DNA of 64,000 bases, taken from a phage. The position numbers and the translations under genes were made by a program. The DNA lies in the sequence record PX441839.1. The stretch is one strand, 5' to 3'. This document shows, in pieces, positions 1-64,000 of the stretch; positions within the stretch are counted from its first letter, which is position 1, and each line of letters begins with the position of its first letter. The notes beneath the pieces were generated by a model, which was given only the letters and a program-made list of their open reading frames with translations, did no database searches and was not told the origin of the DNA.

Positions 1-768
1 CGCTTTGTCCTTTGTGCTGTTCAAACGTCGATAGCTCACCTGACCGCAACAAGAGGCAGAGATCCGCAGAGCTTCTTCCTCCGTCAGCATCACAGGGGTG
101 TCATTCTCATCAAGTACACAGTACCCTTCAAAGATGTGTTCATCCTCTCCCTCTCCGTCACCAAATCCGTAAACGTGGTCAACGTAAGGTGTGTGCCAAG
201 TACCCGTTTGTAGTAATTCAGGTTCGGAATTTTCCAGAGCCTCTTTCATGAGGCTAGCTAGGACCTCAATAGTTGGATCTGCATCTGCATCCACACGCAG
301 CCACAGGAAGTTATCCATTTCTGTTGTGGTCATCACAGTCTTCATCATCTGGAATGGCTCAATCAGTCGATTAGCGATCTGCTTGTGATACCCAGCATCA
401 TCAAAAGCTTGAGCAAAGTCACATGCTCGATATGCCGCCGCCGCCCATGCCTCTCGACCAGTTACCTTATTGCATCGATCGATTGTTACAAGAGAGTCGT
501 GCTCAACACCCTTGTCCTGCATACCTGGCTGGTTAGAACCAAAACGGACAGGCATTGCCATATTTTCTTTGATTAGCTTAATCATCGTTTTGATCGGCAC
601 AGCGCGGGATGACATAGCGTTACGACTGAATAAACGGTGCGTCATAAACTCACTGTGGATAATTCGAGGGTACGTTAACTCAAAAGTTGTAATTCGACCA
701 CCACGCTCTCCAATTGAATCAGCAATGATCTGAACTTTAATGTTTTCACGACTAAATACCTGACCCAT
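1..768 (-). CDS. thyX: flavin-dependent thymidylate synthase (ThyX-like), 3' end cut by window edge
   Basis: Open minus-strand frame from ATG at 766-768 to position 1 (no stop in window, so absent from ORF track); my translation MGQVFSRENIKVQIIADSIGERGGRITTFELTYPRIIHSEFMTHRLFSRNAMSSR contains a ThyX-type xHR-x7-S motif; start overlaps stop of upstream gene. Confidence 0.45.
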   Translation of the reverse strand, partial: MGQVFSRENIKVQIIADSIGERGGRITTFELTYPRIIHSEFMTHRLFSRNAMSSRAVPIKTMIKLIKENMAMPVRFGSNQPGMQDKGVEHDSLVTIDRCNKVTGREAWAAAAYRACDFAQAFDDAGYHKQIANRLIEPFQMMKTVMTTTEMDNFLWLRVDADADPTIEVLASLMKEALENSEPELLQTGTWHTPYVDHVYGFGDGEGEDEHIFEGYCVLDENDTPVMLTEEEALRISASCCGQVSYRRLNSTKDKA

Positions 769-1004
769 TATAACCCCTCTTCATTATATTTTAACATTTC
801 TGCCACAGTCGTTGGCAAACCACCGAGTTCAACTAACCAGTTTCCTCGTTCACCTACGCTTTTAACACTTTCAATACCTGTGTTACCTTGATCCTTAATT
901 TCCATAAGGACAGATAACACATCGAGTGAGTCACCTTCCATCCGTAACCAGCCATCGATGTATAAACCTTCCCACTCATCACCTTGGAAATATACGATCT
1001 TCAT
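768..1004 (-). CDS. hypothetical protein (78 aa)
   Basis: ORF track; co-oriented, stop overlaps thyX start. Confidence 0.4.
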   Translation of the reverse strand: MKIVYFQGDEWEGLYIDGWLRMEGDSLDVLSVLMEIKDQGNTGIESVKSVGERGNWLVELGGLPTTVAEMLKYNEEGL

Positions 1005-1186
1005 CTCATCTTCCTCATTCTGTAAGGAACCGCAACATTATGCCTTACTGCTAGGTATGTGTCAAACATTTCCTTACACATATCCCTTGTTACCTTAAAA
1101 GAGGCGAGGAGATCGCCACTCTCCTCACTATAAACCTCTACGTGTTCACCATACCTTACAACCCACCTTCCCTTTCCACACCTCAC
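1001..1186 (-). CDS. hypothetical protein (61 aa)
   Basis: ORF track; 4-nt overlaps with both neighbours. Confidence 0.35.
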   Translation of the reverse strand: MRCGKGRWVVRYGEHVEVYSEESGDLLASFKVTRDMCKEMFDTYLAVRHNVAVPYRMRKMR

Positions 1187-1791
1187 AGTGTTTCCTCAAG
1201 GAATTTTCCAATGTCTTCCCACTTGTAGCTTTCAAAATCGTACTTTACACGAGGGGCCACTTCCTGACTATACGGGGTCAAGAATTTAACTTTAATAACA
1301 TCATCACTAAACTGATTGAGGAAGTTATTACGGTCATCAATAATTACCCCTCCAGCAACACCAGCCTTAACCTTTGTGGCATAAAAACCAGACCCATCTG
1401 ATCCTTTGTCCAAGTCAAGGAACGGGAAGTGATATTTCAAGAATCTCACTTTACTGCTGAAATGGCCCTTTTTGCAGTAAGATACAAAACGGATCGGGTG
1501 CCCAGCGTCATGAAGGCGTTTTATTACCTCAACACAATTAGTGTACGGCTTTAACTTATCGTACAGGTACGGGTCTTCCCAAAACTCGTATGGCCCAATC
1601 TGCTTTTTACATGCCGATGGGAAGTATCGGGAAAGATTATAATCAAAGAACCCTTTTGTATCTCGGTCCTCTATCATCAATCCATAATCCGCCGGAGTCT
1701 TATACACATCTTCCATCCAATCCAGCCATGCATTACCAGAGTCAACTACCGTCAGATCCACGTCAACAAGAATGGCTACTTTATTTTGCAT
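1183..1791 (-). CDS. HAD-superfamily phosphatase, putative 5'-deoxynucleotidase
   Basis: N-terminal ILVDVDLTVVDS matches HAD motif I (DxDxT/V); 202 aa. Confidence 0.5.
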   Translation of the reverse strand: MQNKVAILVDVDLTVVDSGNAWLDWMEDVYKTPADYGLMIEDRDTKGFFDYNLSRYFPSACKKQIGPYEFWEDPYLYDKLKPYTNCVEVIKRLHDAGHPIRFVSYCKKGHFSSKVRFLKYHFPFLDLDKGSDGSGFYATKVKAGVAGGVIIDDRNNFLNQFSDDVIKVKFLTPYSQEVAPRVKYDFESYKWEDIGKFLEETL

Positions 1792-2428
1792 TTAGGGTGT
1801 CCTCCATGAAATTGATAATTTCTTGTGCCGTCTCTGACACTTGGCCTTCACAGTTAGTAATGTCTGTTTCGTAAGGCTGACATTTCCGAGGAAACTCGCT
1901 GGAATAGATATATCTCCGAGAGTCTCCAGAAAAATCATACTCAGTCCCATCCTCTTTGAAACGGTGGATTCGTACCAGGAGATAGTTATCGGCACCTACC
2001 TGATTTACAACTGGAACAGATTCTTCCACGAACCCACCATCAGATACTACAACTACAATCTTCCTCGTTTCTCCGTATAACTCTTTTGCTAAGTTTTCAA
2101 GTTTTTTGGCAAAAGCTTTACCAAAAACATCGTTTCCGAACATAGGCTTCATTACGTTCTCTGAACAGTGGATCATCCATTGCCGTGGGGAAACATTCTT
2201 TCCATTTATCTGCAAGAATGGAACAGGCGTCTCTTTGTATTCTCTCTCATATAAAGCATCCCACAGTTTTCGGGTGATACCAGAAATTCTAACAGCCGCC
2301 TCAAACAGAAGCTCTTTAAACTCCATGTGTACAACATGGTACTCATTTGGATCAAGAAGTTTTTCAATTTCCTGACAAATGGTGTCTTTACCTGCCTTAG
2401 GTGGTGCATTCAGGTTTACGATAATCAT
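1781..2428 (-). CDS. P-loop kinase, deoxynucleoside monophosphate kinase-like
   Basis: N-terminus MIIVNLNAPPKAGKDT resembles T4 gp1 dNMP kinase GVKRSGKDT P-loop. Confidence 0.5.
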   Translation of the reverse strand: MIIVNLNAPPKAGKDTICQEIEKLLDPNEYHVVHMEFKELLFEAAVRISGITRKLWDALYEREYKETPVPFLQINGKNVSPRQWMIHCSENVMKPMFGNDVFGKAFAKKLENLAKELYGETRKIVVVVSDGGFVEESVPVVNQVGADNYLLVRIHRFKEDGTEYDFSGDSRRYIYSSEFPRKCQPYETDITNCEGQVSETAQEIINFMEDTLNAK

Positions 2429-2489
2429 CTCTTTCTCCTCTCCAGAATGTGTTGACTATTATACGCAACTGTTGACATATGTCAATAAA

Positions 2490-2515
2490 AAACCGCCCCG
2501 AAGGGCGGTTAAAAT
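2490..2515 (-). terminator. rho-independent terminator
   Basis: hairpin ACCGCCC-CGAA-GGGCGGT followed by T-run on minus strand, just downstream of exonuclease gene. Confidence 0.55.
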
Positions 2516-3561
2516 TAGAGAATGTTCGCCAGCGTCTTTTTCATCGCTGCCTTCTCGCGAACGTTCTTACGATCACGGGCACAAGAACCGCAACCTTGAC
2601 AACGGTAAACCTTAAACTTAGACAGATAGGTCGTTGCAAATTTACCCTTCTCCTCAACCATCTGATCCGACCCACAACGAACACACCGCATTACTGACTG
2701 GTCAGGATGGAACAGAGAGATGTTCGGGTGCTTTTTCATCCAAGGACGAACAGTTAAATACAGTTCTTCCAGCGTTGGGATGTCACCAATGTTATATGTT
2801 TCCATCTCTTCAAATGCAGAAGGATCTCCCTCTACGCAACGTCGCCACAGGTTGAAACCCTCATGGGACAGTTTACGGCTATCCAGTTCAAAATAGTTAC
2901 AGGCGGCTTCCAGCGCATTAGAGGGTAATGAAAATGCCTCTTTAAGTGCTTTCAAAGTGTCAATAACAACATAAGGACTCGGTGGCTTCATGCCGTAAAA
3001 TGCGAAACGTTGGTTTGCCCAGCCTTGGTCAAATCGTGCATTATGGGCAATAAAGATATCACATTCGTCGAGAATCTTCCACAGGTCTTCAACAAGCTTA
3101 CGATCTGATCGATGATCTCGGCTAAACTCTTCTGGGTAATCTGTCAGCTTCCGGCTGAAAATTGAAGGGTTGTGCAACCATTTCCCCGCAAAGGTGAGCA
3201 TGTACGGTTCCATAATTACCTGCTTCGGCGCAATAAATTGCTTAAATCGTCCAAACGAGTAAGCGATAGATGGTGATGTTTCAACATCTCCCAAGAACAC
3301 TTTTGCACCTGCTGCCTTCTGCTTTACACTCTCGATAAACTCAAGATCCTCCGGCGCAAAAGAACTCTCCGCCGATCCCTCACTTACCTTTAAGAGATCT
3401 ACTACGTTGTCAACTTCATAACGGGCCATTTCCCGACGAAGCATGTTACGAACAGTTGATTCTTGGGATTCTTTACCCAAGGTACGGGCAACCTCACGCT
3501 GGGACAGGCCAGCCTTCATAAGTTCCAGGACCTGCTCAATAGTGAATGTTACATTTGCCAT
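2515..3561 (-). CDS. DEDDh-type 3'-5' exonuclease with N-terminal HTH and C-terminal zinc ribbon
   Basis: Exo I-like GDVETSP, Exo II-like IFIAHNARFDQGW; N-terminal LSQREVARTLG helix-turn-helix; C-terminal CVRCG...CQGCGSC. Confidence 0.5.
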   Translation of the reverse strand: MANVTFTIEQVLELMKAGLSQREVARTLGKESQESTVRNMLRREMARYEVDNVVDLLKVSEGSAESSFAPEDLEFIESVKQKAAGAKVFLGDVETSPSIAYSFGRFKQFIAPKQVIMEPYMLTFAGKWLHNPSIFSRKLTDYPEEFSRDHRSDRKLVEDLWKILDECDIFIAHNARFDQGWANQRFAFYGMKPPSPYVVIDTLKALKEAFSLPSNALEAACNYFELDSRKLSHEGFNLWRRCVEGDPSAFEEMETYNIGDIPTLEELYLTVRPWMKKHPNISLFHPDQSVMRCVRCGSDQMVEEKGKFATTYLSKFKVYRCQGCGSCARDRKNVREKAAMKKTLANIL

Positions 3562-3580
3562 GCTTTAAATCTCCTCGGTG

Positions 3581-3811
3581 TTATACAAACTCAATAATGT
3601 CCTTTACAGCATAATCACGCAGGTCTTGCTTATCTACGTCAAAAGCTTTTATGAACCACTGACTGCCTTTATGATACGGACTCTCTCCGTACCAAAACAT
3701 AGGAACTCCCTCAATTGTGCGGTATCCGCACTCCCCTTTCCAATTCCGATAAAAGAACCGAATGTTTGGGCTGTCCATACCTGAGTACAAACTTCGATCA
3801 ATGTTGCTCAT
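3581..3811 (-). CDS. hypothetical protein
   Basis: ORF track 3581..3850 begins at a TTG; first ATG (MSNIDRS) with upstream GGAGG taken as start. Confidence 0.35.
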   Translation of the reverse strand: MSNIDRSLYSGMDSPNIRFFYRNWKGECGYRTIEGVPMFWYGESPYHKGSQWFIKAFDVDKQDLRDYAVKDIIEFV

Positions 3812-4370
3812 ATAGATAGTTGTCCTCCAATTGTCTGATGAACTCAGCAAGGTATTGCTGGATCATTTCCACCTTTTCAAGATCTTCACTTATGCTAATC
3901 CCGAGATTATTCATGGCGTTTCTGGATATTGTTTCCTTGGTTCTTGACCGAAGGGCCTTTTTCAAATCCTTGAGTATATCGTCATGGAAAGGTTTGTCGG
4001 AATTGTCCTGCTCAAGATAGTCTGCCAGTCTACGAAGGGCTTCACTCATCGTGATTTCCGTTTTCCCCTCTAGATGTTTAGACCACAGCTTTTGAACACT
4101 TCCTTCAAACATGTTTAATTCGGAACCAATAACTCCTCTACACTTGCCATCGAAGTGGTCATGGTCCAAACAAGGCTTATCCATTGGCTCTTTTAGTATA
4201 GCACAAACACCGCCTTGTTCGTCAAGAAGTTTTTTACGGTATGCCGTAAGTTTTGCACCAGCAACCCAATTACTTCTGTCGTAATCAACCTTGATCGGCT
4301 TAGTTACCTTTTCCTTCGATGTAAACCTTCGCGTCGTTGATCGCCCTGATTTCCTCATTCGTCTTGCCAC
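3798..4370 (-). CDS. recombination endonuclease VII-like (T4 gp49 family) nuclease
   Basis: GGVCAILKEPMDKPCLDHDHFDGKCRGVIGSELNMFEG matches the T4 endo VII C..C...HLDHDH...G.VRGL.C..CN..EG signature. Confidence 0.55.
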   Translation of the reverse strand: MARRMRKSGRSTTRRFTSKEKVTKPIKVDYDRSNWVAGAKLTAYRKKLLDEQGGVCAILKEPMDKPCLDHDHFDGKCRGVIGSELNMFEGSVQKLWSKHLEGKTEITMSEALRRLADYLEQDNSDKPFHDDILKDLKKALRSRTKETISRNAMNNLGISISEDLEKVEMIQQYLAEFIRQLEDNYLYEQH

Positions 4371-4953
4371 CGATACCCTCCATCATGACAGCAAAAAGAA
4401 ATTCTTCCCTTGTTGGATTAAAGGGATCTTCAAAATACTCAACCATCCCCCTTCTGAAAAGGCTTATGGGGAAATTGAAAGAGTCTGTCAATGATCTGCT
4501 GTCGGGACTCACTTCCTCCAGAAAACGTGACCTGCCTCGTAGTGTAAAACTCAGGAGGTTCTTCTCAAAAACATCACAACCTTCTGCCCTGATCCTTCCA
4601 CGAAGTATATCTATCTCCTCGGTATCATTAAGATCCTTTAAAGATCTTGTTGTTGCCAACACCTCCGAGATTTCCAATCCTCTTAAACGAGAATACCAAC
4701 AATGAGATATTGTGCTTATTGTTTGTATTTCATACGCCTTGTTGAACAGTGTATCATGTACCCTAACAGAGTAGCTCGGTCCATTCATCCTGAACTTTAT
4801 TCCAATCTCCTTGTCAAATACACTGCTCAACTCCCAGAGAATACTTTTCCTCTCTGTTGAGTCACGACAGACGATGTACTTTAGGGATGCTTGATCTTTA
4901 ATGCTTTCCCAATTCAGTTCTGAATCCCATTCGCTCAATGAAACACCTCCCAA
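4300..4953 (-). CDS. hypothetical protein (217 aa)
   Basis: ORF track; overlaps both flanking genes by more than 50 nt. Confidence 0.4.
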   Translation of the reverse strand: MGGVSLSEWDSELNWESIKDQASLKYIVCRDSTERKSILWELSSVFDKEIGIKFRMNGPSYSVRVHDTLFNKAYEIQTISTISHCWYSRLRGLEISEVLATTRSLKDLNDTEEIDILRGRIRAEGCDVFEKNLLSFTLRGRSRFLEEVSPDSRSLTDSFNFPISLFRRGMVEYFEDPFNPTREEFLFAVMMEGIGGKTNEEIRAINDAKVYIEGKGN

Positions 4954-5497
4954 TCAAATAGGCATCTGCCAGATCTGTTGAACCACCGTTTTTACCGCTC
5001 TTGGTGTATCCGTCCAAAAAGCCAGGATTCAACATCTCGCAAACCTTCATCATCTCATCCTTACCCATTTTAATCTTTACCATCTTACCTTTTTCATTGA
5101 GGTATTCTTGGTCTTGACCGGGCAATTGGTTACGTGCCCAAGACTTAACAGATGTCGGGGCAACCGTGTGGATCTTGTCCATAGTAAAGCCACTGTTCAG
5201 CAATGTCAACTGAATAATGAAAAACAAACCTGCCAGATCGCGGGTAGCATTACCTGCTGAACCAAAGCTGAGAGATTCAAGGACGACATACTCAGCATTG
5301 AATGATTTAGCCACTCCTGCAATTTTATCTGCGATATACTGCATTTGTTGAACTGGGTGGTCAAACTTAATCTGCCACGGCTTCGGTGTTCCTGAACCTG
5401 TTGTGTGGAGAACCTCCTTGAAGATTGGGACACCGTCTTCAAGAATTGTATATGCACAGGATGCCATACTCTGATCTATTGATAATACTCTCATTTT
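4898..5497 (-). CDS. RuvC-like Holliday junction resolvase
   Basis: MRVLSIDQS... N-terminus after AGGAG RBS; C-terminal DLADAYLIG resembles RuvC DAADALAIA; start refined from track 5584 to internal ATG. Confidence 0.5.
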   Translation of the reverse strand, partial: KMRVLSIDQSMASCAYTILEDGVPIFKEVLHTTGSGTPKPWQIKFDHPVQQMQYIADKIAGVAKSFNAEYVVLESLSFGSAGNATRDLAGLFFIIQLTLLNSGFTMDKIHTVAPTSVKSWARNQLPGQDQEYLNEKGKMVKIKMGKDEMMKVCEMLNPGFLDGYTKSGKNGGSTDLADAYLIGRCFIERMGFRTELGKH

Positions 5498-5795
5498 ATT
5501 CTCCTGTGGAGTGATATTTTTCCAAAATAAACACGTACTGTACGTACCGTTTATCGATCTCGTCATAAATACCAAACATAGCATACTTATCCCCCTTTAC
5601 AGGGGGTTCCATCAAGTATATGGCGCACTCATTACCTTGTTCATTATTCCACACAACAACCCAAGGATCTTCTTTCATTGTCCAAGGCTTATCAATAATG
5701 TAGATCATCTTACGTTCCCCTGGAACAAGACTTGCTCGTACATCATCTGCACGAAGCATACTCTCAACTTGCTCGTCAAAACTCGGTAAGGCCAT
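5496..5795 (-). CDS. hypothetical protein (99 aa)
   Basis: ORF track; co-oriented in operon. Confidence 0.4.
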   Translation of the reverse strand: MALPSFDEQVESMLRADDVRASLVPGERKMIYIIDKPWTMKEDPWVVVWNNEQGNECAIYLMEPPVKGDKYAMFGIYDEIDKRYVQYVFILEKYHSTGE

Positions 5796-6904
5796 TATAT
5801 TGCTCCCACTCTCTTAAGTACACTTGAAAGGGTTGTTGGGTCATTATATTCCCTCTTCATGTATACCGATTGAAAAATAACAGATGCCCACTGACCTGCT
5901 GTAAACTTCCGATCAATACCCATGTGGTCTGTGAAATGAACACCATCAGGGAACCACATCTTATACTGATTGATTATTGTTGTCCACATTTCTTTTTCCG
6001 TTTTACACCCAGCAAGGAGCTTAAATGCGGACACTTCCCCAAATTTAATATCGAAGTTCTGATACGGCTTGACGTTATCTGCACTATCCCCAAACAACAT
6101 CTGATAGCCAAAGAACAGTTGGCCCCATCCTTTAACCTTGTTGTTGTCCATCCAAATCTCACCCATAGATTCATCGATCAACCAACACTCAGGGTGTTTC
6201 CAGGTTCTCTCGTTTGAGTCTCGCATGGAGTTGAACAGAAGAGACGGAACTTGAACTTGGTCTTTATCGAAGGATGCTACAATGTGACTGAACTTTCCAG
6301 TCTTTTTGTAATTCATATACCCCTTGTACCCAAGTATGGACAGGTAATCGTCTGCCTCGATACCGTCAATAACTACCGCCCCGTACTTACGAACAACATA
6401 ATCCCGAGTCTCTTGCAGTAGGAGTGGTCGAATAGAATCTTCTCGGTTCCCCTTATAGATCTCAGGTGTAGGCAATGCCAATCTGAAATTACCACTTCCG
6501 CCCAAAACCCCGTGACCATTTGGACATTCAAGATGTTCAAGAATTGCGTTAATCTTTATCTTCAAAAGGTGTAGGCAGTTTTCAACTGGTTCTGGTGTTT
6601 GCTTATCAAGGATTTCGAAATCATCCCTTGTCCAAGGTACAAATTTACGACCGGAAGCTAAACACTGAGCCTCTCGGTTAATATTCTGATCCTTTAACCA
6701 CCCACCAACAACATTCTTCTGACGACCCCAGAACTCGGTTTTATTTTTAAATTCCTTCTCAGCACCAGACTTCTTGTGTCGGGCAATGATAGTTCTTTTT
6801 TCTGCACCTGCCGCCGCAACATAACATGTTTGGTCAAGATCAAGTGCAACAACCACATCGTCTGTTACAATACTTTTAAGATCCTTCACTACGGGATAAC
6901 CCAT
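5795..6904 (-). CDS. 5'-3' exonuclease / flap endonuclease (FEN, RNase H-like)
   Basis: GIEADDYLSILG matches the 5'-3' exonuclease G.EADD motif; 369 aa. Confidence 0.6.
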   Translation of the reverse strand: MGYPVVKDLKSIVTDDVVVALDLDQTCYVAAAGAEKRTIIARHKKSGAEKEFKNKTEFWGRQKNVVGGWLKDQNINREAQCLASGRKFVPWTRDDFEILDKQTPEPVENCLHLLKIKINAILEHLECPNGHGVLGGSGNFRLALPTPEIYKGNREDSIRPLLLQETRDYVVRKYGAVVIDGIEADDYLSILGYKGYMNYKKTGKFSHIVASFDKDQVQVPSLLFNSMRDSNERTWKHPECWLIDESMGEIWMDNNKVKGWGQLFFGYQMLFGDSADNVKPYQNFDIKFGEVSAFKLLAGCKTEKEMWTTIINQYKMWFPDGVHFTDHMGIDRKFTAGQWASVIFQSVYMKREYNDPTTLSSVLKRVGAI

Positions 6905-7074
6905 TACTGACTCCCCCTCTGTTTCTTGATAAAATGTTCCAGCACAGAAATAACCTTGTTGGCGTCCTCTATGCTTTTTATGTATACAACGTCAACCTGA
7001 TCCTCATCTCTCTCCACAATCGAAACGTAATCCTTTCCTACCCCATTCTTCCGTATTTCTGCCTTAATGATCAC
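6904..7074 (-). CDS. hypothetical small protein (about 56 aa)
   Basis: Below ORF-track size cut-off; hand-translated GTG-start frame fills an otherwise empty 160-nt gap; stop overlaps FEN start. Confidence 0.25.
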   Translation of the reverse strand: MIIKAEIRKNGVGKDYVSIVERDEDQVDVVYIKSIEDANKVISVLEHFIKKQRGSQ

Positions 7075-7255
7075 TTCTCAACCCCCTTGCAACCTCTATA
7101 AACTCACTCGCTTTTCGGATGATCTCCTCAGCTTCCACAATGCAACTTATAAACACCGTGTCAGGGTTATCACCATAGTCTTGGGATATGCAAAGATAAA
7201 CATCATCCTTTCCGCAAACCTTTGTCTTAACCAACTCTACCTCTGTATAACTCAA
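7064..7255 (-). CDS. hypothetical protein (63 aa)
   Basis: ORF track. Confidence 0.35.
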   Translation of the reverse strand: MSYTEVELVKTKVCGKDDVYLCISQDYGDNPDTVFISCIVEAEEIIRKASEFIEVARGLRSDH

Positions 7256-7755
7256 AATGCATCCCCCATCTCATCTTCTGGTGCGGTAGGACGCTTGAAC
7301 TTAAAGTCAGGCCCCATGTACTCTGATAGATAGTCGATGTTCAGTGACCACTCCTGCTGGCTACGCCTACGCCACAATTCAAACTCACCTTTCATGTAGG
7401 AGATGGCCTGATCTCTAGTGATCCCGTTAACCTTCATGAACTGGCGCAGCATACGTTCAACTTTCCCGTTTCTTTCTGCCAAACCTGGGTGGTGAAATTC
7501 ATGACATGGTGGACAAAGACTCATTATCCCAACAAGTCTTACTTCACCATTTGCAAACTCCCAATCCTCGTGTGCTTCCACTGGGTGTTTTCTGCCGTTA
7601 CCGCCTTGTCCACCACAAATCTGACATTTGTAATTATTTTCTTGATAGCACTTTCTTCTGACCTTGTCCCACTGGGATGACGTAAGATAAGACCTAAGGT
7701 TGTTTCCCCACGCAGTCCGTGGGATAAGGCAAATTTTATGCTTTATGTTCACCAC
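7252..7755 (-). CDS. HNH-like zinc-binding nuclease (putative)
   Basis: CQICGG...HPVEAHEDW...LCPPCHEFHH resembles HNH C..C / H..H arrangement. Confidence 0.35.
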   Translation of the reverse strand: MVNIKHKICLIPRTAWGNNLRSYLTSSQWDKVRRKCYQENNYKCQICGGQGGNGRKHPVEAHEDWEFANGEVRLVGIMSLCPPCHEFHHPGLAERNGKVERMLRQFMKVNGITRDQAISYMKGEFELWRRRSQQEWSLNIDYLSEYMGPDFKFKRPTAPEDEMGDAF

Positions 7756-8023
7756 TTCCCCCTTTTACTTTATCAACTTCATCCAACAATTCAAGCATTC
7801 TCTTTTTCAAGGCTGCTTGTCCGTGCTTGTAGCAATTGGCGTCTATCTGGATCAGCTTGTTTTCTTTCTCCAAATGATCTATGTAATCTGCGGCAATAGC
7901 CAAACACTGCCTGTACACCAGATTTGCCCCTATCCCAGATGACAAGTCCCTAAGTACATCCTGTAATTTGTGAAACCCTTCTTTCATGGGGTGTCTGCAT
8001 ACGCAATTTGAACGAATATCCAT
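7736..8023 (-). CDS. hypothetical protein (95 aa)
   Basis: ORF track. Confidence 0.4.
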   Translation of the reverse strand: MDIRSNCVCRHPMKEGFHKLQDVLRDLSSGIGANLVYRQCLAIAADYIDHLEKENKLIQIDANCYKHGQAALKKRMLELLDEVDKVKGGSGEHKA

Positions 8024-8340
8024 CAGATCTTCCTAATAAGGTGGAAAGGAATATTAACTCGGCAATCTTTTGCCACCTTAAAGTCCAGAAAATGATCCAC
8101 CAAATAAATCAAGGACAGCCCGCTAAATTTATCGTCAAACACGGTAACATAATCGAACTCCGGCCCGAGAATATCTACCTTTTCGAAAATCTTATCCAGT
8201 GTGTCAATATTGTTGACTAATTCGCAAGACTCTGTTGGTAGATTTAGAGTCCATCGATTATTGATCGGCCCCTTCTCAAACTGAAAGAAGCCAGTTGCTT
8301 TTGCCATATCCACTGCACGAACCTCAAGAACATTTTTCAT
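8023..8340 (-). CDS. hypothetical protein
   Basis: ORF track 8023..8424; start moved to internal ATG that forms TAATG overlap with upstream stop. Confidence 0.35.
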   Translation of the reverse strand: MKNVLEVRAVDMAKATGFFQFEKGPINNRWTLNLPTESCELVNNIDTLDKIFEKVDILGPEFDYVTVFDDKFSGLSLIYLVDHFLDFKVAKDCRVNIPFHLIRKI

Positions 8341-8552
8341 TAGTTTCTCCAATAGATGTTTTGTCGTTTTATTTTTCTCTTCACCTCTTCGAGAGGCATT
8401 GCATAGAGTGTCCAAGATAACCATCTGTACTCTCCGCAGTTTACGTATGCGATAGTACCATCCTTACGCGGTTGAGAGTAGTATATGTTACCCTTTCTTA
8501 TCTCTTGTTGCAACCACTTATCATCTGCATTTCTAAGTTTGTAATATGCCAC
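8340..8552 (-). CDS. hypothetical protein (70 aa)
   Basis: ORF track. Confidence 0.35.
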   Translation of the reverse strand: MAYYKLRNADDKWLQQEIRKGNIYYSQPRKDGTIAYVNCGEYRWLSWTLYAMPLEEVKRKIKRQNIYWRN

Positions 8553-8926
8553 TAGTAGAGATCCTCACTATAAAGCTCATCCTTTGGACCACCCTTCTTA
8601 CGCCAGTGGTTCAACTGCCCAGAGTGCTCGGCGATGATAACAGCCTCTTCCCGAGTAAAGTAATTCCCCCATTGGTCGATGAAACCTTGGTCTTCTCCGT
8701 GAACATGATCCTTCACCAACTTGTCTCTGACTTGGTCAATAACCGCAGCCATATCCCTAGAGTAGTGACGAGCACCTGGGATGACTAGAGTACCACCCTC
8801 TTTAAGTTCAAACCTGTTTGCTGCACAAACGATCCGGCGCTGGAGTTTACGTCCGTCCCACCAGTGGGCTACCTGATAACAAATCTCTGGTAAGTCATCT
8901 CTAAGTTTTTCTTCGATAAAACTCAT
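8552..8926 (-). CDS. hypothetical protein (124 aa)
   Basis: ORF track. Confidence 0.4.
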
Positions 8927-8935
8927 ATCCTCACC

Positions 8936-9154
8936 TCACTCAAAGTATTTTTTAGATGGGCAAGAACCACCATATGATTTTTCAACAAATTCGGTATGGC
9001 GTCCGTTACTGTACACACAGACTTTGTGGTTTCCATCACGGTATTCGTCTTCCAGTGGAAGAGTGTTACCAGCATGAGCATCAGAAGATACAAACAGGAT
9101 GCACATAACGACGATTCCCGTAGCAACACCAAACAAGTAATTACGAATTTTCAT
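8936..9154 (-). CDS. small secreted protein with signal peptide
   Basis: N-terminal hydrophobic segment GVATGIVVMCILFVSSDAHA then AGN. Confidence 0.4.
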   Translation of the reverse strand: MKIRNYLFGVATGIVVMCILFVSSDAHAGNTLPLEDEYRDGNHKVCVYSNGRHTEFVEKSYGGSCPSKKYFE

Positions 9155-9221
9155 TTTTTATTTCCCCTTTGTTATCTTGTTGTAGATATTATACATATTT
9201 GTTGGAAGGAGTCAACTATTT

Positions 9222-9250
9222 TCACAAAAAGAAAACCGCCCCGAAGGGCG
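9222..9250 (-). terminator. rho-independent terminator
   Basis: same ACCGCCCCGAAGGGCGGT hairpin as at 2496, followed by T-run on minus strand. Confidence 0.55.
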
Positions 9251-9259
9251 GTATAAGAT

Positions 9260-9490
9260 TTAATATTTCTCAGAGTATGCTTTACTTAGAGTTTCAATCA
9301 TCACTTCTTGGCGAGTCCGAGGGATAATCTCAACACCTTCTGGAACAGTGTTCATAGTAAATGACACGTTTACCATCTGGCCTGTGTATTCATCCATCAG
9401 TTGTGCAACATATGCCGCAACAGATTTGCCTTCACTGGTAGCGAGGAATTTCAGTTTTTCGTAAGTAACTTCATTGAAATTAATGTTCAT
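9260..9490 (-). CDS. hypothetical protein
   Basis: ORF track 9260..9556; start at internal ATG (MNINFNEV) preceded by GGAGA. Confidence 0.4.
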   Translation of the reverse strand: MNINFNEVTYEKLKFLATSEGKSVAAYVAQLMDEYTGQMVNVSFTMNTVPEGVEIIPRTRQEVMIETLSKAYSEKY

Positions 9491-9525
9491 ATTATCTCCA
9501 TTTATTAGGCAAATTATTTTTCCAG

Positions 9526-9546
9526 ATAGCCGCCCTTCTGGGCGGC
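9526..9546 (-). terminator. stem-loop, possible terminator
   Basis: GCCGCCC-TTCT-GGGCGGC hairpin between two minus-strand genes. Confidence 0.35.
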
Positions 9547-9574
9547 AAAACAACATTACTCAGCAGATAAGGGA

Positions 9575-9883
9575 TTACCAATCCACGTTACGGCCCATCA
9601 GGATATCCAGTTCGTTCAGTTGCTCAATCTGGTCTTCCAGAGCGGCGCGTTTCTTTTCTGCGGCATCTTGCTTATCGTATTCACCATTGATCAGTGTACG
9701 CAGGAATTTAGGGTCAATGTTAAGGTCTTCTTTGGTGATTGCCAAGATATCTTTCAGATCCCGTGCTGCATCTTTCTGGCGACGAATCGCATCAACACCC
9801 TCCTGAACAATGTTAGCCAGGCGCTTGCGAGTTTCGATGTCGGAAGGCAGGGTGTTGAGTAATTCCACTTTTAATTTAGCCAT
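9575..9883 (-). CDS. hypothetical coiled-coil protein
   Basis: ORF track 9575..9928; ATG (MAKLKV) preceded by AAGGAG. Confidence 0.45.
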   Translation of the reverse strand: MAKLKVELLNTLPSDIETRKRLANIVQEGVDAIRRQKDAARDLKDILAITKEDLNIDPKFLRTLINGEYDKQDAAEKKRAALEDQIEQLNELDILMGRNVDW

Positions 9884-9959
9884 TGTAGTATCTCCTTTCT
9901 CAGTTAATGTGCGAGTATTATTACTCAATATGGAACTTCTGTCAACTACTTTTTAAAAC

Positions 9960-10136
9960 TTATCGGACAAACATTCTACCTTGCTCATAGTATCCGTTAC
10001 GAATACCCCTCGGAGCAGAAATAGACTTTACAGCAGTAGCACCGCAATTGCAAGGTGCATTTTCTCTCTCAGAGATCTTTCGGTTCTTATCAAACTCTGC
10101 CCCACATTTTGGACATTTGTAAGAGTATGTTGGCAC
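9960..10136 (-). CDS. FmdB-family zinc-ribbon protein (about 58 aa)
   Basis: Not in ORF track (under 60 aa); hand translation (GTG)PTYSYKCPKCGAEFDKNRKISERENAPCNCGATAV fits the Y.Y.C..CG..F...C.CG zinc-ribbon pattern; start abuts MazG stop. Confidence 0.4.
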   Translation of the reverse strand: MPTYSYKCPKCGAEFDKNRKISERENAPCNCGATAVKSISAPRGIRNGYYEQGRMFVR

Positions 10137-10952
10137 TTAATATTTCTCCAGATTCGGTTCAAAGAAGGTGCAAGGCTTCATGATCTTACCTTTATCATCC
10201 TTAAACACAACACGGTTTCCGAACACCTCTCCACGGATACCTTTGTATCTACCTGCATGGTGCTTATTAAGAGATTCTGCCTCGATACTGATCATGTCAT
10301 CAACAGAAAGACCTCCCTTAACAACCCCATATCGAGAAGAAATGAATCCCTCTTTGAATTGTTCAATAGTTGGAATCTTTGACTCATTGGATGACAGAAC
10401 TTCCTCCAATACCGCCTCAATATCCAAATCCATATTGTGGAGAATTGTGCATATCGCACGGAAAGCGAAATGACTCTCCCCGAAACTAATGATCGATGAG
10501 GACAAAATACGAACAAGATCAACCAGAGAGTCGTGTGCCCACGTACCTGGGTCAAGGGCGATCTCTGAGTAATCAACGGCAGCATCAATTGCATCTTCAA
10601 TATTATCAAGAATCTCTGCGTCAACCTTAAGCTTCTTAAGGAAATCCCAGTAAGATACCACAACAAAAAGATCTGCGAGCGCGTCGATGGTTTCTTTCCG
10701 ATCTTTATTCAAAAGAGCATCTTTAAGCTCGTTAAGTTCCTCAACACAGAACGATTTTTGACGATCGATCATCTCTTCACTGTAGTCGTGGTTTTTTCGA
10801 GCGGTTAAGTTAAACTCGCGGACTCGTGAAAAAGCACTTTTTAAAATGTCTCGTTTTTCTTTTTTGGCAAAAGATTCAATAAAAGAATATTCTTGTGTCA
10901 CTTGATTCTCCTCTTCTTTGAAAGTAGGGCCATTATACATGACCAATTCCAT
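10137..10952 (-). CDS. MazG-like nucleoside triphosphate pyrophosphohydrolase
   Basis: VEELNELKDALLNKDRKETIDALADLFVV matches the MazG/HisE EEL.E..DA....E..D.L all-alpha NTP-PPase motif. Confidence 0.5.
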   Translation of the reverse strand: MELVMYNGPTFKEEENQVTQEYSFIESFAKKEKRDILKSAFSRVREFNLTARKNHDYSEEMIDRQKSFCVEELNELKDALLNKDRKETIDALADLFVVVSYWDFLKKLKVDAEILDNIEDAIDAAVDYSEIALDPGTWAHDSLVDLVRILSSSIISFGESHFAFRAICTILHNMDLDIEAVLEEVLSSNESKIPTIEQFKEGFISSRYGVVKGGLSVDDMISIEAESLNKHHAGRYKGIRGEVFGNRVVFKDDKGKIMKPCTFFEPNLEKY

Positions 10953-10955
10953 ATG

Positions 10956-11411
10956 TCAACGATCTTCGTAAACTTTCTTAGCTTCATCTCTCCGCAAGCT
11001 GTTACGGGAATCCCTCAATGCCTCCTTTTTCTTCTGCTCATCCTTCATACGGGCACTCACTATACTTCGAACGGTGTAACCGACAAGCTTTTCCTCTGTC
11101 CCATTCATCCAGTCGAGATCACCAACAAATATGAAGCTATCATCCCACCAATGTTGAATCCAAGTGTATTTCCCAGTTACAGGGTCGTACAAGGTGAAGT
11201 CGGTATAGCAACGACTATCTTCTTCAATCTTAACCTGGTCTTCATCACCCTGTTTGCAGTAAAAACCATCATGGATCTCGATACTACCACTCTTCACCAA
11301 TTTCACAATCTTTTTTGTAGGCTCCTTTATCTGTAACCAATCGTGGAACCATGCCATCCCACAAAACAAGCTGAACAATACAAAAACGAAAACCAGAAAC
11401 GGATCAGACAT
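10956..11411 (-). CDS. membrane protein with N-terminal transmembrane helix
   Basis: ORF track 10956..11429; FLVFVFVLFSLFCGMAWF hydrophobic segment. Confidence 0.4.
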   Translation of the reverse strand: MSDPFLVFVFVLFSLFCGMAWFHDWLQIKEPTKKIVKLVKSGSIEIHDGFYCKQGDEDQVKIEEDSRCYTDFTLYDPVTGKYTWIQHWWDDSFIFVGDLDWMNGTEEKLVGYTVRSIVSARMKDEQKKKEALRDSRNSLRRDEAKKVYEDR

Positions 11412-12783
11412 TATCATTCTCCTCTGCAATAGTCATTAACAGGTCGAGTAAAGAGTCAGAGGCTGCGATAATCTCAGGAAGAGAGTTTGCCTGGCTCTTG
11501 TCTCTACGGATCTCTACAAACTTATAGTTCAGTCGAGGAAGGAACAGTGATGCAAGCTCCTTGGTCTCAGACTTCGTAATGTCGTTAGCCTTTCCTGTTA
11601 CAATCTGCCCAATAAAATATTCCCGAGGTTTCTTACGCAGCGCGTCTGTCAAACCGGAGCCAATACCAACCTCTAAAAGTCCATCACGGGATCGGCAAAT
11701 AAGAGCACCGACCAAGTTGGGGTTCTTCTTGTGTGGAATAACATCAACAACTTCGACCTCAAAATCAAACTCATTCTTAAGTTTGATCCCTTTCTTTGTC
11801 TTATTGTCTCCCCAAGGCATAGCTGCCTCTTTGATAACAGTACCTTCTTTCTTCTGCTTACGCATCTCCACAAAGTGTTCGATGGCTTCCCGCATATTGC
11901 TAATGCGACGTCCAGTGATCATCCTGAAATTATCAGGATTGCCAACACTGTTCACAACAATATGGGCAACCAGTCGGCGGTCTTCATAACGAGCTTTGCT
12001 CTTTCTGGCGACATACTCGTCCATGTCTACGCAATCCCAAACCACCAGGCGAACAAGTGCAGGATCGATACTCTCAGGATCTTGGTTAAGGTATCCATTT
12101 CCGATCTCCCGTGGTTGTACTCCGTTAGGATATGAATTGTCGATAACCAAGGCTTCTCCATGAAGAACATAAGGTCCATTCTCACGGGCCTTAAACTTAA
12201 GGCCATTCTCCACGTCAGGTACGCACCGGAAATTTAATTCCTTGCCAGATCGTGATCGATAAATCACCTGTTCAGGCCACACCATAATGTCCGCATACAA
12301 CCCATCCATTTTCTCATCTGAAAATGCACCATCGTAGTTAAACTTACGAAGCAGATCTGGTTTGAATAGCGTGTAGCTTTGATAAGGTGGCTCAGTAATA
12401 AGGTCCTTCCAAACCTTGTTTGTAAGCGTTGTCTGGATACCACACTCAAGATCACGGTTAATAACCTTTACCAGGGTCTCAGGTTCTTCGCATAAACCAA
12501 CCAACTGATCCATGTATGCCTTAGCATCATCTCCGGTATACCGACGACACGCAATGTTGTCAATTAAGTCCTTAATCGAGTCGATCAATGGTCGATTACC
12601 ACAAACCCCGTTTGATGAACAGACACTCTTGAAATTCCGAACAAAAAAGTTCAACTCTTTCGAGTAGGCTACACGAAAAACTTCACGAAGTACATCGTTG
12701 TCTTCATTCTCACGAAGAATGGCCTCTTTCTCTTTTGTAGATCGGGTGTTGGACAGCTTGTTTAAAATTTCAGTTACAGTCAT
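11404..12783 (-). CDS. ATP-dependent DNA ligase (T4-type)
   Basis: MTVTEILNKLSNTRSTKEKEAILRENEDNDVLREVF aligns with T4 ligase MILKILNEIASIGSTKQKQAILEKNKDNELLKRVY; KMDG adenylation lysine motif; start refined from track 12822. Confidence 0.7.
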   Translation of the reverse strand: MTVTEILNKLSNTRSTKEKEAILRENEDNDVLREVFRVAYSKELNFFVRNFKSVCSSNGVCGNRPLIDSIKDLIDNIACRRYTGDDAKAYMDQLVGLCEEPETLVKVINRDLECGIQTTLTNKVWKDLITEPPYQSYTLFKPDLLRKFNYDGAFSDEKMDGLYADIMVWPEQVIYRSRSGKELNFRCVPDVENGLKFKARENGPYVLHGEALVIDNSYPNGVQPREIGNGYLNQDPESIDPALVRLVVWDCVDMDEYVARKSKARYEDRRLVAHIVVNSVGNPDNFRMITGRRISNMREAIEHFVEMRKQKKEGTVIKEAAMPWGDNKTKKGIKLKNEFDFEVEVVDVIPHKKNPNLVGALICRSRDGLLEVGIGSGLTDALRKKPREYFIGQIVTGKANDITKSETKELASLFLPRLNYKFVEIRRDKSQANSLPEIIAASDSLLDLLMTIAEENDNV

Positions 12784-12961
12784 TCGTATCTCCTTTTGGT
12801 GGAATATTGCCGCTGTTGTCAATTGTTACAAAATCTCCCCTTGTTGTCCAGCAAATTTCACAAACCTCCGCACACAAGGTTATACTCCCATACATGCCCA
12901 CACTCTGCTTCGTATAAGTAAAACTCTCTGTATCTTCCTCACAGATATAACAATATGTCAT
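12770..12961 (-). CDS. small Cys-rich protein (63 aa)
   Basis: ORF track; CYICEE...CAEVCEIC. Confidence 0.3.
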   Translation of the reverse strand: MTYCYICEEDTESFTYTKQSVGMYGSITLCAEVCEICWTTRGDFVTIDNSGNIPPKGDTNDCN

Positions 12962-13052
12962 TAACCTCTCCTCAGTGCAGTAACTGTAAGTATAGCAACT
13001 ATCGCACCACCTAATGTAAGAAACATTGCCAAAAACTTGACAGCATCAACAA

Positions 13053-13529
13053 CTATTTCCATTTCTCTTTCAGAACCTCTCTGATCCTTTCAAATTCCTC
13101 AACGATCCAGTCAAACTGAGGAAGTTCTATAACTTTTGCATTGTCAGGTGAGCCATAGTAGTAATAATGGGTAAATGGAAGTTCAGATTTCCACAACTCC
13201 TCCACTATGTCTCTGTTCTGCCGAAGCTTACATCGTATAGCCTCAAGTATGACTTCCTTGTCTGAATCTGTCAACCCCTCTTTGTCGATTCTTTCGTGTT
13301 TAAGGCGATTGCCATACTTCTTGGCCTCAAAACCTTTCATTGTCCTAAGCTCATAGTGCTTACAACCTGTCAGGTAAAAATACCAAAATCCCTCCATACA
13401 CTTAAATGATCCGTACCCAGGGACGGTAAAATCCCTGTCGTACAAGTTTGTCAGCATCCTTCCAAGTTTTGTTGCTCCCTTGGTGTAGATGTTGATGTGG
13501 TTGTTTCCGTCATCTTCTGGCGAGAACAC
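13053..13529 (-). CDS. hypothetical protein (158 aa)
   Basis: ORF track. Confidence 0.45.
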   Translation of the reverse strand: MFSPEDDGNNHINIYTKGATKLGRMLTNLYDRDFTVPGYGSFKCMEGFWYFYLTGCKHYELRTMKGFEAKKYGNRLKHERIDKEGLTDSDKEVILEAIRCKLRQNRDIVEELWKSELPFTHYYYYGSPDNAKVIELPQFDWIVEEFERIREVLKEKWK

Positions 13530-13544
13530 TCATTAACCTCCTCT

Positions 13545-13934
13545 TTAAGATTTTTTCTTTTTGGTGGTTGAAGCAGATTTTTGAACTTTGGGTGATTTAA
13601 CCATTGGTCGATGAACTTGTTTCCCACGTCTTACCCCTTTCTTCGGTTTATAAGGCTCCTCCGGCTTTTCATACAACCCGAGGATTGCATTTTCAACGGC
13701 ACTTGTCGGAACAGTCGCCATTCCCCTTCGCTTGGCATCGGGAAGCTGTACCTCCCACACAGACAGCCAATATTTCAAGTCTTCTATACGGTCCTGTGCC
13801 CAAGGATCAGGTTCCTTGATCCCAATGAGTCGTTCAAGCTCATCATATCTCTCATTGAGGCACTTTTCAAGTTTTTCAATTGGCGTTGAAAATACAAACG
13901 CCTCCTTGTCGAAAGGTTGCGTCTTCTTTTGCAT
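13545..13934 (-). CDS. hypothetical basic protein
   Basis: ORF track 13545..13964; Lys-rich C-terminus. Confidence 0.4.
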   Translation of the reverse strand: MQKKTQPFDKEAFVFSTPIEKLEKCLNERYDELERLIGIKEPDPWAQDRIEDLKYWLSVWEVQLPDAKRRGMATVPTSAVENAILGLYEKPEEPYKPKKGVRRGKQVHRPMVKSPKVQKSASTTKKKKS

Positions 13935-13936
13935 AC

Positions 13937-14173
13937 CTACTCCTCCTCTTTGATCCTTACCCATCCCATCTTAAGCATGTGCTGTTCAGAGGTGGGCCAT
14001 TTATTATCAACCACAGCTTGTAGCCACTCATGGTCTATACCATCGTGAACATATTCACTGTACAAGGTGTCTAATGTTTCCACATGAGCAACAGATGCCG
14101 CCCCTGTCCTTACCAAATACTCCCTCAGTTCAGTGACACGTCTGCTTAGTTTACAGCTATCACAATTGCACAT
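13937..14173 (-). CDS. hypothetical protein
   Basis: ORF track 13937..14293 trimmed to internal ATG to limit overlap. Confidence 0.3.
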   Translation of the reverse strand: MCNCDSCKLSRRVTELREYLVRTGAASVAHVETLDTLYSEYVHDGIDHEWLQAVVDNKWPTSEQHMLKMGWVRIKEEE

Positions 14174-14492
14174 TATCCCACTCCAACACAATGAAATGAC
14201 TAAAACGAGAAGTGTGTGACCAACGCATGATGGTAGCATCTGCCCAAGCGATCTTGTCAGGATCTCCGCTGACTTTGATGTGTATGTTGTCACAGTTTTG
14301 TCTTACATCTACAACTTTGAATGTGTAATCCATCCAATTCAGGCGTTTACAGAGATATATTAATTGCTCATTCATCTCGTAAGAGAATTTGTAGAACCTA
14401 GGCTTCTCTTGGGCCTTGTAGATCTCCTCTAGCTTCTCTATCTGCTCATCTGTCATCTCCAGACGGTGCAGATGGTACAAAGTGTCTTCCAT
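14160..14492 (-). CDS. hypothetical protein (110 aa)
   Basis: ORF track. Confidence 0.4.
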   Translation of the reverse strand: MEDTLYHLHRLEMTDEQIEKLEEIYKAQEKPRFYKFSYEMNEQLIYLCKRLNWMDYTFKVVDVRQNCDNIHIKVSGDPDKIAWADATIMRWSHTSRFSHFIVLEWDNVQL

Positions 14493-14579
14493 ATTACCTC
14501 CAAATCGTTAGCAGAAAGCCCCACAATCGATTTTATGGGGTTCAGGTATGCGATGGTATTCCAAACACCACAGAAGTCC

Positions 14580-14792
14580 TTACAGAGCTTCCTGTGCAGT
14601 CGTCCCTTCCTTACATTCAGGACAATACCATACCCCAAGACCGGGGTGTTCTGGATCTTCCACAAAATTGTCAGGTTTCTCATGTAAGACGATTGATTGT
14701 CCAATCGCCGCACCTGGTATTTTGTAGAAGCAGATATGAGGACCAACACCGTAATGTGGGTACTCCCCATCTTTGCATGTCTCACACATCAA
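14580..14792 (-). CDS. zinc-ribbon protein (70 aa)
   Basis: CETC...CPEC paired CxxC motifs; preferred over overlapping 14453..14785 frame. Confidence 0.4.
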   Translation of the reverse strand: MMCETCKDGEYPHYGVGPHICFYKIPGAAIGQSIVLHEKPDNFVEDPEHPGLGVWYCPECKEGTTAQEAL

Positions 14793-15070
14793 ATCATCTC
14801 CATCGTTATAAGTACGTTATCCAGATCGTCGGTATTTAACTGTAGATCAGGATTAATACTATCCTCCACACGATGATAAATCAACCCCTTTTCCACATAC
14901 TGATAAACCACATCATGATATTTTCCCAACATGGTTAACCAGTCACATTCGTAAACAGTGACCACACATACCTTTAGTCCCATCTTTGCTGATCTCCAAG
15001 CTTCCCTCACAGCCATGAGGTGAGCTAATTCCAGATCATCCATCTTATTTTTATTCTTATTCAATAACAT
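14789..15070 (-). CDS. hypothetical protein, first gene of leftward operon
   Basis: ORF track; ATG preceded by AAGAGG. Confidence 0.45.
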   Translation of the reverse strand: MLLNKNKNKMDDLELAHLMAVREAWRSAKMGLKVCVVTVYECDWLTMLGKYHDVVYQYVEKGLIYHRVEDSINPDLQLNTDDLDNVLITMEMI

Positions 15071-15109
15071 TATATAAACCTCTTATGATATCTTCGTCTA
15101 GTGCTGTGC

Positions 15110-15138
15110 AGTATACACCCTGTAGATCAGATGTCAAG
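15110..15138 (-). promoter_or_regulatory. sigma70-like promoter for leftward operon
   Basis: minus-strand TTGACA, about 16-17 nt spacer, TATACT, roughly 35 nt upstream of gene start at 15070. Confidence 0.5.
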
Positions 15139-15164
15139 ACTACCAATTCAAAAAATTTTCAGAT

Positions 15165-15300
15165 AATCTATGTATAAGATCTAAAGATCTATTATAAAAA
15201 GTTATAAGATCTTATTGTTTTTATAATTATTATGAATATAATGAATAATAATTATGGTTTTTATAATTTATGAGTGAAACGAATAAATTATAAGATCAAA
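15165..15300. repeat. AT-rich region with repeated TATAAGATC motifs and 12-bp palindrome ATAAGATCTTAT
   Basis: motif seen at about 15173, 15203 and 15288; putative operator sites between divergent operons. Confidence 0.45.
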
Positions 15301-15340
15301 TGGGGTTCTTATGAGCGTAGCGAATGGGTATAATCTTAAT
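15300..15340 (+). promoter_or_regulatory. promoter for rightward operon (-10 TATAAT)
   Basis: TGGGTATAAT at about 15325-15334, about 60 nt upstream of first plus-strand gene. Confidence 0.4.
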
Positions 15341-15392
15341 ATAAGTATTGTGTGCCTTTTGAGGCAACGACGTAGGTTGTGTGGAGGTGAGG

Positions 15393-15809
15393 ATGATTTT
15401 TCAGTTTGGTAACAGTTCAGTGGAGATTTCAGAAGATAGCTTCATGCAGATTCCTACCCACTGGGTAATGAACTTAAGCGGAGATGACTTAAAGAGGGCT
15501 TGCCTTCTTCGGTGGAGGTTCACATTCTTTGCTGATACGGGACTTTTCCCAGATGCATCCCTATGCTTCTATGAGTCTCAGCAGTCATTGTGTGACCTGT
15601 TTGGGATGTCAAAGTCTAGCCGGACAAAGGTGAGTGCTTGTCTAAAGAGGTTGGAGGCTGCTGGGGTAATATTTATACGCAGGGGCAAGTCAAGGGAGAG
15701 TGGGGAGTTGAAGCCACGGCATTACATTGTCCCCAATGACTCACTGCTTATTGAGAAGTACGGTATACGACCAGACTTGTGGGATGATAAGGAAATAATT
15801 GAAAAGTAA
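15393..15809 (+). CDS. hypothetical protein, possible winged-helix DNA-binding
   Basis: ORF track 15381 is a GTG; ATG at 15393 follows GGAGGTGA. Confidence 0.45.
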   Translation: MIFQFGNSSVEISEDSFMQIPTHWVMNLSGDDLKRACLLRWRFTFFADTGLFPDASLCFYESQQSLCDLFGMSKSSRTKVSACLKRLEAAGVIFIRRGKSRESGELKPRHYIVPNDSLLIEKYGIRPDLWDDKEIIEK

Positions 15810-15867
15810 GTTGACATCCGGTGTGGTGTTTAGTACAGTTTCGACATTGAAAATGAGAGGAGAGAAG

Positions 15868-16158
15868 ATGAATATTCAAGAACAGGTTAAAATAACTTTC
15901 GAAGACCTTGTGGAACTACATAAGAAACGAAAATATCAAAAGGGCCGAGAAAAGAAGGCAATGGAGGATGTGGTATTCTTTTCTAAAGATGGTCATGGAC
16001 TTTCCAAGAAAGAGGCAAACAGGAAGGTTGATGCAGCGTGGGCTACACAACGGGACGCTGTGAACATTGTGTCAGGTATTGATAAGCAGATTGAATATGA
16101 ACTGAATGCCATAGGGCAGATTATCAACTTTGTTGCGGAAAAGGAGAGTGATAAATGA
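15868..16158 (+). CDS. hypothetical protein
   Basis: ORF track 15799..16158; ATG (MNIQEQ) after GAGAGGAGAG. Confidence 0.4.
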   Translation: MNIQEQVKITFEDLVELHKKRKYQKGREKKAMEDVVFFSKDGHGLSKKEANRKVDAAWATQRDAVNIVSGIDKQIEYELNAIGQIINFVAEKESDK

Positions 16159-17069
16159 TTTCTTTACATCTCGATAACTTTAAAAGGGTTAAGCTTGAGT
16201 TTATGACGTTCAGCGGTGGAGAGCGTAACGTCCGTATAGGTGGACTGGATGTCGAAAAAGATGGTGTTCTTGAGTTTGCTGGATATGGGGAGGTTGACCA
16301 TCTCTCTCAACGTAAGTGGGAAAATTATCGTGTAACAGCACATATTCAAAGCTCAGATGATATCATGGATCTGTTACTTCTAAAGGATGCCATTGATCGT
16401 GTGGGCAATGGATGTTTGCGACGTGTATACTCAATCCTGCATCTTCCGTATCTCCCATATGCTCGACAAGACCGTGCAATGGTAAACGGGGAGGCGATCT
16501 CTGTTGTCGTTATGGCAAACCTGATTAACTCTCTTGAGTTTGATGCCGTGTGGATTGATGACCCGCATTCTGATGTTGGTCCGTCGCATATAAAAAACGC
16601 CGTAATTACCCCTCAGCATGAGCTTTTGCTGGACATGTGTAACAAAGATGATGTTCTTTCCGATGGAACAATCATTGTTGCACCTGATGCAGGTGCCATG
16701 AAAAAGGCAAGCAAGTTGGCTGAACTCGCTGATTTACCTCTCGGGACTGGTGGTAAACACAGGGATGTCAAGACAGGTAAGATTACAGGAACAACTTACA
16801 CAGGGCCAGATGTAAACGGTAAACGATGCCTGTTGGTAGACGATATTGCGGATGGCGCTGCCACATTTGTGTGTCTTGCAGAGAAACTAAAATCCCTGGG
16901 TGCAAAACAGGTTGATCTGTATGTAACGCACGGCATTTTCTCAAAAGGGATTGATGACCTTGAGCATATCGATAAGATTTATTCGGCATACCCCTGGAGA
17001 AAGAACGTTAAGTGGAAAAATGGAAAAGGTAAGCTAAATACGGTTGACATCGTAAGCTGGTTCGAGTAA
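16155..17069 (+). CDS. ribose-phosphate pyrophosphokinase (PRPP synthetase)-like enzyme
   Basis: YARQDR and LLVDDIADGAAT match Prs catalytic and PRPP-binding motifs; 304 aa; ATGA overlap with upstream gene. Confidence 0.65.
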   Translation: MISLHLDNFKRVKLEFMTFSGGERNVRIGGLDVEKDGVLEFAGYGEVDHLSQRKWENYRVTAHIQSSDDIMDLLLLKDAIDRVGNGCLRRVYSILHLPYLPYARQDRAMVNGEAISVVVMANLINSLEFDAVWIDDPHSDVGPSHIKNAVITPQHELLLDMCNKDDVLSDGTIIVAPDAGAMKKASKLAELADLPLGTGGKHRDVKTGKITGTTYTGPDVNGKRCLLVDDIADGAATFVCLAEKLKSLGAKQVDLYVTHGIFSKGIDDLEHIDKIYSAYPWRKNVKWKNGKGKLNTVDIVSWFE

Positions 17070-17125
17070 AGTACATTTTATCGGGAGGCGTGTTGCCTCC
17101 CACATACAACGAAGGAGAGTTACAT

Positions 17126-24559: not shown

Positions 24560-26044
24560 ATGTCAGCTACTTTCGCACCTGCGAGCCGTAAGCAGCAAAT
24601 GGTTCTCGAATCTCAGGCACAGATCATGGTCATTGGTGGCGCAGCAGGTTCAGGTAAATCATACCTGCTCCAGCTTATGCCTCTCTTGATCGTAGACGAC
24701 CCCAGAACAGCATGTATCATGTTCCGTCGAACTGTCCCGCAGATTCGAGGACAAGGTGGTCTATTTGATAAGGCGAAGGATATTTACAATCAACTTCCTC
24801 CGCAAATCAAGCCAAAATTTAAAGAGAATGAGATGACTGCCACATTCCCTAACGGAGCTACCGTTAAGTGGCAATCCATGCAGCACGTTTCCGACAAATT
24901 CAACATTCAGGGTCTTGAATTTACATTTATAGGTGTAGATGAAGGAACCCAATTCGAATGGGAACAGTTGGAATACATGATGTCTCGTTTACGTTCCAAC
25001 TCGAAATACCCTTCTCGTATGGTTATTTCTTGTAACCCCGATCCTGACCACCATCTTCGTCAGATGGTTGATTGGTATCTTGATGAAGATGGCTATCCTA
25101 TTCCAGAACGAGATGGTGTTCTACGGTATTTTGTCCGTGTAGAAGATAACTACATGTGGGGTGATTCGGTCGAAGAACTGAAAGCCAGATTTGGAAGAAG
25201 ATGTAGACCTGTATCATTTACATTTATATCTTCCACGATCAAAGACAACCCACCGATGATGATCAACAACCCTGAGTATTTGGCACAGTTGGAAGGTCTT
25301 AATGACGTTGACCGTGCTAGACTTCTTCACGGCAACTGGGATGCTCGTCCAGAAGGTGCAAACTACTTTAAGAGATCTTATCTGACAGAGGTTGATGTTC
25401 TACCTATAGGATGTACAAAGGTTAGGTCTTACGATAAGGCGGGTACTGAAAGATCTACGGGTAATAAAACACCTGACTTTACAGCAGGTATTGGTGTAGC
25501 TCGTGATCAGGATGGTTTTTACTACCTTTACGGTAACTACCATGATGAGTTTATAGATGATGGTGAGTGGTCAACGATGACTATGGGCCGATTCTGTAAA
25601 AAGGTTGGAAAAAGAGACACTATCATTAAGAAACAGGCTCATATGGATGGAGATGACACGATCATTATCTTCTCCGTTGACCCTGGACAAGCAGGTTTGT
25701 CAGAATTCATGACTTCTTCAAGAGATCTTATCTCTGAGGGATTCATTGTAGAGAAAGACCCTACACCGGGCAACAAGTCAAAATTGACTCGTTTCTCACC
25801 ATTCGCCCAGCTTGCAGAGAACGGATTTGTAAGGATCGTCAAGAAGTCTTTTCCTATTGACACTTACAATGCCCTAATGAAAGAGTTGGAGCAATTTGAC
25901 GGACAGCGTTCATCCGGTACAAAAAAGGATGACTGGGCAGATGCCGTAGCCTCTGGGATAAACTACCTAGAAAAGCACGACATTGTCAGAGCCGTTGCAA
26001 TCCCCCGTCCTAATGCACCAACCATGTATTCGAGACGAAGATAA
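24560..26044 (+). CDS. terminase large subunit
   Basis: Walker A MVIGGAAGSGKSYLL near N-terminus; 494 aa; immediately precedes portal. Confidence 0.7.
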   Translation: MSATFAPASRKQQMVLESQAQIMVIGGAAGSGKSYLLQLMPLLIVDDPRTACIMFRRTVPQIRGQGGLFDKAKDIYNQLPPQIKPKFKENEMTATFPNGATVKWQSMQHVSDKFNIQGLEFTFIGVDEGTQFEWEQLEYMMSRLRSNSKYPSRMVISCNPDPDHHLRQMVDWYLDEDGYPIPERDGVLRYFVRVEDNYMWGDSVEELKARFGRRCRPVSFTFISSTIKDNPPMMINNPEYLAQLEGLNDVDRARLLHGNWDARPEGANYFKRSYLTEVDVLPIGCTKVRSYDKAGTERSTGNKTPDFTAGIGVARDQDGFYYLYGNYHDEFIDDGEWSTMTMGRFCKKVGKRDTIIKKQAHMDGDDTIIIFSVDPGQAGLSEFMTSSRDLISEGFIVEKDPTPGNKSKLTRFSPFAQLAENGFVRIVKKSFPIDTYNALMKELEQFDGQRSSGTKKDDWADAVASGINYLEKHDIVRAVAIPRPNAPTMYSRRR

Positions 26045-26059
26045 CACTTAGGAGAGGCT

Positions 26060-27571
26060 GTGTCAAGACGCAACAAAGCAAATGTAGTTAAGGCTACAAG
26101 TGAGCAAATGGCAGTTTCACGCATGAGAATGAGTGAAATGGGTACAATTGCCATGTCAAAAATTCAGATTGACTCTGAACGAATGAAAGCCGAAGAGGTG
26201 CGTTGGCCCCAGCTTATCGGTACTGTAGAATCTATGAAACAAGATGCTACTGTGGCGACGGGTCTTGACGCCCTCTACATGTTCGTAGAAAAAGCTTTTA
26301 AGGAACACAAGGTAATTCCTGGCGAGTCCGAAGAAGCAAAAGAGGCCGCGAAGTTTATTGATTACCTCCTTAAAAACATGGACGGTCAAACACTTCGTCA
26401 GTTTGCAAGGGATGCAGCCACATTCAGCGAATATGGGTTCTCTGTTTTTGAAAAGGTGTATACCCCAGTAAAAACTGGAAAGTATGCAGGAAGATTTAAA
26501 ATCAAGAAACTCGCTTTCCGACCACAAGCTTCTCTTAACAAGAGCAACCCGTTTGTTTATGGGGAGGATGGTCAGGAAGTTATTGGGGTTAAACAATCCC
26601 TAAGTGCATTCCAAAACTATACCAAAGCAGATTTCGGTATTGCCACTGAAATTAGTCGTGCAGGTGACGTAACCATTCCAGCAAACAAGCTAATGATTAT
26701 GACCACCGGAGGTACGGCCTCAGCAGCTATGGGTGTTTCACCACTGGTAGGCTGTTATCGAGCATGGCGAGAGAAGATTCTTATTGAGAACCTTGAAGTT
26801 GTAGGGGCCACTAAGGACATGGGTGGGGTAATAGAGTTAAAGATTCCTTCCCAAATCCTCAACAAGGCAGCTATAGACCCAACATCAGCAGAAGCTGAAA
26901 TGGTTAAGGGTTTGATGGAAGACGCAGCCAATGCCCACTCTGGGGAGCAATCTTTCTTCATGTTACCATCAGACATGAAGGACAACGCCCCTCAGTATAG
27001 CATGACCCTAAAGGGGATTGATGGTGTTGGTAAGCAGTATAGCACCCAAGACCTGATCAATGCACGTAAGAAATCCATACTGGATAGATTGGGTGCAGGG
27101 TTCCTTAACGTAGGTAATGATGAACAAGGTTCTTATAACCTGTCTGAATCAAAGCAGACTATTCATACTCAATATGTTCAACGAGTAAATGACATCATCC
27201 TTGAATGTATCAATGAAAACCTTATCCCTCAGGTACTGGCACTTAACGGAATAAGACTTTCCGAAGAAGATATGCCTAAAGTCAAGGCTGGCCTAATTGT
27301 AGATATCGATATGGAAGGCTTTTCAAAAGCTATCCAACGTATTGGCGCTGTAGGTTATTTGCCTAAGACACCTGAGGTAATTAACAAGGTTCTTGAGGTT
27401 CTGGGGATCGATATGGAAATTGACCAAAACATCTCGCAGGAAGAATTGATGAGTATGTTGGGTCAAGATATTAGCAGATCTGGTGACGGAATGACTCCAG
27501 GTTCTTCTGGTAACGGGACATCAAAAGTTTCGGGAGTGAGAGACAATTCTACAGCTAACTTGGATAATTAA
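26060..27571 (+). CDS. portal protein
   Basis: 503 aa directly after terminase, before scaffold/capsid; GTG start after AGGAGAGG. Confidence 0.6.
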   Translation: MSRRNKANVVKATSEQMAVSRMRMSEMGTIAMSKIQIDSERMKAEEVRWPQLIGTVESMKQDATVATGLDALYMFVEKAFKEHKVIPGESEEAKEAAKFIDYLLKNMDGQTLRQFARDAATFSEYGFSVFEKVYTPVKTGKYAGRFKIKKLAFRPQASLNKSNPFVYGEDGQEVIGVKQSLSAFQNYTKADFGIATEISRAGDVTIPANKLMIMTTGGTASAAMGVSPLVGCYRAWREKILIENLEVVGATKDMGGVIELKIPSQILNKAAIDPTSAEAEMVKGLMEDAANAHSGEQSFFMLPSDMKDNAPQYSMTLKGIDGVGKQYSTQDLINARKKSILDRLGAGFLNVGNDEQGSYNLSESKQTIHTQYVQRVNDIILECINENLIPQVLALNGIRLSEEDMPKVKAGLIVDIDMEGFSKAIQRIGAVGYLPKTPEVINKVLEVLGIDMEIDQNISQEELMSMLGQDISRSGDGMTPGSSGNGTSKVSGVRDNSTANLDN

Positions 27572-27605
27572 TCCATAAGCTGAAATTGACTACTTGCAAA
27601 ACGAA

Positions 27606-28217
27606 ATGAAGGGTGTTAAAATAAATATCACGGAGCAATTGATGGAAACCATTTATTTTTCTGACCTGCCTAAACAGTCATCTCTGACTCTTATTCAAAA
27701 GAGTCGGGCTGTTAAGAAGGCCAACGAGCTTTTAGCAAAAGGATCTTCTAAAGAGGATGCAATTGCTGGAGCCGTTGGCTCCATCCAAATTCATAAATCT
27801 GCTGAACCAGTAGAGCAAATGATTTCTTACGATATCATTTATGAACCGGATGTAAGGGATGCCCACAATCAGTGGATGTCCAAAGAAACGCTTGTTAAAG
27901 CACAAGCTGATTTTAAAAAGGCACAGGAGATAGGGGCAGTTACCGAAAACCTGTATCACCTTTTTGACACAGATTCTTTCAAGATCGTTGATCACTGGAT
28001 TCAACCAGAGTTCGATGTCACAGTTTCCGAGACAGGCGAAGTAATTAAGGCTGGCTCTTGGGTAGCGAAGGTCCAGTATTCTCCAGAAGTATGGGAATTG
28101 AAGAAAGCCGGAATCGTAGGCGGTCTGTCGTTACAGTGCGGCGGTATGTTGAACGAAGAAACTGGTGAACTTTACGACCTTGATTTCAGCATTTCACTGG
28201 AGGATGAAGAGGAATGA
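27606..28217 (+). CDS. head morphogenesis protein (possible prohead protease)
   Basis: position between portal and scaffold; acidic C-terminus; no protease motif verified. Confidence 0.4.
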   Translation: MKGVKINITEQLMETIYFSDLPKQSSLTLIQKSRAVKKANELLAKGSSKEDAIAGAVGSIQIHKSAEPVEQMISYDIIYEPDVRDAHNQWMSKETLVKAQADFKKAQEIGAVTENLYHLFDTDSFKIVDHWIQPEFDVTVSETGEVIKAGSWVAKVQYSPEVWELKKAGIVGGLSLQCGGMLNEETGELYDLDFSISLEDEEE

Positions 28218-29281
28218 TCGAAGTCCAAAAAGGCCGCACAGTAAAGAGTCGCGGTATTGCACTTACTCATAAAGATCAGGGCTACAGCGCCAACCAGCGA
28301 CCAGTTAGCCTCCTGATGAAGTCAGATATTGATCCTGAAAATCTGACAGTGGATATTATTAAGAACCTAGAGCAGGTTCAGTTGAAGATCAGTATGCAGG
28401 AATTTCTGCGTAAATTCTTCGATATGTGGTCAAGTGACGCAGAGATGCTCACTAAGCTGCTAGGATTCCAGACAGAACTGGAATATGAGGCGGAAACCAA
28501 CCCCACCGACGAGTGGTTGCAGCAATGGAACGAGGAACGTCAGGAGTACCTCGAAAGCAAGCTTACCTCCATGACCATTATCAAGAAAGCTCGGGATGGT
28601 GAAGAATTAACTCTCCAAGAGCAATTTGAACTGATCAAAACTCGCAAAGCATTTGAAGATGGTTGTATTGAGCACGGTATTCAACTGAGTGAAGAAAAAC
28701 CATCCGTACAGAAAGCCGTAGAGAAATCTTCTGAGAAGCCAGCAACTACAGTAGCTACTCCTCCAGTAGAAGTTTCTACACCTGCCGAAAGCTCCGTTGG
28801 AGCACAACCCACACCAAGCGAGGAACCTCCCGTGGAGAAAGAAGTAGACGTAACCAAGTCTGCTGCGTTTATTGAAATGCAGAAGCAACTTGAAGCAATG
28901 AAAGCCGATGTAGCTGCCGCACAAGAGATCATTAAAGCTAAGAAAGCTGCTGATCGTCAGGTTGCTGTAACAAAAGCTGCTGGAATGACCTTCGTTGCTG
29001 ATGAACAACGTGAAGCTGTTGCTGACGTTATCTTGAATCCTGAAATGGCTACCCTGGTTGCTGTTCTGGAAAAAGCTGCCGAAGTAATTAAAGCTAAAGA
29101 TGAAGCTCTGGCTGCTAAAGATGCCGAAGTTGAAGAAATTAAAAAGTCTTTCGCTGATGGCAAAGAAGTTGGTGCTCAGGGCGACCTGACCCCAGAAGCA
29201 AAAGGTGAAGAAGATGCTCAGGCCGCTCTGGACCGCATCATCAAAGCTCGCGCTGCTGCACTCGCAAACCCTACTGCCTAA
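28214..29281 (+). CDS. scaffolding protein
   Basis: Ala/Lys/Glu-rich predicted coiled coil immediately upstream of decoration and capsid genes. Confidence 0.5.
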   Translation: MIEVQKGRTVKSRGIALTHKDQGYSANQRPVSLLMKSDIDPENLTVDIIKNLEQVQLKISMQEFLRKFFDMWSSDAEMLTKLLGFQTELEYEAETNPTDEWLQQWNEERQEYLESKLTSMTIIKKARDGEELTLQEQFELIKTRKAFEDGCIEHGIQLSEEKPSVQKAVEKSSEKPATTVATPPVEVSTPAESSVGAQPTPSEEPPVEKEVDVTKSAAFIEMQKQLEAMKADVAAAQEIIKAKKAADRQVAVTKAAGMTFVADEQREAVADVILNPEMATLVAVLEKAAEVIKAKDEALAAKDAEVEEIKKSFADGKEVGAQGDLTPEAKGEEDAQAALDRIIKARAAALANPTA

Positions 29282-29297
29282 TTGAGGACTAAACAAA

Positions 29298-29732
29298 ATG
29301 GCTAAAGCATACGTTGCCACCCTTGAGGGTGATTACTCTGATATCGTTCTGGGCCGTGTTGTTGCCTTTGGTGACACTGGTTGGAACTTCAAAGAAGTTG
29401 AGATGGCTTGGAGCGACACCCTGGTAGCAGGTCTGGTTGTTAAAGCTGATGGTACACCTCTGGCTACTGCCGCTGACGCTGCTGACGCTTACGGCGTTCT
29501 GGTTGACCGTAAAGTTCTGCCTGGTGTTGAGCAGTTCAGCAACGGCGCACTGGCTGATGGTGAGAAAGTTCCTATGGTACTGGCTGTACGTGGCCTGACC
29601 CTGAACTTCCACAAGCTGGTAACAGCAGATGGTGTTGCTATTAATGATGCAGTTGCAGCGCAACTGGAAAAGAATGGCAACCAAGTAACCAAATATGTAG
29701 TCGGCACTGACTTCCTGCCGTCAATTCTGTAA
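29298..29732 (+). CDS. head decoration protein (gpD-like position)
   Basis: 144 aa Gly/Ala/Val-rich protein immediately upstream of major capsid gene. Confidence 0.45.
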   Translation: MAKAYVATLEGDYSDIVLGRVVAFGDTGWNFKEVEMAWSDTLVAGLVVKADGTPLATAADAADAYGVLVDRKVLPGVEQFSNGALADGEKVPMVLAVRGLTLNFHKLVTADGVAINDAVAAQLEKNGNQVTKYVVGTDFLPSIL

Positions 29733-29755
29733 TTTTTAGTAGGAGATATTTTAAC

Positions 29756-30748
29756 ATGCGTAACGGCGATTTTCAGATCCTTGACTACTCTGGCCTGATC
29801 ACCACGATTCCTCGTCAGGACCGTCTGATCACTAACATGAACCTGTTTACCGAGAAATTCGGTCGTACCACCATTGCTCAGATTGAGCGTGTTGATGATG
29901 GTGCAGGTCGCATCGAAGCCCGTCAGCGTGGCGGTCAGCGTAACCACCTGGCAAGCGAACGTGCTAAACTGATCAACCTGAACATTCCATTCTTCCCTCT
30001 GGACCGTTCAATTGATCGTGCAGATATCCAGAACTTCCGTGAGTACGGTAGCGAAAATGCACCGAAATCTGTACAGGAAGAAGTTAACCGTCACATGCTG
30101 CGTATCCGCAGATCTCACGCCAACCTGAAAGAGAAGGCGATGTTTGAAGCGGTCAAGGGTCAGTCCTGGGCACCGGGTGATGCAACATCTCAGTATGACT
30201 ACTACGATGTTTGGGGTGTTACCCAGCAGCGAGCAGATATTGACTTTACCGCACTGGCAATCGACCCGATTGAAGTTCTGGAAGCAGAAGCTCGTGCCCA
30301 CATCATCGATTGGGCTGGAGATGACGGTGATAACTACGAGATCGTTGTTCTGGCTTCTCGTCAGTGGTTCTCTGCTCTGACCTCTCACCCGCAGGTAACT
30401 GGTGCATACTCTCAGTATCCATCAACTCAGGAAATGCTGCGTCGTCGTCTGGGTGGTAACTCAAACAACCGTATCTTTGAACACAAAAACATCCTGTTCA
30501 TCGAAGACATTTCTGGTAACATTCCAGCAGGTGAAGCATATATCTTCCCTCGTGGTATTACCCGTATGTTCGAACTGTACTACGCTCCGTCAGATACTCT
30601 GGCAGGTGCTAACCAGGTAGCTCAGGAAATCTACGTGTGGTTCAAAGAATCTGCTTACCTGCGTGAAGCTAAGATTGAATCTGAAACTTCCTTCCTGGCA
30701 GTTAACAACCGTCCAGAACTGGTAGTTAAGTCAGTCGGAACTTTCTAA
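29756..30748 (+). CDS. major capsid protein
   Basis: 330 aa, follows decoration protein, strong terminator downstream; lambda E-like head gene order. Confidence 0.6.
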   Translation: MRNGDFQILDYSGLITTIPRQDRLITNMNLFTEKFGRTTIAQIERVDDGAGRIEARQRGGQRNHLASERAKLINLNIPFFPLDRSIDRADIQNFREYGSENAPKSVQEEVNRHMLRIRRSHANLKEKAMFEAVKGQSWAPGDATSQYDYYDVWGVTQQRADIDFTALAIDPIEVLEAEARAHIIDWAGDDGDNYEIVVLASRQWFSALTSHPQVTGAYSQYPSTQEMLRRRLGGNSNNRIFEHKNILFIEDISGNIPAGEAYIFPRGITRMFELYYAPSDTLAGANQVAQEIYVWFKESAYLREAKIESETSFLAVNNRPELVVKSVGTF

Positions 30749-30754
30749 TAAACA

Positions 30755-30779
30755 GGCCACCTTCGGGTGGCCTTTTTTA
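30755..30779 (+). terminator. rho-independent terminator
   Basis: GGCCACC-TTCG-GGTGGCC then TTTTTT. Confidence 0.7.
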
Positions 30780-30868
30780 TGCCTTAAATACAATACTGTA
30801 CAATCAAAGCGAAATAGTGTACCATTATAAGATAACCTTTCTAAAAACCCCCGAAGGAGTATTCTATA

Positions 30869-31441
30869 ATGGCTAAACCACACTTGGAAGTATTTGCAAG
30901 TGAATTCCACATGCTACAGTTCTTCGGCAAGTACCTGCCAAAGCTAGATGTTCATACCTCTGGCAGACTGGCACCGTTCTTGTACGTATATGACAACAAA
31001 CAGGTCCTTGCTCGAAACTTCTTTGAATTTTTAACTCATATGGAAGAATTAACTGCTCTGAATATTGACACACGAGCATCAGTACAGAAAAATAGAGCAT
31101 TTATGGTTTTCTTCAATGAACAGTTAAAAGACCCTGCTAAATTTGTAGCTAACGTTTCTGCAAAAGTTCGTGCAGCAGAGGTAACTGGTGAAGAAGTTCA
31201 GAAACATGAACCTATCGTTTCCTCTGAGGTTGTTGAAACTGTAACTGAAACCAAGGAAGAAGTCAAGGAGTCGTCTAAAGATAAAGAGGAAATCTTAGCC
31301 AAGGCTGAATCTTTACGTGATGACTCCAAGAAGGCCGCTGCCAAGGCTGCACTGGAAGCGTTTGCAATGGAGCACGGCGTGTCTCTGAGCAAGGCTAAGA
31401 CTTTCGACGCAATGTTGGAAGATCTGAAAGCTGCACTGTAA
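30869..31441 (+). CDS. hypothetical structural protein (190 aa)
   Basis: ORF track; acidic Lys/Glu-rich C-terminus. Confidence 0.45.
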   Translation: MAKPHLEVFASEFHMLQFFGKYLPKLDVHTSGRLAPFLYVYDNKQVLARNFFEFLTHMEELTALNIDTRASVQKNRAFMVFFNEQLKDPAKFVANVSAKVRAAEVTGEEVQKHEPIVSSEVVETVTETKEEVKESSKDKEEILAKAESLRDDSKKAAAKAALEAFAMEHGVSLSKAKTFDAMLEDLKAAL

Positions 31442-31447
31442 TCCATT

Positions 31448-31471
31448 AGCCCCGAAAGGGGCTTATTATTT
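31448..31471 (+). terminator. rho-independent terminator
   Basis: AGCCCC-GAAA-GGGGCT then T-rich tail. Confidence 0.55.
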
Positions 31472-31481
31472 GGAGATCTAA

Positions 31482-34400
31482 ATGGAATATCAAGATAAGG
31501 TCGTTGAGGTTCTGGTAACGGCTCCTGTAGCTGACGCAGGTCAGACTGCTGGTTCCGGTGGCGGAAACTTCACTGGCATTGAAACCCTCAACACGCCTTC
31601 CACATCCCTTGTTGGTAAAGGCACCCCTTCTTCACCCCTTCAATCAAACGTCAATATCTCTCGTCGTACAGGTAACAGATTAACTGTAGTTAACGATCAG
31701 AATGAGACGGGTCTTTTCGTAGGCTCTGCTGAAACAAAGATTTCAAGCAAAGCTGGAAATACGATCAAGGAAATCACCCGTACAGAAGCAGAAAACGCAG
31801 GGGACCCTTCCTTAGAGGGAATTTACTCTGCCCCGGTTAGTGAGTCTGTATCTTCCCCTAACAAGACTGTCAAGATTGCACAAGTTGCATCTGACAATTC
31901 AAAGTCTACCATTGAAGTTGCTGTTTCTGCAGCAGATAACAATGCCCTCGTTGTTGGTGAAGACGGTCTGAGTGTACCAGTGTCTAAGTCTCTTGACAAC
32001 ACACTGGAAATTCGGCAAGGTGCTCTGTATGTGCGCCCACAAGAGACCCAGATCTCTCAAGATCCTGCAAACAAGATTGAACTGAAACCTGACGGTATCT
32101 TTGTAGAAACCGTAAAAGGTGATAAGGGAGATACAGGTGAGCAAGGACCAGCAGGTCCAGAAGGTCCTCAGGGTCCAGCAGGTAAAGACGGCGCACCTGG
32201 TGTAGAAGGTCCTCGTGGACCAGAAGGTGAAAGAGGTCCGGCTGGAATCGGCATCAATGTTATTGCTCAGTTGGCAACTGTTGATCAGCTTCCTCCTGTA
32301 GAGAACTACGAAGATGGTGACACCTTCGTTATTGATGGTCACTTCTGGACTAAAACTACAGTAGGTGATACATCCCAGTGGACTGATGTCGGATCTTTCA
32401 TTGGACCAGAAGGTCTGGATGCCTATGAGGTTGCTGTACAAGATGGTTTCGAAGGTACAGTTGATGAATGGTTGGCAAGCCTTCGTGGTGCTGACGGTAT
32501 CGGTCTGCAACTCTTAGGTTCATTCAGAAGCGTTGATGACCTCCCAATGGAAGATAACAAGGCAGGTGATGCCTATATCGTCCAAGAGCAGATGTGGGTT
32601 TGGGACACTGTTCAGTGGGCACCTGTTGGACAGGTTGGCCCAGAAGGTAAGTCAGCGTATCAAGTTTGGTTGGCTAATGGTAACACTGGTTCGCAGAATG
32701 ACTTCTTGGCATCCTTAAAAGGAGAGAAAGGAGACAAGGGCGATAAAGGTGATAAAGGAGACAAGGGTGAAGACGGTAAGAACGCCAACGCCGTAAACAT
32801 TCTTGGATCTGTTGAAACCGAGGCTGACCTTCCTGACGGTGCTGATGCCGGGGACGCATACCTGATCGGAGAGAACGTATGGGTATCCGATGGCGCAGGT
32901 AAATGGACAGACCTTGGCTCTTTCCGTGGTCCAGAAGGTCCTCGTGGAGTACCTGGTGAAAAGGGTGACAAGGGCGATACTGGTGCTCAAGGTGGTACAG
33001 GTAAGAGCAACTATGACCTCGCTGTAGAGGAAGGATTCACTGGAACTGTTGCCGAATATTTGGAATCCATCAAGGGTGAAAAAGGAGACCAAGGTCCACA
33101 AGGTCCTCGTGGACTGACCGGACCTAAAGGCGACAAAGGTGACACTGGAACAGGACTTACAGTTAAAGGATCTGTTGCATCTGTAGAAGACCTACCTGCT
33201 GCTGGAAATGCAGAAGGTGATGCCTATTTCGTTGGTACTCATATGTATGTTTTCCTGTCTGGTGCATGGGAAGATGTCGGTGAGTTGAAAGGTGAAAAAG
33301 GCGATAAGGGTGACACAGGACCTAAGGGAGATACAGGCCCACAGGGTCCAGCGGGTGAGCGTGGTCCTCAGGGTGTTCAAGGTCTTAAAGGCGACACTGG
33401 CCCAGTGGGTCCTCAAGGACCAGCAGGTAGGGACGGTGTAGACGGTACAAACGGAACCGATGGTAAAGACGGAACAGGTCTGATGCCAAAAGGCACCGTT
33501 GCAACTCAGGCGGATCTCCCTGCAACTGGTAATTCTATCGGTGATTTTTATACGGTAGAAGAGGAAGGAAGGGGTTACGCTTGGAACGGAACAGAGTGGA
33601 TCTACTCCGGTGTGGCTCAGGGTCCTCAAGGACCAGCGGGTGAAAACGGTGCTGATGGTGCTACAGGTCCTCAAGGCCCACAGGGTCCTAAGGGTGACAA
33701 AGGAGACATGGGGCAAGGTATTCTGCCGAAGGGAACTGTCCCGACTCAGGCTGACCTTCCTACCGAAAACAATGAAATTGGTGACTTCTATGTTGCTGAT
33801 GACACTGGAATCGGTTACGCTTGGAATGGCACAACCTTCATTAACTCTGGGATTTCTCGTGGTAAAGACGGGGAACAAGGTCCACAGGGTGAACAGGGTA
33901 TTCAAGGTGAGCAGGGTCCTGCTGGTCCTAAGGGAGATACGGGGGATACTGGTCCTCAAGGCCCACAGGGGGATATTGGCCCAGGTGTAGAAATCATCGG
34001 TAAGCTGAATGATCCTTCTGAACTTCCGGCAACCGGAGAACTTGGTCAAGGATACCTGATCGAGGGTGACTTCTGGGGTTGGACAGGTCAAGCTTACGAG
34101 AACTTGGGACAGATTCGCGGACCTGCGGGTCCGGTTGGTCCACAAGGGAACCCAGGTCCTGTAGGTGAGCAGGGTGTTCGTGGTGAGAAGGGTGATCAAG
34201 GCTCCTTATGGATCGTCTTTGGTAGAGAACCTACTCCTGCTGATGGTCGCGTAGGTGACTACTTCATGAACTCTTCCACTCTGGAGTTCTTCCGTAAGAC
34301 TTCTGCAACCAACTGGGCATCTCTTGGTTACATGGGTGGCGGTAACGTCTACGATGCACCTAAAGATGGGAAGCAGTACACCCGTTTAGATGGTGATTGG

Positions 34401-34769
34401 GAAGTTCTTTCTGTTACTGAGGCACCTGAGGACGGTGGGTACTACATCCGTACCAATGGTCAATGGCAAAAATTAGATCGTTACGACCTCCGTGTTGTTG
34501 AAACTACAGGTGCTATGGACGTATCTGTGAGTAACTGCTTCAAGGTTGACGGGACGGCTAATAAAACCATGTCTCTCACAGGACTCCCTCCTGACAGGGC
34601 GATGACTATTGTTATTCGCTTCTTGGGTAAAGGGGCGCAGTTGACTTGGCCTTCAAACCTTGCTTGGTCAAATGGTACACCTCCTGCTCTTGGCACAACC
34701 CGTACAGTGGTAACTCTGTTCTGGGACGGTGAATTCCTGACTGGGACTCAGGCGATGACTGTTGACTAA
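31482..34769 (+). CDS. collagen-like repeat fibre protein (1095 aa)
   Basis: multiple Gly-X-Y runs (e.g. [43 protein letters not shown]) alternating with a repeated module of the form LP..N..GD.Y.V....W.W.G..W..G. Confidence 0.7.
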   Translation: MEYQDKVVEVLVTAPVADAGQTAGSGGGNFTGIETLNTPSTSLVGKGTPSSPLQSNVNISRRTGNRLTVVNDQNETGLFVGSAETKISSKAGNTIKEITRTEAENAGDPSLEGIYSAPVSESVSSPNKTVKIAQVASDNSKSTIEVAVSAADNNALVVGEDGLSVPVSKSLDNTLEIRQGALYVRPQETQISQDPANKIELKPDGIFVETVKGDKGDTGEQGPAGPEGPQGPAGKDGAPGVEGPRGPEGERGPAGIGINVIAQLATVDQLPPVENYEDGDTFVIDGHFWTKTTVGDTSQWTDVGSFIGPEGLDAYEVAVQDGFEGTVDEWLASLRGADGIGLQLLGSFRSVDDLPMEDNKAGDAYIVQEQMWVWDTVQWAPVGQVGPEGKSAYQVWLANGNTGSQNDFLASLKGEKGDKGDKGDKGDKGEDGKNANAVNILGSVETEADLPDGADAGDAYLIGENVWVSDGAGKWTDLGSFRGPEGPRGVPGEKGDKGDTGAQGGTGKSNYDLAVEEGFTGTVAEYLESIKGEKGDQGPQGPRGLTGPKGDKGDTGTGLTVKGSVASVEDLPAAGNAEGDAYFVGTHMYVFLSGAWEDVGELKGEKGDKGDTGPKGDTGPQGPAGERGPQGVQGLKGDTGPVGPQGPAGRDGVDGTNGTDGKDGTGLMPKGTVATQADLPATGNSIGDFYTVEEEGRGYAWNGTEWIYSGVAQGPQGPAGENGADGATGPQGPQGPKGDKGDMGQGILPKGTVPTQADLPTENNEIGDFYVADDTGIGYAWNGTTFINSGISRGKDGEQGPQGEQGIQGEQGPAGPKGDTGDTGPQGPQGDIGPGVEIIGKLNDPSELPATGELGQGYLIEGDFWGWTGQAYENLGQIRGPAGPVGPQGNPGPVGEQGVRGEKGDQGSLWIVFGREPTPADGRVGDYFMNSSTLEFFRKTSATNWASLGYMGGGNVYDAPKDGKQYTRLDGDWEVLSVTEAPEDGGYYIRTNGQWQKLDRYDLRVVETTGAMDVSVSNCFKVDGTANKTMSLTGLPPDRAMTIVIRFLGKGAQLTWPSNLAWSNGTPPALGTTRTVVTLFWDGEFLTGTQAMTVD

Positions 34770-34775
34770 TAAGCT

Positions 34776-34797
34776 GGGGGCTTCGGCCCCCTTTTTA
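34776..34797 (+). terminator. rho-independent terminator
   Basis: GGGGGC-TTCG-GCCCCC then TTTTT. Confidence 0.7.
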
Positions 34798-34810
34798 AAA
34801 GGAGATTTAA

Positions 34811-35461
34811 ATGGCAGTAGATCCAAACAGCAAGATTGAAGCTTGGACACCCATGATCAGAATTTCTGACATGAAATATCCAGTTTACCTGCGTGACTAT
34901 CTTGAGGAGTACAAAAACGTCAGTATCGGGTCTTTCGTGTGGGAAAGCGGGATGCGTGAGGTTGGATACTTTAAAGTCCACGATGTAGAAATCCCTATTG
35001 GGGATGTAGTCGTAGAAGGTGAACCAGCCTATAACGAGGAAGATGAACTTTGGTATAAGACTTGGATTGTCAGGGATTTCACCGAAGAGGAGATTGCTCA
35101 CAATCTCTATATGGCAAAAGAGGACGCTAAGTCTCAAGCTTATCGAATTTTTACCAATGATCAATCTTCCGGTGTTCTGGTAGATGGAGATCAGTTTAAT
35201 GTTGAGCCTCGTGAGATTACCAACTTAAGAGGTACACTCGAACTTGCCAATTTAGCAGGTGATGAGGAGAAGTTTCTTGTTCGCAAGGCAGACTTTTCAA
35301 TTCTGGAGCTTACTGCAAAAGAGACTGTTGAAAAGGTCACAAAAATAATTCTAGAGCAAGGAAAGTTACACCAAGCCCTTCTGAGCCATGTAAAAGAAAT
35401 CATGGATGCGGAAGACAGTGATTTAATCCCACCAACCCCACACACTTTCTTAGGAGAATAA
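34811..35461 (+). CDS. hypothetical protein (216 aa), possible fibre accessory protein
   Basis: ORF track; position after fibre gene. Confidence 0.45.
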   Translation: MAVDPNSKIEAWTPMIRISDMKYPVYLRDYLEEYKNVSIGSFVWESGMREVGYFKVHDVEIPIGDVVVEGEPAYNEEDELWYKTWIVRDFTEEEIAHNLYMAKEDAKSQAYRIFTNDQSSGVLVDGDQFNVEPREITNLRGTLELANLAGDEEKFLVRKADFSILELTAKETVEKVTKIILEQGKLHQALLSHVKEIMDAEDSDLIPPTPHTFLGE

Positions 35462-35462
35462 T

Positions 35463-35813
35463 ATGTCTGCAATCGGCGGAACATCTTTAGGTCTGATTAC
35501 TGGCTATGCGATCATGGATCAGTCAACTGGTGAAACAAAAACCATCTCCGAGTTACTCAGTGGTGCTGGGGGCGGCACACCGGGTCCTGTTGGACCTAAG
35601 GGAGATCAGGGTGAAGTTGGACCTCAAGGACCTAAGGGCGACACAGGCCCTGCTGGACCGCAGGGTCCTCAAGGGGAGCAGGGTGTAGGTATTGCACATG
35701 CCAATACAAAAATTGATGGACGTAATGTAACCATTATGTTTACGATGACGGATAACACAGTGAAAGAAGTTGTTTTCACAATTCCTGAACCAACCCCGAC
35801 CCCCTCTGCCTGA
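35463..35813 (+). CDS. small collagen-like protein (116 aa)
   Basis: [34 protein letters not shown]; N-terminus paralogous to next gene. Confidence 0.5.
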   Translation: MSAIGGTSLGLITGYAIMDQSTGETKTISELLSGAGGGTPGPVGPKGDQGEVGPQGPKGDTGPAGPQGPQGEQGVGIAHANTKIDGRNVTIMFTMTDNTVKEVVFTIPEPTPTPSA

Positions 35814-35825
35814 TATATTTACACC

Positions 35826-35848
35826 ACCGCCCTTCGGGGCGGTTTTCT
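35826..35848 (+). terminator. rho-independent terminator
   Basis: ACCGCCC-TTCG-GGGCGGT then TTTTCTT. Confidence 0.6.
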
Positions 35849-35870
35849 TGTATCTGCTTAAGGAGAAATT

Positions 35871-36545
35871 ATGGCAAAGCTTAAGGGTATTACTGGAAAT
35901 CAAAATGGGGTATTCTATGGTTATGCCCTCTATGATTTAAAATCTGAGAAGCTTATTCCTTTTAATGAGATTGGGGTAGGAGGCGGAGAAGCAGAGCAAG
36001 GTCCGGTAGGTCCTGTTGGACCACAAGGACCTAAAGGTGACAAAGGTGATCCTGGACCTCAAGGTTTGAGAGGTCCTCAAGGTCCTCAGGGACCTAAAGG
36101 TGATCCTGGCGCAAAGGGTGATGAAGGGATCGATGGTGCTGTTGGACCACAAGGTCCAAAAGGGGATAGGGGAGAACCAGGACCAGAAGGACCACAAGGT
36201 CCAATCGGACCCCGTGGACCAGTGGGACCTGCGGGAGCGACGGGTCTTAACTGGAAGGGACAGTATTCTGACTCTGTTACTTATCTTCTTGACGACGCTG
36301 TCGCGTTTAATGGTGCAACCTACTTTTCTGTCAAGGAGTCAACAGGGATAAGCCCAGCGGAAGATACAGTTCAAGAATACTGGGCTGTAATGGCAGCTTC
36401 TGGGGTAAAGGGAGACCAAGGTCCACAAGGTCCCGTGGGACCAGTGGGTCCTCAAGGTGAAAGAGGTGAACAGGGTATTCAAGGACCGAGAGGTCCAGTT
36501 GGAGAGACAGGACCTGCTGGACCTCGCGGACCGGAAGGGATTTAG
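35871..36545 (+). CDS. collagen-like protein ending at an in-frame amber codon (224 aa)
   Basis: long Gly-X-Y runs; TAG at 36543-36545 sits in the Y position of a GXY triplet (...GPEGI*GPQGPQG...). Confidence 0.55.
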
Positions 36546-36860
36546 GGACCACAGGGACCTCAAGGTATTCAGGGTCCTCAAGGTAAAAAGGGAGTTAATT
36601 GGAGGGGGAACTGGTTTAGAAACACCACATACACGAAAGATGACGCTGTTTATTTTGAAGGTACGAGTTGGATTTGCGATATAGACCATTCCTCGTCAGA
36701 TGACAATAAACCGGGAAGCCCTCAAAGATTTAAGTGGGCAGTTTTCGCCAAGAAAGGGGAAGACGGTCCTCAAGGACCTGCGGGAGAGCCAAAGAAAATC
36801 AACCATGTACTTCGGAATTGCTCCTGGAAATGGGGTGACATCATTCCTTGGACTTCCTAA
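36546..36860 (+). other. possible amber-readthrough extension of collagen-like gene (about 104 codons)
   Basis: same frame stays open to TAA at 36858-36860 and encodes a second copy of the upstream module (GVNWRGNWFRNTTYTKDDAVYFEG...FKWAVFAKKGEDGPQGPAG versus [24 protein letters not shown]...[20 protein letters not shown]). Confidence 0.4.
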
Positions 36861-37203
36861 TTCACCTACCCTTATGTTGGCGATACGGGGATTGGCGGAT
36901 AAGAATATTTCCGTAGGGCTTGTCTCTGGCGGTGCAGACAAGAGAGTTTCTTACAGATTTAGCTCTTTGTATGGTGGAGGTGGTGTTGATGGTCAATTTA
37001 ACCAATCTTACAACTTAACAAATGGTCTTCCTTTTATGGTTGACACACTCTATTACATGGACTCTCAAGAGAACCAAGTGATACTTATAAGTGATCTTGA
37101 AACTGGACAGGTATGGAGAGCGGATATGTGGGGAATAAACAGAAGATATTTTGTCGAGGTCTTTGAATTGACCGATGGCCCACAAGAGTACAAAATATAT
37201 TGA
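36700..37203 (+). CDS. hypothetical protein (167 aa), +1 frame relative to collagen frame
   Basis: ORF track; no clear RBS at 36700; C-terminal part looks globular; may be a separate gene or joined to the collagen frame by recoding or an indel. Confidence 0.35.
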   Translation: MTINREALKDLSGQFSPRKGKTVLKDLRESQRKSTMYFGIAPGNGVTSFLGLPNSPTLMLAIRGLADKNISVGLVSGGADKRVSYRFSSLYGGGGVDGQFNQSYNLTNGLPFMVDTLYYMDSQENQVILISDLETGQVWRADMWGINRRYFVEVFELTDGPQEYKIY

Positions 37204-37208
37204 TAACT

Positions 37209-37236
37209 AGCCACCTTCGGGTGGCTTTATTTTTTA
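37209..37236 (+). terminator. rho-independent terminator
   Basis: AGCCACC-TTCG-GGTGGCT then TTTATTTTTT. Confidence 0.65.
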
Positions 37237-37253
37237 TGACTTTCGTAACGATA

Positions 37254-37264
37254 TGTGGTAATAT
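37254..37264 (+). promoter_or_regulatory. extended -10 promoter element (TGTGGTAATAT)
   Basis: same sequence as upstream of terminase. Confidence 0.45.
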
Positions 37265-37289
37265 GTAATCTAACAATAATGGAGGTTAT

Positions 37290-37820
37290 ATGACCAACGA
37301 AGAACTGATTGAACTGGTCAGGGCTTTCCTCGGCAACGCTGATTCAGAAACCCTGCCTGATAACATAATCCTTCTGTTTTACAATAAGTGGGGGTTGTCT
37401 ATGGATCTAGACAATCACCCAGAAAGATTTCCAAACGTGCTATACAATACGGTTGTAGACTGCGTAAGATGGTTAATTGCTCAAGAGGTTTCAAGTGGTG
37501 CATCCTCAATAACTGAGCGATTTGAAAAGATAGGTGATGAAACTATCTCTGTGAAGGGAGGTTCATCCTGGAAATCGTGGCAAGACTTCCTTGAATGGCT
37601 TCTTCTGAACCCTGATTACATAGATCCCTCATTGGCTATGAACTCCTCGCTGGTGATCATAGGTGGTGTAAGAAAGGACAGATTCATGTCTGTTAAGAAC
37701 AACCCCAATTCTTATAATGGGTTTATGGAACAGGGGGTTTTCCCTACTCCAGCGATACCGAAGAAGGCTAAATGGCCCGGAGGCGGTGGAGGTTATCGCA
37801 GTAGCCCGTGGCTTCGATAA
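37290..37820 (+). CDS. hypothetical structural protein (176 aa)
   Basis: ORF track; AGGAGGT RBS-like sequence upstream. Confidence 0.45.
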   Translation: MTNEELIELVRAFLGNADSETLPDNIILLFYNKWGLSMDLDNHPERFPNVLYNTVVDCVRWLIAQEVSSGASSITERFEKIGDETISVKGGSSWKSWQDFLEWLLLNPDYIDPSLAMNSSLVIIGGVRKDRFMSVKNNPNSYNGFMEQGVFPTPAIPKKAKWPGGGGGYRSSPWLR

Positions 37821-37851
37821 ATAATTGACTTTGTTGATTTTGCAAAGCTAT

Positions 37852-37863
37852 TGTGGTAAAATA
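37852..37863 (+). promoter_or_regulatory. extended -10 promoter element (TGTGGTAAAATA)
   Basis: motif family; TTGACT about 20 nt upstream. Confidence 0.4.
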
Positions 37864-37882
37864 ACTTTCATGAGGTAATTCT

Positions 37883-38344
37883 GTGGGTTATAAGTCCAAA
37901 CAAGACCTTTCTGAAATGGAAAGATACTTCGGGCAACTCACTGATTTGGCGGACAAAGAGGTTGAGTATGGCTTTTATGATGAGCAACATTACTCGGGCC
38001 TGAATATGGCAACTCTTGCCGCCATCCATGAGTATGGGTGGAATAAGCTTCCCGAACGTAACTTTATATATTCAACATCTATCCATTACAAGCAAGGATT
38101 GCAGAAGCATATAAGGAATATGCACACTGCAATTATCCAAGGGAAGTCTTTTGACAGTCACCTGAACAAGATTGGAAAGGATGGTGCCGACAGCATCAGA
38201 ATGACTATCCAACAAGGAGGATTTTCCAATCCTAAGGTATCAAAAGACTGGGCGCGTGTAAAAGGATTCGATGACGCAATGATTCACTATGGAGATTTGG
38301 CTTCCGCAGCAACTTACAAGGTTGTCAAATACCAAGGTAAATAA
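37883..38344 (+). CDS. hypothetical structural protein (153 aa)
   Basis: ORF track; GTG start. Confidence 0.4.
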   Translation: MGYKSKQDLSEMERYFGQLTDLADKEVEYGFYDEQHYSGLNMATLAAIHEYGWNKLPERNFIYSTSIHYKQGLQKHIRNMHTAIIQGKSFDSHLNKIGKDGADSIRMTIQQGGFSNPKVSKDWARVKGFDDAMIHYGDLASAATYKVVKYQGK

Positions 38345-38357
38345 ATAAGGGGTGAGT

Positions 38358-38798
38358 ATGGCTAGGCGATACCTCTTGTTGAGCAACAGGAACCGACTAA
38401 TCCCCCGTATTGAAGTGACGTGCCGCAGAAGATCTGCGGTAAAGACTGATCCAGACAACCCATTTGAAAATGGCTCCTTGGTAATGCAGTATGAGGAGTT
38501 CACCGCAGTGGAGTGTACTGTTCAGCCAATGCGTGGTAAGGCGGCTCGTGATCAGAACAACCAGTTACAGGTGGAAGGTGAAGTTGATTATGATTCCTAC
38601 ACCGTATACTCGGAAACCATTCTGCATCGTGCTCAAGAAGGTACGAACGAGTATTCTGACCAAATGTTACTTCCTGACTCTGTTGGGAAAGATACTTGGT
38701 TCACAGTCATGAAGGCAGATAGGTTTATAAGTTCAGGCGTTTCACGATACAGATACTATCTTATCGCTGTTCCTGAGGGAACAGAGGGAGGAATGTGA
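38358..38798 (+). CDS. hypothetical protein, possible head-tail connector component
   Basis: ORF track 38352..38798; ATG after AAGGGG. Confidence 0.4.
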   Translation: MARRYLLLSNRNRLIPRIEVTCRRRSAVKTDPDNPFENGSLVMQYEEFTAVECTVQPMRGKAARDQNNQLQVEGEVDYDSYTVYSETILHRAQEGTNEYSDQMLLPDSVGKDTWFTVMKADRFISSGVSRYRYYLIAVPEGTEGGM

Positions 38799-39376
38799 TG
38801 AGTGATGTACCTATCACAGGACTTCCCTTTACAAATTCCGACGAGGTTATGGACTCGCTTACCAAAACCATTGGTAGGTTATGTGCCCAAGTGACAAACT
38901 ACAAAGTTGTTGAGGCAGATGATACACTACCTAAGGTGGATGGTCCATTCATTCTTGTAGATCTTTCATCTTTAGATCCCCTCGACTGGAAATCCGCAGA
39001 ATTGGTAGATGAGCAGGGTAGATATCATGCTGTTCATAACTACCAAGCGACATACACACTTACAGCTTATCGTGGAAAACCACATTGGGCCTTGTCAAGG
39101 GTTATGCAATCTTTCGGCTTGCAATTCATCTATGATAAGTTTTTCCCTTACGGGTCCCCTTATGCATATTCATCGTCTTCAACTATTGCACGGTTGCGTA
39201 TTCCGTTGAATGCCCAATATTTTGAAAATAGGGCACGAGTTCAGATTACCTTCAACGTAGCATTTGTGGAAGGCGATTTTGGTCTGTTTGAGGATCTGGA
39301 AGGAATTAGCATTGACATGGGTGTTGAATACCCAGGCGGGAAGTTGGAAGTTCCTGTAGAGGTGGAGACGGAGTAA
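38798..39376 (+). CDS. hypothetical protein, possible neck/tail completion protein
   Basis: ORF track 38795..39376; overlapping stop/start. Confidence 0.4.
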   Translation: MSDVPITGLPFTNSDEVMDSLTKTIGRLCAQVTNYKVVEADDTLPKVDGPFILVDLSSLDPLDWKSAELVDEQGRYHAVHNYQATYTLTAYRGKPHWALSRVMQSFGLQFIYDKFFPYGSPYAYSSSSTIARLRIPLNAQYFENRARVQITFNVAFVEGDFGLFEDLEGISIDMGVEYPGGKLEVPVEVETE

Positions 39377-39479
39377 TCCGGTTATTGATAGGCATTGCTT
39401 ATCAGTGACAAATCAAGGGGCTTCGGCCCCATATTGGCACAGAAGTGCTTAGTCAATAATCGTTCAAGTAGAGGACAAC

Positions 39480-40895
39480 ATGGCTTATAATGATAAGGTA
39501 GTTGAAGTTGAGGTCAACCTCGGCACCCAGCCTATTAGCACGGCAGGGTTTGAAACTCCGATGTTCCTTGCAATTCACAACGTATTCCCAGAGCGTGTGA
39601 GATTCTATATCTCCACGGAATCTATGGTGGAAGATGGTTTTGCAGTTGGATCTCCGGCACACCAGTTTGCAACAAACGCATTCATGGGTAACTTCAAGCC
39701 AAGCATGATTGCTATTGGTAGAATGGCTCAGTCTGCTGTCAAGGTAGATTTCACTGGCACAACCAACACTGATCGGGTTGTTGTTAACCTGACTGTAAAC
39801 AGGGTTGTAAAAGCTGTTCAGTTAACTCCGGCACCTGGTTCAACACCAGCGGCAATTGCAACTGCATTGGCAACTGCAATTACAGAAGACCAAGACCTCC
39901 CAACCATTACCGCAGTTGCTAACGGAACTTCTGTTACCATCACCGCAGGTGAAGGTGATGTGATGAGTGTTGGTAAGGGAGAGGGAAATTACAAGGTAGT
40001 TTCTGAATCACCGGAGACTGTGGCAACTGCACTTCCTCAAGTAATGGCAGAAAACCACGACTGGTATTTCCTGTCAACAGAGGCACGATCTGATGCAGAT
40101 ATTGTTGCAGCGGCGGAGTTCGCACAGGCAAACTACAAGCTACATGTTTTCAACAGTTCAGACCCCGATGCCTATGCACCGATGAATGTCAGTGCTTCTG
40201 TTTTTGACACCCTGAAAGCTCTGAGCTACACTTCTTTAGGAACAACTGATGCTGATGCGGATGTTGAGTTCACAGAAGGTTCAGTTGTTGGTGCGATGGC
40301 AGGTAATGACCCATCATATGGTGATTCTCTGCACCTGAAAACCATGCCTGGTATGAAGCCTTTCCAAGGTTCAGAAACCCAGCGTATGAATGCTTGGAAT
40401 AGGAACGCAAACACGTATCGTGCCATGTATGGCGGTAACAGCTACATCGAGGGTCGTGTTTCAAACTCTCAGTATGTTGACGTTATTCGCTTCTCACACT
40501 GGGTTAAATTCCGTATGGAAGAGTCCCTGTTTGCGTACATGAAGCGTCGTTCCGATATGGGTCTGTCAATGAAGATGTCAGACGCAGATCTTCCAGTAAT
40601 TAAATCTGTTCTGATGAACAACCCGATCAACATCGGTATCCGTAATGGCGGGATCTTGACTGGCTATGACTCTGTGAATAAGGTCATGTATGACCCGATT
40701 ATCACTGTGCCACGTCGAGCAGAGATCCCAACCAACGATCTTGCTAACCGTATCCTGCGTGATGTTAAAGTTGACTTAGTTTACAACAACTCACTGCATT
40801 ACGTCAAGATTCGTGCTTCTGTGGTTCTCGACCGTCCAGCAGGTCAAGGCACTAATGCCCAGACCCCTATGACCTCTTCCGCTGTAGGAGTGTAA
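39480..40895 (+). CDS. tail sheath protein
   Basis: 471 aa immediately upstream of a 160-aa tube-sized gene, chaperone and tape measure; call is positional. Confidence 0.5.
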   Translation: MAYNDKVVEVEVNLGTQPISTAGFETPMFLAIHNVFPERVRFYISTESMVEDGFAVGSPAHQFATNAFMGNFKPSMIAIGRMAQSAVKVDFTGTTNTDRVVVNLTVNRVVKAVQLTPAPGSTPAAIATALATAITEDQDLPTITAVANGTSVTITAGEGDVMSVGKGEGNYKVVSESPETVATALPQVMAENHDWYFLSTEARSDADIVAAAEFAQANYKLHVFNSSDPDAYAPMNVSASVFDTLKALSYTSLGTTDADADVEFTEGSVVGAMAGNDPSYGDSLHLKTMPGMKPFQGSETQRMNAWNRNANTYRAMYGGNSYIEGRVSNSQYVDVIRFSHWVKFRMEESLFAYMKRRSDMGLSMKMSDADLPVIKSVLMNNPINIGIRNGGILTGYDSVNKVMYDPIITVPRRAEIPTNDLANRILRDVKVDLVYNNSLHYVKIRASVVLDRPAGQGTNAQTPMTSSAVGV

Positions 40896-40898
40896 TGA

Positions 40899-41381
40899 AT
40901 GAGCACGAACGCATCTAAGATTATTACGTTTAATGCGTATGACCCAGAGAAAACTTTTCTCTACATGTTCGGTCAGAGAGTCAGCGGCTTCGCTGCTGAC
41001 ACCAAGATCGTCATCACCCGTAACAATGATAACATCATCCCCCATGTTGGTGTAGACGGAGAGATCAGTAACGCACTGGTACGTGACCGTTCTGGTGTGC
41101 TTACTGTTTCCTTACAGAACACTGCGCCGTGGAATGGTTATTTTGCACAATGGCAGAAACAGGCTGATGTGACAGGTCAGATTTATTTCCCTGTCCAGGT
41201 GGAAGGTTCACAGGGCCTGTCGATGAACACAATTGGGTGGATTCAGCGCCAACCTGACTTAACTTATGGTCAGGAAGTTGGGCAGATGGATTGGGAGATT
41301 GGTGTTCTTGACGCATGGCTGGCACCGGACAATATCCAAGGTGCTGCATTCGGACTCGCAGGTCTGATGGGCGTTATGTAA
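40899..41381 (+). CDS. tail tube protein
   Basis: 160 aa immediately after sheath candidate; positional. Confidence 0.5.
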   Translation: MSTNASKIITFNAYDPEKTFLYMFGQRVSGFAADTKIVITRNNDNIIPHVGVDGEISNALVRDRSGVLTVSLQNTAPWNGYFAQWQKQADVTGQIYFPVQVEGSQGLSMNTIGWIQRQPDLTYGQEVGQMDWEIGVLDAWLAPDNIQGAAFGLAGLMGVM

Positions 41382-41457
41382 TAACTCGTGAGCCACAAGG
41401 ATGTGGCCTTTATTCACAGAAGGATTTAGCTACTTATCTGACACAGGAGTGTACACG

Positions 41458-41931
41458 ATGATTAAGTTTAAGAAGTCCACAGAGATTACTCTGTGTGGTG
41501 GAAAGAGATTTACAATTTATCACTGGTCGCCTAGCCAGGTTATCAGAAACATGCCGAAGATTGGGCGATTGGTTGCTGTACCTATGGGGACCATGGCAGG
41601 TTCTGCCCTCACTGGTGGGGAAAACTTCCAAGATGCTGTTCCAACAGCTATCCTCTACATCCTCGACCAAATTGAAGACGGCGGTGATGAGATTATTAAG
41701 CTGATGCTTGAAGGTGTCGAGGTTGACGGAATGGGCGGTCAAATCGATATTGACGAAGTGTTTGATGGTCATGTTAACGATCTGTTTACCCTGTTGCAGA
41801 AAGTCATTGAAGTGAACTACGGCTGTTTTTTCGGCCAGGGCGGTTTCGGGGCACTGACAGGACTGTTCCAAAAAATGGGACTGGTGAAGGCAGTGGAAGA
41901 ACTGGATCAGACTCTGGAAACGGAAGCCTGA
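41458..41931 (+). CDS. tail assembly chaperone
   Basis: between tube and tape measure; ATG after AGGAG; A6 slippery run near 3' end. Confidence 0.5.
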   Translation: MIKFKKSTEITLCGGKRFTIYHWSPSQVIRNMPKIGRLVAVPMGTMAGSALTGGENFQDAVPTAILYILDQIEDGGDEIIKLMLEGVEVDGMGGQIDIDEVFDGHVNDLFTLLQKVIEVNYGCFFGQGGFGALTGLFQKMGLVKAVEELDQTLETEA

Positions 41932-42197
41932 GACCGCTGAGTACGGTAGAGAAAGCAATAGAGTTCACGAGAAAGAACTCATCTCTTAAGTGGTTCGACT
42001 ACCTGTACCTTAGAGTTATGGAACGCTTCAACGTTGATGAGTTGTCAATAGAGTCTGGAGACATGGAGGACCTTCTCAAGAAGAATGAATATCTTGATAT
42101 GAAGGACTACATAGAGGAAGCGAACCATAAGGAGCAGGAAGAACAGCGGAAACGCGCTCAGGCCGAAGCCGACGCCCGTAGGCGAAGAGGCTGGTAA
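41870..42197 (+). other. candidate -1 frameshift extension of tail assembly chaperone
   Basis: CCAAAAAATGG A-run at about 41870-41875; -1 frame is open from there to TAA at about 42195-42197, covering an otherwise non-coding 265-nt gap. Confidence 0.4.
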
Positions 42198-42203
42198 AAC
42201 ATA

Positions 42204-42238
42204 GGCCACGGTCGAAAGACCCTGGCCTTTTTCTTTTT
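42204..42238 (+). terminator. possible terminator
   Basis: imperfect hairpin GGCCA...TGGCC then TTTTTCTTTTT. Confidence 0.35.
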
Positions 42239-42248
42239 GGAGGGTATA

Positions 42249-44726
42249 ATGGCTTCGAGCAACCAGATCGTAACTAAAACGGTCAACAGGACTACGTTTG
42301 AAGTTGATAAGGCTTCATATAATAGTACGATCAAGAAAATACGCAGCGTCAAGAAGGAATGGGAAAAGGCAGGTGAGCCTATCTCAAAACCTAAGAATGA
42401 CCCTGCAAAGCAGTACAGTAGATCTGCCGAACAGATCAAACTTGTGAATAAGCGTCTCATGGAGACCCGCAAGAGAGAAGAAGAACGTGCAGTTGCTCAT
42501 AGCCTTGCCCTCGCTAAGAAAGAGGCTCGTGCCAAAGAGCAGATTCAGAAGCAGTCTGCGGCTCGTATCCGTCAAACTATGAATCAGATGACTGCAAAGA
42601 ACCCGCAAGCCGCTGAAATGAGGAAGTTTTATCAGCAGCAGGAGAGGGAGGCCAAGAAAGCCAGTCGTCGTATGCAGAATACCTCTCCAACTCCACTTGG
42701 ACCAATGAATATTCAGCGTATGAACTCTGTTCAGCTTCCTCCTAGGGGTGGTGCTGGAACAGGTATGATTGGGAATCCTAACAAGCCATATTCTCCAGAG
42801 ACGATAGCCAGGCAGAACGCAGAAATGGCAAGAGCTATTCGTCAGCAATCCAAACAAAAAGATAAAGCTACAGCAGAGCAGACAAGAAAGGCAAGGATCG
42901 AAGCAAACAGGCAAGCACGTATTCAGGACGTGATGGCACAGCAAAGGATCAGACTGTCTAGCAAGTACGGAAGCACATACAACTCAACACTTGGAAGGGA
43001 TAGCGCTGGAAGAGGTATCCAAGACCTTAACAGACAGTTTAAATCCGGCGCTCTGTCGGCTGGACAGTATAGACAAAGCATACAAGCACTTGAACGCCAG
43101 TTTAGGGCATCTCAAGGTGCAGCAATGTCTTTCGGTAGTGTCTTGGAGAACGTCAGAACAGGACTTGTTAGTGTTGGTGCCGCATATGGGGTATTCAACT
43201 CTGGTGCCGCTGTTCTTCAACAAGGTCAGTTCTTCCAGGGGCTTGAGGCATCCATGCTTATGGTGTCTAACTCCTCAGAAGAGGCTGCGGGAAGAATACA
43301 GTTTGTCCGTGATGAGTCCTACAGATTAGGTCTTTCTCTTAAAGAAGCTTCTCAGGGATATACCCAGATGGCTATCGCGGGTAAAGAACTGATGAGCGGA
43401 GATCAGTTGAACAGTTTGTTCTCTGCGTACTCTGAATACTCAACAGCCTTGCAAGTTGACCCTGTAAGATTCCAGCGCGGTATCATGGCTATCCAGCAGA
43501 TGATGGGTAAAGGCCAGGTAATGGCGGAAGAATTGAAGGGGCAGTTGTCAGAAGCAATACCTGGTTCACTGGACATCTTTGTTAAGGCGGCACAGGAGGC
43601 ATTTAACGATACCTCTATAGATACTGCCAAATTCATGAAGATGATGGAAAAAGGTGAAATCACGGCTAAAAAGCTTATGCCTCTGATCGGCAAGTATTTC
43701 AGCGAAGCAGCTAACCGTGGTGGTGCTCTGGAGAAAGCCTTGCAGGGGAACCGTGTTGCTATGCAGCGTATGCAGCAGTCATGGGTTAACATGCAGAACG
43801 CTATCTTCATGGGTGGATTCGGCGATGCAATGACTAAGATATTCAACGACCTCTCTCGTCTCATGGAAACAAACATGGACACTGCAAAGAGTTTCGGTGA
43901 AATACTCGGTCAATTAATCACTGGTGCCTGGGATGCCGCAACCGCAGTATACAACGCATTCGTGTTCATGGGCAGGGCAATTGAATACTTTGCGGAGAAG
44001 CTGGGTTACGAGGGCGACATACTCTCTGAAATGTTCGACTGGGCAGCGTATGTTGCAGGTGTCGGTCTGTTTATCATGGCCCTTAAGAAGGTGTACGGGA
44101 TTGTCTCATCAATCGCGGGACTGAGAGGAGCATTAGGCGGAGTCCGAGACGCATTGGGCGGAGACTTGGCGTCGGGAGGCAGAGCAGGAGGTCCAAATAC
44201 CGGAGGAAGAGGAGGAAGTCCTTGGGGAAGACCTTCTGGAGGCAGCGGAGGAGGCTGGCTTGGTAAGATCGGGGGAGGTCTAAAAGGACTTGGTGGATTT
44301 GCTCTGAGAAGAAACCCATATGTTACCGCAGCGATGATCGTCGGTGGTGAACAGCTTCTCAGTGAGGAGGGCCAGGCCAGAGGAAAGGCAATAGCTGATG
44401 CTATGGCACCGTCAAGGGATCTTCAAAACCCACTTGCGGCTGCAACTGGCGGTGACATGTCAACTCTTATGGCCCTAGCGTGGAACAGCTTGTCAGGTGG
44501 AGGATCTAAACCATCTCCTAACATAGACCCAGACAGGTTAGCGCAGAACGCTGTAGTTCAGACTAACCCGTTCCCATACCCACTCCCGCTTGCGGCACAG
44601 CAACAGCAAGAAGGTAAGATTACGGTTGAAATCAAGGCTGGTGATCTTAAGCAGTATATTCGTGCGGTTGTTGATGAGAATAACATGATGAACTTTAACT
44701 TGTTAACTCAAGGTGGTCAAGGATAA
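42249..44726 (+). CDS. tail tape measure protein
   Basis: about 825 aa, Ala/Gln/Arg-rich N-terminal helical region, Gly-rich C-terminal stretch, position after chaperone; ORF track start 42237 is a TTG. Confidence 0.65.
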   Translation: MASSNQIVTKTVNRTTFEVDKASYNSTIKKIRSVKKEWEKAGEPISKPKNDPAKQYSRSAEQIKLVNKRLMETRKREEERAVAHSLALAKKEARAKEQIQKQSAARIRQTMNQMTAKNPQAAEMRKFYQQQEREAKKASRRMQNTSPTPLGPMNIQRMNSVQLPPRGGAGTGMIGNPNKPYSPETIARQNAEMARAIRQQSKQKDKATAEQTRKARIEANRQARIQDVMAQQRIRLSSKYGSTYNSTLGRDSAGRGIQDLNRQFKSGALSAGQYRQSIQALERQFRASQGAAMSFGSVLENVRTGLVSVGAAYGVFNSGAAVLQQGQFFQGLEASMLMVSNSSEEAAGRIQFVRDESYRLGLSLKEASQGYTQMAIAGKELMSGDQLNSLFSAYSEYSTALQVDPVRFQRGIMAIQQMMGKGQVMAEELKGQLSEAIPGSLDIFVKAAQEAFNDTSIDTAKFMKMMEKGEITAKKLMPLIGKYFSEAANRGGALEKALQGNRVAMQRMQQSWVNMQNAIFMGGFGDAMTKIFNDLSRLMETNMDTAKSFGEILGQLITGAWDAATAVYNAFVFMGRAIEYFAEKLGYEGDILSEMFDWAAYVAGVGLFIMALKKVYGIVSSIAGLRGALGGVRDALGGDLASGGRAGGPNTGGRGGSPWGRPSGGSGGGWLGKIGGGLKGLGGFALRRNPYVTAAMIVGGEQLLSEEGQARGKAIADAMAPSRDLQNPLAAATGGDMSTLMALAWNSLSGGGSKPSPNIDPDRLAQNAVVQTNPFPYPLPLAAQQQQEGKITVEIKAGDLKQYIRAVVDENNMMNFNLLTQGGQG

Positions 44727-44729
44727 CAA

Positions 44730-44752
44730 GGGGGCTTCGGCCCCCTTTTTTA
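44730..44752 (+). terminator. rho-independent terminator
   Basis: GGGGGC-TTCG-GCCCCC then TTTTTT. Confidence 0.7.
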
Positions 44753-44764
44753 TTGGTCGGCTTC

Positions 44765-44775
44765 ATGGTAAAATA
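44765..44775 (+). promoter_or_regulatory. extended -10 promoter element (ATGGTAAAATA)
   Basis: motif family, about 20 nt upstream of gene start. Confidence 0.4.
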
Positions 44776-44793
44776 CCACAATAGGAGGGTATT

Positions 44794-45675
44794 ATGCAAC
44801 CAGGAACTTACAAGATGGGGACTTATTCTCCAGAGCAGATTGCTGCTATTGACAAGGCTTACAAAGAGGGTCAGGCAGAGGAAGCAAGAAAGAAGCAAGC
44901 TGTTGACGTACAGAAATCCAAAGAGGGTGTCAGGTACACAATATTTGCATCGGGATTAAGGAATGGACGGTTCAGTGAGCTAGAGGGGAAGAACTCTACC
45001 ACAGATATCGCAATTATTTTCGACGCTGTTGAAAACCACACCTACGGAAAGTCTTACAATAAGACAAGTTATGCAGTAGAATCCAGAGTAAAGGCTTCTG
45101 ATCATGTGGTAACTCAGGATGGGACTTTCTCTTTTACGGGAAGGATAACTTCCAGCCCATATTTCATTGATAACCGTAATATAATTGATGTGGATACGGA
45201 TTGGGAACACCCAATGGAGGCCAAGAGGCCAGAAAAGGCCCTTGAAATACTTCAAAGGGTTGCCGACTCTCATCAACTTATTTCCTTGGTCACTGAGGAT
45301 AATATTTTATCTGGCTATGTGATAACAAGGTTCACAGTAACAAGAACAACAAGCGAAGGTGCAGCCATTGTTGTCAGTGTGGAACTTGAAGAGTTTAGAT
45401 TTAAGCAGGTTGGGAGAACTGTTCTTGCCAGAACCGCAGATCCTAAGAAGGCAGGAAATAAAAACTCAGGATCTAAACAGACAGCCGCAGGTGGTGCTGC
45501 TGACGATGCAGCAAAAGGAAAAAGGCAATCACCTTACTTAGGTGGTTCAAGGGAAGCCTATGAGTACATGGAGAATAAGGGATTTGGCACAACAGACTTC
45601 TCGGGCAAAGCTGGGGCACAAATAAAACCAACCGTTAAGTTTGACCCAGCTTCCCTTCAAAGACCGGGGGCATAA
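44794..45675 (+). CDS. tail/baseplate protein (293 aa)
   Basis: first gene after tape measure; position corresponds to Mu gpN-type slot. Confidence 0.4.
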   Translation: MQPGTYKMGTYSPEQIAAIDKAYKEGQAEEARKKQAVDVQKSKEGVRYTIFASGLRNGRFSELEGKNSTTDIAIIFDAVENHTYGKSYNKTSYAVESRVKASDHVVTQDGTFSFTGRITSSPYFIDNRNIIDVDTDWEHPMEAKRPEKALEILQRVADSHQLISLVTEDNILSGYVITRFTVTRTTSEGAAIVVSVELEEFRFKQVGRTVLARTADPKKAGNKNSGSKQTAAGGAADDAAKGKRQSPYLGGSREAYEYMENKGFGTTDFSGKAGAQIKPTVKFDPASLQRPGA

Positions 45676-46031
45676 TGGCAGATTTTACTCGCACATACGA
45701 TTTCGAACTTGATGGCTACCCTGATCAGAGTTTCAGGGTTGTTTTAGACTCCGCAACCTACGAAGTTAGATTTATCTGGAACGAGAGGGACGAGTCTTGG
45801 CTTTTTGCGATGGGTGACGTTGGGGCTGCGCCAACATTCACCTGTAAGTTAACCTGTTTTGTTGATCTGCTTGCACCATACAGGTACAAGGATAACGTCC
45901 CTAGGGGAAACCTTTACCTATTCCCTTCCCGAGATGTTAGGGAAAGAGCAGGGAGATATAATATTGGTCCTATTTCTGGCGTAGAGATGGCATATGCTTC
46001 AAGAAATGAGGATATTGAGGAGATTGAATAA
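45675..46031 (+). CDS. hypothetical tail/baseplate protein (118 aa)
   Basis: ORF track; ATGA overlap. Confidence 0.4.
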   Translation: MADFTRTYDFELDGYPDQSFRVVLDSATYEVRFIWNERDESWLFAMGDVGAAPTFTCKLTCFVDLLAPYRYKDNVPRGNLYLFPSRDVRERAGRYNIGPISGVEMAYASRNEDIEEIE

Positions 46032-47000
46032 ATGAGAGCGATGGAGAGGACATATACACTGGTTGTTGGTAGGCCAGTATATATCGGAGAGAAGCCTGTC
46101 AACATTGAAAAATATGTCAATACAAATACAGGCGATGCCTATAAGATTACAGACCTCCATATTGAATTTGAGGTTAAGAAGGACAACTCCAAGGAACCAA
46201 ACAAGGGGTATATTACTGTTTACAACTTGTCAGATGAGATGGTAAACTACCTAGATCAGAACCAAAGGGAATCCCTTGCAGTGATGCTCCATGCAGGATA
46301 CAATGGAGATGAGAAGTTAATATTCTCAGGGACTGTTGAGTATGTTCAGGACAGATTTGATGATGAGACAAGAGAGACCAAAATGATACTTGGTGACGCA
46401 ACCCTTAATCTCATGACGGCTCAAACTGCAAGGTCTTACCGTAAAGGGACTAACCTGAATGTTGTTCTTAATGACCTTATTTCTGATCTTAAGTTGCCGA
46501 AGGGGAGGGTTGTAAATTTCTCCGGTCAAACACTTCAACACTCTATGGCATTCTCTGGCACCGCATCACAAAACCTAGAAAATCTGGCGAGAAACACAGG
46601 ATCTACCTTCTCTGTACAAGATGGGGCGGTATACTGGACAAGAGAGGGTTCCAGATTTGAAAGCACGATGTTTGAGATATCCGAAGATGGCGGGATGGTT
46701 GGATCGCCAACACCAAAAAACCCCAAAACGGGCAAAAGAAGATTGGCACAAAGATCTGGAAAAGAGACCGTTGCCGATGCAAGTGAGAAGAAAAAGGCAG
46801 AGGTTAAGGAAGATGCTGGCCTATCTGTGACCACGCTCCTAAACGGAGCTATTCTCCCTGAGTCAACAATATACCTCAAGAGTAGAAGGTACACAGGGTT
46901 TTATAAGGTGGTGTCTTTGAGACATAGGGGTGGTTTTGAGTCAGGAGATTGGATCACTGAAATGGATCTTTCAGAAACCCGTGGGGAATTAATTAAGTAA
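46032..47000 (+). CDS. baseplate hub protein candidate (gpD/gpP-like position)
   Basis: 322 aa immediately upstream of central spike. Confidence 0.4.
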   Translation: MRAMERTYTLVVGRPVYIGEKPVNIEKYVNTNTGDAYKITDLHIEFEVKKDNSKEPNKGYITVYNLSDEMVNYLDQNQRESLAVMLHAGYNGDEKLIFSGTVEYVQDRFDDETRETKMILGDATLNLMTAQTARSYRKGTNLNVVLNDLISDLKLPKGRVVNFSGQTLQHSMAFSGTASQNLENLARNTGSTFSVQDGAVYWTREGSRFESTMFEISEDGGMVGSPTPKNPKTGKRRLAQRSGKETVADASEKKKAEVKEDAGLSVTTLLNGAILPESTIYLKSRRYTGFYKVVSLRHRGGFESGDWITEMDLSETRGELIK

Positions 47001-47009
47001 GGTTACTTT

Positions 47010-47657
47010 ATGGCTTCCGTAGATCGTTATGATGCTGCATATAATGTGTTTATCAGCAGGTATGTTAGAAACAACCTTCATACAAACATACGTGGAAAGG
47101 TTGTTGGGGTAGATTACAGTGGACCATCAGTAGATGTTCAACCAATGACCTATACCCAATTCCCATCAGGGACAAAAGATTCCTATCCTGTTATTTATGA
47201 TGTCCCCATTCTCCTTCCTTCTGGGGCAAATGGAAAGGCCAGGTTGACAATGCCTATCAAAGTTGGGGATATAGTTGGCCTGTCGTTTTCAGAGAGAAAC
47301 GAGAGCGATGTCATGGATATGAACACCCACCAGCTATTCCCAGGTTGGGCAGTGACTCAAATATTCACAGACGGGAACAGGAAACCAATAGACCCTGATA
47401 ACGTTGTCCTTGAGAACGATAAGTCGATTATGACCTATAAGCCAGATGGGACTATGACATTCAAAAACCCTTCTGTCAACATCGAGGCAAAACCAAACGG
47501 CCAGGTCTTTGTGAATGGCTGTGAGATAACCCCTGACGGAAACGTGATAACCAGGGCTGGTGTGAACCTTAATGAATTTTGGCAGAAATATGTATCTCAC
47601 GTCCACCCAGGTGTCCAATCAGGCGGGTCTTCAACTCAGCCAACAACACAAGTTTAA
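47010..47657 (+). CDS. baseplate central spike protein (gpV-like)
   Basis: 215 aa with C-terminal HVHPG (HxH) motif as in P2 gpV-type spike tips. Confidence 0.5.
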   Translation: MASVDRYDAAYNVFISRYVRNNLHTNIRGKVVGVDYSGPSVDVQPMTYTQFPSGTKDSYPVIYDVPILLPSGANGKARLTMPIKVGDIVGLSFSERNESDVMDMNTHQLFPGWAVTQIFTDGNRKPIDPDNVVLENDKSIMTYKPDGTMTFKNPSVNIEAKPNGQVFVNGCEITPDGNVITRAGVNLNEFWQKYVSHVHPGVQSGGSSTQPTTQV

Positions 47658-47666
47658 GGAGATTAT

Positions 47667-48191
47667 GTGGCTACAAATTTCGTCGATTTTGCTCTGGACC
47701 CTTTGACAGGGGATCTTGATTTCTCAGGACAGGCTATCAACCTAATTGAGTCCAATCAGTTGTCCCTGAGGCAGAGGCTGTACCTCAGGTTTGCGGTATG
47801 GGCAGGAGATTGGTGGTTTGATGAAACTTTCGGATTTCCATATAGAGCCTTTATTTCGAAAAAGACCATCAAATCAGTTCTTGACGGCAGAATAAAATCT
47901 GAGGTGAGAATGGAACCTGATGTCATGGAGATATCTGAGTTCCGGTCTGAGATGGACGTTGTCAACAGGACATATCAATGTTTCTTCACTGTCGTTACCC
48001 AAGAAGGTATTGAGGTGAATATGGCCTTTATGGGCCAAGACAACTTCGAATACCCAACACCTCCAGAAAGTAACGTATCTCTGTGTGGTGATGAGGGAGT
48101 TGTAATCCAGTTCAAGAATAAACTGTACTACTTAATAAACTTCCGTTTACCATCCTATGGTGATGCCACTTGGGTAAATACTTGGAAATAA
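47667..48191 (+). CDS. baseplate wedge protein (gp25/gpW-like, putative)
   Basis: GTG start after AAGGAG; LRQRLYLRFAVWAGDWWFDETFGFPY resembles gp25-like core. Confidence 0.4.
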   Translation: MATNFVDFALDPLTGDLDFSGQAINLIESNQLSLRQRLYLRFAVWAGDWWFDETFGFPYRAFISKKTIKSVLDGRIKSEVRMEPDVMEISEFRSEMDVVNRTYQCFFTVVTQEGIEVNMAFMGQDNFEYPTPPESNVSLCGDEGVVIQFKNKLYYLINFRLPSYGDATWVNTWK

Positions 48192-48198
48192 TAATAAA

Positions 48199-48224
48199 GG
48201 GAGCTTCGGCTCCCTTTTCTTTTA
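48199..48224 (+). terminator. rho-independent terminator
   Basis: GGGAGC-TTCG-GCTCCC then TTTTCTTTT. Confidence 0.6.
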
Positions 48225-48285
48225 ATTCGTATCTGAATATGATAAAATACGACTATCGCCTAATTTAGGAGCACAGGAGGAGACT

Positions 48286-49773
48286 ATGGCTTCCAATTAC
48301 GGCTTGACAAGCAGCGGATTCAACCTCCCGGCTCTTGATGACCTGACGGAGGAAACCAAGAAGGCTTTCCGCCAGGCTTTCGGAGAAAACTTCAATACCG
48401 GAAGTAACTCAGTTGCTGACAAGCTGATCTACATTCTCAACGAGAGAGAATATCAACTTTATCTTTTAATGGCCTCTGTTTATTCTGCTCAAACAATGCA
48501 GGGTGCCGAGGGAATCTATCTTGACGATTTGCTGGGTAAAAGAGGTATTTACCGCTTAGGCAAAACAAGAAGTACCGGGACAGCAGTTCTTACTGTTGAC
48601 GCTTCCGTTCCCTACAATATGATCTATAACGCTTCCAGTTACAGCATTGACGGTGGAAACTACGAACTGGCAACTGATGTTCAAGTAGCAGGGAACATCA
48701 TAGCACAGGTGATCAGAGGAACTGATCTGGTTGTTGGTAATTATAGATTAACAATTCAAAACGTCAATGATCAATCTCAAAGGACAGTGACCCACAACCT
48801 CACCGCAACGAGCGGTGCCCCTCTGACAGTTTTCTTTAACGTCATAAAAGATTTCATTGTCACAAACACCATTTTGTCCAACCAAGACCGAATTGTCATT
48901 GATTCGGTAGAGGGTGCCATCTACATTGGATACAACACCAGCAAGGAGATGATTGGACTTTCAAGCCGTGTTGATTTCAGAACATCACCGCTGGCAGGGA
49001 ATAAGACAATCCTTATTGATGTAAGATCGGTAGAGCCAGGTGCAATATCACGAGAGGCACACAGTATTAGGTCGATCTCTCCAACCCCTAGTGGTTTTGT
49101 TGCTATAGATAACCTGAGTGCATTTACCGATGGTTCAGACGTAGAGTCAGATAACGAGTACAAGCTTCGTGGGGCCATGTCCGTTAACTCAGGGAAGGCA
49201 ACCCGACCTGCTATCCTCTCTGCCCTTTTGAACGGAGTGGAAGGGATAGAGAAGGTTCGCATATTCAACAACAATACGGATAAGACTAACGCACTAGGTA
49301 TCCCACCTTATCGCTTTCAGGTTGTTGTTTATGGTGGCACAACAGAACAGATCAGTCAAGTCCTTTATGATACGATAGCGGCATCTAATAATACCTTTGG
49401 TACAACTTTCCACGACATCACTACAGAGGATGACCAGGTGGAAAGAATATGGCACACAAAGGCATCAGAAAGAAGGTTAGCTATTCGAGTACGCTACAGA
49501 GGACGACCGTTGTCTATGACTGAGGAGACAGCCATTGCAAACGGGTTGGTCACGATAGTTAACGGATCTAATATCGCAGACACGATCTACAACGTTCAGT
49601 TGGTAGGTACAGTAATGAGTTCCACAACACCGGGTAGATTCACCCAAGTGTTTGTAGATATTAAGAATAAAGGGGCACCTGATTCGGAATTTGTAAACTC
49701 TGACATAACAGCAGGTGTTACCGAGGTATTCAACCTTGAACCGGAAGATGTCCAGTTCAGCCAAGTTGTGTAA
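48286..49773 (+). CDS. baseplate J-like protein
   Basis: GAEGIYLDDLLGKRGIYRLGKTRSTGTAVLT matches Baseplate_J pattern G..Ld.l....G..R..a..A.g.v.f; 495 aa. Confidence 0.55.
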   Translation: MASNYGLTSSGFNLPALDDLTEETKKAFRQAFGENFNTGSNSVADKLIYILNEREYQLYLLMASVYSAQTMQGAEGIYLDDLLGKRGIYRLGKTRSTGTAVLTVDASVPYNMIYNASSYSIDGGNYELATDVQVAGNIIAQVIRGTDLVVGNYRLTIQNVNDQSQRTVTHNLTATSGAPLTVFFNVIKDFIVTNTILSNQDRIVIDSVEGAIYIGYNTSKEMIGLSSRVDFRTSPLAGNKTILIDVRSVEPGAISREAHSIRSISPTPSGFVAIDNLSAFTDGSDVESDNEYKLRGAMSVNSGKATRPAILSALLNGVEGIEKVRIFNNNTDKTNALGIPPYRFQVVVYGGTTEQISQVLYDTIAASNNTFGTTFHDITTEDDQVERIWHTKASERRLAIRVRYRGRPLSMTEETAIANGLVTIVNGSNIADTIYNVQLVGTVMSSTTPGRFTQVFVDIKNKGAPDSEFVNSDITAGVTEVFNLEPEDVQFSQVV

Positions 49774-49781
49774 GGTGAATT

Positions 49782-50432
49782 ATGGCAGAAGAAGTAGATA
49801 ACGTCACGGTGAAAGACGTTAACCACATCCACCCTCTGCCCAATTTCGTCCAAGAGGGTATAGATTACATACCCTCTAATCTTTTCGAAGGAAAAGAAAA
49901 CTTCCTTAAAACATTGACCATCTTTCTTGAAAGGCTGGAGAGCATAGATAAGAAGATGGTTGAGATGGCAGAAATGAGGACGATCCTCAATGCCGAAGGG
50001 GAGAACCTGGATGAGATAGGCAGACAACTGGGGATCTTTAGAAACGGCCTCAACGACCCTGAGTACAGGGCAGTTATCATGATTCTTACAGGTAACAACT
50101 CTAAGAGTGGGACCAGAGCCGATATTATTGCAACTTTGAAGCAACTATTCGGTGATGAGGGCGTTACAACATACAAGGGTCATAATTACAGGCTGGATAT
50201 AAATATATTCAACACCTGTATGGAAGTCACTGACATACTTCCGCAAATATTGGATATGTTGCCCCTTGTCACCCACCTCCGAGTTGTAGAAAACAACGGA
50301 TATCCTTTTGGGTTTGAGGGCGACAACCAATCTTTTGGTTGGTCGTCAGTTTGGGATGAAAGGCCAACAGGCGCGGGTGGAATGGCATCACTGATCTATG
50401 TGTCCGATGATGAAGACCCTTTCTTTTCTTGA
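49782..50432 (+). CDS. baseplate protein (gpI / Mu gp48-like position)
   Basis: 216 aa directly after J-like gene. Confidence 0.4.
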   Translation: MAEEVDNVTVKDVNHIHPLPNFVQEGIDYIPSNLFEGKENFLKTLTIFLERLESIDKKMVEMAEMRTILNAEGENLDEIGRQLGIFRNGLNDPEYRAVIMILTGNNSKSGTRADIIATLKQLFGDEGVTTYKGHNYRLDINIFNTCMEVTDILPQILDMLPLVTHLRVVENNGYPFGFEGDNQSFGWSSVWDERPTGAGGMASLIYVSDDEDPFFS

Positions 50433-50445
50433 GGAGATTTTATAA

Positions 50446-51936
50446 ATGGCTAAACCACGCAGCCAGCTTGTCGTTTGGGCAAGACAAGATGTTGCTTTGC
50501 CAAACACTGGCAGGATCAACAAAGTAAAACCTATTGATGACCTGTTGAATAAGGGTTATGATAAAGGTCAGAAGCCAGCGGCAGAAGAATTCAACTACAT
50601 CTTGAACATGTGTACCGATTGGGTACGATACATGCACGATGAGAAATTTCCAGAGTTTGAGAGGCAGATAGAAGAGAAGCTTGAAGCCTTCAAAGACGAG
50701 ATGGAAAAGGAGATGGACAAGGTCCGTGGGGAAATGGACCAATTGGAAGCCTCTGTTAATAATAAACTGGCGGCTTTTGAATCTTACCTTGTTCCAGTAG
50801 GGGCGGTTATTGCTTGGCCCTCTACAACAATACCGAAGGGTTGGTTAGAGTGTAACGGACAAGGTTTCAATATTGGTCAGAACCCCCGTCTGTATGCGGC
50901 ACTCGGAAGAGGTAACGTACCGGATTACCGTGGATTGTTCTTGCGAGGATGGGCACACGGTTCTGGTGAATATGATCCTGATGCAGGAAGGACTCTTGGC
51001 TCCATTCAGGGTGATGCCATTAGGAACATCACAGGTCGATTCGCTGCTGACCACGGTGAAACATGGATCATTGGTGCCTACAACGAGGGGGCCTTTTATG
51101 ATGCAGGTGTTGCTGGGTCTGGTGACAAGGGCGGGAAGGCAAACGAAACCCGTCAGATCCGATTTGATGCCAGTCGTGTTGTACCAACTGCGCCGGAAAA
51201 CCGACCTAAGAACATCGCAGTAATGTACATCATAAAGGCAGATGCTGCAACGGCAACTGGTGGTAATGTCCCAACAGGACTGGAAGTGACACCTGAAACA
51301 TTTGAGGGCCTTGTAGGTTCTACTTTCAGAGCCTCTGCTCAAGTTCTTCCAACGAACATGGCTCCTCAGTATCCTGTATCGTGGACCAGTCAAAACCCAG
51401 CAGTGGCAACTGTGGACGCCCAAGGTAATGTAAGAATTGTTGGTCAGGGGACAACAAGCATTATCGCATCAATATCTTCTGGGATGAACTCTAGGATCTC
51501 CATTGTGGGTCACAAACCTCTTACTGGCCTCTCTATCGCCCAGTTTGAAAATTTAGAGGTCGGTGGGAGCATAAGGACGACTGTAGCAAGAATACCATCT
51601 GATTCAACAGAACCCTTAATCTTCTCCACTGGCAACACAGGGATCGCCAACGTAACTCAAGATGGGGATGTTGTTGGGGTTGCAGAGGGAACAACTACCA
51701 TTTCTGCAAGGGGTCGGTTCACAGGGATAACTGCCAGAGCAAGCATAACCGTTGTTCCAGAAGAGGTTGTGACAACTGTTGAAGACATTATGCTGGGTAT
51801 TGAACAGCAAGCTCCAAACGCTGCACCAAAAGGATGTGTAATAACATACGTCGATGGTGGTGAAAACATGGAGTATGTCAGATATAAGCCCATCCAGAAG
51901 AAGGTAAATGGGGTGTGGGTAACTATTGAGGGTTAA
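50446..51936 (+). CDS. tail fibre protein with tail-collar domain and Ig-like (Big_2-type) repeats
   Basis: GAVIAWPSTTIPKGWLECNGQGFNIGQNPRLYAALG...PDYRGLFLRGW matches phage tail collar motif; two ...ATVDAQGNVRIVGQGTTSI... style Ig-like repeats. Confidence 0.6.
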   Translation: MAKPRSQLVVWARQDVALPNTGRINKVKPIDDLLNKGYDKGQKPAAEEFNYILNMCTDWVRYMHDEKFPEFERQIEEKLEAFKDEMEKEMDKVRGEMDQLEASVNNKLAAFESYLVPVGAVIAWPSTTIPKGWLECNGQGFNIGQNPRLYAALGRGNVPDYRGLFLRGWAHGSGEYDPDAGRTLGSIQGDAIRNITGRFAADHGETWIIGAYNEGAFYDAGVAGSGDKGGKANETRQIRFDASRVVPTAPENRPKNIAVMYIIKADAATATGGNVPTGLEVTPETFEGLVGSTFRASAQVLPTNMAPQYPVSWTSQNPAVATVDAQGNVRIVGQGTTSIIASISSGMNSRISIVGHKPLTGLSIAQFENLEVGGSIRTTVARIPSDSTEPLIFSTGNTGIANVTQDGDVVGVAEGTTTISARGRFTGITARASITVVPEEVVTTVEDIMLGIEQQAPNAAPKGCVITYVDGGENMEYVRYKPIQKKVNGVWVTIEG

Positions 51937-51938
51937 TT

Positions 51939-52454
51939 ATGAAGATGGAAAACTTTGAAGTTTACTCTCCAGAATTTAAAAGGTTTGGAGAGGGCGTCCA
52001 ATATTTTAGGGATGCAGAAGGAAGAGACTTCTATGAGAGTCGTGATCTTTTCACCAAGAAGTATTGCGTGTTCTACGACGAGCATGGGGTTGTAAGGGGT
52101 ATCTGCAAATCAGTGGAGGTTACGAGGGGGAACCCTAACGGTCTATCTATTGCAGATCTCAACTCCTTGCCCAGAGGGTTTGAGATGTTCAAGGGTATCT
52201 GGAAATTCGACGGAAAGAGGATAATTCCTTGTGATTTTGACCCTGCCATAACAACCAAGATGCGGAAGGATAAGTTATTCAAAGCTCTTGCCTCACGACT
52301 TGCCCCTCTTCAAGATGCTGTTGAATTGGAGGAAGCCACAGAGGAAGAGACCTTGGAATATAAAAGGCTCCGTTCATTAAGGGTTAAGCTTCTCCGAGTC
52401 CCAGATGACGAGTCCCCTAGTAATGTAGCTTGGGAAGATTTCTCGGGTATTTAA
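51939..52454 (+). CDS. tail fibre assembly protein (Tfa-like)
   Basis: follows fibre gene; C-terminal EEATEEETLEYKRLRSLRVKLLRVPDDESPSNVAWEDF resembles Tfa chaperone tails. Confidence 0.5.
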   Translation: MKMENFEVYSPEFKRFGEGVQYFRDAEGRDFYESRDLFTKKYCVFYDEHGVVRGICKSVEVTRGNPNGLSIADLNSLPRGFEMFKGIWKFDGKRIIPCDFDPAITTKMRKDKLFKALASRLAPLQDAVELEEATEEETLEYKRLRSLRVKLLRVPDDESPSNVAWEDFSGI

Positions 52455-52494
52455 TAGCTGCCAGTGCCGACCCTGTCGGCACATAGGAGATAAA

Positions 52495-52833
52495 ATGATT
52501 CTTGATATAATGGCAGTTCTTAAAGCACTCTGGGGATTTGCCACTTTTATTTTGTTGGGGATTCTCAAAATTACGTATTCTGACTTCAAAAAGATGCAGG
52601 AACGTCAGGACACTCTTGAGAAAGATATTATCCGACTCAGGAGTGAGATGGTTACTAAGGACAGTCTTGATGATATTTTTGATCGGAAGATGAAACATAT
52701 TCAAGACACTATCCAGGATATACGTGGGGATCTCGCAGACATGCGAGGAGAAACAAAGGACGAGGTTACTGCCTTACGTAATGAAATCAGGACTGTTTTG
52801 AATGTAGTTTTGGAGAGAAGCAACAGACAATGA
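52495..52833 (+). CDS. membrane-anchored coiled-coil protein (112 aa)
   Basis: N-terminal transmembrane helix LKALWGFATFILLGIL then charged helical region. Confidence 0.4.
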   Translation: MILDIMAVLKALWGFATFILLGILKITYSDFKKMQERQDTLEKDIIRLRSEMVTKDSLDDIFDRKMKHIQDTIQDIRGDLADMRGETKDEVTALRNEIRTVLNVVLERSNRQ

Positions 52834-53291
52834 TATCTTCCCTGTTCTACGGGATGTGCTTCCTGATTGTCCTTATGAACCCTTGCGTTCGTACAAAAAT
52901 AATGGCGGGGCTATGCCTCGCCTATATTGTAATAGAGAATATGATGCTTTGGTACACAATAACCAATGTTATCCATTTCGATATTACCCTTTATCATACC
53001 CTCGGGTGGATATTGGATTCAACTCTTTTGTTTGCAGTGGGTTGTGTTTTAAGAGGAAAGAGGCAGATCCTCATCATAGCTTCCGCAATACCCCTTATGG
53101 TGTCTCAAGTGTTAGCAATCCAATATCCTTCTATGTTCCCACCTGATGTATACCAGTGGGTAATTAAAGATGCTCACATGTATTTTATTGAGATGTTTAT
53201 CTTCGCTCATTCTTGGAAAGACAACACAGTAAAAGAGTGGTTAAAGACAGGAACAGTGTTGGGCCTTGTTGTTGCTGCACATTTAGTTTGA
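52830..53291 (+). CDS. polytopic membrane protein (153 aa)
   Basis: several hydrophobic segments; ATGA overlap. Confidence 0.4.
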   Translation: MISSLFYGMCFLIVLMNPCVRTKIMAGLCLAYIVIENMMLWYTITNVIHFDITLYHTLGWILDSTLLFAVGCVLRGKRQILIIASAIPLMVSQVLAIQYPSMFPPDVYQWVIKDAHMYFIEMFIFAHSWKDNTVKEWLKTGTVLGLVVAAHLV

Positions 53292-53310
53292 TTGATATTA
53301 CAGGTGGTAT

Positions 53311-53583
53311 ATGTTAAAATTCCTAAAGGACTTGATCCGGTCCACAACCGACCCTGCCAAGGCTTCACATACAAAGCTTTGGTCGAATATCGGTATGGCT
53401 TCAATGACTGCGGTGTTTCTCTGGTATGGTTTCAAAGGAACCCTCCCTGAGTGGTATTTGTGGGTTTATGCCCCTTCCGTTGCTGCACCACAGTTATTTA
53501 GCAAACTGATCGCCCTTCGTTGGGGAATAAACCCCAACCAGAAGAATACAGAAGATGAATTAAAAGGAGATCCTCGTGGCTGA
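53311..53583 (+). CDS. small membrane protein, holin-like (90 aa)
   Basis: two hydrophobic segments (IGMASMTAVFLWYGF, YLWVYAPSVAAPQLFSKLIAL), charged C-terminus. Confidence 0.35.
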   Translation: MLKFLKDLIRSTTDPAKASHTKLWSNIGMASMTAVFLWYGFKGTLPEWYLWVYAPSVAAPQLFSKLIALRWGINPNQKNTEDELKGDPRG

Positions 53584-56500
53584 TGATATTATTCAACTGA
53601 TCAGTGCAGAAGCTGACGCCGCTGTTGACCAAATCATTGAAGACTCTGTAAGGCTTCATAAAGTTGTAAATGGAACTGGAGTTGAGACAGTTGTAACAGA
53701 AGATGGTAGCATAATCCCTTCTGTTCGAAAAGCCCTGATTGACAACTTGTATTTTAAGACCCCTCCAATTCCTTGGAGACAAGGAACACAGGTAAGAGAG
53801 TTTAACCAACTTTATTCCTTTACCGATGTAAACGGAAAAGCCACTTGGTGGTATGCACCAGGAGCTACAAACAGTTCACCAGTGACGCAAGGTGATCAGC
53901 CAGCTACGGATACAAGATGGAGAGTGTTCTTAGATGCTGGGAATATGGATGGGATCTATGCTCCGATCCTGTCTCCAGATTTCAAGGGAAATCCGAGAGT
54001 ACCCACCCCTGCGGAAGGTGATGAGAGCACCTCAATTGCAAACACACTGTGGACAAAAAATGCGATAGCAAAAGCTATTGACATTGCACTTCCTAACTGG
54101 GATGATGCAATTTTTAACAACATCACTGTTAAAAATAATTCGGTGCTCAATAATCTCAGAGCAGACGGGCAGGTAACTTTTACTGGTCCGAAGGTCGATG
54201 CTGTTGATTCAGAGTTCAACCTTAAAAAGATCAATCTCGTCGGGGAAGATGCAGAAATAAATTTCCTTTGGTCTGATGGATCAGGTTACAGAACAAACCT
54301 GACACCCAACAAGATCTTCACTGCGGAAATGACGGCAAACAGGGTCAAAGGTTCGTATGTTGAATCAGGAGAACCTCGTGCTGTTGGAACAACTATGCGT
54401 GGGCATGGAGAGGCAATCTTTGATACTGTGCATATCTCAAAAAACGAAAGACAGCCAGTGGATGCAGACACATTATCTGTCACTGGGATAACCCGTGTTC
54501 AAAACCTCATTGTAGAGGGAGAGGCAGTAGGGATCAAGTCTAACGTAGATGGAACAACCATCGCACCGAGCAACATAAACAATGATGGGCATATTAATAC
54601 CAAATCCCTGTATGTCTCCGAAGAGACTCAATTGGATGGTATTACAAGGATCGGTGATGTAGAATTCTTAGGGACTGTCAAGGGACTTGATATGAATATC
54701 GAGTTCGACGAGATGAACCTTAAGAGTTTAAATGTCGCAGAATCCCTTGTTGTTGGTGGACAAACAACAATGTCTGCCGCTGTTATCGGAGATGTTGTTT
54801 TCACTGGATCTGTGGCGGGTATCGTATTGCCACCTGCCAATGTCGATGGACAGGAAATAAAACCTGCCTCTGTTGAGACAGAAACTCTCGATGTGTTGGG
54901 AGAGACCGTTCTTGAGAACCTGACAGTAAATGGAACGGTGACTGGCATTGACATGTCTGTAGATGGAACAGACATATCCCCATCAAATGTTACGACAGGA
55001 AACTTAACCGTTAATGGACAGCTTACCATGAACGGGGCTATCCAAATTAACAATATTGATGGTGACTCTGTCAAGACGAAAACGTTAGAGGTCTCCAACT
55101 TAGCAACTGTTCAGAATCTGACTGTTCCAGAGGAAGGGACTATAACGGGTTTTGGAAAGGTTGTCAATGAGCAAGATATCCTTCCAAACTCTGTCTCTGT
55201 AAAAGAGGGGTTGTCTGTAGGAGGAACTACTAACCTGAGAGATGTGAACATCTCTGGGAAAGTAACTGGACTCAATCCCGATTTCGGGCCTGGTTCAACG
55301 ATTACCTCTGACACGGTAAATGCTAAAACGGTAAATGCTGATACTGTCAATGCAACTACTTCCAGGACTGGGAACATAACGGTTACTGGAAGGATCTTAG
55401 ATGCAGAAGGAAATGATTTTGCTCTCCGTGTAAGTCCAGAACAGATTGGTGAAGCTATCAAGGTTCTTGATATCCAGCCAAAAACCATTGTTACTAAAGT
55501 CAGTGATGAGGATAAAGGATCTGTAACCACAGGTACAATCACGGCTGATAATGGAAACATTGGAACTTTAGGGACCAGCAACCTCACCATGCAAAATGGT
55601 ACGGTAAACGGATCTTTGAAGGTGATGGGAGAGATCCTGGACAAGGATGGAAACCCTGTTGCAATTATGGACATTCCGAGCATGATTGCTGGGAAGGACA
55701 TCGCACCGAAGGACGTTAGATCCTCTGGCTCTGTAACTGCCGCTGTGGACCTTACCGTCAATGGAAAGGCCAAGGTAGGTGGAACCTTAGAAACAGGCTC
55801 TGTGACCGTTACAGGAGGTCTCAGCACAACAGGCAGTGTCACTGTAACTGAGCAGCTATCTGTTCTTGGCAACGCTGTTGTTTCTGGAAGTCTACAGTCA
55901 ACAGGTGCGGACATTGGAGGAACGACCTCTGTTGACAATCTGATTGTAGCTGGAACCCTTACAGATGCACAAGGGAACCCAATTGGATCTGTCGAGTCAA
56001 TCACAGGGAAGGATATCAATCCTCGTGCTGTAACTGCAACTGGTAATATTTCCACAACAGGGACTATTACCGGACAGTCTGGTAGAGTAGATGAATCATT
56101 CACTGTAGGAACTGACCTTGGGGTTTCAGGTAAGTTGTCAGCAGGAGAGACAACACTTGGAGTCACAAAAACATCTTCTCTGGAAACAGGTCCAATAAAG
56201 ACATCTGGAATATCTGTCCTTGAGGGTAGTATTTCGACAGGCAAAGCTGTGACTGTAGGAACTGACCTTACTGTAACAGACAATGCCGTCATCGGTCATG
56301 TAGATATGGATTTTGACGGTGATCGGTTGAAGGTTGTGGGGAACCAACGGGTAGAGGGGAACCTGTATGTAACTGGAAACATCAACGGGAACGTAGATAT
56401 TTCTGGGCAGGATATTAACCCGAGATCTGTAACTGCCTCTGGTAATATTTCGGTTGCAGGTACAATTAGCTCCGACATTGGAGATTTCAACTCTGTCGAG

Positions 56501-57064
56501 ATTGGTGTTTCTGGAACTGCGGTTGGCCTCAGGGTCCTCAATAATGCAACTTTTGCTGGAGATCTCACTGTCTCAGGAAAGGTCAATGCAACTATTGACC
56601 AATCCGAGCAAGATGTAGTGACAAAGAACCTGCAAACTGGTAATATAACTGCAACGGCTATAACTGCTGGAAGTTTAAATGTTACTGGTGCTCTTAAGGC
56701 CCCGACTTCGGATGTTGAGGCAAACAGTGTCACTGCAAACAAGTTCATGGTCACACCTCAAGAAAGAACGCTAGATACTGGGGCATTTATCCCTGATGGA
56801 ACAACCAATATCTACAATATTGTATTGACACAGAATACAAGAATTGAGGCCCCTAGTCAACTTATTCAAGGTGGCAAGGGTGGTTCTATCATTATCTACT
56901 TGAACCAGGATGCAACTGGTGGTAGGGAGGTAACATTCTCCACAGAGTATCAAGCTCTTAATGATGGTGAAATAAATATGAACCCTAGTGGTGTTACTGT
57001 GGTCCAGTTGATGTATTCTGGACATGGAAGCATCATTGATACACTTATCCTTCCTAGAGTGTAA
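53576..57064 (+). CDS. long tail fibre / tail needle protein (1162 aa)
   Basis: GTG start after AAAGGAG; highly repetitive beta-rich sequence with recurring V.G.L.V.G and T.GNIT.TG units. Confidence 0.6.
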   Translation: MADDIIQLISAEADAAVDQIIEDSVRLHKVVNGTGVETVVTEDGSIIPSVRKALIDNLYFKTPPIPWRQGTQVREFNQLYSFTDVNGKATWWYAPGATNSSPVTQGDQPATDTRWRVFLDAGNMDGIYAPILSPDFKGNPRVPTPAEGDESTSIANTLWTKNAIAKAIDIALPNWDDAIFNNITVKNNSVLNNLRADGQVTFTGPKVDAVDSEFNLKKINLVGEDAEINFLWSDGSGYRTNLTPNKIFTAEMTANRVKGSYVESGEPRAVGTTMRGHGEAIFDTVHISKNERQPVDADTLSVTGITRVQNLIVEGEAVGIKSNVDGTTIAPSNINNDGHINTKSLYVSEETQLDGITRIGDVEFLGTVKGLDMNIEFDEMNLKSLNVAESLVVGGQTTMSAAVIGDVVFTGSVAGIVLPPANVDGQEIKPASVETETLDVLGETVLENLTVNGTVTGIDMSVDGTDISPSNVTTGNLTVNGQLTMNGAIQINNIDGDSVKTKTLEVSNLATVQNLTVPEEGTITGFGKVVNEQDILPNSVSVKEGLSVGGTTNLRDVNISGKVTGLNPDFGPGSTITSDTVNAKTVNADTVNATTSRTGNITVTGRILDAEGNDFALRVSPEQIGEAIKVLDIQPKTIVTKVSDEDKGSVTTGTITADNGNIGTLGTSNLTMQNGTVNGSLKVMGEILDKDGNPVAIMDIPSMIAGKDIAPKDVRSSGSVTAAVDLTVNGKAKVGGTLETGSVTVTGGLSTTGSVTVTEQLSVLGNAVVSGSLQSTGADIGGTTSVDNLIVAGTLTDAQGNPIGSVESITGKDINPRAVTATGNISTTGTITGQSGRVDESFTVGTDLGVSGKLSAGETTLGVTKTSSLETGPIKTSGISVLEGSISTGKAVTVGTDLTVTDNAVIGHVDMDFDGDRLKVVGNQRVEGNLYVTGNINGNVDISGQDINPRSVTASGNISVAGTISSDIGDFNSVEIGVSGTAVGLRVLNNATFAGDLTVSGKVNATIDQSEQDVVTKNLQTGNITATAITAGSLNVTGALKAPTSDVEANSVTANKFMVTPQERTLDTGAFIPDGTTNIYNIVLTQNTRIEAPSQLIQGGKGGSIIIYLNQDATGGREVTFSTEYQALNDGEINMNPSGVTVVQLMYSGHGSIIDTLILPRV

Positions 57065-57074
57065 TGTAAACAAT

Positions 57075-57103
57075 AGCCCCTACTAAGGGGCTATTTTACT
57101 TTT
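57075..57103 (+). terminator. rho-independent terminator
   Basis: TAGCCCC-TACTAA-GGGGCTA then TTTTACTTTT. Confidence 0.6.
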
Positions 57104-57114
57104 GAGGAGACAAA

Positions 57115-59613
57115 ATGATACCTTTCCCATTATTAGGTGGAAAATCACCAACTCCACCACCGCCACTTCCAAAGGGCGTTTCTGGGTACTCAGGAACTAC
57201 CTACATAGGTGAAGATGGTGAAACTTGGTCTTGGAACAGGCAACTGGAGAGATGGATTAAAAAAGATCCGTTTCCAGTTGACGAAGGGCATCCTGAACAC
57301 TTCATGGTGGGGCCTGCAAAGATAGGCACAGATGGTTCTTTCCGATACTTCAATACTGTAACCAACGCTTGGGAAGATGTTCCTAACGGGAGCACCTTGG
57401 GGATGGTCCCTCTGACCCTGACAGATGAAGGCGTAAACATAGGGACATCGGTATTTGTAGAGTATCCCATTTATCAATCCGCTGGGTATGCCGTAGGTCT
57501 TGGAGGGTTCGCAAGACTGCTTGGGACGGAGGTACTGGGAAGACCAGATCTTATGGACCTGTACCTTATAGGAAGAAGAGGGGATTTCTTTTCACCTTCT
57601 CCTGCAAACCCTGACTCCACCAACGCAATTCTCGTAATTCGAAATGTTAAAAGGGATAGGGTGTGGAATACTTACCTGAACATGGTTGTGGAAACAAGTG
57701 ATGGGGAGATGTGGGCTTGGGGAATGAACTTCTATAATCAGTACGGCCCTTGGATAAGAAGCGGAGTAACAAGTTCCAGTCAACCACACATGAAGATAAA
57801 CCCATTCTCTAAAATATCTGATTTTCCAGTACCACCTGAGAAAATAAAAGATATCTTCCCCGGTGTAACAATGGTCATAGTTGCAGACACTGACGGGAAA
57901 TTCTGGTCCAAAGGGATTAACATTGGTCAGTTTAACGATATTGATGACCAAATTAGGACAGCCTGGGTAGAGATACCCGCAGATAGGTTCCCAGGGTTTA
58001 AAAAGTTTTATCGGAGTCTTAACGGAACAGGTGCCGCCAATGATCTTGCTTACACCAACTGCGTTTGGTATTTGACAGATACAGGGATAAGACATTTTGG
58101 AAATGTGTATGGAGTGATGGACGGTTCCCCACTTGTATCTGCAACAACTAGGGATCTCCCTGACAGTAAAGTTCACTCAGCCCCTGTAGGATTGCCTGAA
58201 AGGAATGATGAGCCTAAAATAGTGAGTTTTTCACTGGCCAGATCTTCTGACTATATCCTTATTGCTGTTTGGTATGATGACCCCGAAGAGATGTATGTTG
58301 CCTATCCTACTTCTGGACTTATTTGGGACCACGCAGATGGAGTAACGTATGGGAGGAGATTCAATAAATCCTCAGCCCCTGTAGGGAAGCATAGGAACCC
58401 CATACTGGACTTCAATAAAGAGGCCACCCTTATAACGGGGTTTGATGGAAAATTCTATGCTTCTGGGACCCCAAGTGTAAATAACGGGCTATACTCAAGA
58501 ACCAGCCCAACCACTTTTATCGACCAGAAGATGCCATCCTCTCTCGTTTATCAGGTTGAGCTATCCGACTCTGTAAACGGAAAAACTCAACTGTTGAGAA
58601 ATGATAGGCGTTCTTTAATGATAGCCGACCTTTCGGGAGGAAGCAACTACTTTGGAAATGGAACTTTCTGGAAACCAACTGCAACGATTAAGTGGCCTGA
58701 CTATCCAGACGCAATTCCAATAGTGTTCAAGAATGATGGTGTCACTATCTCGGGATCTGCTGAAAGGGTAGATACGTTTTGGGGGTGGAATGTTAGCAAC
58801 TACAACACTGTCAGCAGTACAGCCGGAGACCAGTACGGTGCTCCCAGTGGGGATGCTGTGCATGTCTCAGGGGAAGGGCACCTTACAATCTGGAAAGATG
58901 ATAGCAGTATCCTTGTTGGTGGTTACAACATAGGTGGAGTGTTTGGTGCTTTTAACCAGTGGAAGCAACCACAAGGTGCTGGAAGGTGGGTAGGCACAGT
59001 AAGAGAGTCTTTTACTGGCACATCGACAGTAAGCTGCGGAACCACTATTGCTTGGGATGGAAAAGATCATTACATATTTGGCAAAAACTACTGGGATGTT
59101 GCAAACGGACAACCAGTAATAAAGTTCAGTTCCTCTGCACCTGTAAAATGGAACAGTAAACAGGGATACCCGAACCTCCCTAATTTTATAAAATGGATTC
59201 CTGCAATTATGGGATATTCTGATGACGAGGGTTCTTTGCAACAACCCTTCTTTATGTATCGGGGTACTGACGGTCTGTTTTATGCTGCGGGTAGCAATAC
59301 AACAGGTGCCTTGGCGACAGGGACCCCACCTGAGACAAGGGATGAGCAAAGATGGACTTTTGAGGTAATGAAGGGATCTGAGGTGTTTGTTGGTAAAAAT
59401 GTTAAGGTTTACCACGGACACGGAAATACCTCTTGTTTGTTGTTCGCTTGCGAGGGAAAGGTGTACGGTGTTGGATTACCTAACAGTATGAAATGGAATG
59501 ACACCGGAACCATCCCTGACCCGTTCTTCCCTGGTTTCAACAGAAGGCTTAATGAAATCACCTACCTGATGGATTTGCCGGATGTTATCTATACCCGACC
59601 AATAGAAGAATAA
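57115..59613 (+). CDS. RCC1-like beta-propeller repeat protein, probable tail protein (832 aa)
   Basis: repeated RCC1-type motifs GEMWAWGMNFYNQYG, GKFWSKGINIGQFND, GLFYAAGSNTTGALATG, GKVYGVGLPNS; AGGAG RBS. Confidence 0.5.
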   Translation: MIPFPLLGGKSPTPPPPLPKGVSGYSGTTYIGEDGETWSWNRQLERWIKKDPFPVDEGHPEHFMVGPAKIGTDGSFRYFNTVTNAWEDVPNGSTLGMVPLTLTDEGVNIGTSVFVEYPIYQSAGYAVGLGGFARLLGTEVLGRPDLMDLYLIGRRGDFFSPSPANPDSTNAILVIRNVKRDRVWNTYLNMVVETSDGEMWAWGMNFYNQYGPWIRSGVTSSSQPHMKINPFSKISDFPVPPEKIKDIFPGVTMVIVADTDGKFWSKGINIGQFNDIDDQIRTAWVEIPADRFPGFKKFYRSLNGTGAANDLAYTNCVWYLTDTGIRHFGNVYGVMDGSPLVSATTRDLPDSKVHSAPVGLPERNDEPKIVSFSLARSSDYILIAVWYDDPEEMYVAYPTSGLIWDHADGVTYGRRFNKSSAPVGKHRNPILDFNKEATLITGFDGKFYASGTPSVNNGLYSRTSPTTFIDQKMPSSLVYQVELSDSVNGKTQLLRNDRRSLMIADLSGGSNYFGNGTFWKPTATIKWPDYPDAIPIVFKNDGVTISGSAERVDTFWGWNVSNYNTVSSTAGDQYGAPSGDAVHVSGEGHLTIWKDDSSILVGGYNIGGVFGAFNQWKQPQGAGRWVGTVRESFTGTSTVSCGTTIAWDGKDHYIFGKNYWDVANGQPVIKFSSSAPVKWNSKQGYPNLPNFIKWIPAIMGYSDDEGSLQQPFFMYRGTDGLFYAAGSNTTGALATGTPPETRDEQRWTFEVMKGSEVFVGKNVKVYHGHGNTSCLLFACEGKVYGVGLPNSMKWNDTGTIPDPFFPGFNRRLNEITYLMDLPDVIYTRPIEE

Positions 59614-59619
59614 CAACCA

Positions 59620-59654
59620 ATAAAAAGGCTCCCGAATGGGAGCCTTTTCTTTTA
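59620..59654. terminator. bidirectional rho-independent terminator
   Basis: AAGGCTCCC-GAAT-GGGAGCCTT flanked by A-run and T-run between convergent genes. Confidence 0.65.
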
Positions 59655-59658
59655 TGTA

Positions 59659-60858
59659 TTACAGGACATAAATCACGTGGTTAGGATATTGAAGCCCTAC
59701 CGGAGCGAAGGGGATGTCATCATCGAAATCCATAACATCTGGGGTGTAGTCCAGATGACCATCATCGCTTACCGGAACTTGAGGATTAGTATCCTGAGGT
59801 TTTTGTTCCAGTTGAGGTTCAGGGGCTTTTTCTGGAGACGCGTCTTTCCGAACAAGGTCTTCTGTCGCATTGATGAATCGGAAGGTTGTTTCCACATTCT
59901 CAATAAACTGATCAATACCTTCTTGACTGTGTCGAGCAGCCAAGATACCGGATTGGCCCAGACGAGCACCAAACGCATAATCATCCATACCTTTGAACTC
60001 TTCCCGCAGCTTGGCCTTGATGGTATCCATAGCTTTCAGAACCTGCACCACAATAATTTGCTGATCGACGATAGCTGCATTTGGGAACATTGCATCTGTG
60101 ATAGTCAGTGCGTTGCCTAAACGAATCGGCAAGTCATCCTTTCCACCTTTACGGGAACCACCTGCACCACCTGCACCTTTTGGACCATAAGCCTTGAAAG
60201 CACTGATTGAACCATCAGCCGCCCGCTGACCAGCCAAACGACCACCCTCTTGGATCTGGGAGAGTTGCTCGTCTGACAGCTTAACGGTAACATCGCCATT
60301 ATCTGTCTTCACTACAACGTCTGAGCCGCTCACAGAGACGATTTCTCCGTAAACCTTAGTGGTTGCACCACCTGCACCTTGAGAGCCTCCCTGAGGTGTC
60401 TGAGAGCCTTGCGGAGCTACATCTCGAGCACCAGATGCATCGGTAATTTTAATTTTGTTCTTTTTACCCTCGGTGGAGGTTCGTTCATTACCCTCTCGGT
60501 CTTTGTAATATTTAACCTGCACTGGTAGACGAATCTTCATGCCTGGTTTAAGGCTTACATATTTGTCACCTTCTTTGATCTGGAACTGATCTTCGTATTT
60601 CAAGTTCTTAACTTCACCTTCTCCAAAAGAGATCCAAGCTGAATCTTCACCTTCTTTCAACAGGATAGAATAGCGATGGGTAGACTTGATAGTCTTACCT
60701 GCATTTGGACCCTTGTTGATGTGGGTGATTTTAGGACTACCGTCCTCATTGATACGTTTGATATTGATACGTTCAATTGTTCCAGCGGCGACGTGTACAG
60801 TCACATCATTAACAGCATCATAAACAGAGTTAACAACTTGAATTTTAACTTCGGACAT
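59659..60858 (-). CDS. SSB-like protein with acidic MDFDDDIPF motif
   Basis: near-C-terminal DVMDFDDDIPF identical to the E. coli SSB acidic tip, preceded by Gly/Gln-rich linker, but followed by 15 more residues (APVGLQYPNHVIYVL). Confidence 0.45.
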   Translation of the reverse strand: MSEVKIQVVNSVYDAVNDVTVHVAAGTIERINIKRINEDGSPKITHINKGPNAGKTIKSTHRYSILLKEGEDSAWISFGEGEVKNLKYEDQFQIKEGDKYVSLKPGMKIRLPVQVKYYKDREGNERTSTEGKKNKIKITDASGARDVAPQGSQTPQGGSQGAGGATTKVYGEIVSVSGSDVVVKTDNGDVTVKLSDEQLSQIQEGGRLAGQRAADGSISAFKAYGPKGAGGAGGSRKGGKDDLPIRLGNALTITDAMFPNAAIVDQQIIVVQVLKAMDTIKAKLREEFKGMDDYAFGARLGQSGILAARHSQEGIDQFIENVETTFRFINATEDLVRKDASPEKAPEPQLEQKPQDTNPQVPVSDDGHLDYTPDVMDFDDDIPFAPVGLQYPNHVIYVL

Positions 60859-60931
60859 TTATTTCTCCTTCGGAATTAAGCCTCGTTTGAGGCCGGAACA
60901 ACATATTATCACAAATACTTAGATTTGCAAC

Positions 60932-61306
60932 TTACAAGTAGACACGTTGGACTTCTTTGTCTGCCTTTTCGAACATCATGTTTGCCATGTTAATATCCTT
61001 GATCACCACCTCTGTAATCTCGTCCGGACGAAAAGCCTTAAGTGACCGTTTAAAGATGATAGTCGGATCTTCACATGGATCACCTGATGTGTCAAACAAT
61101 TTCACCAGCATCTTAACAGGAACTTGACAAGACACCTTTCCCCCATAGTTGATTGCATACGCTGCGCCGACCTCTGCCTGACGGTCTCCCAGTTCATACA
61201 CCAAATTCAGGTTTACATATTTACAACCTTGACCTGCCGTTATGTTCTTTGTTGCAGAGATGCAGTTCCAACCTGGTTCAATAAAGGTGTTGTCAAAAAT
61301 GCTCAT
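60932..61306 (-). CDS. hypothetical protein
   Basis: ORF track 60932..61324. Confidence 0.4.
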   Translation of the reverse strand: MSIFDNTFIEPGWNCISATKNITAGQGCKYVNLNLVYELGDRQAEVGAAYAINYGGKVSCQVPVKMLVKLFDTSGDPCEDPTIIFKRSLKAFRPDEITEVVIKDINMANMMFEKADKEVQRVYL

Positions 61307-61371
61307 GGTGAAATCTCCTTTCATTAAGTTATGGGTCTATTATATAAGACCCACCTCAATTAAGTCAACAC

Positions 61372-61728
61372 TTAAATACTTTTCTCAAAGCCTTCCGCTT
61401 GGAAGTAGGCTGTTTTCTCAGAGGTCTCAATTGAGAAACTTACCTGGGACAGTTCAGCAGCCAAGTGAGCAGCAATCTGTTTTGCCATGTGGACAATCAT
61501 ACCTTCTTCTTTTGGGAAGCGAGGGTACTGGATAAGTCGCACAGTAAACCCCTTTTCCATCCCTCCCGTATAGATATAGTCAGTTTTAGTAAGCTGAATA
61601 CATCCTCGCTCCGCATGGGTAAGGTACTTCCTAAGAATATGACGAGCAAAGTCAATATCCCCTGCCATGTGGATCGTCACATAGAATGTTTTCTCGGTTG
61701 CCTTTTGAACGAAATTTACATTAGCCAC
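61372..61728 (-). CDS. hypothetical protein (118 aa)
   Basis: ORF track. Confidence 0.4.
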   Translation of the reverse strand: MANVNFVQKATEKTFYVTIHMAGDIDFARHILRKYLTHAERGCIQLTKTDYIYTGGMEKGFTVRLIQYPRFPKEEGMIVHMAKQIAAHLAAELSQVSFSIETSEKTAYFQAEGFEKSI

Positions 61729-62112
61729 TTATTTTCTCCCCTTCTTACGGTGATAAACTCCACGTTTGGACAGAGGAATTTCCTCTGCATCTCTTCCATC
61801 AACACCATCTTCACCAGGTTCACCTTGAGGACCCATTGGACCTGCTGGTCCCATTGGCCCCATAGGTCCTACAGGTCCAGTGACAACACGAATGTCTTTA
61901 GGTTTGTACAGAGAATAACCCAAGCATCCAAACCAACCGATAAGTGTAATTACGCTCGGAGGCAAAAGGAAGAAGATAACAGTAAAGACAGAGATCATCC
62001 ACTTATTCCTGTGATCCTTCTTCCATGCGATAATTATTGGGGAAAAACTAATTGCCAATAAAATTAACAGAAAAACAAGACCGAGAGTGATGGCAGCTTC
62101 TGCAATTATCAT
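61729..62112 (-). CDS. membrane protein with short collagen-like segment
   Basis: two hydrophobic segments followed by TGPVGPMGPMGPAGPMGPQGEPGEDGVDG. Confidence 0.4.
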   Translation of the reverse strand: MIIAEAAITLGLVFLLILLAISFSPIIIAWKKDHRNKWMISVFTVIFFLLPPSVITLIGWFGCLGYSLYKPKDIRVVTGPVGPMGPMGPAGPMGPQGEPGEDGVDGRDAEEIPLSKRGVYHRKKGRK

Positions 62113-62390
62113 TAACGAAGACCCTCTTTGATTTTAAGTTCAATCAACCCTGCATCCAGGGTATACATGTATCCAGTGTTATCCCGAAAGTAACAAAGGA
62201 CTCCCTTGGGTTCGGATTTTCTTACTATGACCCGACCCCTTTGATAACCAGGTTGTGTTTCACAAACCTTGTACAGTTCCTGAATACGGGAAGGCAGAAT
62301 AGTATGAGAATTCTTGTACTTATCCTCACCTTCTTCCAGACACCCTGTCAAAAGTACAGAGCACAGTAGTGCAATAATTAACTTTTTCAT
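62112..62390 (-). CDS. lipoprotein
   Basis: MKKLIIALLCSVLLTGC signal peptide with lipobox; ORF track 62112..62426. Confidence 0.45.
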   Translation of the reverse strand: MKKLIIALLCSVLLTGCLEEGEDKYKNSHTILPSRIQELYKVCETQPGYQRGRVIVRKSEPKGVLCYFRDNTGYMYTLDAGLIELKIKEGLR

Positions 62391-62563
62391 GCGCAGAATG
62401 CCGCCACAATTAGTGAAAAGGGCCACACGATCCCGAAAATTACAGAGGGTCCTTTGTCAATTCTGCAAAATCGACGATAGAATAGTCGCCCTGCTCCAAC
62501 ACTGATCAGGATATAGAGTAAAGATACAAGTAACTCAAGTGCATATAATGTTAAAAAATTCAT
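62387..62563 (-). CDS. small membrane protein (about 58 aa)
   Basis: Not in ORF track (under 60 aa); hand translation MNFLTLYALELLVSLLYILISVGAG...IVWPFSLIVAAFCA; stop overlaps lipoprotein start (ATGA). Confidence 0.3.
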   Translation of the reverse strand: MNFLTLYALELLVSLLYILISVGAGRLFYRRFCRIDKGPSVIFGIVWPFSLIVAAFCA

Positions 62564-62565
62564 AA

Positions 62566-62943
62566 TCAGATTCCTTTTCTTTCTCTGCGTTTACGGCGGA
62601 TATCCTCTTCAACCTCTACCTCAGCCTTGTCGATAATCTCGTATACGGACGGAACTGATTCAGATGGGGAAAACATCTTGTGCAGGTTCCTGACCATCAT
62701 TACCAACTTCCCCCTTACCTTGAAATCATATCTCCAAGATCTAAAGTGGAAGCAATCATGACGCCATTGGAACATATAGCATATCTCTTTTGCACGGTTA
62801 CGAGTAACACCCAGTAAGTTTGCAAACTCTCCATGAGGATCTCCATTTGGATCTCCAAGAATATATGCTGTTGCCCAATGCTTCTTCGCCAAGTTGTACT
62901 CTTCAACCGTCATGTTTACTTTCGTGTTCATATTGCCCTCCAA
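62566..62943 (-). CDS. hypothetical protein (125 aa)
   Basis: ORF track. Confidence 0.4.
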   Translation of the reverse strand: MEGNMNTKVNMTVEEYNLAKKHWATAYILGDPNGDPHGEFANLLGVTRNRAKEICYMFQWRHDCFHFRSWRYDFKVRGKLVMMVRNLHKMFSPSESVPSVYEIIDKAEVEVEEDIRRKRRERKGI

Positions 62944-62995
62944 GATACTCTACTCCAAGATTATGGGGAGTATAACGCCCCTTGTCAACAATTAC

Positions 62996-63592
62996 TTAAT
63001 CACAACTGCAAGATGACCCTGAGTCACAGGAAGAATAGCTGTCTGAACCACCGTAGCTGGACGAAGAACTATACGATGAAGTGTAGTTGCAATTGTCATC
63101 ACTGCGGTAAGAACTTGAACCAGACGTCACGATTGCAGTGGAAATACCTGCAACGGTGGCGATATTCAAAATATCATCACTATCCTGGTGAACTGGACGA
63201 GATGGACTTGAAACCGACATTGGACGACCATTTGATCGTGACCGCTTAATGAACTCTTTCTTCGCCTTAGGTGGTAATTTACGACCTTTGGCGTAAGCTG
63301 GGAGTTCAACTTCTTTCAGTTTATCATTCAGAGTCTTACCCTGTTTAATTACAACTTTGGAATCATCCTGTACGATCTCCGCGACCTTGACAGTGTTCTC
63401 TTTGGTATTGACTGCTGTGACCACCTCTTTGTCACCCAGAGGCTTGTCGATAGGTTTGGTTCCCACTTCAACCATTCGAACATTAACATTGGTAGGTTGT
63501 TTACTGATGTATTCATCAACCTTCACTTCGTCAATTTCAACCTTGGAGGAAGAGAACAGACCTTTAAACCAAGATACCAGCTTCTTAAACAT
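62996..63592 (-). CDS. hypothetical protein with Ser-rich C-terminus (198 aa)
   Basis: ORF track. Confidence 0.4.
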   Translation of the reverse strand: MFKKLVSWFKGLFSSSKVEIDEVKVDEYISKQPTNVNVRMVEVGTKPIDKPLGDKEVVTAVNTKENTVKVAEIVQDDSKVVIKQGKTLNDKLKEVELPAYAKGRKLPPKAKKEFIKRSRSNGRPMSVSSPSRPVHQDSDDILNIATVAGISTAIVTSGSSSYRSDDNCNYTSSYSSSSSYGGSDSYSSCDSGSSCSCD

Positions 63593-63602
63593 ATTGTTTC
63601 TC

Positions 63603-63824
63603 CTATTCGCTAATGACTACTAGTTGAGTAATTCCGATCAGACCTGCACTAAACAGATCGTCAATTGCAGCTTGCCCGTCAAGACCTTCTTCATAACATT
63701 CTTTGAGGGTATCATTGTCAAGCAGCCATTTGTTTGCCACGTCCTCTGACGTGAAGACCAAATCTTGCTGACCAATATCCCATTCAGACCAAATAGAGTA
63801 CATTATTTTGCACTCCCGTTCCAC
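63603..63824 (-). CDS. hypothetical protein (73 aa)
   Basis: ORF track. Confidence 0.35.
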   Translation of the reverse strand: MERECKIMYSIWSEWDIGQQDLVFTSEDVANKWLLDNDTLKECYEEGLDGQAAIDDLFSAGLIGITQLVVISE

Positions 63825-63997
63825 ACTGCGTCCACAACACCCTTGAGTCCAACACTATCTACAGCTTGGATAAGCTCAACAGCGCCCCAAATCATCACAC
63901 CAATACCTACAACGGTCATCGCAAAAACAATACCGATACCGATCTTGATTGCATTTTTTGTCCGGTTAAAGGATTTGTTGAAATCTGAACTAATCAT
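63803..63997 (-). CDS. small membrane protein (64 aa)
   Basis: ORF track; hydrophobic IGIGIVFAMTVVGIGVMIWGAV. Confidence 0.35.
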   Translation of the reverse strand: MISSDFNKSFNRTKNAIKIGIGIVFAMTVVGIGVMIWGAVELIQAVDSVGLKGVVDAVWNGSAK

Positions 63998-64000
63998 TTA

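What the first reader, a model, noticed from the sequence alone, without database searches (positions are those of the whole stretch)
59659..60858. SSB-like protein carrying the SSB acidic tip internally, followed by 15 extra residues
The sequence MDFDDDIPF, identical to the C-terminal acidic tip of bacterial SSB that recruits partner proteins, appears here preceded by a Gly/Gln-rich linker but followed by APVGLQYPNHVIYVL before the stop. In canonical SSBs the terminal Phe must be free. Either this is a divergent phage SSB with a masked or regulated tip, or a tip mimic that competes for host SSB-interacting proteins.
Basis: partly seen in the sequence, partly recalled or inferred. Interest (0 to 1): 0.55.

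Follow-up and report, generated by a model that had tools for sequence, protein, structure and literature searches.

The report
Phage SSB-like protein with capped tip
This phage's single-stranded-DNA-binding-like protein carries the host SSB docking tip followed by a real, conserved 15-residue cap. In related phages the cap is the leading edge of a mobile endonuclease gene inserted exactly after the tip's last codon; that gene is absent here, but the cap is kept by selection.

Summary
ORF 59659-60858 (minus strand, 399 aa) ends ...MDFDDDIPF(384)-APVGLQYPNHVIYVL-stop.

It is not a missed stop. An independent genome, Salmonella phage SSBI34, has the same tail, and 34 of 120 homologue clusters carry a 14-16 residue tail of the same motif. 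The other homologues stop right after ...IPF.

New here: the same cap (AP[IV]GLQY...hydrophobic-x-small-hydrophobic) also ends ordinary OB-fold SSBs and primase/helicases of unrelated phages. In many of these the start codon of an HNH-type endonuclease gene lies inside the cap's codons.

Bas54 equals Bas52 plus a 640-nt cassette (cap plus endonuclease) placed exactly between the Phe codon and the stop. The window's own clade has all three states: P0003 short, P0002 cap plus endonuclease, and the window cap only.

Substitutions in the cap are mostly synonymous in the SSB reading frame, so the peptide is selected. What it does to the tip is unknown.

The parts
59659..60858 (-). Whole ORF, 399 aa, SSB-like protein (phrog_4477; homologue of Bas52_0087)
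   Evidence: phrog_4477 E 7e-92; 27% id, E 6e-28 over the full length to Bas52_0087
60865..60870 (-). Shine-Dalgarno AAGGAG, 6 nt upstream of the ATG at 60858
   Evidence: read from the sequence
60439..60837 (-). N-terminal beta-rich OB-fold-like domain (aa 8-140)
60364..60423 (-). Gly/Gln-rich disordered linker 1 (aa 146-165)
   Evidence: pLDDT below 50 for aa 151-163; sequence
60184..60363 (-). Second small beta-barrel (aa 166-225), holding invariant G171, G206, R207, Y224
   Evidence: weak Pfam SH3-like match for aa 171-196; the preprint describes 'two OB-fold domains' in Bas52_0087
59839..60141 (-). Four-helix domain (aa 240-340). Invariant D241 corresponds to D252 of Bas52_0087, the site of the DRT10 escape mutation D252V
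   Evidence: preprint 10.64898/2026.04.29.721553, which calls it a putative oligomerisation interface
59734..59838 (-). Disordered Pro/Gln/acidic tail (aa 341-375), including the semi-conserved GH(L/I)D(Y/M)(T/S)P element
59707..59733 (-). SSB-Ct tip MDFDDDIPF (aa 376-384); P383 and F384 are invariant in the family
59662..59706 (-). 15-codon cap APVGLQYPNHVIYVL (aa 385-399). Homologous to the 5' edge of the phrog_2340-type endonuclease cassette of relatives; the endonuclease start codon (CAT GCx) is mutated here to CAC GTG
59659..59661 (-). Stop codon TAA. Similarity to cassette-bearing alleles ends here; 2 nt further on, the flank of the short allele resumes
59622..59649 (.). Bidirectional intrinsic terminator shared with the convergent 832-aa gene. 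No endonuclease gene fits between the stop codon and the terminator
   Evidence: tblastn of five cassette endonucleases against the window found no hit
60932..61324 (-). Upstream DUF7325 gene, a conserved neighbour of the SSB-like gene in every relative inspected. Sigma70-like promoter (11/12 match) at 61339-61368

Best explanation
The ORF is the SSB-like protein of a Vequintavirinae phage.

Domains (modelled): an N-terminal OB-like domain, a second small beta-barrel, a four-helix domain and a long disordered acidic tail carrying the host-type SSB-Ct motif.

Role of the tip (inferred): by analogy with bacterial SSB and with T7 gp2.5/gp4, the tip is the docking peptide for partner proteins. Candidates are the phage's family-A DNA polymerase and primase/helicase, and host SSB-interacting proteins such as ExoI.

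Origin of the cap (shown by comparison): in this phage the tip is capped by 15 residues. The cap is the 'cap-only' state of a recurrent three-state polymorphism. A free-standing HNH-type endonuclease cassette sits exactly between the Phe codon and the stop codon of tip-encoding genes. Its first 45 nt are read in the host gene's frame as AP[IV]GLQY...hydrophobic-x-small-hydrophobic, and the endonuclease start codon lies inside those codons.

History in this lineage (inferred): the window's lineage probably received a phrog_2340-type cassette and later lost the endonuclease gene. The cap, its stop codon and the old downstream flank remain.

Selection (shown): the cap is kept by purifying selection on the peptide, whether or not the endonuclease is present.

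Function of the cap (inferred, unproven): it has to stay compatible with, or to modify, tail function. It could act as a second docking element, as a removable or tolerated cap that keeps the tail usable, or as a change of partner specificity. At the DNA level it also splits the probable endonuclease target site.
For: Identity and fold:
- phrog_4477, E 7e-92.
- AF2 model pLDDT 82 with the stated domains.
- Full-length homology to Bas52_0087, E 6e-28, with D241 equivalent to escape site D252.

T7-like logic:
- SSBI34 encodes a DNA polymerase I and a primase/helicase ending ...DDSDWDDQPPF*.
- T7 gp2.5 tail function is summarised.

The cap is real and recurrent:
- SSBI34 and 34 of 120 clusters carry it.
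- The same cap ends OB-fold SSBs of HK75, Valp1, ECH1, ESh4 and an E. coli prophage, and primase/helicases of KpS8 and KE23.
- IMG/VR gave 38 loci and GTDB species genomes gave 8.

Cassette:
- Bas54 = Bas52 + 640 nt placed exactly between the Phe codon and TAA. Eight of the 25 nt next to the junction differ, against 13 of the next 575.
- The endonucleases are homologous across four gene contexts and match phrog_2340/phrog_1035 'endonuclease'. Bas54's is annotated 'putative homing endonuclease'.
- The window's clade has P0003 (short), P0002 (cap plus 161-aa endonuclease) and the window (cap only). The window's flank after the stop matches the short allele's flank.
- P0011 keeps a truncated endonuclease remnant.
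- Of 10 capped alleles inspected in this family, 5 have the endonuclease and 2 have remnants. Of 5 short alleles, none has it.
- Fitch parsimony gives at least 20 state switches among 117 family members.

Selection:
- In the SSB frame pS is about 0.78 and pN 0.21-0.29; in the other two frames pN/pS is about 1 or higher (0.97-2.7).
- P0002 vs P0077: 9 synonymous and 0 non-synonymous differences (P = 2.6e-6). Window vs P0077: 9 vs 3 (P = 4e-4).
- No capped allele has a decayed or truncated cap.
Against: - No experiment on this protein: ssDNA binding, oligomeric state and tip partners are all inferred.
- The direction of events in this lineage is inferred from three alleles. The cap could instead be older than the endonucleases.
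- A 14-codon variant (..LQYPALLxCM) on many marine-phage SSBs never has an endonuclease next to it. This fits an ancient, independently functional motif that the endonucleases merely exploit.
- Homing activity of the endonuclease is not demonstrated, and Pfam gives no hit for it.
- What the cap does to tip binding is unknown. Canonical pockets use the free carboxylate of the terminal Phe (PMC5872125), so a capped tip should bind them poorly. Yet D-I-P-F stays invariant in capped alleles, which is unexplained.
Confidence: 0.7

Rival explanations
1. The cap is an old, independently functional second docking motif of phage SSB-type tails. It was inherited vertically here, and the HNH endonucleases only use it as a conserved landing pad or start-codon donor.
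For: - 14-codon caps (APIGLQYPALLMCM and similar) sit on dozens of OB-fold SSBs of 40-55 kb phages and prophages. None has an endonuclease nearby, their downstream genes are ordinary, and synonymous sites are saturated.
- The most divergent members of phrog_4477 (Aeromonas, PVP-SE1-like and rV5-like phages) carry a cap.
Against: - Cap subtypes follow endonuclease subtype, not host gene. ..(P/A)NHAIYVL occurs on the window-clade SSB-like gene and on the Seunavirus primase/helicase, and the closely similar ..AKHAIYVI on the Mydovirus one. ..GKSRI(H/Y)AL(S) occurs on the Vequintavirus SSB-like gene and on an E. coli prophage OB-fold SSB.
- Near-identical genomes differ by cap plus endonuclease as one block.
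- At least 20 switches occur within the family.
Confidence: 0.2
2. The cap is a neutral scar of a lost homing endonuclease, tolerated because the tip is not important in this protein.
For: - The endonuclease is absent and its start codon is mutated (CAC GTG) in the window.
- Remnants of decaying endonucleases exist in relatives (P0011 and PVP-SE1).
Against: - There is a strong excess of synonymous change in the SSB frame in endonuclease-less alleles.
- Every capped allele keeps 14-16 codons and the motif.
- P383 and F384 of the tip are invariant and D377, F378, D379, D381 and I382 nearly invariant (90% or more) in both capped and short alleles.
Confidence: 0.07
3. One reading: the protein is mainly a tip mimic or decoy that competes for host SSB-interacting proteins. 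The cap then tunes or hides the tip, for example to avoid defence systems that sense it.
For: - The tip is identical to the host's.
- The homologue Bas52_0087, whose tip is uncapped, is needed to trigger DRT10. ExoI dosage modulates that defence, and the authors propose competition with ExoI.
Against: - The protein has a full SSB-like architecture conserved across a whole subfamily, which is more than a decoy needs.
- No data link capped versus uncapped alleles to defence sensitivity (one search found none).
- A capped Phe lacks the carboxylate used by the known pockets.
Confidence: 0.15
4. The cap is a C-terminal degron: a hydrophobic end such as ..YVL, ..YAL or ..MCM that gives regulated turnover of the SSB-like protein.
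For: Inference only. The end is conserved as hydrophobic-x-small-hydrophobic with a free C-terminus, loosely like non-polar C-terminal tags recognised by AAA+ proteases (my own knowledge).
Against: - No test was possible.
- The conserved AP[IV]GLQY half is not explained by this reading.
- The cap occurs on proteins needed in large amounts.
Confidence: 0.05
5. A sequencing or annotation artefact: a missed stop after DDDIPF.
For: None beyond the prior expectation that SSB tips are terminal.
Against: - An independent genome, SSBI34, has the same codons with synonymous differences.
- Dozens of independent assemblies carry the cap.
- Short alleles show no cap remnant after their stop.
Confidence: 0.01

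Closest known systems
Bas52_0087 of Escherichia phage RudolfGeigy (Bas52), the 'SSB-like' trigger of the DRT10/UG17 defence (bioRxiv 10.64898/2026.04.29.721553)
   Same: - Full-length homologue (27% identity, E 6e-28) in the same PHROG-level family and the same phage subfamily.
- Same architecture: two beta-barrels, a helical domain and a disordered tail with FDDDIPF.
- Escape site D252 corresponds to invariant D241 here.
   Different: - Bas52_0087 ends exactly at ...DDDIPF; the window protein has 15 more residues.
- The preprint does not mention capped alleles or the endonuclease cassette.
- The genomic position differs: it is next to the replication genes in Bas52, and at the end of an early leftward block beside the tail-fibre genes here.
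Bacterial SSB (E. coli type) and its SSB-Ct tip
   Same: - Acidic tip MDFDDDIPF preceded by a Gly/Gln/Pro-rich disordered linker.
- OB-fold ssDNA-binding-like core.
   Different: - No Pfam SSB match.
- 399 aa, with two barrels plus a helical domain.
- The Phe is not C-terminal, so the carboxylate contact used by DnaG, ExoI, RecO, chi and PriA pockets (PMC5872125) is not available unless the cap is removed.
T7 gp2.5 (SSB) and gp4 (primase-helicase) acidic C-terminal tails ending in Phe, which dock on the T7 family-A polymerase
   Same: - The close relative SSBI34 (96% nt identity to the window over the 2-kb segment compared) has a family-A polymerase, a gp4-like primase/helicase ending in an acidic ...DDQPPF, and an SSB-type protein with an acidic ...IPF motif.
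- In Vequintavirinae both proteins show the same tip.
   Different: - No sequence homology to gp2.5 was tested or seen.
- The T7 tails need the terminal Phe (my own knowledge), whereas here the SSB-like tail is capped.
Free-standing homing endonuclease genes of phages ('intronless homing', e.g. T4 seg/mob genes); by analogy, inteins and group I introns that make insertion into conserved coding sequence harmless
   Same: - Presence/absence polymorphism with exact boundaries between near-identical genomes.
- A cluster of substitutions next to the insertion site.
- Decay intermediates.
- Insertion next to a very conserved coding motif.
   Different: - The cassette sits between the last sense codon and the stop codon, so it adds a translated 15-residue peptide to the host protein.
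- It does so in at least three unrelated gene families that share only the tip.
- The added peptide is itself under purifying selection.
- Homing has not been shown experimentally.

Membership tests
Bacterial-type SSB (Pfam SSB family) | Sequence match to the SSB OB-fold family | tested here: not met
   hmmscan against Pfam-A gave no SSB hit, even at E up to 1. phmmer against PDB sequences gave no hit.
Bacterial-type SSB (Pfam SSB family) | OB-fold ssDNA-binding core | tested here: met
Bacterial-type SSB (Pfam SSB family) | Acidic SSB-Ct tip at the extreme C-terminus with a free Phe carboxylate | tested here: not met
   The tip occupies aa 376-384 of 399, and 15 residues follow it.
Bacterial-type SSB (Pfam SSB family) | Disordered low-complexity linker between core and tip | tested here: met
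   aa 341-375 have pLDDT around 43-65 and are rich in Pro, Gln and acidic residues.
phrog_4477 / Bas52_0087-like SSB-like proteins of Vequintavirinae | Full-length sequence homology | tested here: met
   phrog_4477 E 7e-92 over profile positions 2-393 of 393. 127 homologues. Bas52_0087 E 6e-28.
phrog_4477 / Bas52_0087-like SSB-like proteins of Vequintavirinae | Two beta-barrel domains, a helical domain and a disordered tail with the (D/E)xDIPF motif | tested here: met
   Invariant residues are G26, H61, G106, G171, G206, R207, Y224, D241, G248, G297, G301, P383 and F384.
phrog_4477 / Bas52_0087-like SSB-like proteins of Vequintavirinae | ssDNA binding, oligomerisation, triggering of DRT10 | not testable with these tools
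   Genetic data exist only for Bas52_0087.
Free-standing HNH homing-endonuclease cassette at SSB-tip codons | Endonuclease ORF present | tested here: not met
   The terminator follows the stop directly. tblastn of five cassette endonucleases against the window found no hit. The window therefore holds only the 45-nt leading edge.
Free-standing HNH homing-endonuclease cassette at SSB-tip codons | Leading edge homologous to cassette-bearing alleles, starting exactly after the Phe codon | tested here: met
   In the window against P0002 (cassette-bearing), 13 of the 15 cap residues are identical (the window differs at 2). Similarity stops at the TAA.
Free-standing HNH homing-endonuclease cassette at SSB-tip codons | Presence/absence polymorphism with exact boundaries, plus a substitution tract at the insertion site | tested here: met
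   Bas52 against Bas54: a 640-nt cassette, with 8 of the adjacent 25 nt differing against 13 of the next 575. The trio P0003 / window / P0002.
Free-standing HNH homing-endonuclease cassette at SSB-tip codons | Site-specific cleavage of cassette-less alleles and biased transmission | not testable with these tools
   Needs enzyme assays and phage crosses.

The most novel reading that the evidence does not exclude
A family of HNH homing endonucleases homes into the codons of the SSB C-terminal tip in unrelated replisome genes (OB-fold SSBs, the Vequintavirinae SSB-like protein, primase/helicases). It carries its own 15-residue 'adaptor' peptide.

The peptide would play the role that inteins and introns play for other homing endonucleases. 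It would keep the host protein working although the essential terminal Phe is capped: by being clipped off, by supplying a substitute docking element, or by re-targeting the tail. Its DNA would protect the allele from re-cleavage.

Cap-only alleles like the one in this window would then be selected 'immune' survivors. Capped and uncapped tips could also differ in how they engage host partners and SSB-sensing defence systems such as DRT10.
Probability: 0.3. Interest if true: 0.8.

Novelty: new variant of a known kind. Interest (0 to 1): 0.6.

Why it matters
The SSB C-terminal tip is one of the best-known docking peptides in bacterial DNA metabolism. It is thought to need a free terminal Phe, and phage SSBs are now known triggers of several defence systems.

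A natural, widespread and selected capped form of the tip gives a direct way to ask what the free carboxylate is needed for in vivo. The cap toggles on and off between near-identical phages such as Bas52 and Bas54. That makes it possible to ask whether capping changes partner choice or defence sensing.

The link to an endonuclease cassette inserted between the last codon and the stop codon is also unusual for homing-endonuclease biology. It would be a mobile gene that appends a conserved peptide to its host protein and moves between unrelated genes that share only about 20-30 nt of coding sequence.

For annotation, these 'hypothetical proteins' can be labelled SSB-like, and the short ORF overlap at their 3' ends can be explained.

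Tried and rejected
- Missed stop or readthrough remnant. The DNA after the stop of short alleles (CR3, UPEC06, F1M1E) encodes nothing like the cap. The apparent 1-399 tblastn coverage was a spurious extension through a stop.
- A second copy of the motif in the window: none found.
- A canonical SSB, primase/helicase or cassette endonuclease elsewhere in the window: none found.
- Pfam on the protein and on the endonucleases: no hits.
- PDB sequence searches with the whole protein and with the tail: nothing useful.
It was a poor use of that cap.
- Literature search for the cap sequence (APIGLQY and variants) found nothing relevant. A search for homing endonuclease plus SSB plus stop codon also found nothing relevant.
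- The DARNA preprint concerns T7 and T4 SSBs only.
- A clamp-binding-motif reading of the cap (QL[SD]LF-like) was considered from memory and dropped. The spacing and residues do not fit, and the spacing between Gln and the C-terminus varies.
- The pure 'cap is just the RBS and start codon of the endonuclease' idea was rejected as the sole explanation. Synonymous sites in the SSB frame are saturated while the peptide is kept, including in alleles without the endonuclease.
Full report
**1.

The minus-strand ORF 59659..60858 encodes 399 residues. It has a strong ribosome-binding site, AAGGAG, 6 nt before the ATG. Its end reads ...DGHLDYTPDV-MDFDDDIPF-APVGLQYPNHVIYVL-TAA.

A 12-bp-stem bidirectional terminator follows at once at 59622-59649. 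It is shared with the convergent 832-aa RCC1-like gene.

DDDIPF is the E. coli SSB-Ct hexapeptide (PMC5872125). The nine-residue string is also the tip of OB-fold SSBs of phages HK75 and Valp1. It is the only D[IV]PF motif in the window that lies close to the end of a long ORF.

**2. Where the window comes from and what the protein is**

The region is 96% identical in DNA to Salmonella phage SSBI34, a 141-kb member of Vequintavirinae, where the gene is annotated 'hypothetical protein'.

- Pfam gives nothing. PHROGs places the protein in phrog_4477, function unknown, E 7e-92.
- tblastn finds it in 282 phage records, mostly Vequintavirinae. The large protein collection gives 127 homologues.
- An AlphaFold2 model built on 72 homologues is confident (mean pLDDT 82). 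It shows a beta-rich domain (aa 8-140), a Gly/Gln linker, a small beta-barrel (aa 166-225), a second linker, a four-helix domain (aa 240-340) and a disordered tail.
- Foldseek against viral models hits many proteins named single-stranded DNA-binding protein, E 1e-4 to 1e-2.

A preprint of April 2026 (10.64898/2026.04.29.721553) describes Bas52_0087 of phage RudolfGeigy. It calls the protein 'SSB-like', with two OB folds and a C-terminal FDDDIPF motif. Two escape mutations in it, D252V and Y351C, stop triggering of the DRT10 defence, and that defence is tuned by host ExoI.

The window protein is a full-length homologue of Bas52_0087 (27% identity, E 6e-28). D252 aligns with D241, an invariant column of the family.

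The close relative SSBI34 also encodes a family-A DNA polymerase I and a primase/helicase ending ...DDSDWDDQPPF. The T7 arrangement, with acidic Phe-terminated tails on both SSB and helicase docking on the polymerase, is therefore a reasonable model for what the tip does. That model rests on my own knowledge plus the summary.

**3. The cap is real, conserved and not confined to this family**

Among 120 homologue clusters, 85 end exactly at ...(D/E)xD(I/V)PF. Another 34 continue with 14-16 residues of the form AP(I/V)GLQY-x-x-...-hydrophobic-x-(A/C/S/V)-hydrophobic (alignments). Short alleles have no trace of the cap after their stop.

A tblastn search with the tail peptide found the same capped tail on other proteins:

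- Annotated OB-fold SSBs of temperate and T1-like phages: HK75, g341c, mEp235, ECP1, NM-3, ECH1, ESh4 and Vibrio phages.
- The primase/helicase of other Vequintavirinae: KpS8 ends ...DDDTPFAPIGLQYAKHAIYVI, and KE23 ends ...DDDTPFAPIGLQYANHAIYVL.

A DNA-pattern scan for the codons of DIPFAP[IVM]GLQY found 38 loci in IMG/VR. It found only 8 among 185,579 species genomes, all gamma-proteobacterial prophage- or plasmid-like SSBs. An E. coli prophage SSB carries it too.

I found no mention of this peptide in the searchable literature.

**4. The cap is tied to a mobile endonuclease cassette**

In Bas54 (MaxBurger), KE23, ECH1 and ESh4 the capped gene is overlapped at its 3' end by a gene annotated 'putative homing endonuclease', 'endonuclease' or 'endonuclease VII'.

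- The endonucleases share an N-terminal Cys-rich module (..CFKCG..KPL.EFYKH..MADGHLNKCKEC..). Most also share an HNH-like C-terminus, with 42-61% pairwise identity. Bas54's shares only the N-terminal module.
- They match phrog_2340 'endonuclease' (E down to 2e-52) or phrog_1035 'endonuclease VII'.
- Their start codon lies inside the cap's codons: CAA T|ATG|G in L-Q-Y-G, or C|ATG|C in H-A.

Bas52 and Bas54 are near-identical around the gene. Bas54 has an extra 640 nt placed exactly between the Phe codon and the TAA. This is the 45-nt cap with its own stop plus the rest of the endonuclease gene, whose last codon now precedes the original TAA. Eight of the 25 nt just upstream of the junction differ, against 13 of the next 575. 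That is the pattern expected of a target-site or co-conversion tract.

The window's own clade shows all three states:

- P0003 (69% identity) ends at IPF-TAA. It is followed by TTCAGTAAGTTACG-CATAAAAGAAAAGGCTCCC, the terminator and the same convergent 832-aa gene.
- P0002 (71% identity) has the cap APIGLQYPNHAIYVL and an overlapping 161-aa endonuclease.
- The window has the cap, TAA, two bases, and then the short allele's CATAAAAGAAAAGGCTCCC flank. The endonuclease start is mutated (CAT GCG to CAC GTG).

P0011 keeps the cap plus a truncated endonuclease remnant (KVCFKCGVLKPLTEFYKHPKMAR-stop). PVP-SE1 keeps a 41-codon stub.

Of ten capped alleles inspected in this family, five have the endonuclease, two have remnants and three are clean. 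None of five short alleles has it.

Cap subtypes go with endonuclease subtype rather than with the host gene. On a neighbour-joining tree of 117 family members, parsimony needs at least 20 switches between capped and short.

**5. The cap is nevertheless a selected peptide**

In the SSB reading frame, synonymous differences are saturated (pS about 0.78) while non-synonymous ones are few (pN 0.21-0.29). In the two other frames pN/pS is about 1 or higher (0.97-2.7). This holds for alleles with and without the endonuclease, and for the last 7-8 codons, which my search pattern did not constrain.

- P0002 and P0077 share an identical 15-residue cap despite 9 nucleotide differences, all synonymous (P = 2.6e-6).
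- The window against P0077 gives 9 synonymous and 3 non-synonymous differences (P = 4e-4).
- No capped allele has a truncated, frameshifted or unrecognisable cap.

So a neutral scar, or a mere RBS-plus-start-codon footprint, does not explain the cap.

**6. How it most likely works**

Shown:
- The architecture and the family membership.
- The position of the tip and the allele polymorphism.
- The cassette boundaries in relatives.
- Purifying selection on the cap.

Inferred:
- The protein coats ssDNA through its barrels and oligomerises through the helical domain.
- Its acidic tail recruits the phage polymerase or helicase and/or host SSB partners.
- The window's lineage acquired the cap with a phrog_2340-type cassette and then lost the endonuclease gene.
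- The cap splits the probable endonuclease recognition site, so cap-only alleles may be immune to re-invasion.

Unknown:
- What the cap does to the tip. Known SSB-Ct pockets use the free carboxylate of the last Phe, so an intact cap should weaken those contacts. Yet D-I-P-F stays invariant in capped alleles.
- Three possibilities remain open, and I cannot rank them with confidence: the cap is removed, it supplies a compensating or alternative docking element, or the relevant partner does not need the carboxylate.
- An alternative history also remains plausible (about 0.2). The 14-codon caps of marine-phage SSBs never have an endonuclease next to them. Caps may therefore be an old functional motif that the endonucleases exploit.

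**7. Comparison, novelty and verdict**

The protein is a member of the Bas52_0087/phrog_4477 SSB-like family. It is not a member of the Pfam SSB family, although it resembles that family in fold and tail logic. The closest mechanistic analogies are the T7 gp2.5/gp4 tails for the tip and free-standing phage homing endonucleases for the cassette.

I found no earlier description of three points: a capped tip, its recurrence on three unrelated gene families, and its selection as a peptide. I rate this a new variant of a known kind, with moderate-to-high interest (0.6). The SSB-like identity is already in a preprint and the cap's function is unproven. The Bas52/Bas54 pair makes the open questions directly testable.

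Noticed in passing
window 60932-61324 (-), promoter-like site 61339-61368 (-): A DUF7325 gene (PF24011, E 1.5e-22) lies directly upstream of the SSB-like gene here and in every relative inspected (L060-L066; bas52_0086). An 11/12 sigma70-like promoter precedes it. The two genes look like a conserved unit, so DUF7325 may be a functional partner.
   Followed up: partly
window 57115-59613 (+): A convergent 832-aa protein with weak RCC1-like repeat matches sits at the end of the tail-fibre block. It shares the bidirectional terminator at 59622-59649 with the SSB-like gene.
   Followed up: partly
window 61729-62112 (-): A 127-aa ORF combines a superinfection-immunity-like membrane N-terminus (PF14373, E 3.6e-5) with a collagen-like GPxGPxG run (PF01391, E 1.8e-5).
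   Followed up: no
L068 2614-3337 (E. coli GN04592 prophage); also L035 and L039: An OB-fold SSB ends ...DFDDDIPFAPMGLQYGKSRIYALS. The start codon and leader typical of the cassette endonuclease (MAKAGST..) now head an unrelated 97-aa ORF. The endonuclease seems to have been replaced while its translation start was kept.
   Followed up: partly
L006 (KpS8), L011 (KE23), L009 4500-4691 (Bas52), L067 8182-8400 (SSBI34): The Vequintavirinae primase/helicase also ends in an acidic ...(D/E)xPF tail and shows the same three states: short (Bas52, SSBI34), cap only (KpS8), and cap plus endonuclease (KE23).
   Followed up: partly
L016 and L025 (Aeromonas-type 120-140 kb phages); P0116-P0120: Shorter proteins (about 240-270 aa) are related to about 39% of the SSB-like protein (one search does not say which part). 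They carry caps of the marine type (APIGLQYPQLLWSM / ..PQLLLVM) with no endonuclease nearby.
   Followed up: no
L009 4750-7803 (Bas52): The DNA polymerase gene of Bas52 is annotated as joined from two pieces. It is therefore interrupted, presumably by another mobile element, in the same replication module.
   Followed up: no

What the first reader, a model, noticed from the sequence alone, without database searches (positions are those of the whole stretch)
61729..62563. Membrane protein, lipoprotein and membrane-anchored collagen-like protein as a coupled trio
An unannotated 58-aa two-helix membrane protein (62387..62563) overlaps by ATGA a lipoprotein gene (62112..62390), which abuts a membrane protein with a GPxGPxG collagen-like tail (61729..62112). 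This looks like a second spanin-like or envelope-modifying module, perhaps superinfection exclusion.
Basis: seen in the sequence. Interest (0 to 1): 0.5.

Follow-up and report, generated by a model that had tools for sequence, protein, structure and literature searches.

The report
Imm-like envelope gene trio in phage
Three overlapping, probably early genes of a Salmonella rV5-like phage encode a tiny membrane protein, a periplasmic lipoprotein and a relative of phage T4's Imm protein with a collagen-like stalk; they most likely stop other phages from injecting DNA into an infected cell and are not a second spanin.

Summary
On the minus strand, A (62387..62563, 58 aa, two hydrophobic helices), B (62112..62390, lipobox LLTG|C) and C (61729..62112, membrane core plus 10 GXY triplets) overlap by ATGA and TAATG. 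The window is 99% identical to Salmonella phage SSBI34 (Vequintavirinae).

The trio is not chance. It recurs with the same overlaps in every intact related locus I read. The small ORF varies mainly at third codon positions.

C's membrane core is homologous to T4 Imm (hhalign 96.9%, E 1.8e-10), which a 2026 preprint shows binds the tape measure protein to block genome entry. C adds a stalk of variable length (11-87 aa) that ends in an invariant peptide, G(K/R)DADEIPLSKxGV.

B is a confident alpha/beta domain (pLDDT 85) with two conserved cysteines and no known structural relative.

The phage's real spanin pair lies at 23240..23928, next to the terminase gene, so the "second spanin" reading fails. 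The superinfection-exclusion reading is supported by homology only.

Two things remain unresolved: which side of the membrane the stalk is on, and what A and B do.

Verdict: a new variant of a known kind (an Imm-type exclusion module), of moderate interest.

The parts
62960..62988 (-). Sigma-70-like promoter (TTGACA-17-CATAAT, 11/12) in the gap upstream of the five-gene block
   Evidence: The overall number of promoter-like sites is not above shuffled expectation, so this is a lead, not proof. A second 11/12 site at 61339..61368 follows the block, and a site at the equivalent position recurs in 10 of 11 related loci scanned.
62566..62943 (-). orf125, the first gene of the block. Soluble, function unknown. 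It is the conserved upstream neighbour of the trio. Its start codon is uncertain.
   Evidence: phrog_16320 E 9e-14. Homologues sit directly upstream of A in the Certrevirus and Septuagintavirus loci. Its stop lies 2 nt before A's ATG.
62387..62563 (-). Gene A: 58-aa membrane micro-protein with two hydrophobic helices and a basic loop (RLFYRRFCRIDK). It is preceded by an AAGGA ribosome-binding site.
   Evidence: It is a positional homologue of the 48-51-aa ORFs (MLIAPETFVILF...AG.RF.YW...) in all intact loci. Third-position substitution bias is 103:53:283. Weak hit to phrog_6756, E 0.002.
62112..62390 (-). Gene B: 92-aa lipoprotein precursor. The signal peptide plus lipobox Cys17 span 62340..62390. 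The mature alpha-beta3-alpha domain spans 62115..62339 and has two invariant Cys (C43, C66).
61729..62112 (-). Gene C: 127-aa Imm-like inner-membrane protein with a collagen-like stalk and a conserved C-terminal peptide.
61897..62076 (-). C residues 13-72: the Imm-homologous membrane core (P25, A29, K32, H34, R35, N36, P51).
   Evidence: hhalign against eight T-even and other Imm proteins aligns this stretch to T4 Imm residues 15-66 with probability 96.9%, E 1.8e-10. The AF2 model has helices 2-31, 37-49 and 52-69 at pLDDT 81-94. PF14373 scores 24.0 bits against a gathering score of 27.9; 14 of 34 family members hit it at E <= 0.01.
61789..61878 (-). C residues 79-108: 10 uninterrupted GXY triplets, the collagen-like stalk.
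   Evidence: Pfam Collagen E 1.8e-5. Across the family the stalk is 11-87 aa, with runs of 3-10 GXY triplets or inserted SAYExY...WLESLRG tail-fibre-like modules.
61732..61791 (-). C residues 108-127: terminal peptide DAEEIPLSKRGVYHRKKGRK (family consensus G[KR]DADEIPLSKxGVLKPR).
   Evidence: Invariant columns G106, D108, A109, E111, P113, L114, S115, G118 and V119 across 34 sequences. It is the only part of the tail that is conserved.
61372..61728 (-). orf118, the last gene of the block. Soluble, phrog_4848, unannotated in SSBI34. Probably co-transcribed, but not part of the conserved core.
   Evidence: (E 5.4e-40). It also follows the Imm-like gene in Serratia phage Kashira. In Certrevirus loci it is absent or replaced by another gene.

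Best explanation
The trio is an envelope-located superinfection-exclusion module, probably expressed early, and built around a divergent homologue of phage T4 Imm.

Shown:
- A, B and C are real genes, conserved together and joined by overlapping stop/start codons.
- C's three-helix membrane core is homologous to T4 Imm.
- B has a lipoprotein signal peptide and a confident small alpha/beta fold with two invariant cysteines.
- The phage's true spanins are elsewhere in the window.

Inferred from T4 (bioRxiv 10.64898/2026.03.06.709160):
- C sits in the inner membrane with its acidic N-terminus in the periplasm.
- It binds the tape measure protein of an incoming related phage (this phage's own is at 42237..44726), so that the genome-translocation pore cannot form.

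Inferred from anatomy:
- The Gly/Pro-rich stalk of variable length is a spacer that holds out the invariant terminal peptide DADEIPLSKxGV.
- That peptide's most likely partner is the co-translated, co-conserved periplasmic protein B.
- B may play a role analogous to T4 Spackle, which is a second, periplasmic layer of exclusion.
- A is a small inner-membrane partner.

The side of the membrane on which the stalk lies is not settled. I put periplasmic at about 55% and cytoplasmic at about 45%.
For: Identity and context:
- The window is 99.2% identical to Salmonella phage SSBI34, Vequintavirinae.

Imm homology:
- PF14373 E 3.6e-5 and phrog_1039 'immunity to superinfection' E 9.6e-8.
- 14 of 34 family members hit PF14373.
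- hhalign, C family against bona fide Imm proteins: 96.9%, E 1.8e-10, aligning P25/A29/K32 with T4 P26/A30/R33.
- R33 and the H2-H3 loop are functionally important in T4.
- AF2 gives the same pattern of one long helix plus two short ones, broken at P50-P51.
- UniRef already names the CR8 and PBES 02 homologues 'Superinfection immunity protein'.

N-terminus outside:
- The first 8 residues of the 34 family members contain 0 K/R and 41 D/E in total. The following loop carries about 4 K/R.

Coupling of the genes:
- The trio with ATGA/GTGA overlaps is present in the window and 13 related loci.
- The B-C overlap also persists in the distant phage ABPH49. There B has a signal or anchor sequence but no lipobox (hhalign 96.5%), and A is absent.

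Early-type context:
- An 11/12 sigma-70-like promoter precedes the block, which is a run of small genes on the strand opposite the structural genes.
- In phage CB7, the only virion protein that mass spectrometry assigned to the corresponding genome region is CB7_55.

Analogy with other phages:
- Other imm genes are followed by spackle (AV116) or by tiny membrane ORFs (PSD2001, Acinetobacter phage SR).
Against: - No experiment addresses this family, so the function rests on remote homology of a 52-column membrane segment.
- The window protein scores below Pfam's gathering threshold (24.0 against 27.9 bits).
- It lacks the loop tryptophan that matters in T4. The window has LLPPSV where most relatives have SMWPALW.
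- PF14373 also occurs in many proteins of unknown role.
- If C copies the T4 arrangement in which the H2-H3 loop faces the periplasm, the stalk would be cytoplasmic and could not touch B.
- The window protein has 3 K/R just after helix 3, which fits that alternative.
- B shows no similarity to Spackle, Llp, Cor, Ltp or the entry-exclusion lipoproteins.
- B's +2 residue varies (D in 18, N in 10, other in 6 of 34), so its membrane location is not uniform across the family.
Confidence: 0.55

Rival explanations
1. The trio is a second spanin-like or otherwise lysis-related module. An inner-membrane protein with a periplasmic rod (C) and an outer-membrane lipoprotein (B) would bridge and then fuse or disrupt the envelope at lysis, with A acting as a holin-like partner.
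For: There is a superficial architectural resemblance: a membrane-anchored extended protein plus a lipoprotein with overlapping genes. The signal-peptide region of B gives a weak hit to phrog_812 'Rz-like spanin', E 0.0094, residues 1-38 only. The window's B has Leu at +2, which would send it to the outer membrane.
Against: - A canonical pair is present at 23240..23608 (phrog_4297, E 5.6e-18) and 23608..23928 (phrog_1267, E 2.5e-21), beside the terminase gene. This matches the published description for Certrevirus, rV5 and PVP-SE1.
- C's anchor is an Imm-type three-helix core, not a single N-in/C-out helix followed by a coiled coil.
- The stalk varies from 11 to 87 aa, so it cannot span a fixed periplasmic distance.
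- B is a compact folded domain.
- 18 of 34 B homologues have Asp at +2, and ABPH49's homologue is not a lipoprotein at all.
- No endolysin or holin gene lies nearby, and the block has a sigma-70-like promoter.
Confidence: 0.04
2. The Imm-like core is only a membrane anchor and the Gly/Pro-rich tail is cytoplasmic. The module then does something other than block DNA entry. It might tether a host or phage cytoplasmic factor to the membrane through the DADEIPLSK peptide, or protect or remodel the envelope (for example resistance to lysis from without, or lysis timing). B and A would act on the periplasmic face.
For: - In the T4 Imm-tape measure complex the H2-H3 loop faces the incoming protein, which implies that helix 3 returns towards the cytoplasm.
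- C's helices 2 and 3 are short (13 and 18 residues) and broken at Pro-Pro.
- The tail end is strongly basic (HRKKGRK; KPRKG in relatives), and the window protein has 3 K/R right after helix 3.
- Phage collagen-like and fibre modules fold in the cytoplasm.
- T4 imm and sp mutants also affect lysis inhibition and lysis from without.
Against: - In most family members there are 0-1 K/R in the 12 residues after helix 3, against about 4 in the preceding loop.
- Helices 2 and 3 together (33 residues) match the length of helix 1 (30 residues), as expected for a two-span N-out/C-out protein.
- The strict coupling of C with a secreted protein, even in ABPH49, is most simply explained if the conserved tail peptide and B meet in the periplasm.
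- No cytoplasmic partner motif was identified. The motif resembles the SSB tip (DDDIPF) only loosely, and it is internal.
Confidence: 0.25
3. The three genes are neighbours without a joint mechanism. C alone would be the Imm-type exclusion protein. B would be an independent periplasmic factor, for example a receptor or lysozyme blocker. A would be an unrelated small membrane peptide.
For: - A is absent from the ABPH49/Kashira lineage, and B is frameshifted in Kashira, while C is intact in both.
- In Septuagintavirus-type phages a 62-67-aa gene is inserted between B and C.
- T4 Imm works when expressed alone.
Against: - Stop/start overlaps are kept in the window and 13 related loci.
- The B-C overlap persists even after B lost its lipobox.
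- B and C families have the same narrow distribution: 35 and 34 clusters, on the same roughly 140-150 kb phage contigs.
- In the ABPH49/Kashira lineage, where B lacks the lipobox (and is frameshifted in Kashira), C's terminal peptide has diverged to GKDAIPMSKAGNLY. This hints that B and that peptide are linked.
Confidence: 0.15

Closest known systems
Phage T4 Imm (Pfam PF14373 Imm_superinfect). It binds the tape measure protein gp29 and blocks genome translocation (bioRxiv 10.64898/2026.03.06.709160).
   Same: - Homologous membrane core (hhalign 96.9%).
- Conserved P-x3-A-x2-(R/K) motif, including the equivalent of T4 R33.
- An acidic N-terminus with no K/R.
- A pattern of one long helix followed by two short ones.
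- Encoded by a virulent myovirus, among small genes behind a sigma-70-like promoter.
   Different: - C is 127 aa, against 83 aa for T4 Imm.
- It has a 6-residue insertion in the H2-H3 loop.
- In the window protein there is no Trp at the position of T4 W50.
- It carries a 50-120-aa extension that T-even Imm proteins lack: a collagen-like stalk plus an invariant terminal peptide.
- It is always coupled to a secreted protein.
T4 Imm plus Spackle (Sp), a two-layer exclusion system
   Same: An inner-membrane Imm-type protein is paired with a small exported protein with conserved cysteines. In Mosigvirus AV116, imm and sp are adjacent genes.
Two-component spanins (lambda Rz/Rz1, T4 PseT.3/PseT.2)
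   Same: Overlapping genes encode a membrane-anchored extended protein and a lipoprotein.
   Different: See the membership test below. The anchor type, the fold of the lipoprotein, the sorting signal and the genomic context all differ. The real spanin pair is at 23240..23928.
Exclusion lipoproteins: T5 Llp, phi80/N15 Cor, TP-J34 Ltp, plasmid TrbK/EexN
   Same: All are small lipoproteins made by a mobile element to keep a competitor's DNA out.
   Different: Only the signal-peptide region matches:
- Cor phrog_1119, residues 1-22, E 9e-4.
- EexN, 18 bits against a cut-off of 33, hit by only 2 of 34 family members.
- No structural match.
HK97 gp15
   Same: An inner-membrane exclusion protein proposed to act on the tape measure protein (cited).
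   Different: No sequence relationship was detected or tested here.

Membership tests
T4 Imm / PF14373 Imm_superinfect | Significant sequence-profile similarity to bona fide Imm proteins | tested here: met
   hhalign of the 34-member C alignment against 8 Imm proteins (T4, Mosigvirus, Gaprivervirus, Dhakavirus, Klebsiella, Acinetobacter, Deseoctovirus and Gordonia phages) gives probability 96.9%, E 1.8e-10, over 52 columns. phrog_1039 E 9.6e-8.
T4 Imm / PF14373 Imm_superinfect | Single-sequence score above Pfam's curated gathering threshold | tested here: inconclusive
   The window protein scores 24.0 bits against a gathering score of 27.9, E 3.6e-5. 14 of 34 relatives hit at E <= 0.01, best 3.8e-6. 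T4 Imm itself scores 58.3 bits. This is a curated cut-off rather than a biological feature. It shows that the branch is divergent.
T4 Imm / PF14373 Imm_superinfect | Conserved core motif P-x3-A-x2-R (T4 R33 is needed for activity) and a helix 1 / short helix 2 / helix 3 architecture | tested here: met
   P25 and A29 are invariant. Position 32 is R in at least 90% of the family and K in the window. The AF2 model has helices 2-31, 37-49 and 52-69 at pLDDT 81-94.
T4 Imm / PF14373 Imm_superinfect | Tryptophan in the H2-H3 loop (T4 W50) that contacts the tape measure protein | tested here: inconclusive
   Most relatives have SMWPxLW in an enlarged loop. The window protein has LLPPSV, with no Trp. 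hhalign places a 6-residue insertion here.
T4 Imm / PF14373 Imm_superinfect | Blocks genome entry of secondary phage and binds the tape measure protein | not testable with these tools
   This needs plating-efficiency and DNA-entry assays, and co-purification with the product of 42237..44726 (identified as the tape measure protein).
Two-component spanin (Rz/Rz1 type) | i-spanin: a single N-terminal transmembrane helix (N-in/C-out) followed by a periplasmic coiled coil | tested here: not met
   C has an Imm-type three-helix core with an acidic N-terminus and a Gly/Pro-rich stalk of variable length.
Two-component spanin (Rz/Rz1 type) | o-spanin: a small, largely unstructured, proline-rich outer-membrane lipoprotein | tested here: not met
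   B folds as alpha-beta3-alpha, with block pLDDT of 86-98 over residues 21-90. Asp is at +2 in 18 of 34 homologues. The ABPH49 homologue lacks the lipobox.
Two-component spanin (Rz/Rz1 type) | Matches spanin profiles, and fills a spanin role that is otherwise vacant in the genome | tested here: not met
   Only residues 1-38 of B touch phrog_812, at E 0.0094. Strong spanin matches belong to 23240..23608 and 23608..23928.
Bacterial lipoprotein (signal peptidase II substrate) | Basic n-region, hydrophobic h-region and a lipobox [LVI][ASTVI][GAS]C within the first ~25 residues | tested here: met
   B begins MKK-LIIALLCSVL-LTG|C. G16 and C17 are invariant in 34 homologues.
Bacterial lipoprotein (signal peptidase II substrate) | Lipid modification and membrane location | not testable with these tools
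   This needs globomycin sensitivity, palmitate labelling and membrane fractionation. The +2 rule predicts the outer membrane for the window protein (Leu) but the inner membrane for about half the family.
Collagen triple-helix repeat (PF01391) | An uninterrupted run of GXY triplets rich in Pro | tested here: met
   There are 10 triplets, GPV GPM GPM GPA GPM GPQ GEP GED GVD GRD. The Pfam score is 24.8 bits, below the gathering score of 27.2. Some relatives have only 3-4 triplets, so a stable triple helix is not assured.
Exclusion lipoproteins (Cor, EexN, TrbK) | Profile match that extends beyond the signal peptide | tested here: not met
   The matches are sub-threshold, confined to or dominated by residues 1-22 or 1-49, and hit by only 2 of 34 members.

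The most novel reading that the evidence does not exclude
The Imm-like protein is a trimer whose collagen-like stalk projects into the periplasm and docks, through its invariant DADEIPLSKxGV peptide, onto lipoprotein B. Together with micro-protein A this forms a raised 'tripwire' above the inner membrane that captures the tape measure protein or tail tip of an incoming phage before it reaches the bilayer. That would be a three-component exclusion machine with no described counterpart, and the first function for a membrane-anchored collagen-like protein in a phage-infected cell.
Probability: 0.2. Interest if true: 0.7.

Novelty: new variant of a known kind. Interest (0 to 1): 0.45.

Why it matters
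Imm is a classic superinfection-exclusion protein, but its mechanism (binding the tape measure protein) was proposed only in 2026, and only for T4.

This family shows that the same membrane core has been built into a larger, strictly conserved cassette in another group of large virulent myoviruses. These include Certrevirus, Septuagintavirus and SSBI34-like phages that infect Salmonella, E. coli, Cronobacter, Pectobacterium, Klebsiella and Enterobacter, and several of them are being developed for biocontrol.

If the cassette excludes related phages, it bears on how such phages can be combined in cocktails. It would also offer a natural experiment on how Imm-type proteins are tuned to different tape measure proteins.

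The lipoprotein is a confident new small fold with no known relative. The variable stalk ending in an invariant peptide is an unusually clear candidate for an interaction motif that can be tested directly.

Tried and rejected
1. Spanin reading. Rejected after locating the canonical pair at 23240..23928 and after the fold and sorting-signal analysis of B.
2. B as a Cor, EexN or TrbK type exclusion lipoprotein. Only signal-peptide-level, sub-threshold hits, in 2 of 34 members.
4. Structural relatives of C in BFVD. None were informative.
5. PDB sequence searches for B and C. Nothing below E 0.1.
6. PADLOC defence models. No hit for any of the five proteins.
7. Wider distribution. The single-sequence search for C found only SSBI34. 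The profile search of 1.84 billion representatives for B found 14 hits, about 12 of them credible family clusters. A scan of 185,579 bacterial and archaeal genomes for G[KR]DADEIPL found no relative. No tblastn hit fell in a record named as or classified in Vequintavirus (rV5 type).
8. Whether the terminal peptide occurs elsewhere. A degenerate DNA scan of IMG/VR found it only in family members, in one probable chance hit, and as DADEIPLSKAG inside an unrelated 686-aa tail-like protein from one metagenome. I treat the last as coincidence. One further match (L029) did not show the motif in the printed excerpt and was not examined further.
9. Similarity of C's tail to this phage's own collagen-rich virion proteins (31482..36600). 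They share only generic GXY repeats.
10. The experimental topology of T4 Imm (Lu et al. 1993) could not be read, because the paper is not held. The side of the membrane on which the tail lies is therefore left open.
Full report
**What is there.** The window is 99.2% identical over this region to Salmonella phage SSBI34, a 141-kb member of the Vequintavirinae. On the minus strand five ORFs are packed without gaps:
- orf125 (62566..62943).
- A (62387..62563, 58 aa).
- B (62112..62390, 92 aa).
- C (61729..62112, 127 aa).
- orf118 (61372..61728).

A's stop overlaps B's start (ATGA), and B's stop overlaps C's start (TAATG). A has two hydrophobic helices around a basic loop. B starts MKKLIIALLCSVLLTG|C, a textbook lipoprotein signal. 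C has a hydrophobic N-terminal half, then ten uninterrupted GXY triplets (61789..61878) and a charged end. A and orf118 are not annotated in the GenBank record.

**Is it real?** Yes.
- tblastn and protein searches find B and C only in large virulent myoviruses of this subfamily: Certrevirus, the A5-4 (Septuagintavirus) group, SSBI34, and roughly 135-155 kb metagenomic contigs.
- In the window and 13 related loci (about 11 distinct phages) the order small ORF - lipoprotein - Imm-like gene is kept, almost always with 4-nt ATGA/GTGA overlaps. In two loci my script missed the small ORF, and I found it by eye.
- Among the 50-codon versions of A, pairwise substitutions fall 103:53:283 on codon positions 1, 2 and 3 (excluding one mis-registered sequence). 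The small ORF is therefore under purifying selection as a protein. The window's A is only 20-25% identical to the others but keeps the E...V...AG.R.FY pattern and the same position.
- B's family is tiny. A profile search of 1.84 billion cluster representatives returned 14 hits.

**What C is.**
- Pfam gives two sub-threshold hits: Imm_superinfect (24.0 bits, gathering score 27.9) and Collagen.
- PHROGs gives phrog_15593 (unknown function) and phrog_1039 'immunity to superinfection' at E 9.6e-8.
- I built an alignment of 34 family members and one of eight bona fide Imm proteins, including T4. hhalign relates them with 96.9% probability, E 1.8e-10, aligning C residues 13-72 to T4 Imm 15-66.
- The P-x3-A-x2-(R/K) motif is conserved. 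Its basic residue corresponds to T4 R33, which a 2026 preprint shows is needed for exclusion.
- AlphaFold2 predicts a long helix (2-31), a five-residue basic loop, a short helix (37-49), a Pro-Pro break and a third helix (52-69). All are confident. The tail is disordered in the monomer model.
- The ABPH49/Kashira lineage has a version with a more canonical Imm motif (NLQIAGILWLAALIWSL), which links the two groups.

I therefore accept C as a divergent member of the Imm superfamily. What it adds is the tail: a Gly/Pro-rich stalk of 11-87 residues (median 23), with 3-10 GXY triplets, sometimes with SAYExY...WLESLRG modules like those of tail fibres. It ends in a peptide that is invariant across all 34 sequences, G(K/R)DADEIPLSKxGV(L/V)KPR.

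**What B is.**
- With 34 homologues, AlphaFold2 gives a confident model (mean pLDDT 85, with 10-residue block means of 94-98 over residues 31-90). It is a small alpha-beta-beta-beta-alpha domain.
- Two cysteines (C43, C66) are invariant, as expected for a disulfide-bonded periplasmic protein. This is inference.
- The residue after the lipidated Cys is Asp in 18 of 34 homologues, Asn in 10 and other in 6; it is Leu in the window. By the enterobacterial +2 rule (established knowledge), about half the family would stay in the inner membrane.
- In phage ABPH49 the B homologue (hhalign 96.5%) has a signal or anchor sequence but no lipobox cysteine. It still overlaps the C homologue.

The constant features are therefore export to the periplasm and coupling to C, not outer-membrane anchoring.

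**Why it is not a spanin.**
- The window contains a canonical pair directly upstream of the large terminase gene. The first is 23240..23608, with an N-terminal transmembrane helix and a charged coil (phrog_4297 'Rz-like spanin', E 5.6e-18). The second is 23608..23928, with lipobox IIMG|C (phrog_1267, E 2.5e-21). This is exactly the arrangement published for Certrevirus, rV5 and PVP-SE1 (PMC7344957).
- C's anchor, B's fold, B's sorting signal and the variable stalk length all fail the spanin definition (see the membership table).

**Expression context.**
- A TTGACA-17-CATAAT site (11/12) lies in the gap upstream of orf125. A second 11/12 site follows orf118, and a strong bidirectional terminator closes the block at 59622..59649.
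- The total number of promoter-like sites is not above chance. However, a site at the position of the second one recurs in 10 of 11 related loci scanned.
- The block runs opposite to the tail-fibre genes, in a region of small genes.
- Mass spectrometry of the Certrevirus CB7 virion assigned only one virion protein, CB7_55, to that genome region. I did not map the trio's CB7 homologues by tag.

Early transcription by host RNA polymerase is thus likely but not shown.

**Mechanism.** The preprint 10.64898/2026.03.06.709160 reports the following:
- T4 Imm co-purifies with the helical-bundle and transmembrane part of the tape measure protein.
- Imm's N-terminus faces the periplasm.
- The loop between helices 2 and 3 contacts the tape measure protein.
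- W50A and R33A mutations weaken exclusion.

By homology, I propose that C blocks genome translocation of secondary, related phages at the inner membrane. The likely target class is the tape measure protein; this phage's own is at 42237..44726. Because the only conserved part of the tail is its last 16 residues, and the spacer length is free, the tail looks like a tether that presents a binding peptide. The co-translated, co-distributed periplasmic protein B is the obvious candidate partner. In ABPH49 and Kashira the peptide is divergent (GKDAIPMSKAGNLY); in that lineage B lacks the lipobox, and in Kashira it is also frameshifted. This is a weak hint of linkage.

Other phages place spackle or tiny membrane ORFs right after imm. 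A composite 'Imm plus periplasmic factor plus micro-membrane protein' module therefore has loose precedents. All of this paragraph beyond the homology is inference.

**The main open point is topology.**
- For a periplasmic tail: the N-terminal eight residues of the 34 sequences contain no K/R and 41 D/E; the loop has about four K/R; most members have 0-1 K/R just after helix 3; and helices 2+3 (33 residues) match helix 1 (30 residues) in length.
- For a cytoplasmic tail: in T4 the H2-H3 loop faces the incoming protein, which implies a hairpin; the window protein has three K/R after helix 3; and the extreme C-terminus is basic.

I could not read the 1993 topology paper. I rate a periplasmic tail at about 55%.

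**Novelty and score.**
- No paper in the library discusses these genes. UniRef auto-names two homologues 'Superinfection immunity protein'.
- The Imm kinship is therefore already implicit in the databases.
- What appears undescribed is the conserved three-gene cassette, the stalk-plus-invariant-peptide architecture, and the orphan fold of the lipoprotein.

This is a new variant of a known kind. It is testable with simple plasmid and knock-out experiments, of moderate interest, and not a second spanin.

Noticed in passing
window 59659..60858 (-): The 399-aa protein (phrog_4477, unknown function) contains MDFDDDIPF 17 residues before its C-terminus. From my own knowledge, this is identical to the C-terminal tip of E. 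coli SSB, the hub for SSB-interacting proteins. It may be a phage SSB-like protein or a mimic that recruits or competes for host SSB partners.
   Followed up: no
window 23240..23608 and 23608..23928 (+): This is the canonical i-spanin/o-spanin pair, with a stop/start overlap, directly upstream of the large terminase gene (24560..26044) and not in a lysis cassette. It matches the published arrangement for Certrevirus, rV5 and PVP-SE1.
   Followed up: yes
window 61372..61728 (-): A 118-aa ORF (phrog_4848, E 5e-40) is unannotated in the SSBI34 record. It starts immediately after C's stop codon. A homologue also follows the Imm-like gene in Serratia phage Kashira (L033 1707..2063).
   Followed up: partly
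window ~36537 (+), within 35871..36600: An in-frame stop interrupts a collagen-like ORF (…[15 protein letters not shown]…). It could be a split gene, a sequencing error or read-through. The region 31482..36800 encodes very long collagen-like virion proteins.
   Followed up: no
L017 (Escherichia phage AV116), L018 (PSD2001), L021 (Acinetobacter phage SR): Genes that follow imm homologues in other phages include spackle (AV116), a 47-aa two-helix membrane ORF with a 4-nt overlap (PSD2001) and a 37-aa one-helix ORF (SR). Imm-type genes may commonly travel with small envelope partners.
   Followed up: partly
L025, L026, L028 (IMG/VR contigs from metagenome 3300045988): The 11-residue string DADEIPLSKAG, identical to the family's terminal peptide, occurs inside the C-terminal domain of an unrelated 686-aa tail-like protein. 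It is probably a coincidence, but it is unexplained.
   Followed up: partly
L034 1321..1988 (Acinetobacter phage ABPH49); L033 (Serratia phage Kashira): In this distant Vequintavirinae lineage the B homologue has no lipobox cysteine and no small ORF A precedes it, yet it still overlaps an Imm-like collagen-tailed gene. In Kashira the B gene is split by a frameshift.
   Followed up: partly
L006 2754..2942 (phage A5-4); L013 2790..2993: In Septuagintavirus-type phages a 62-67-aa soluble protein gene is inserted between B and C. There, C's tail carries two tail-fibre-like SAYExY…WLxSLxG modules.
   Followed up: no
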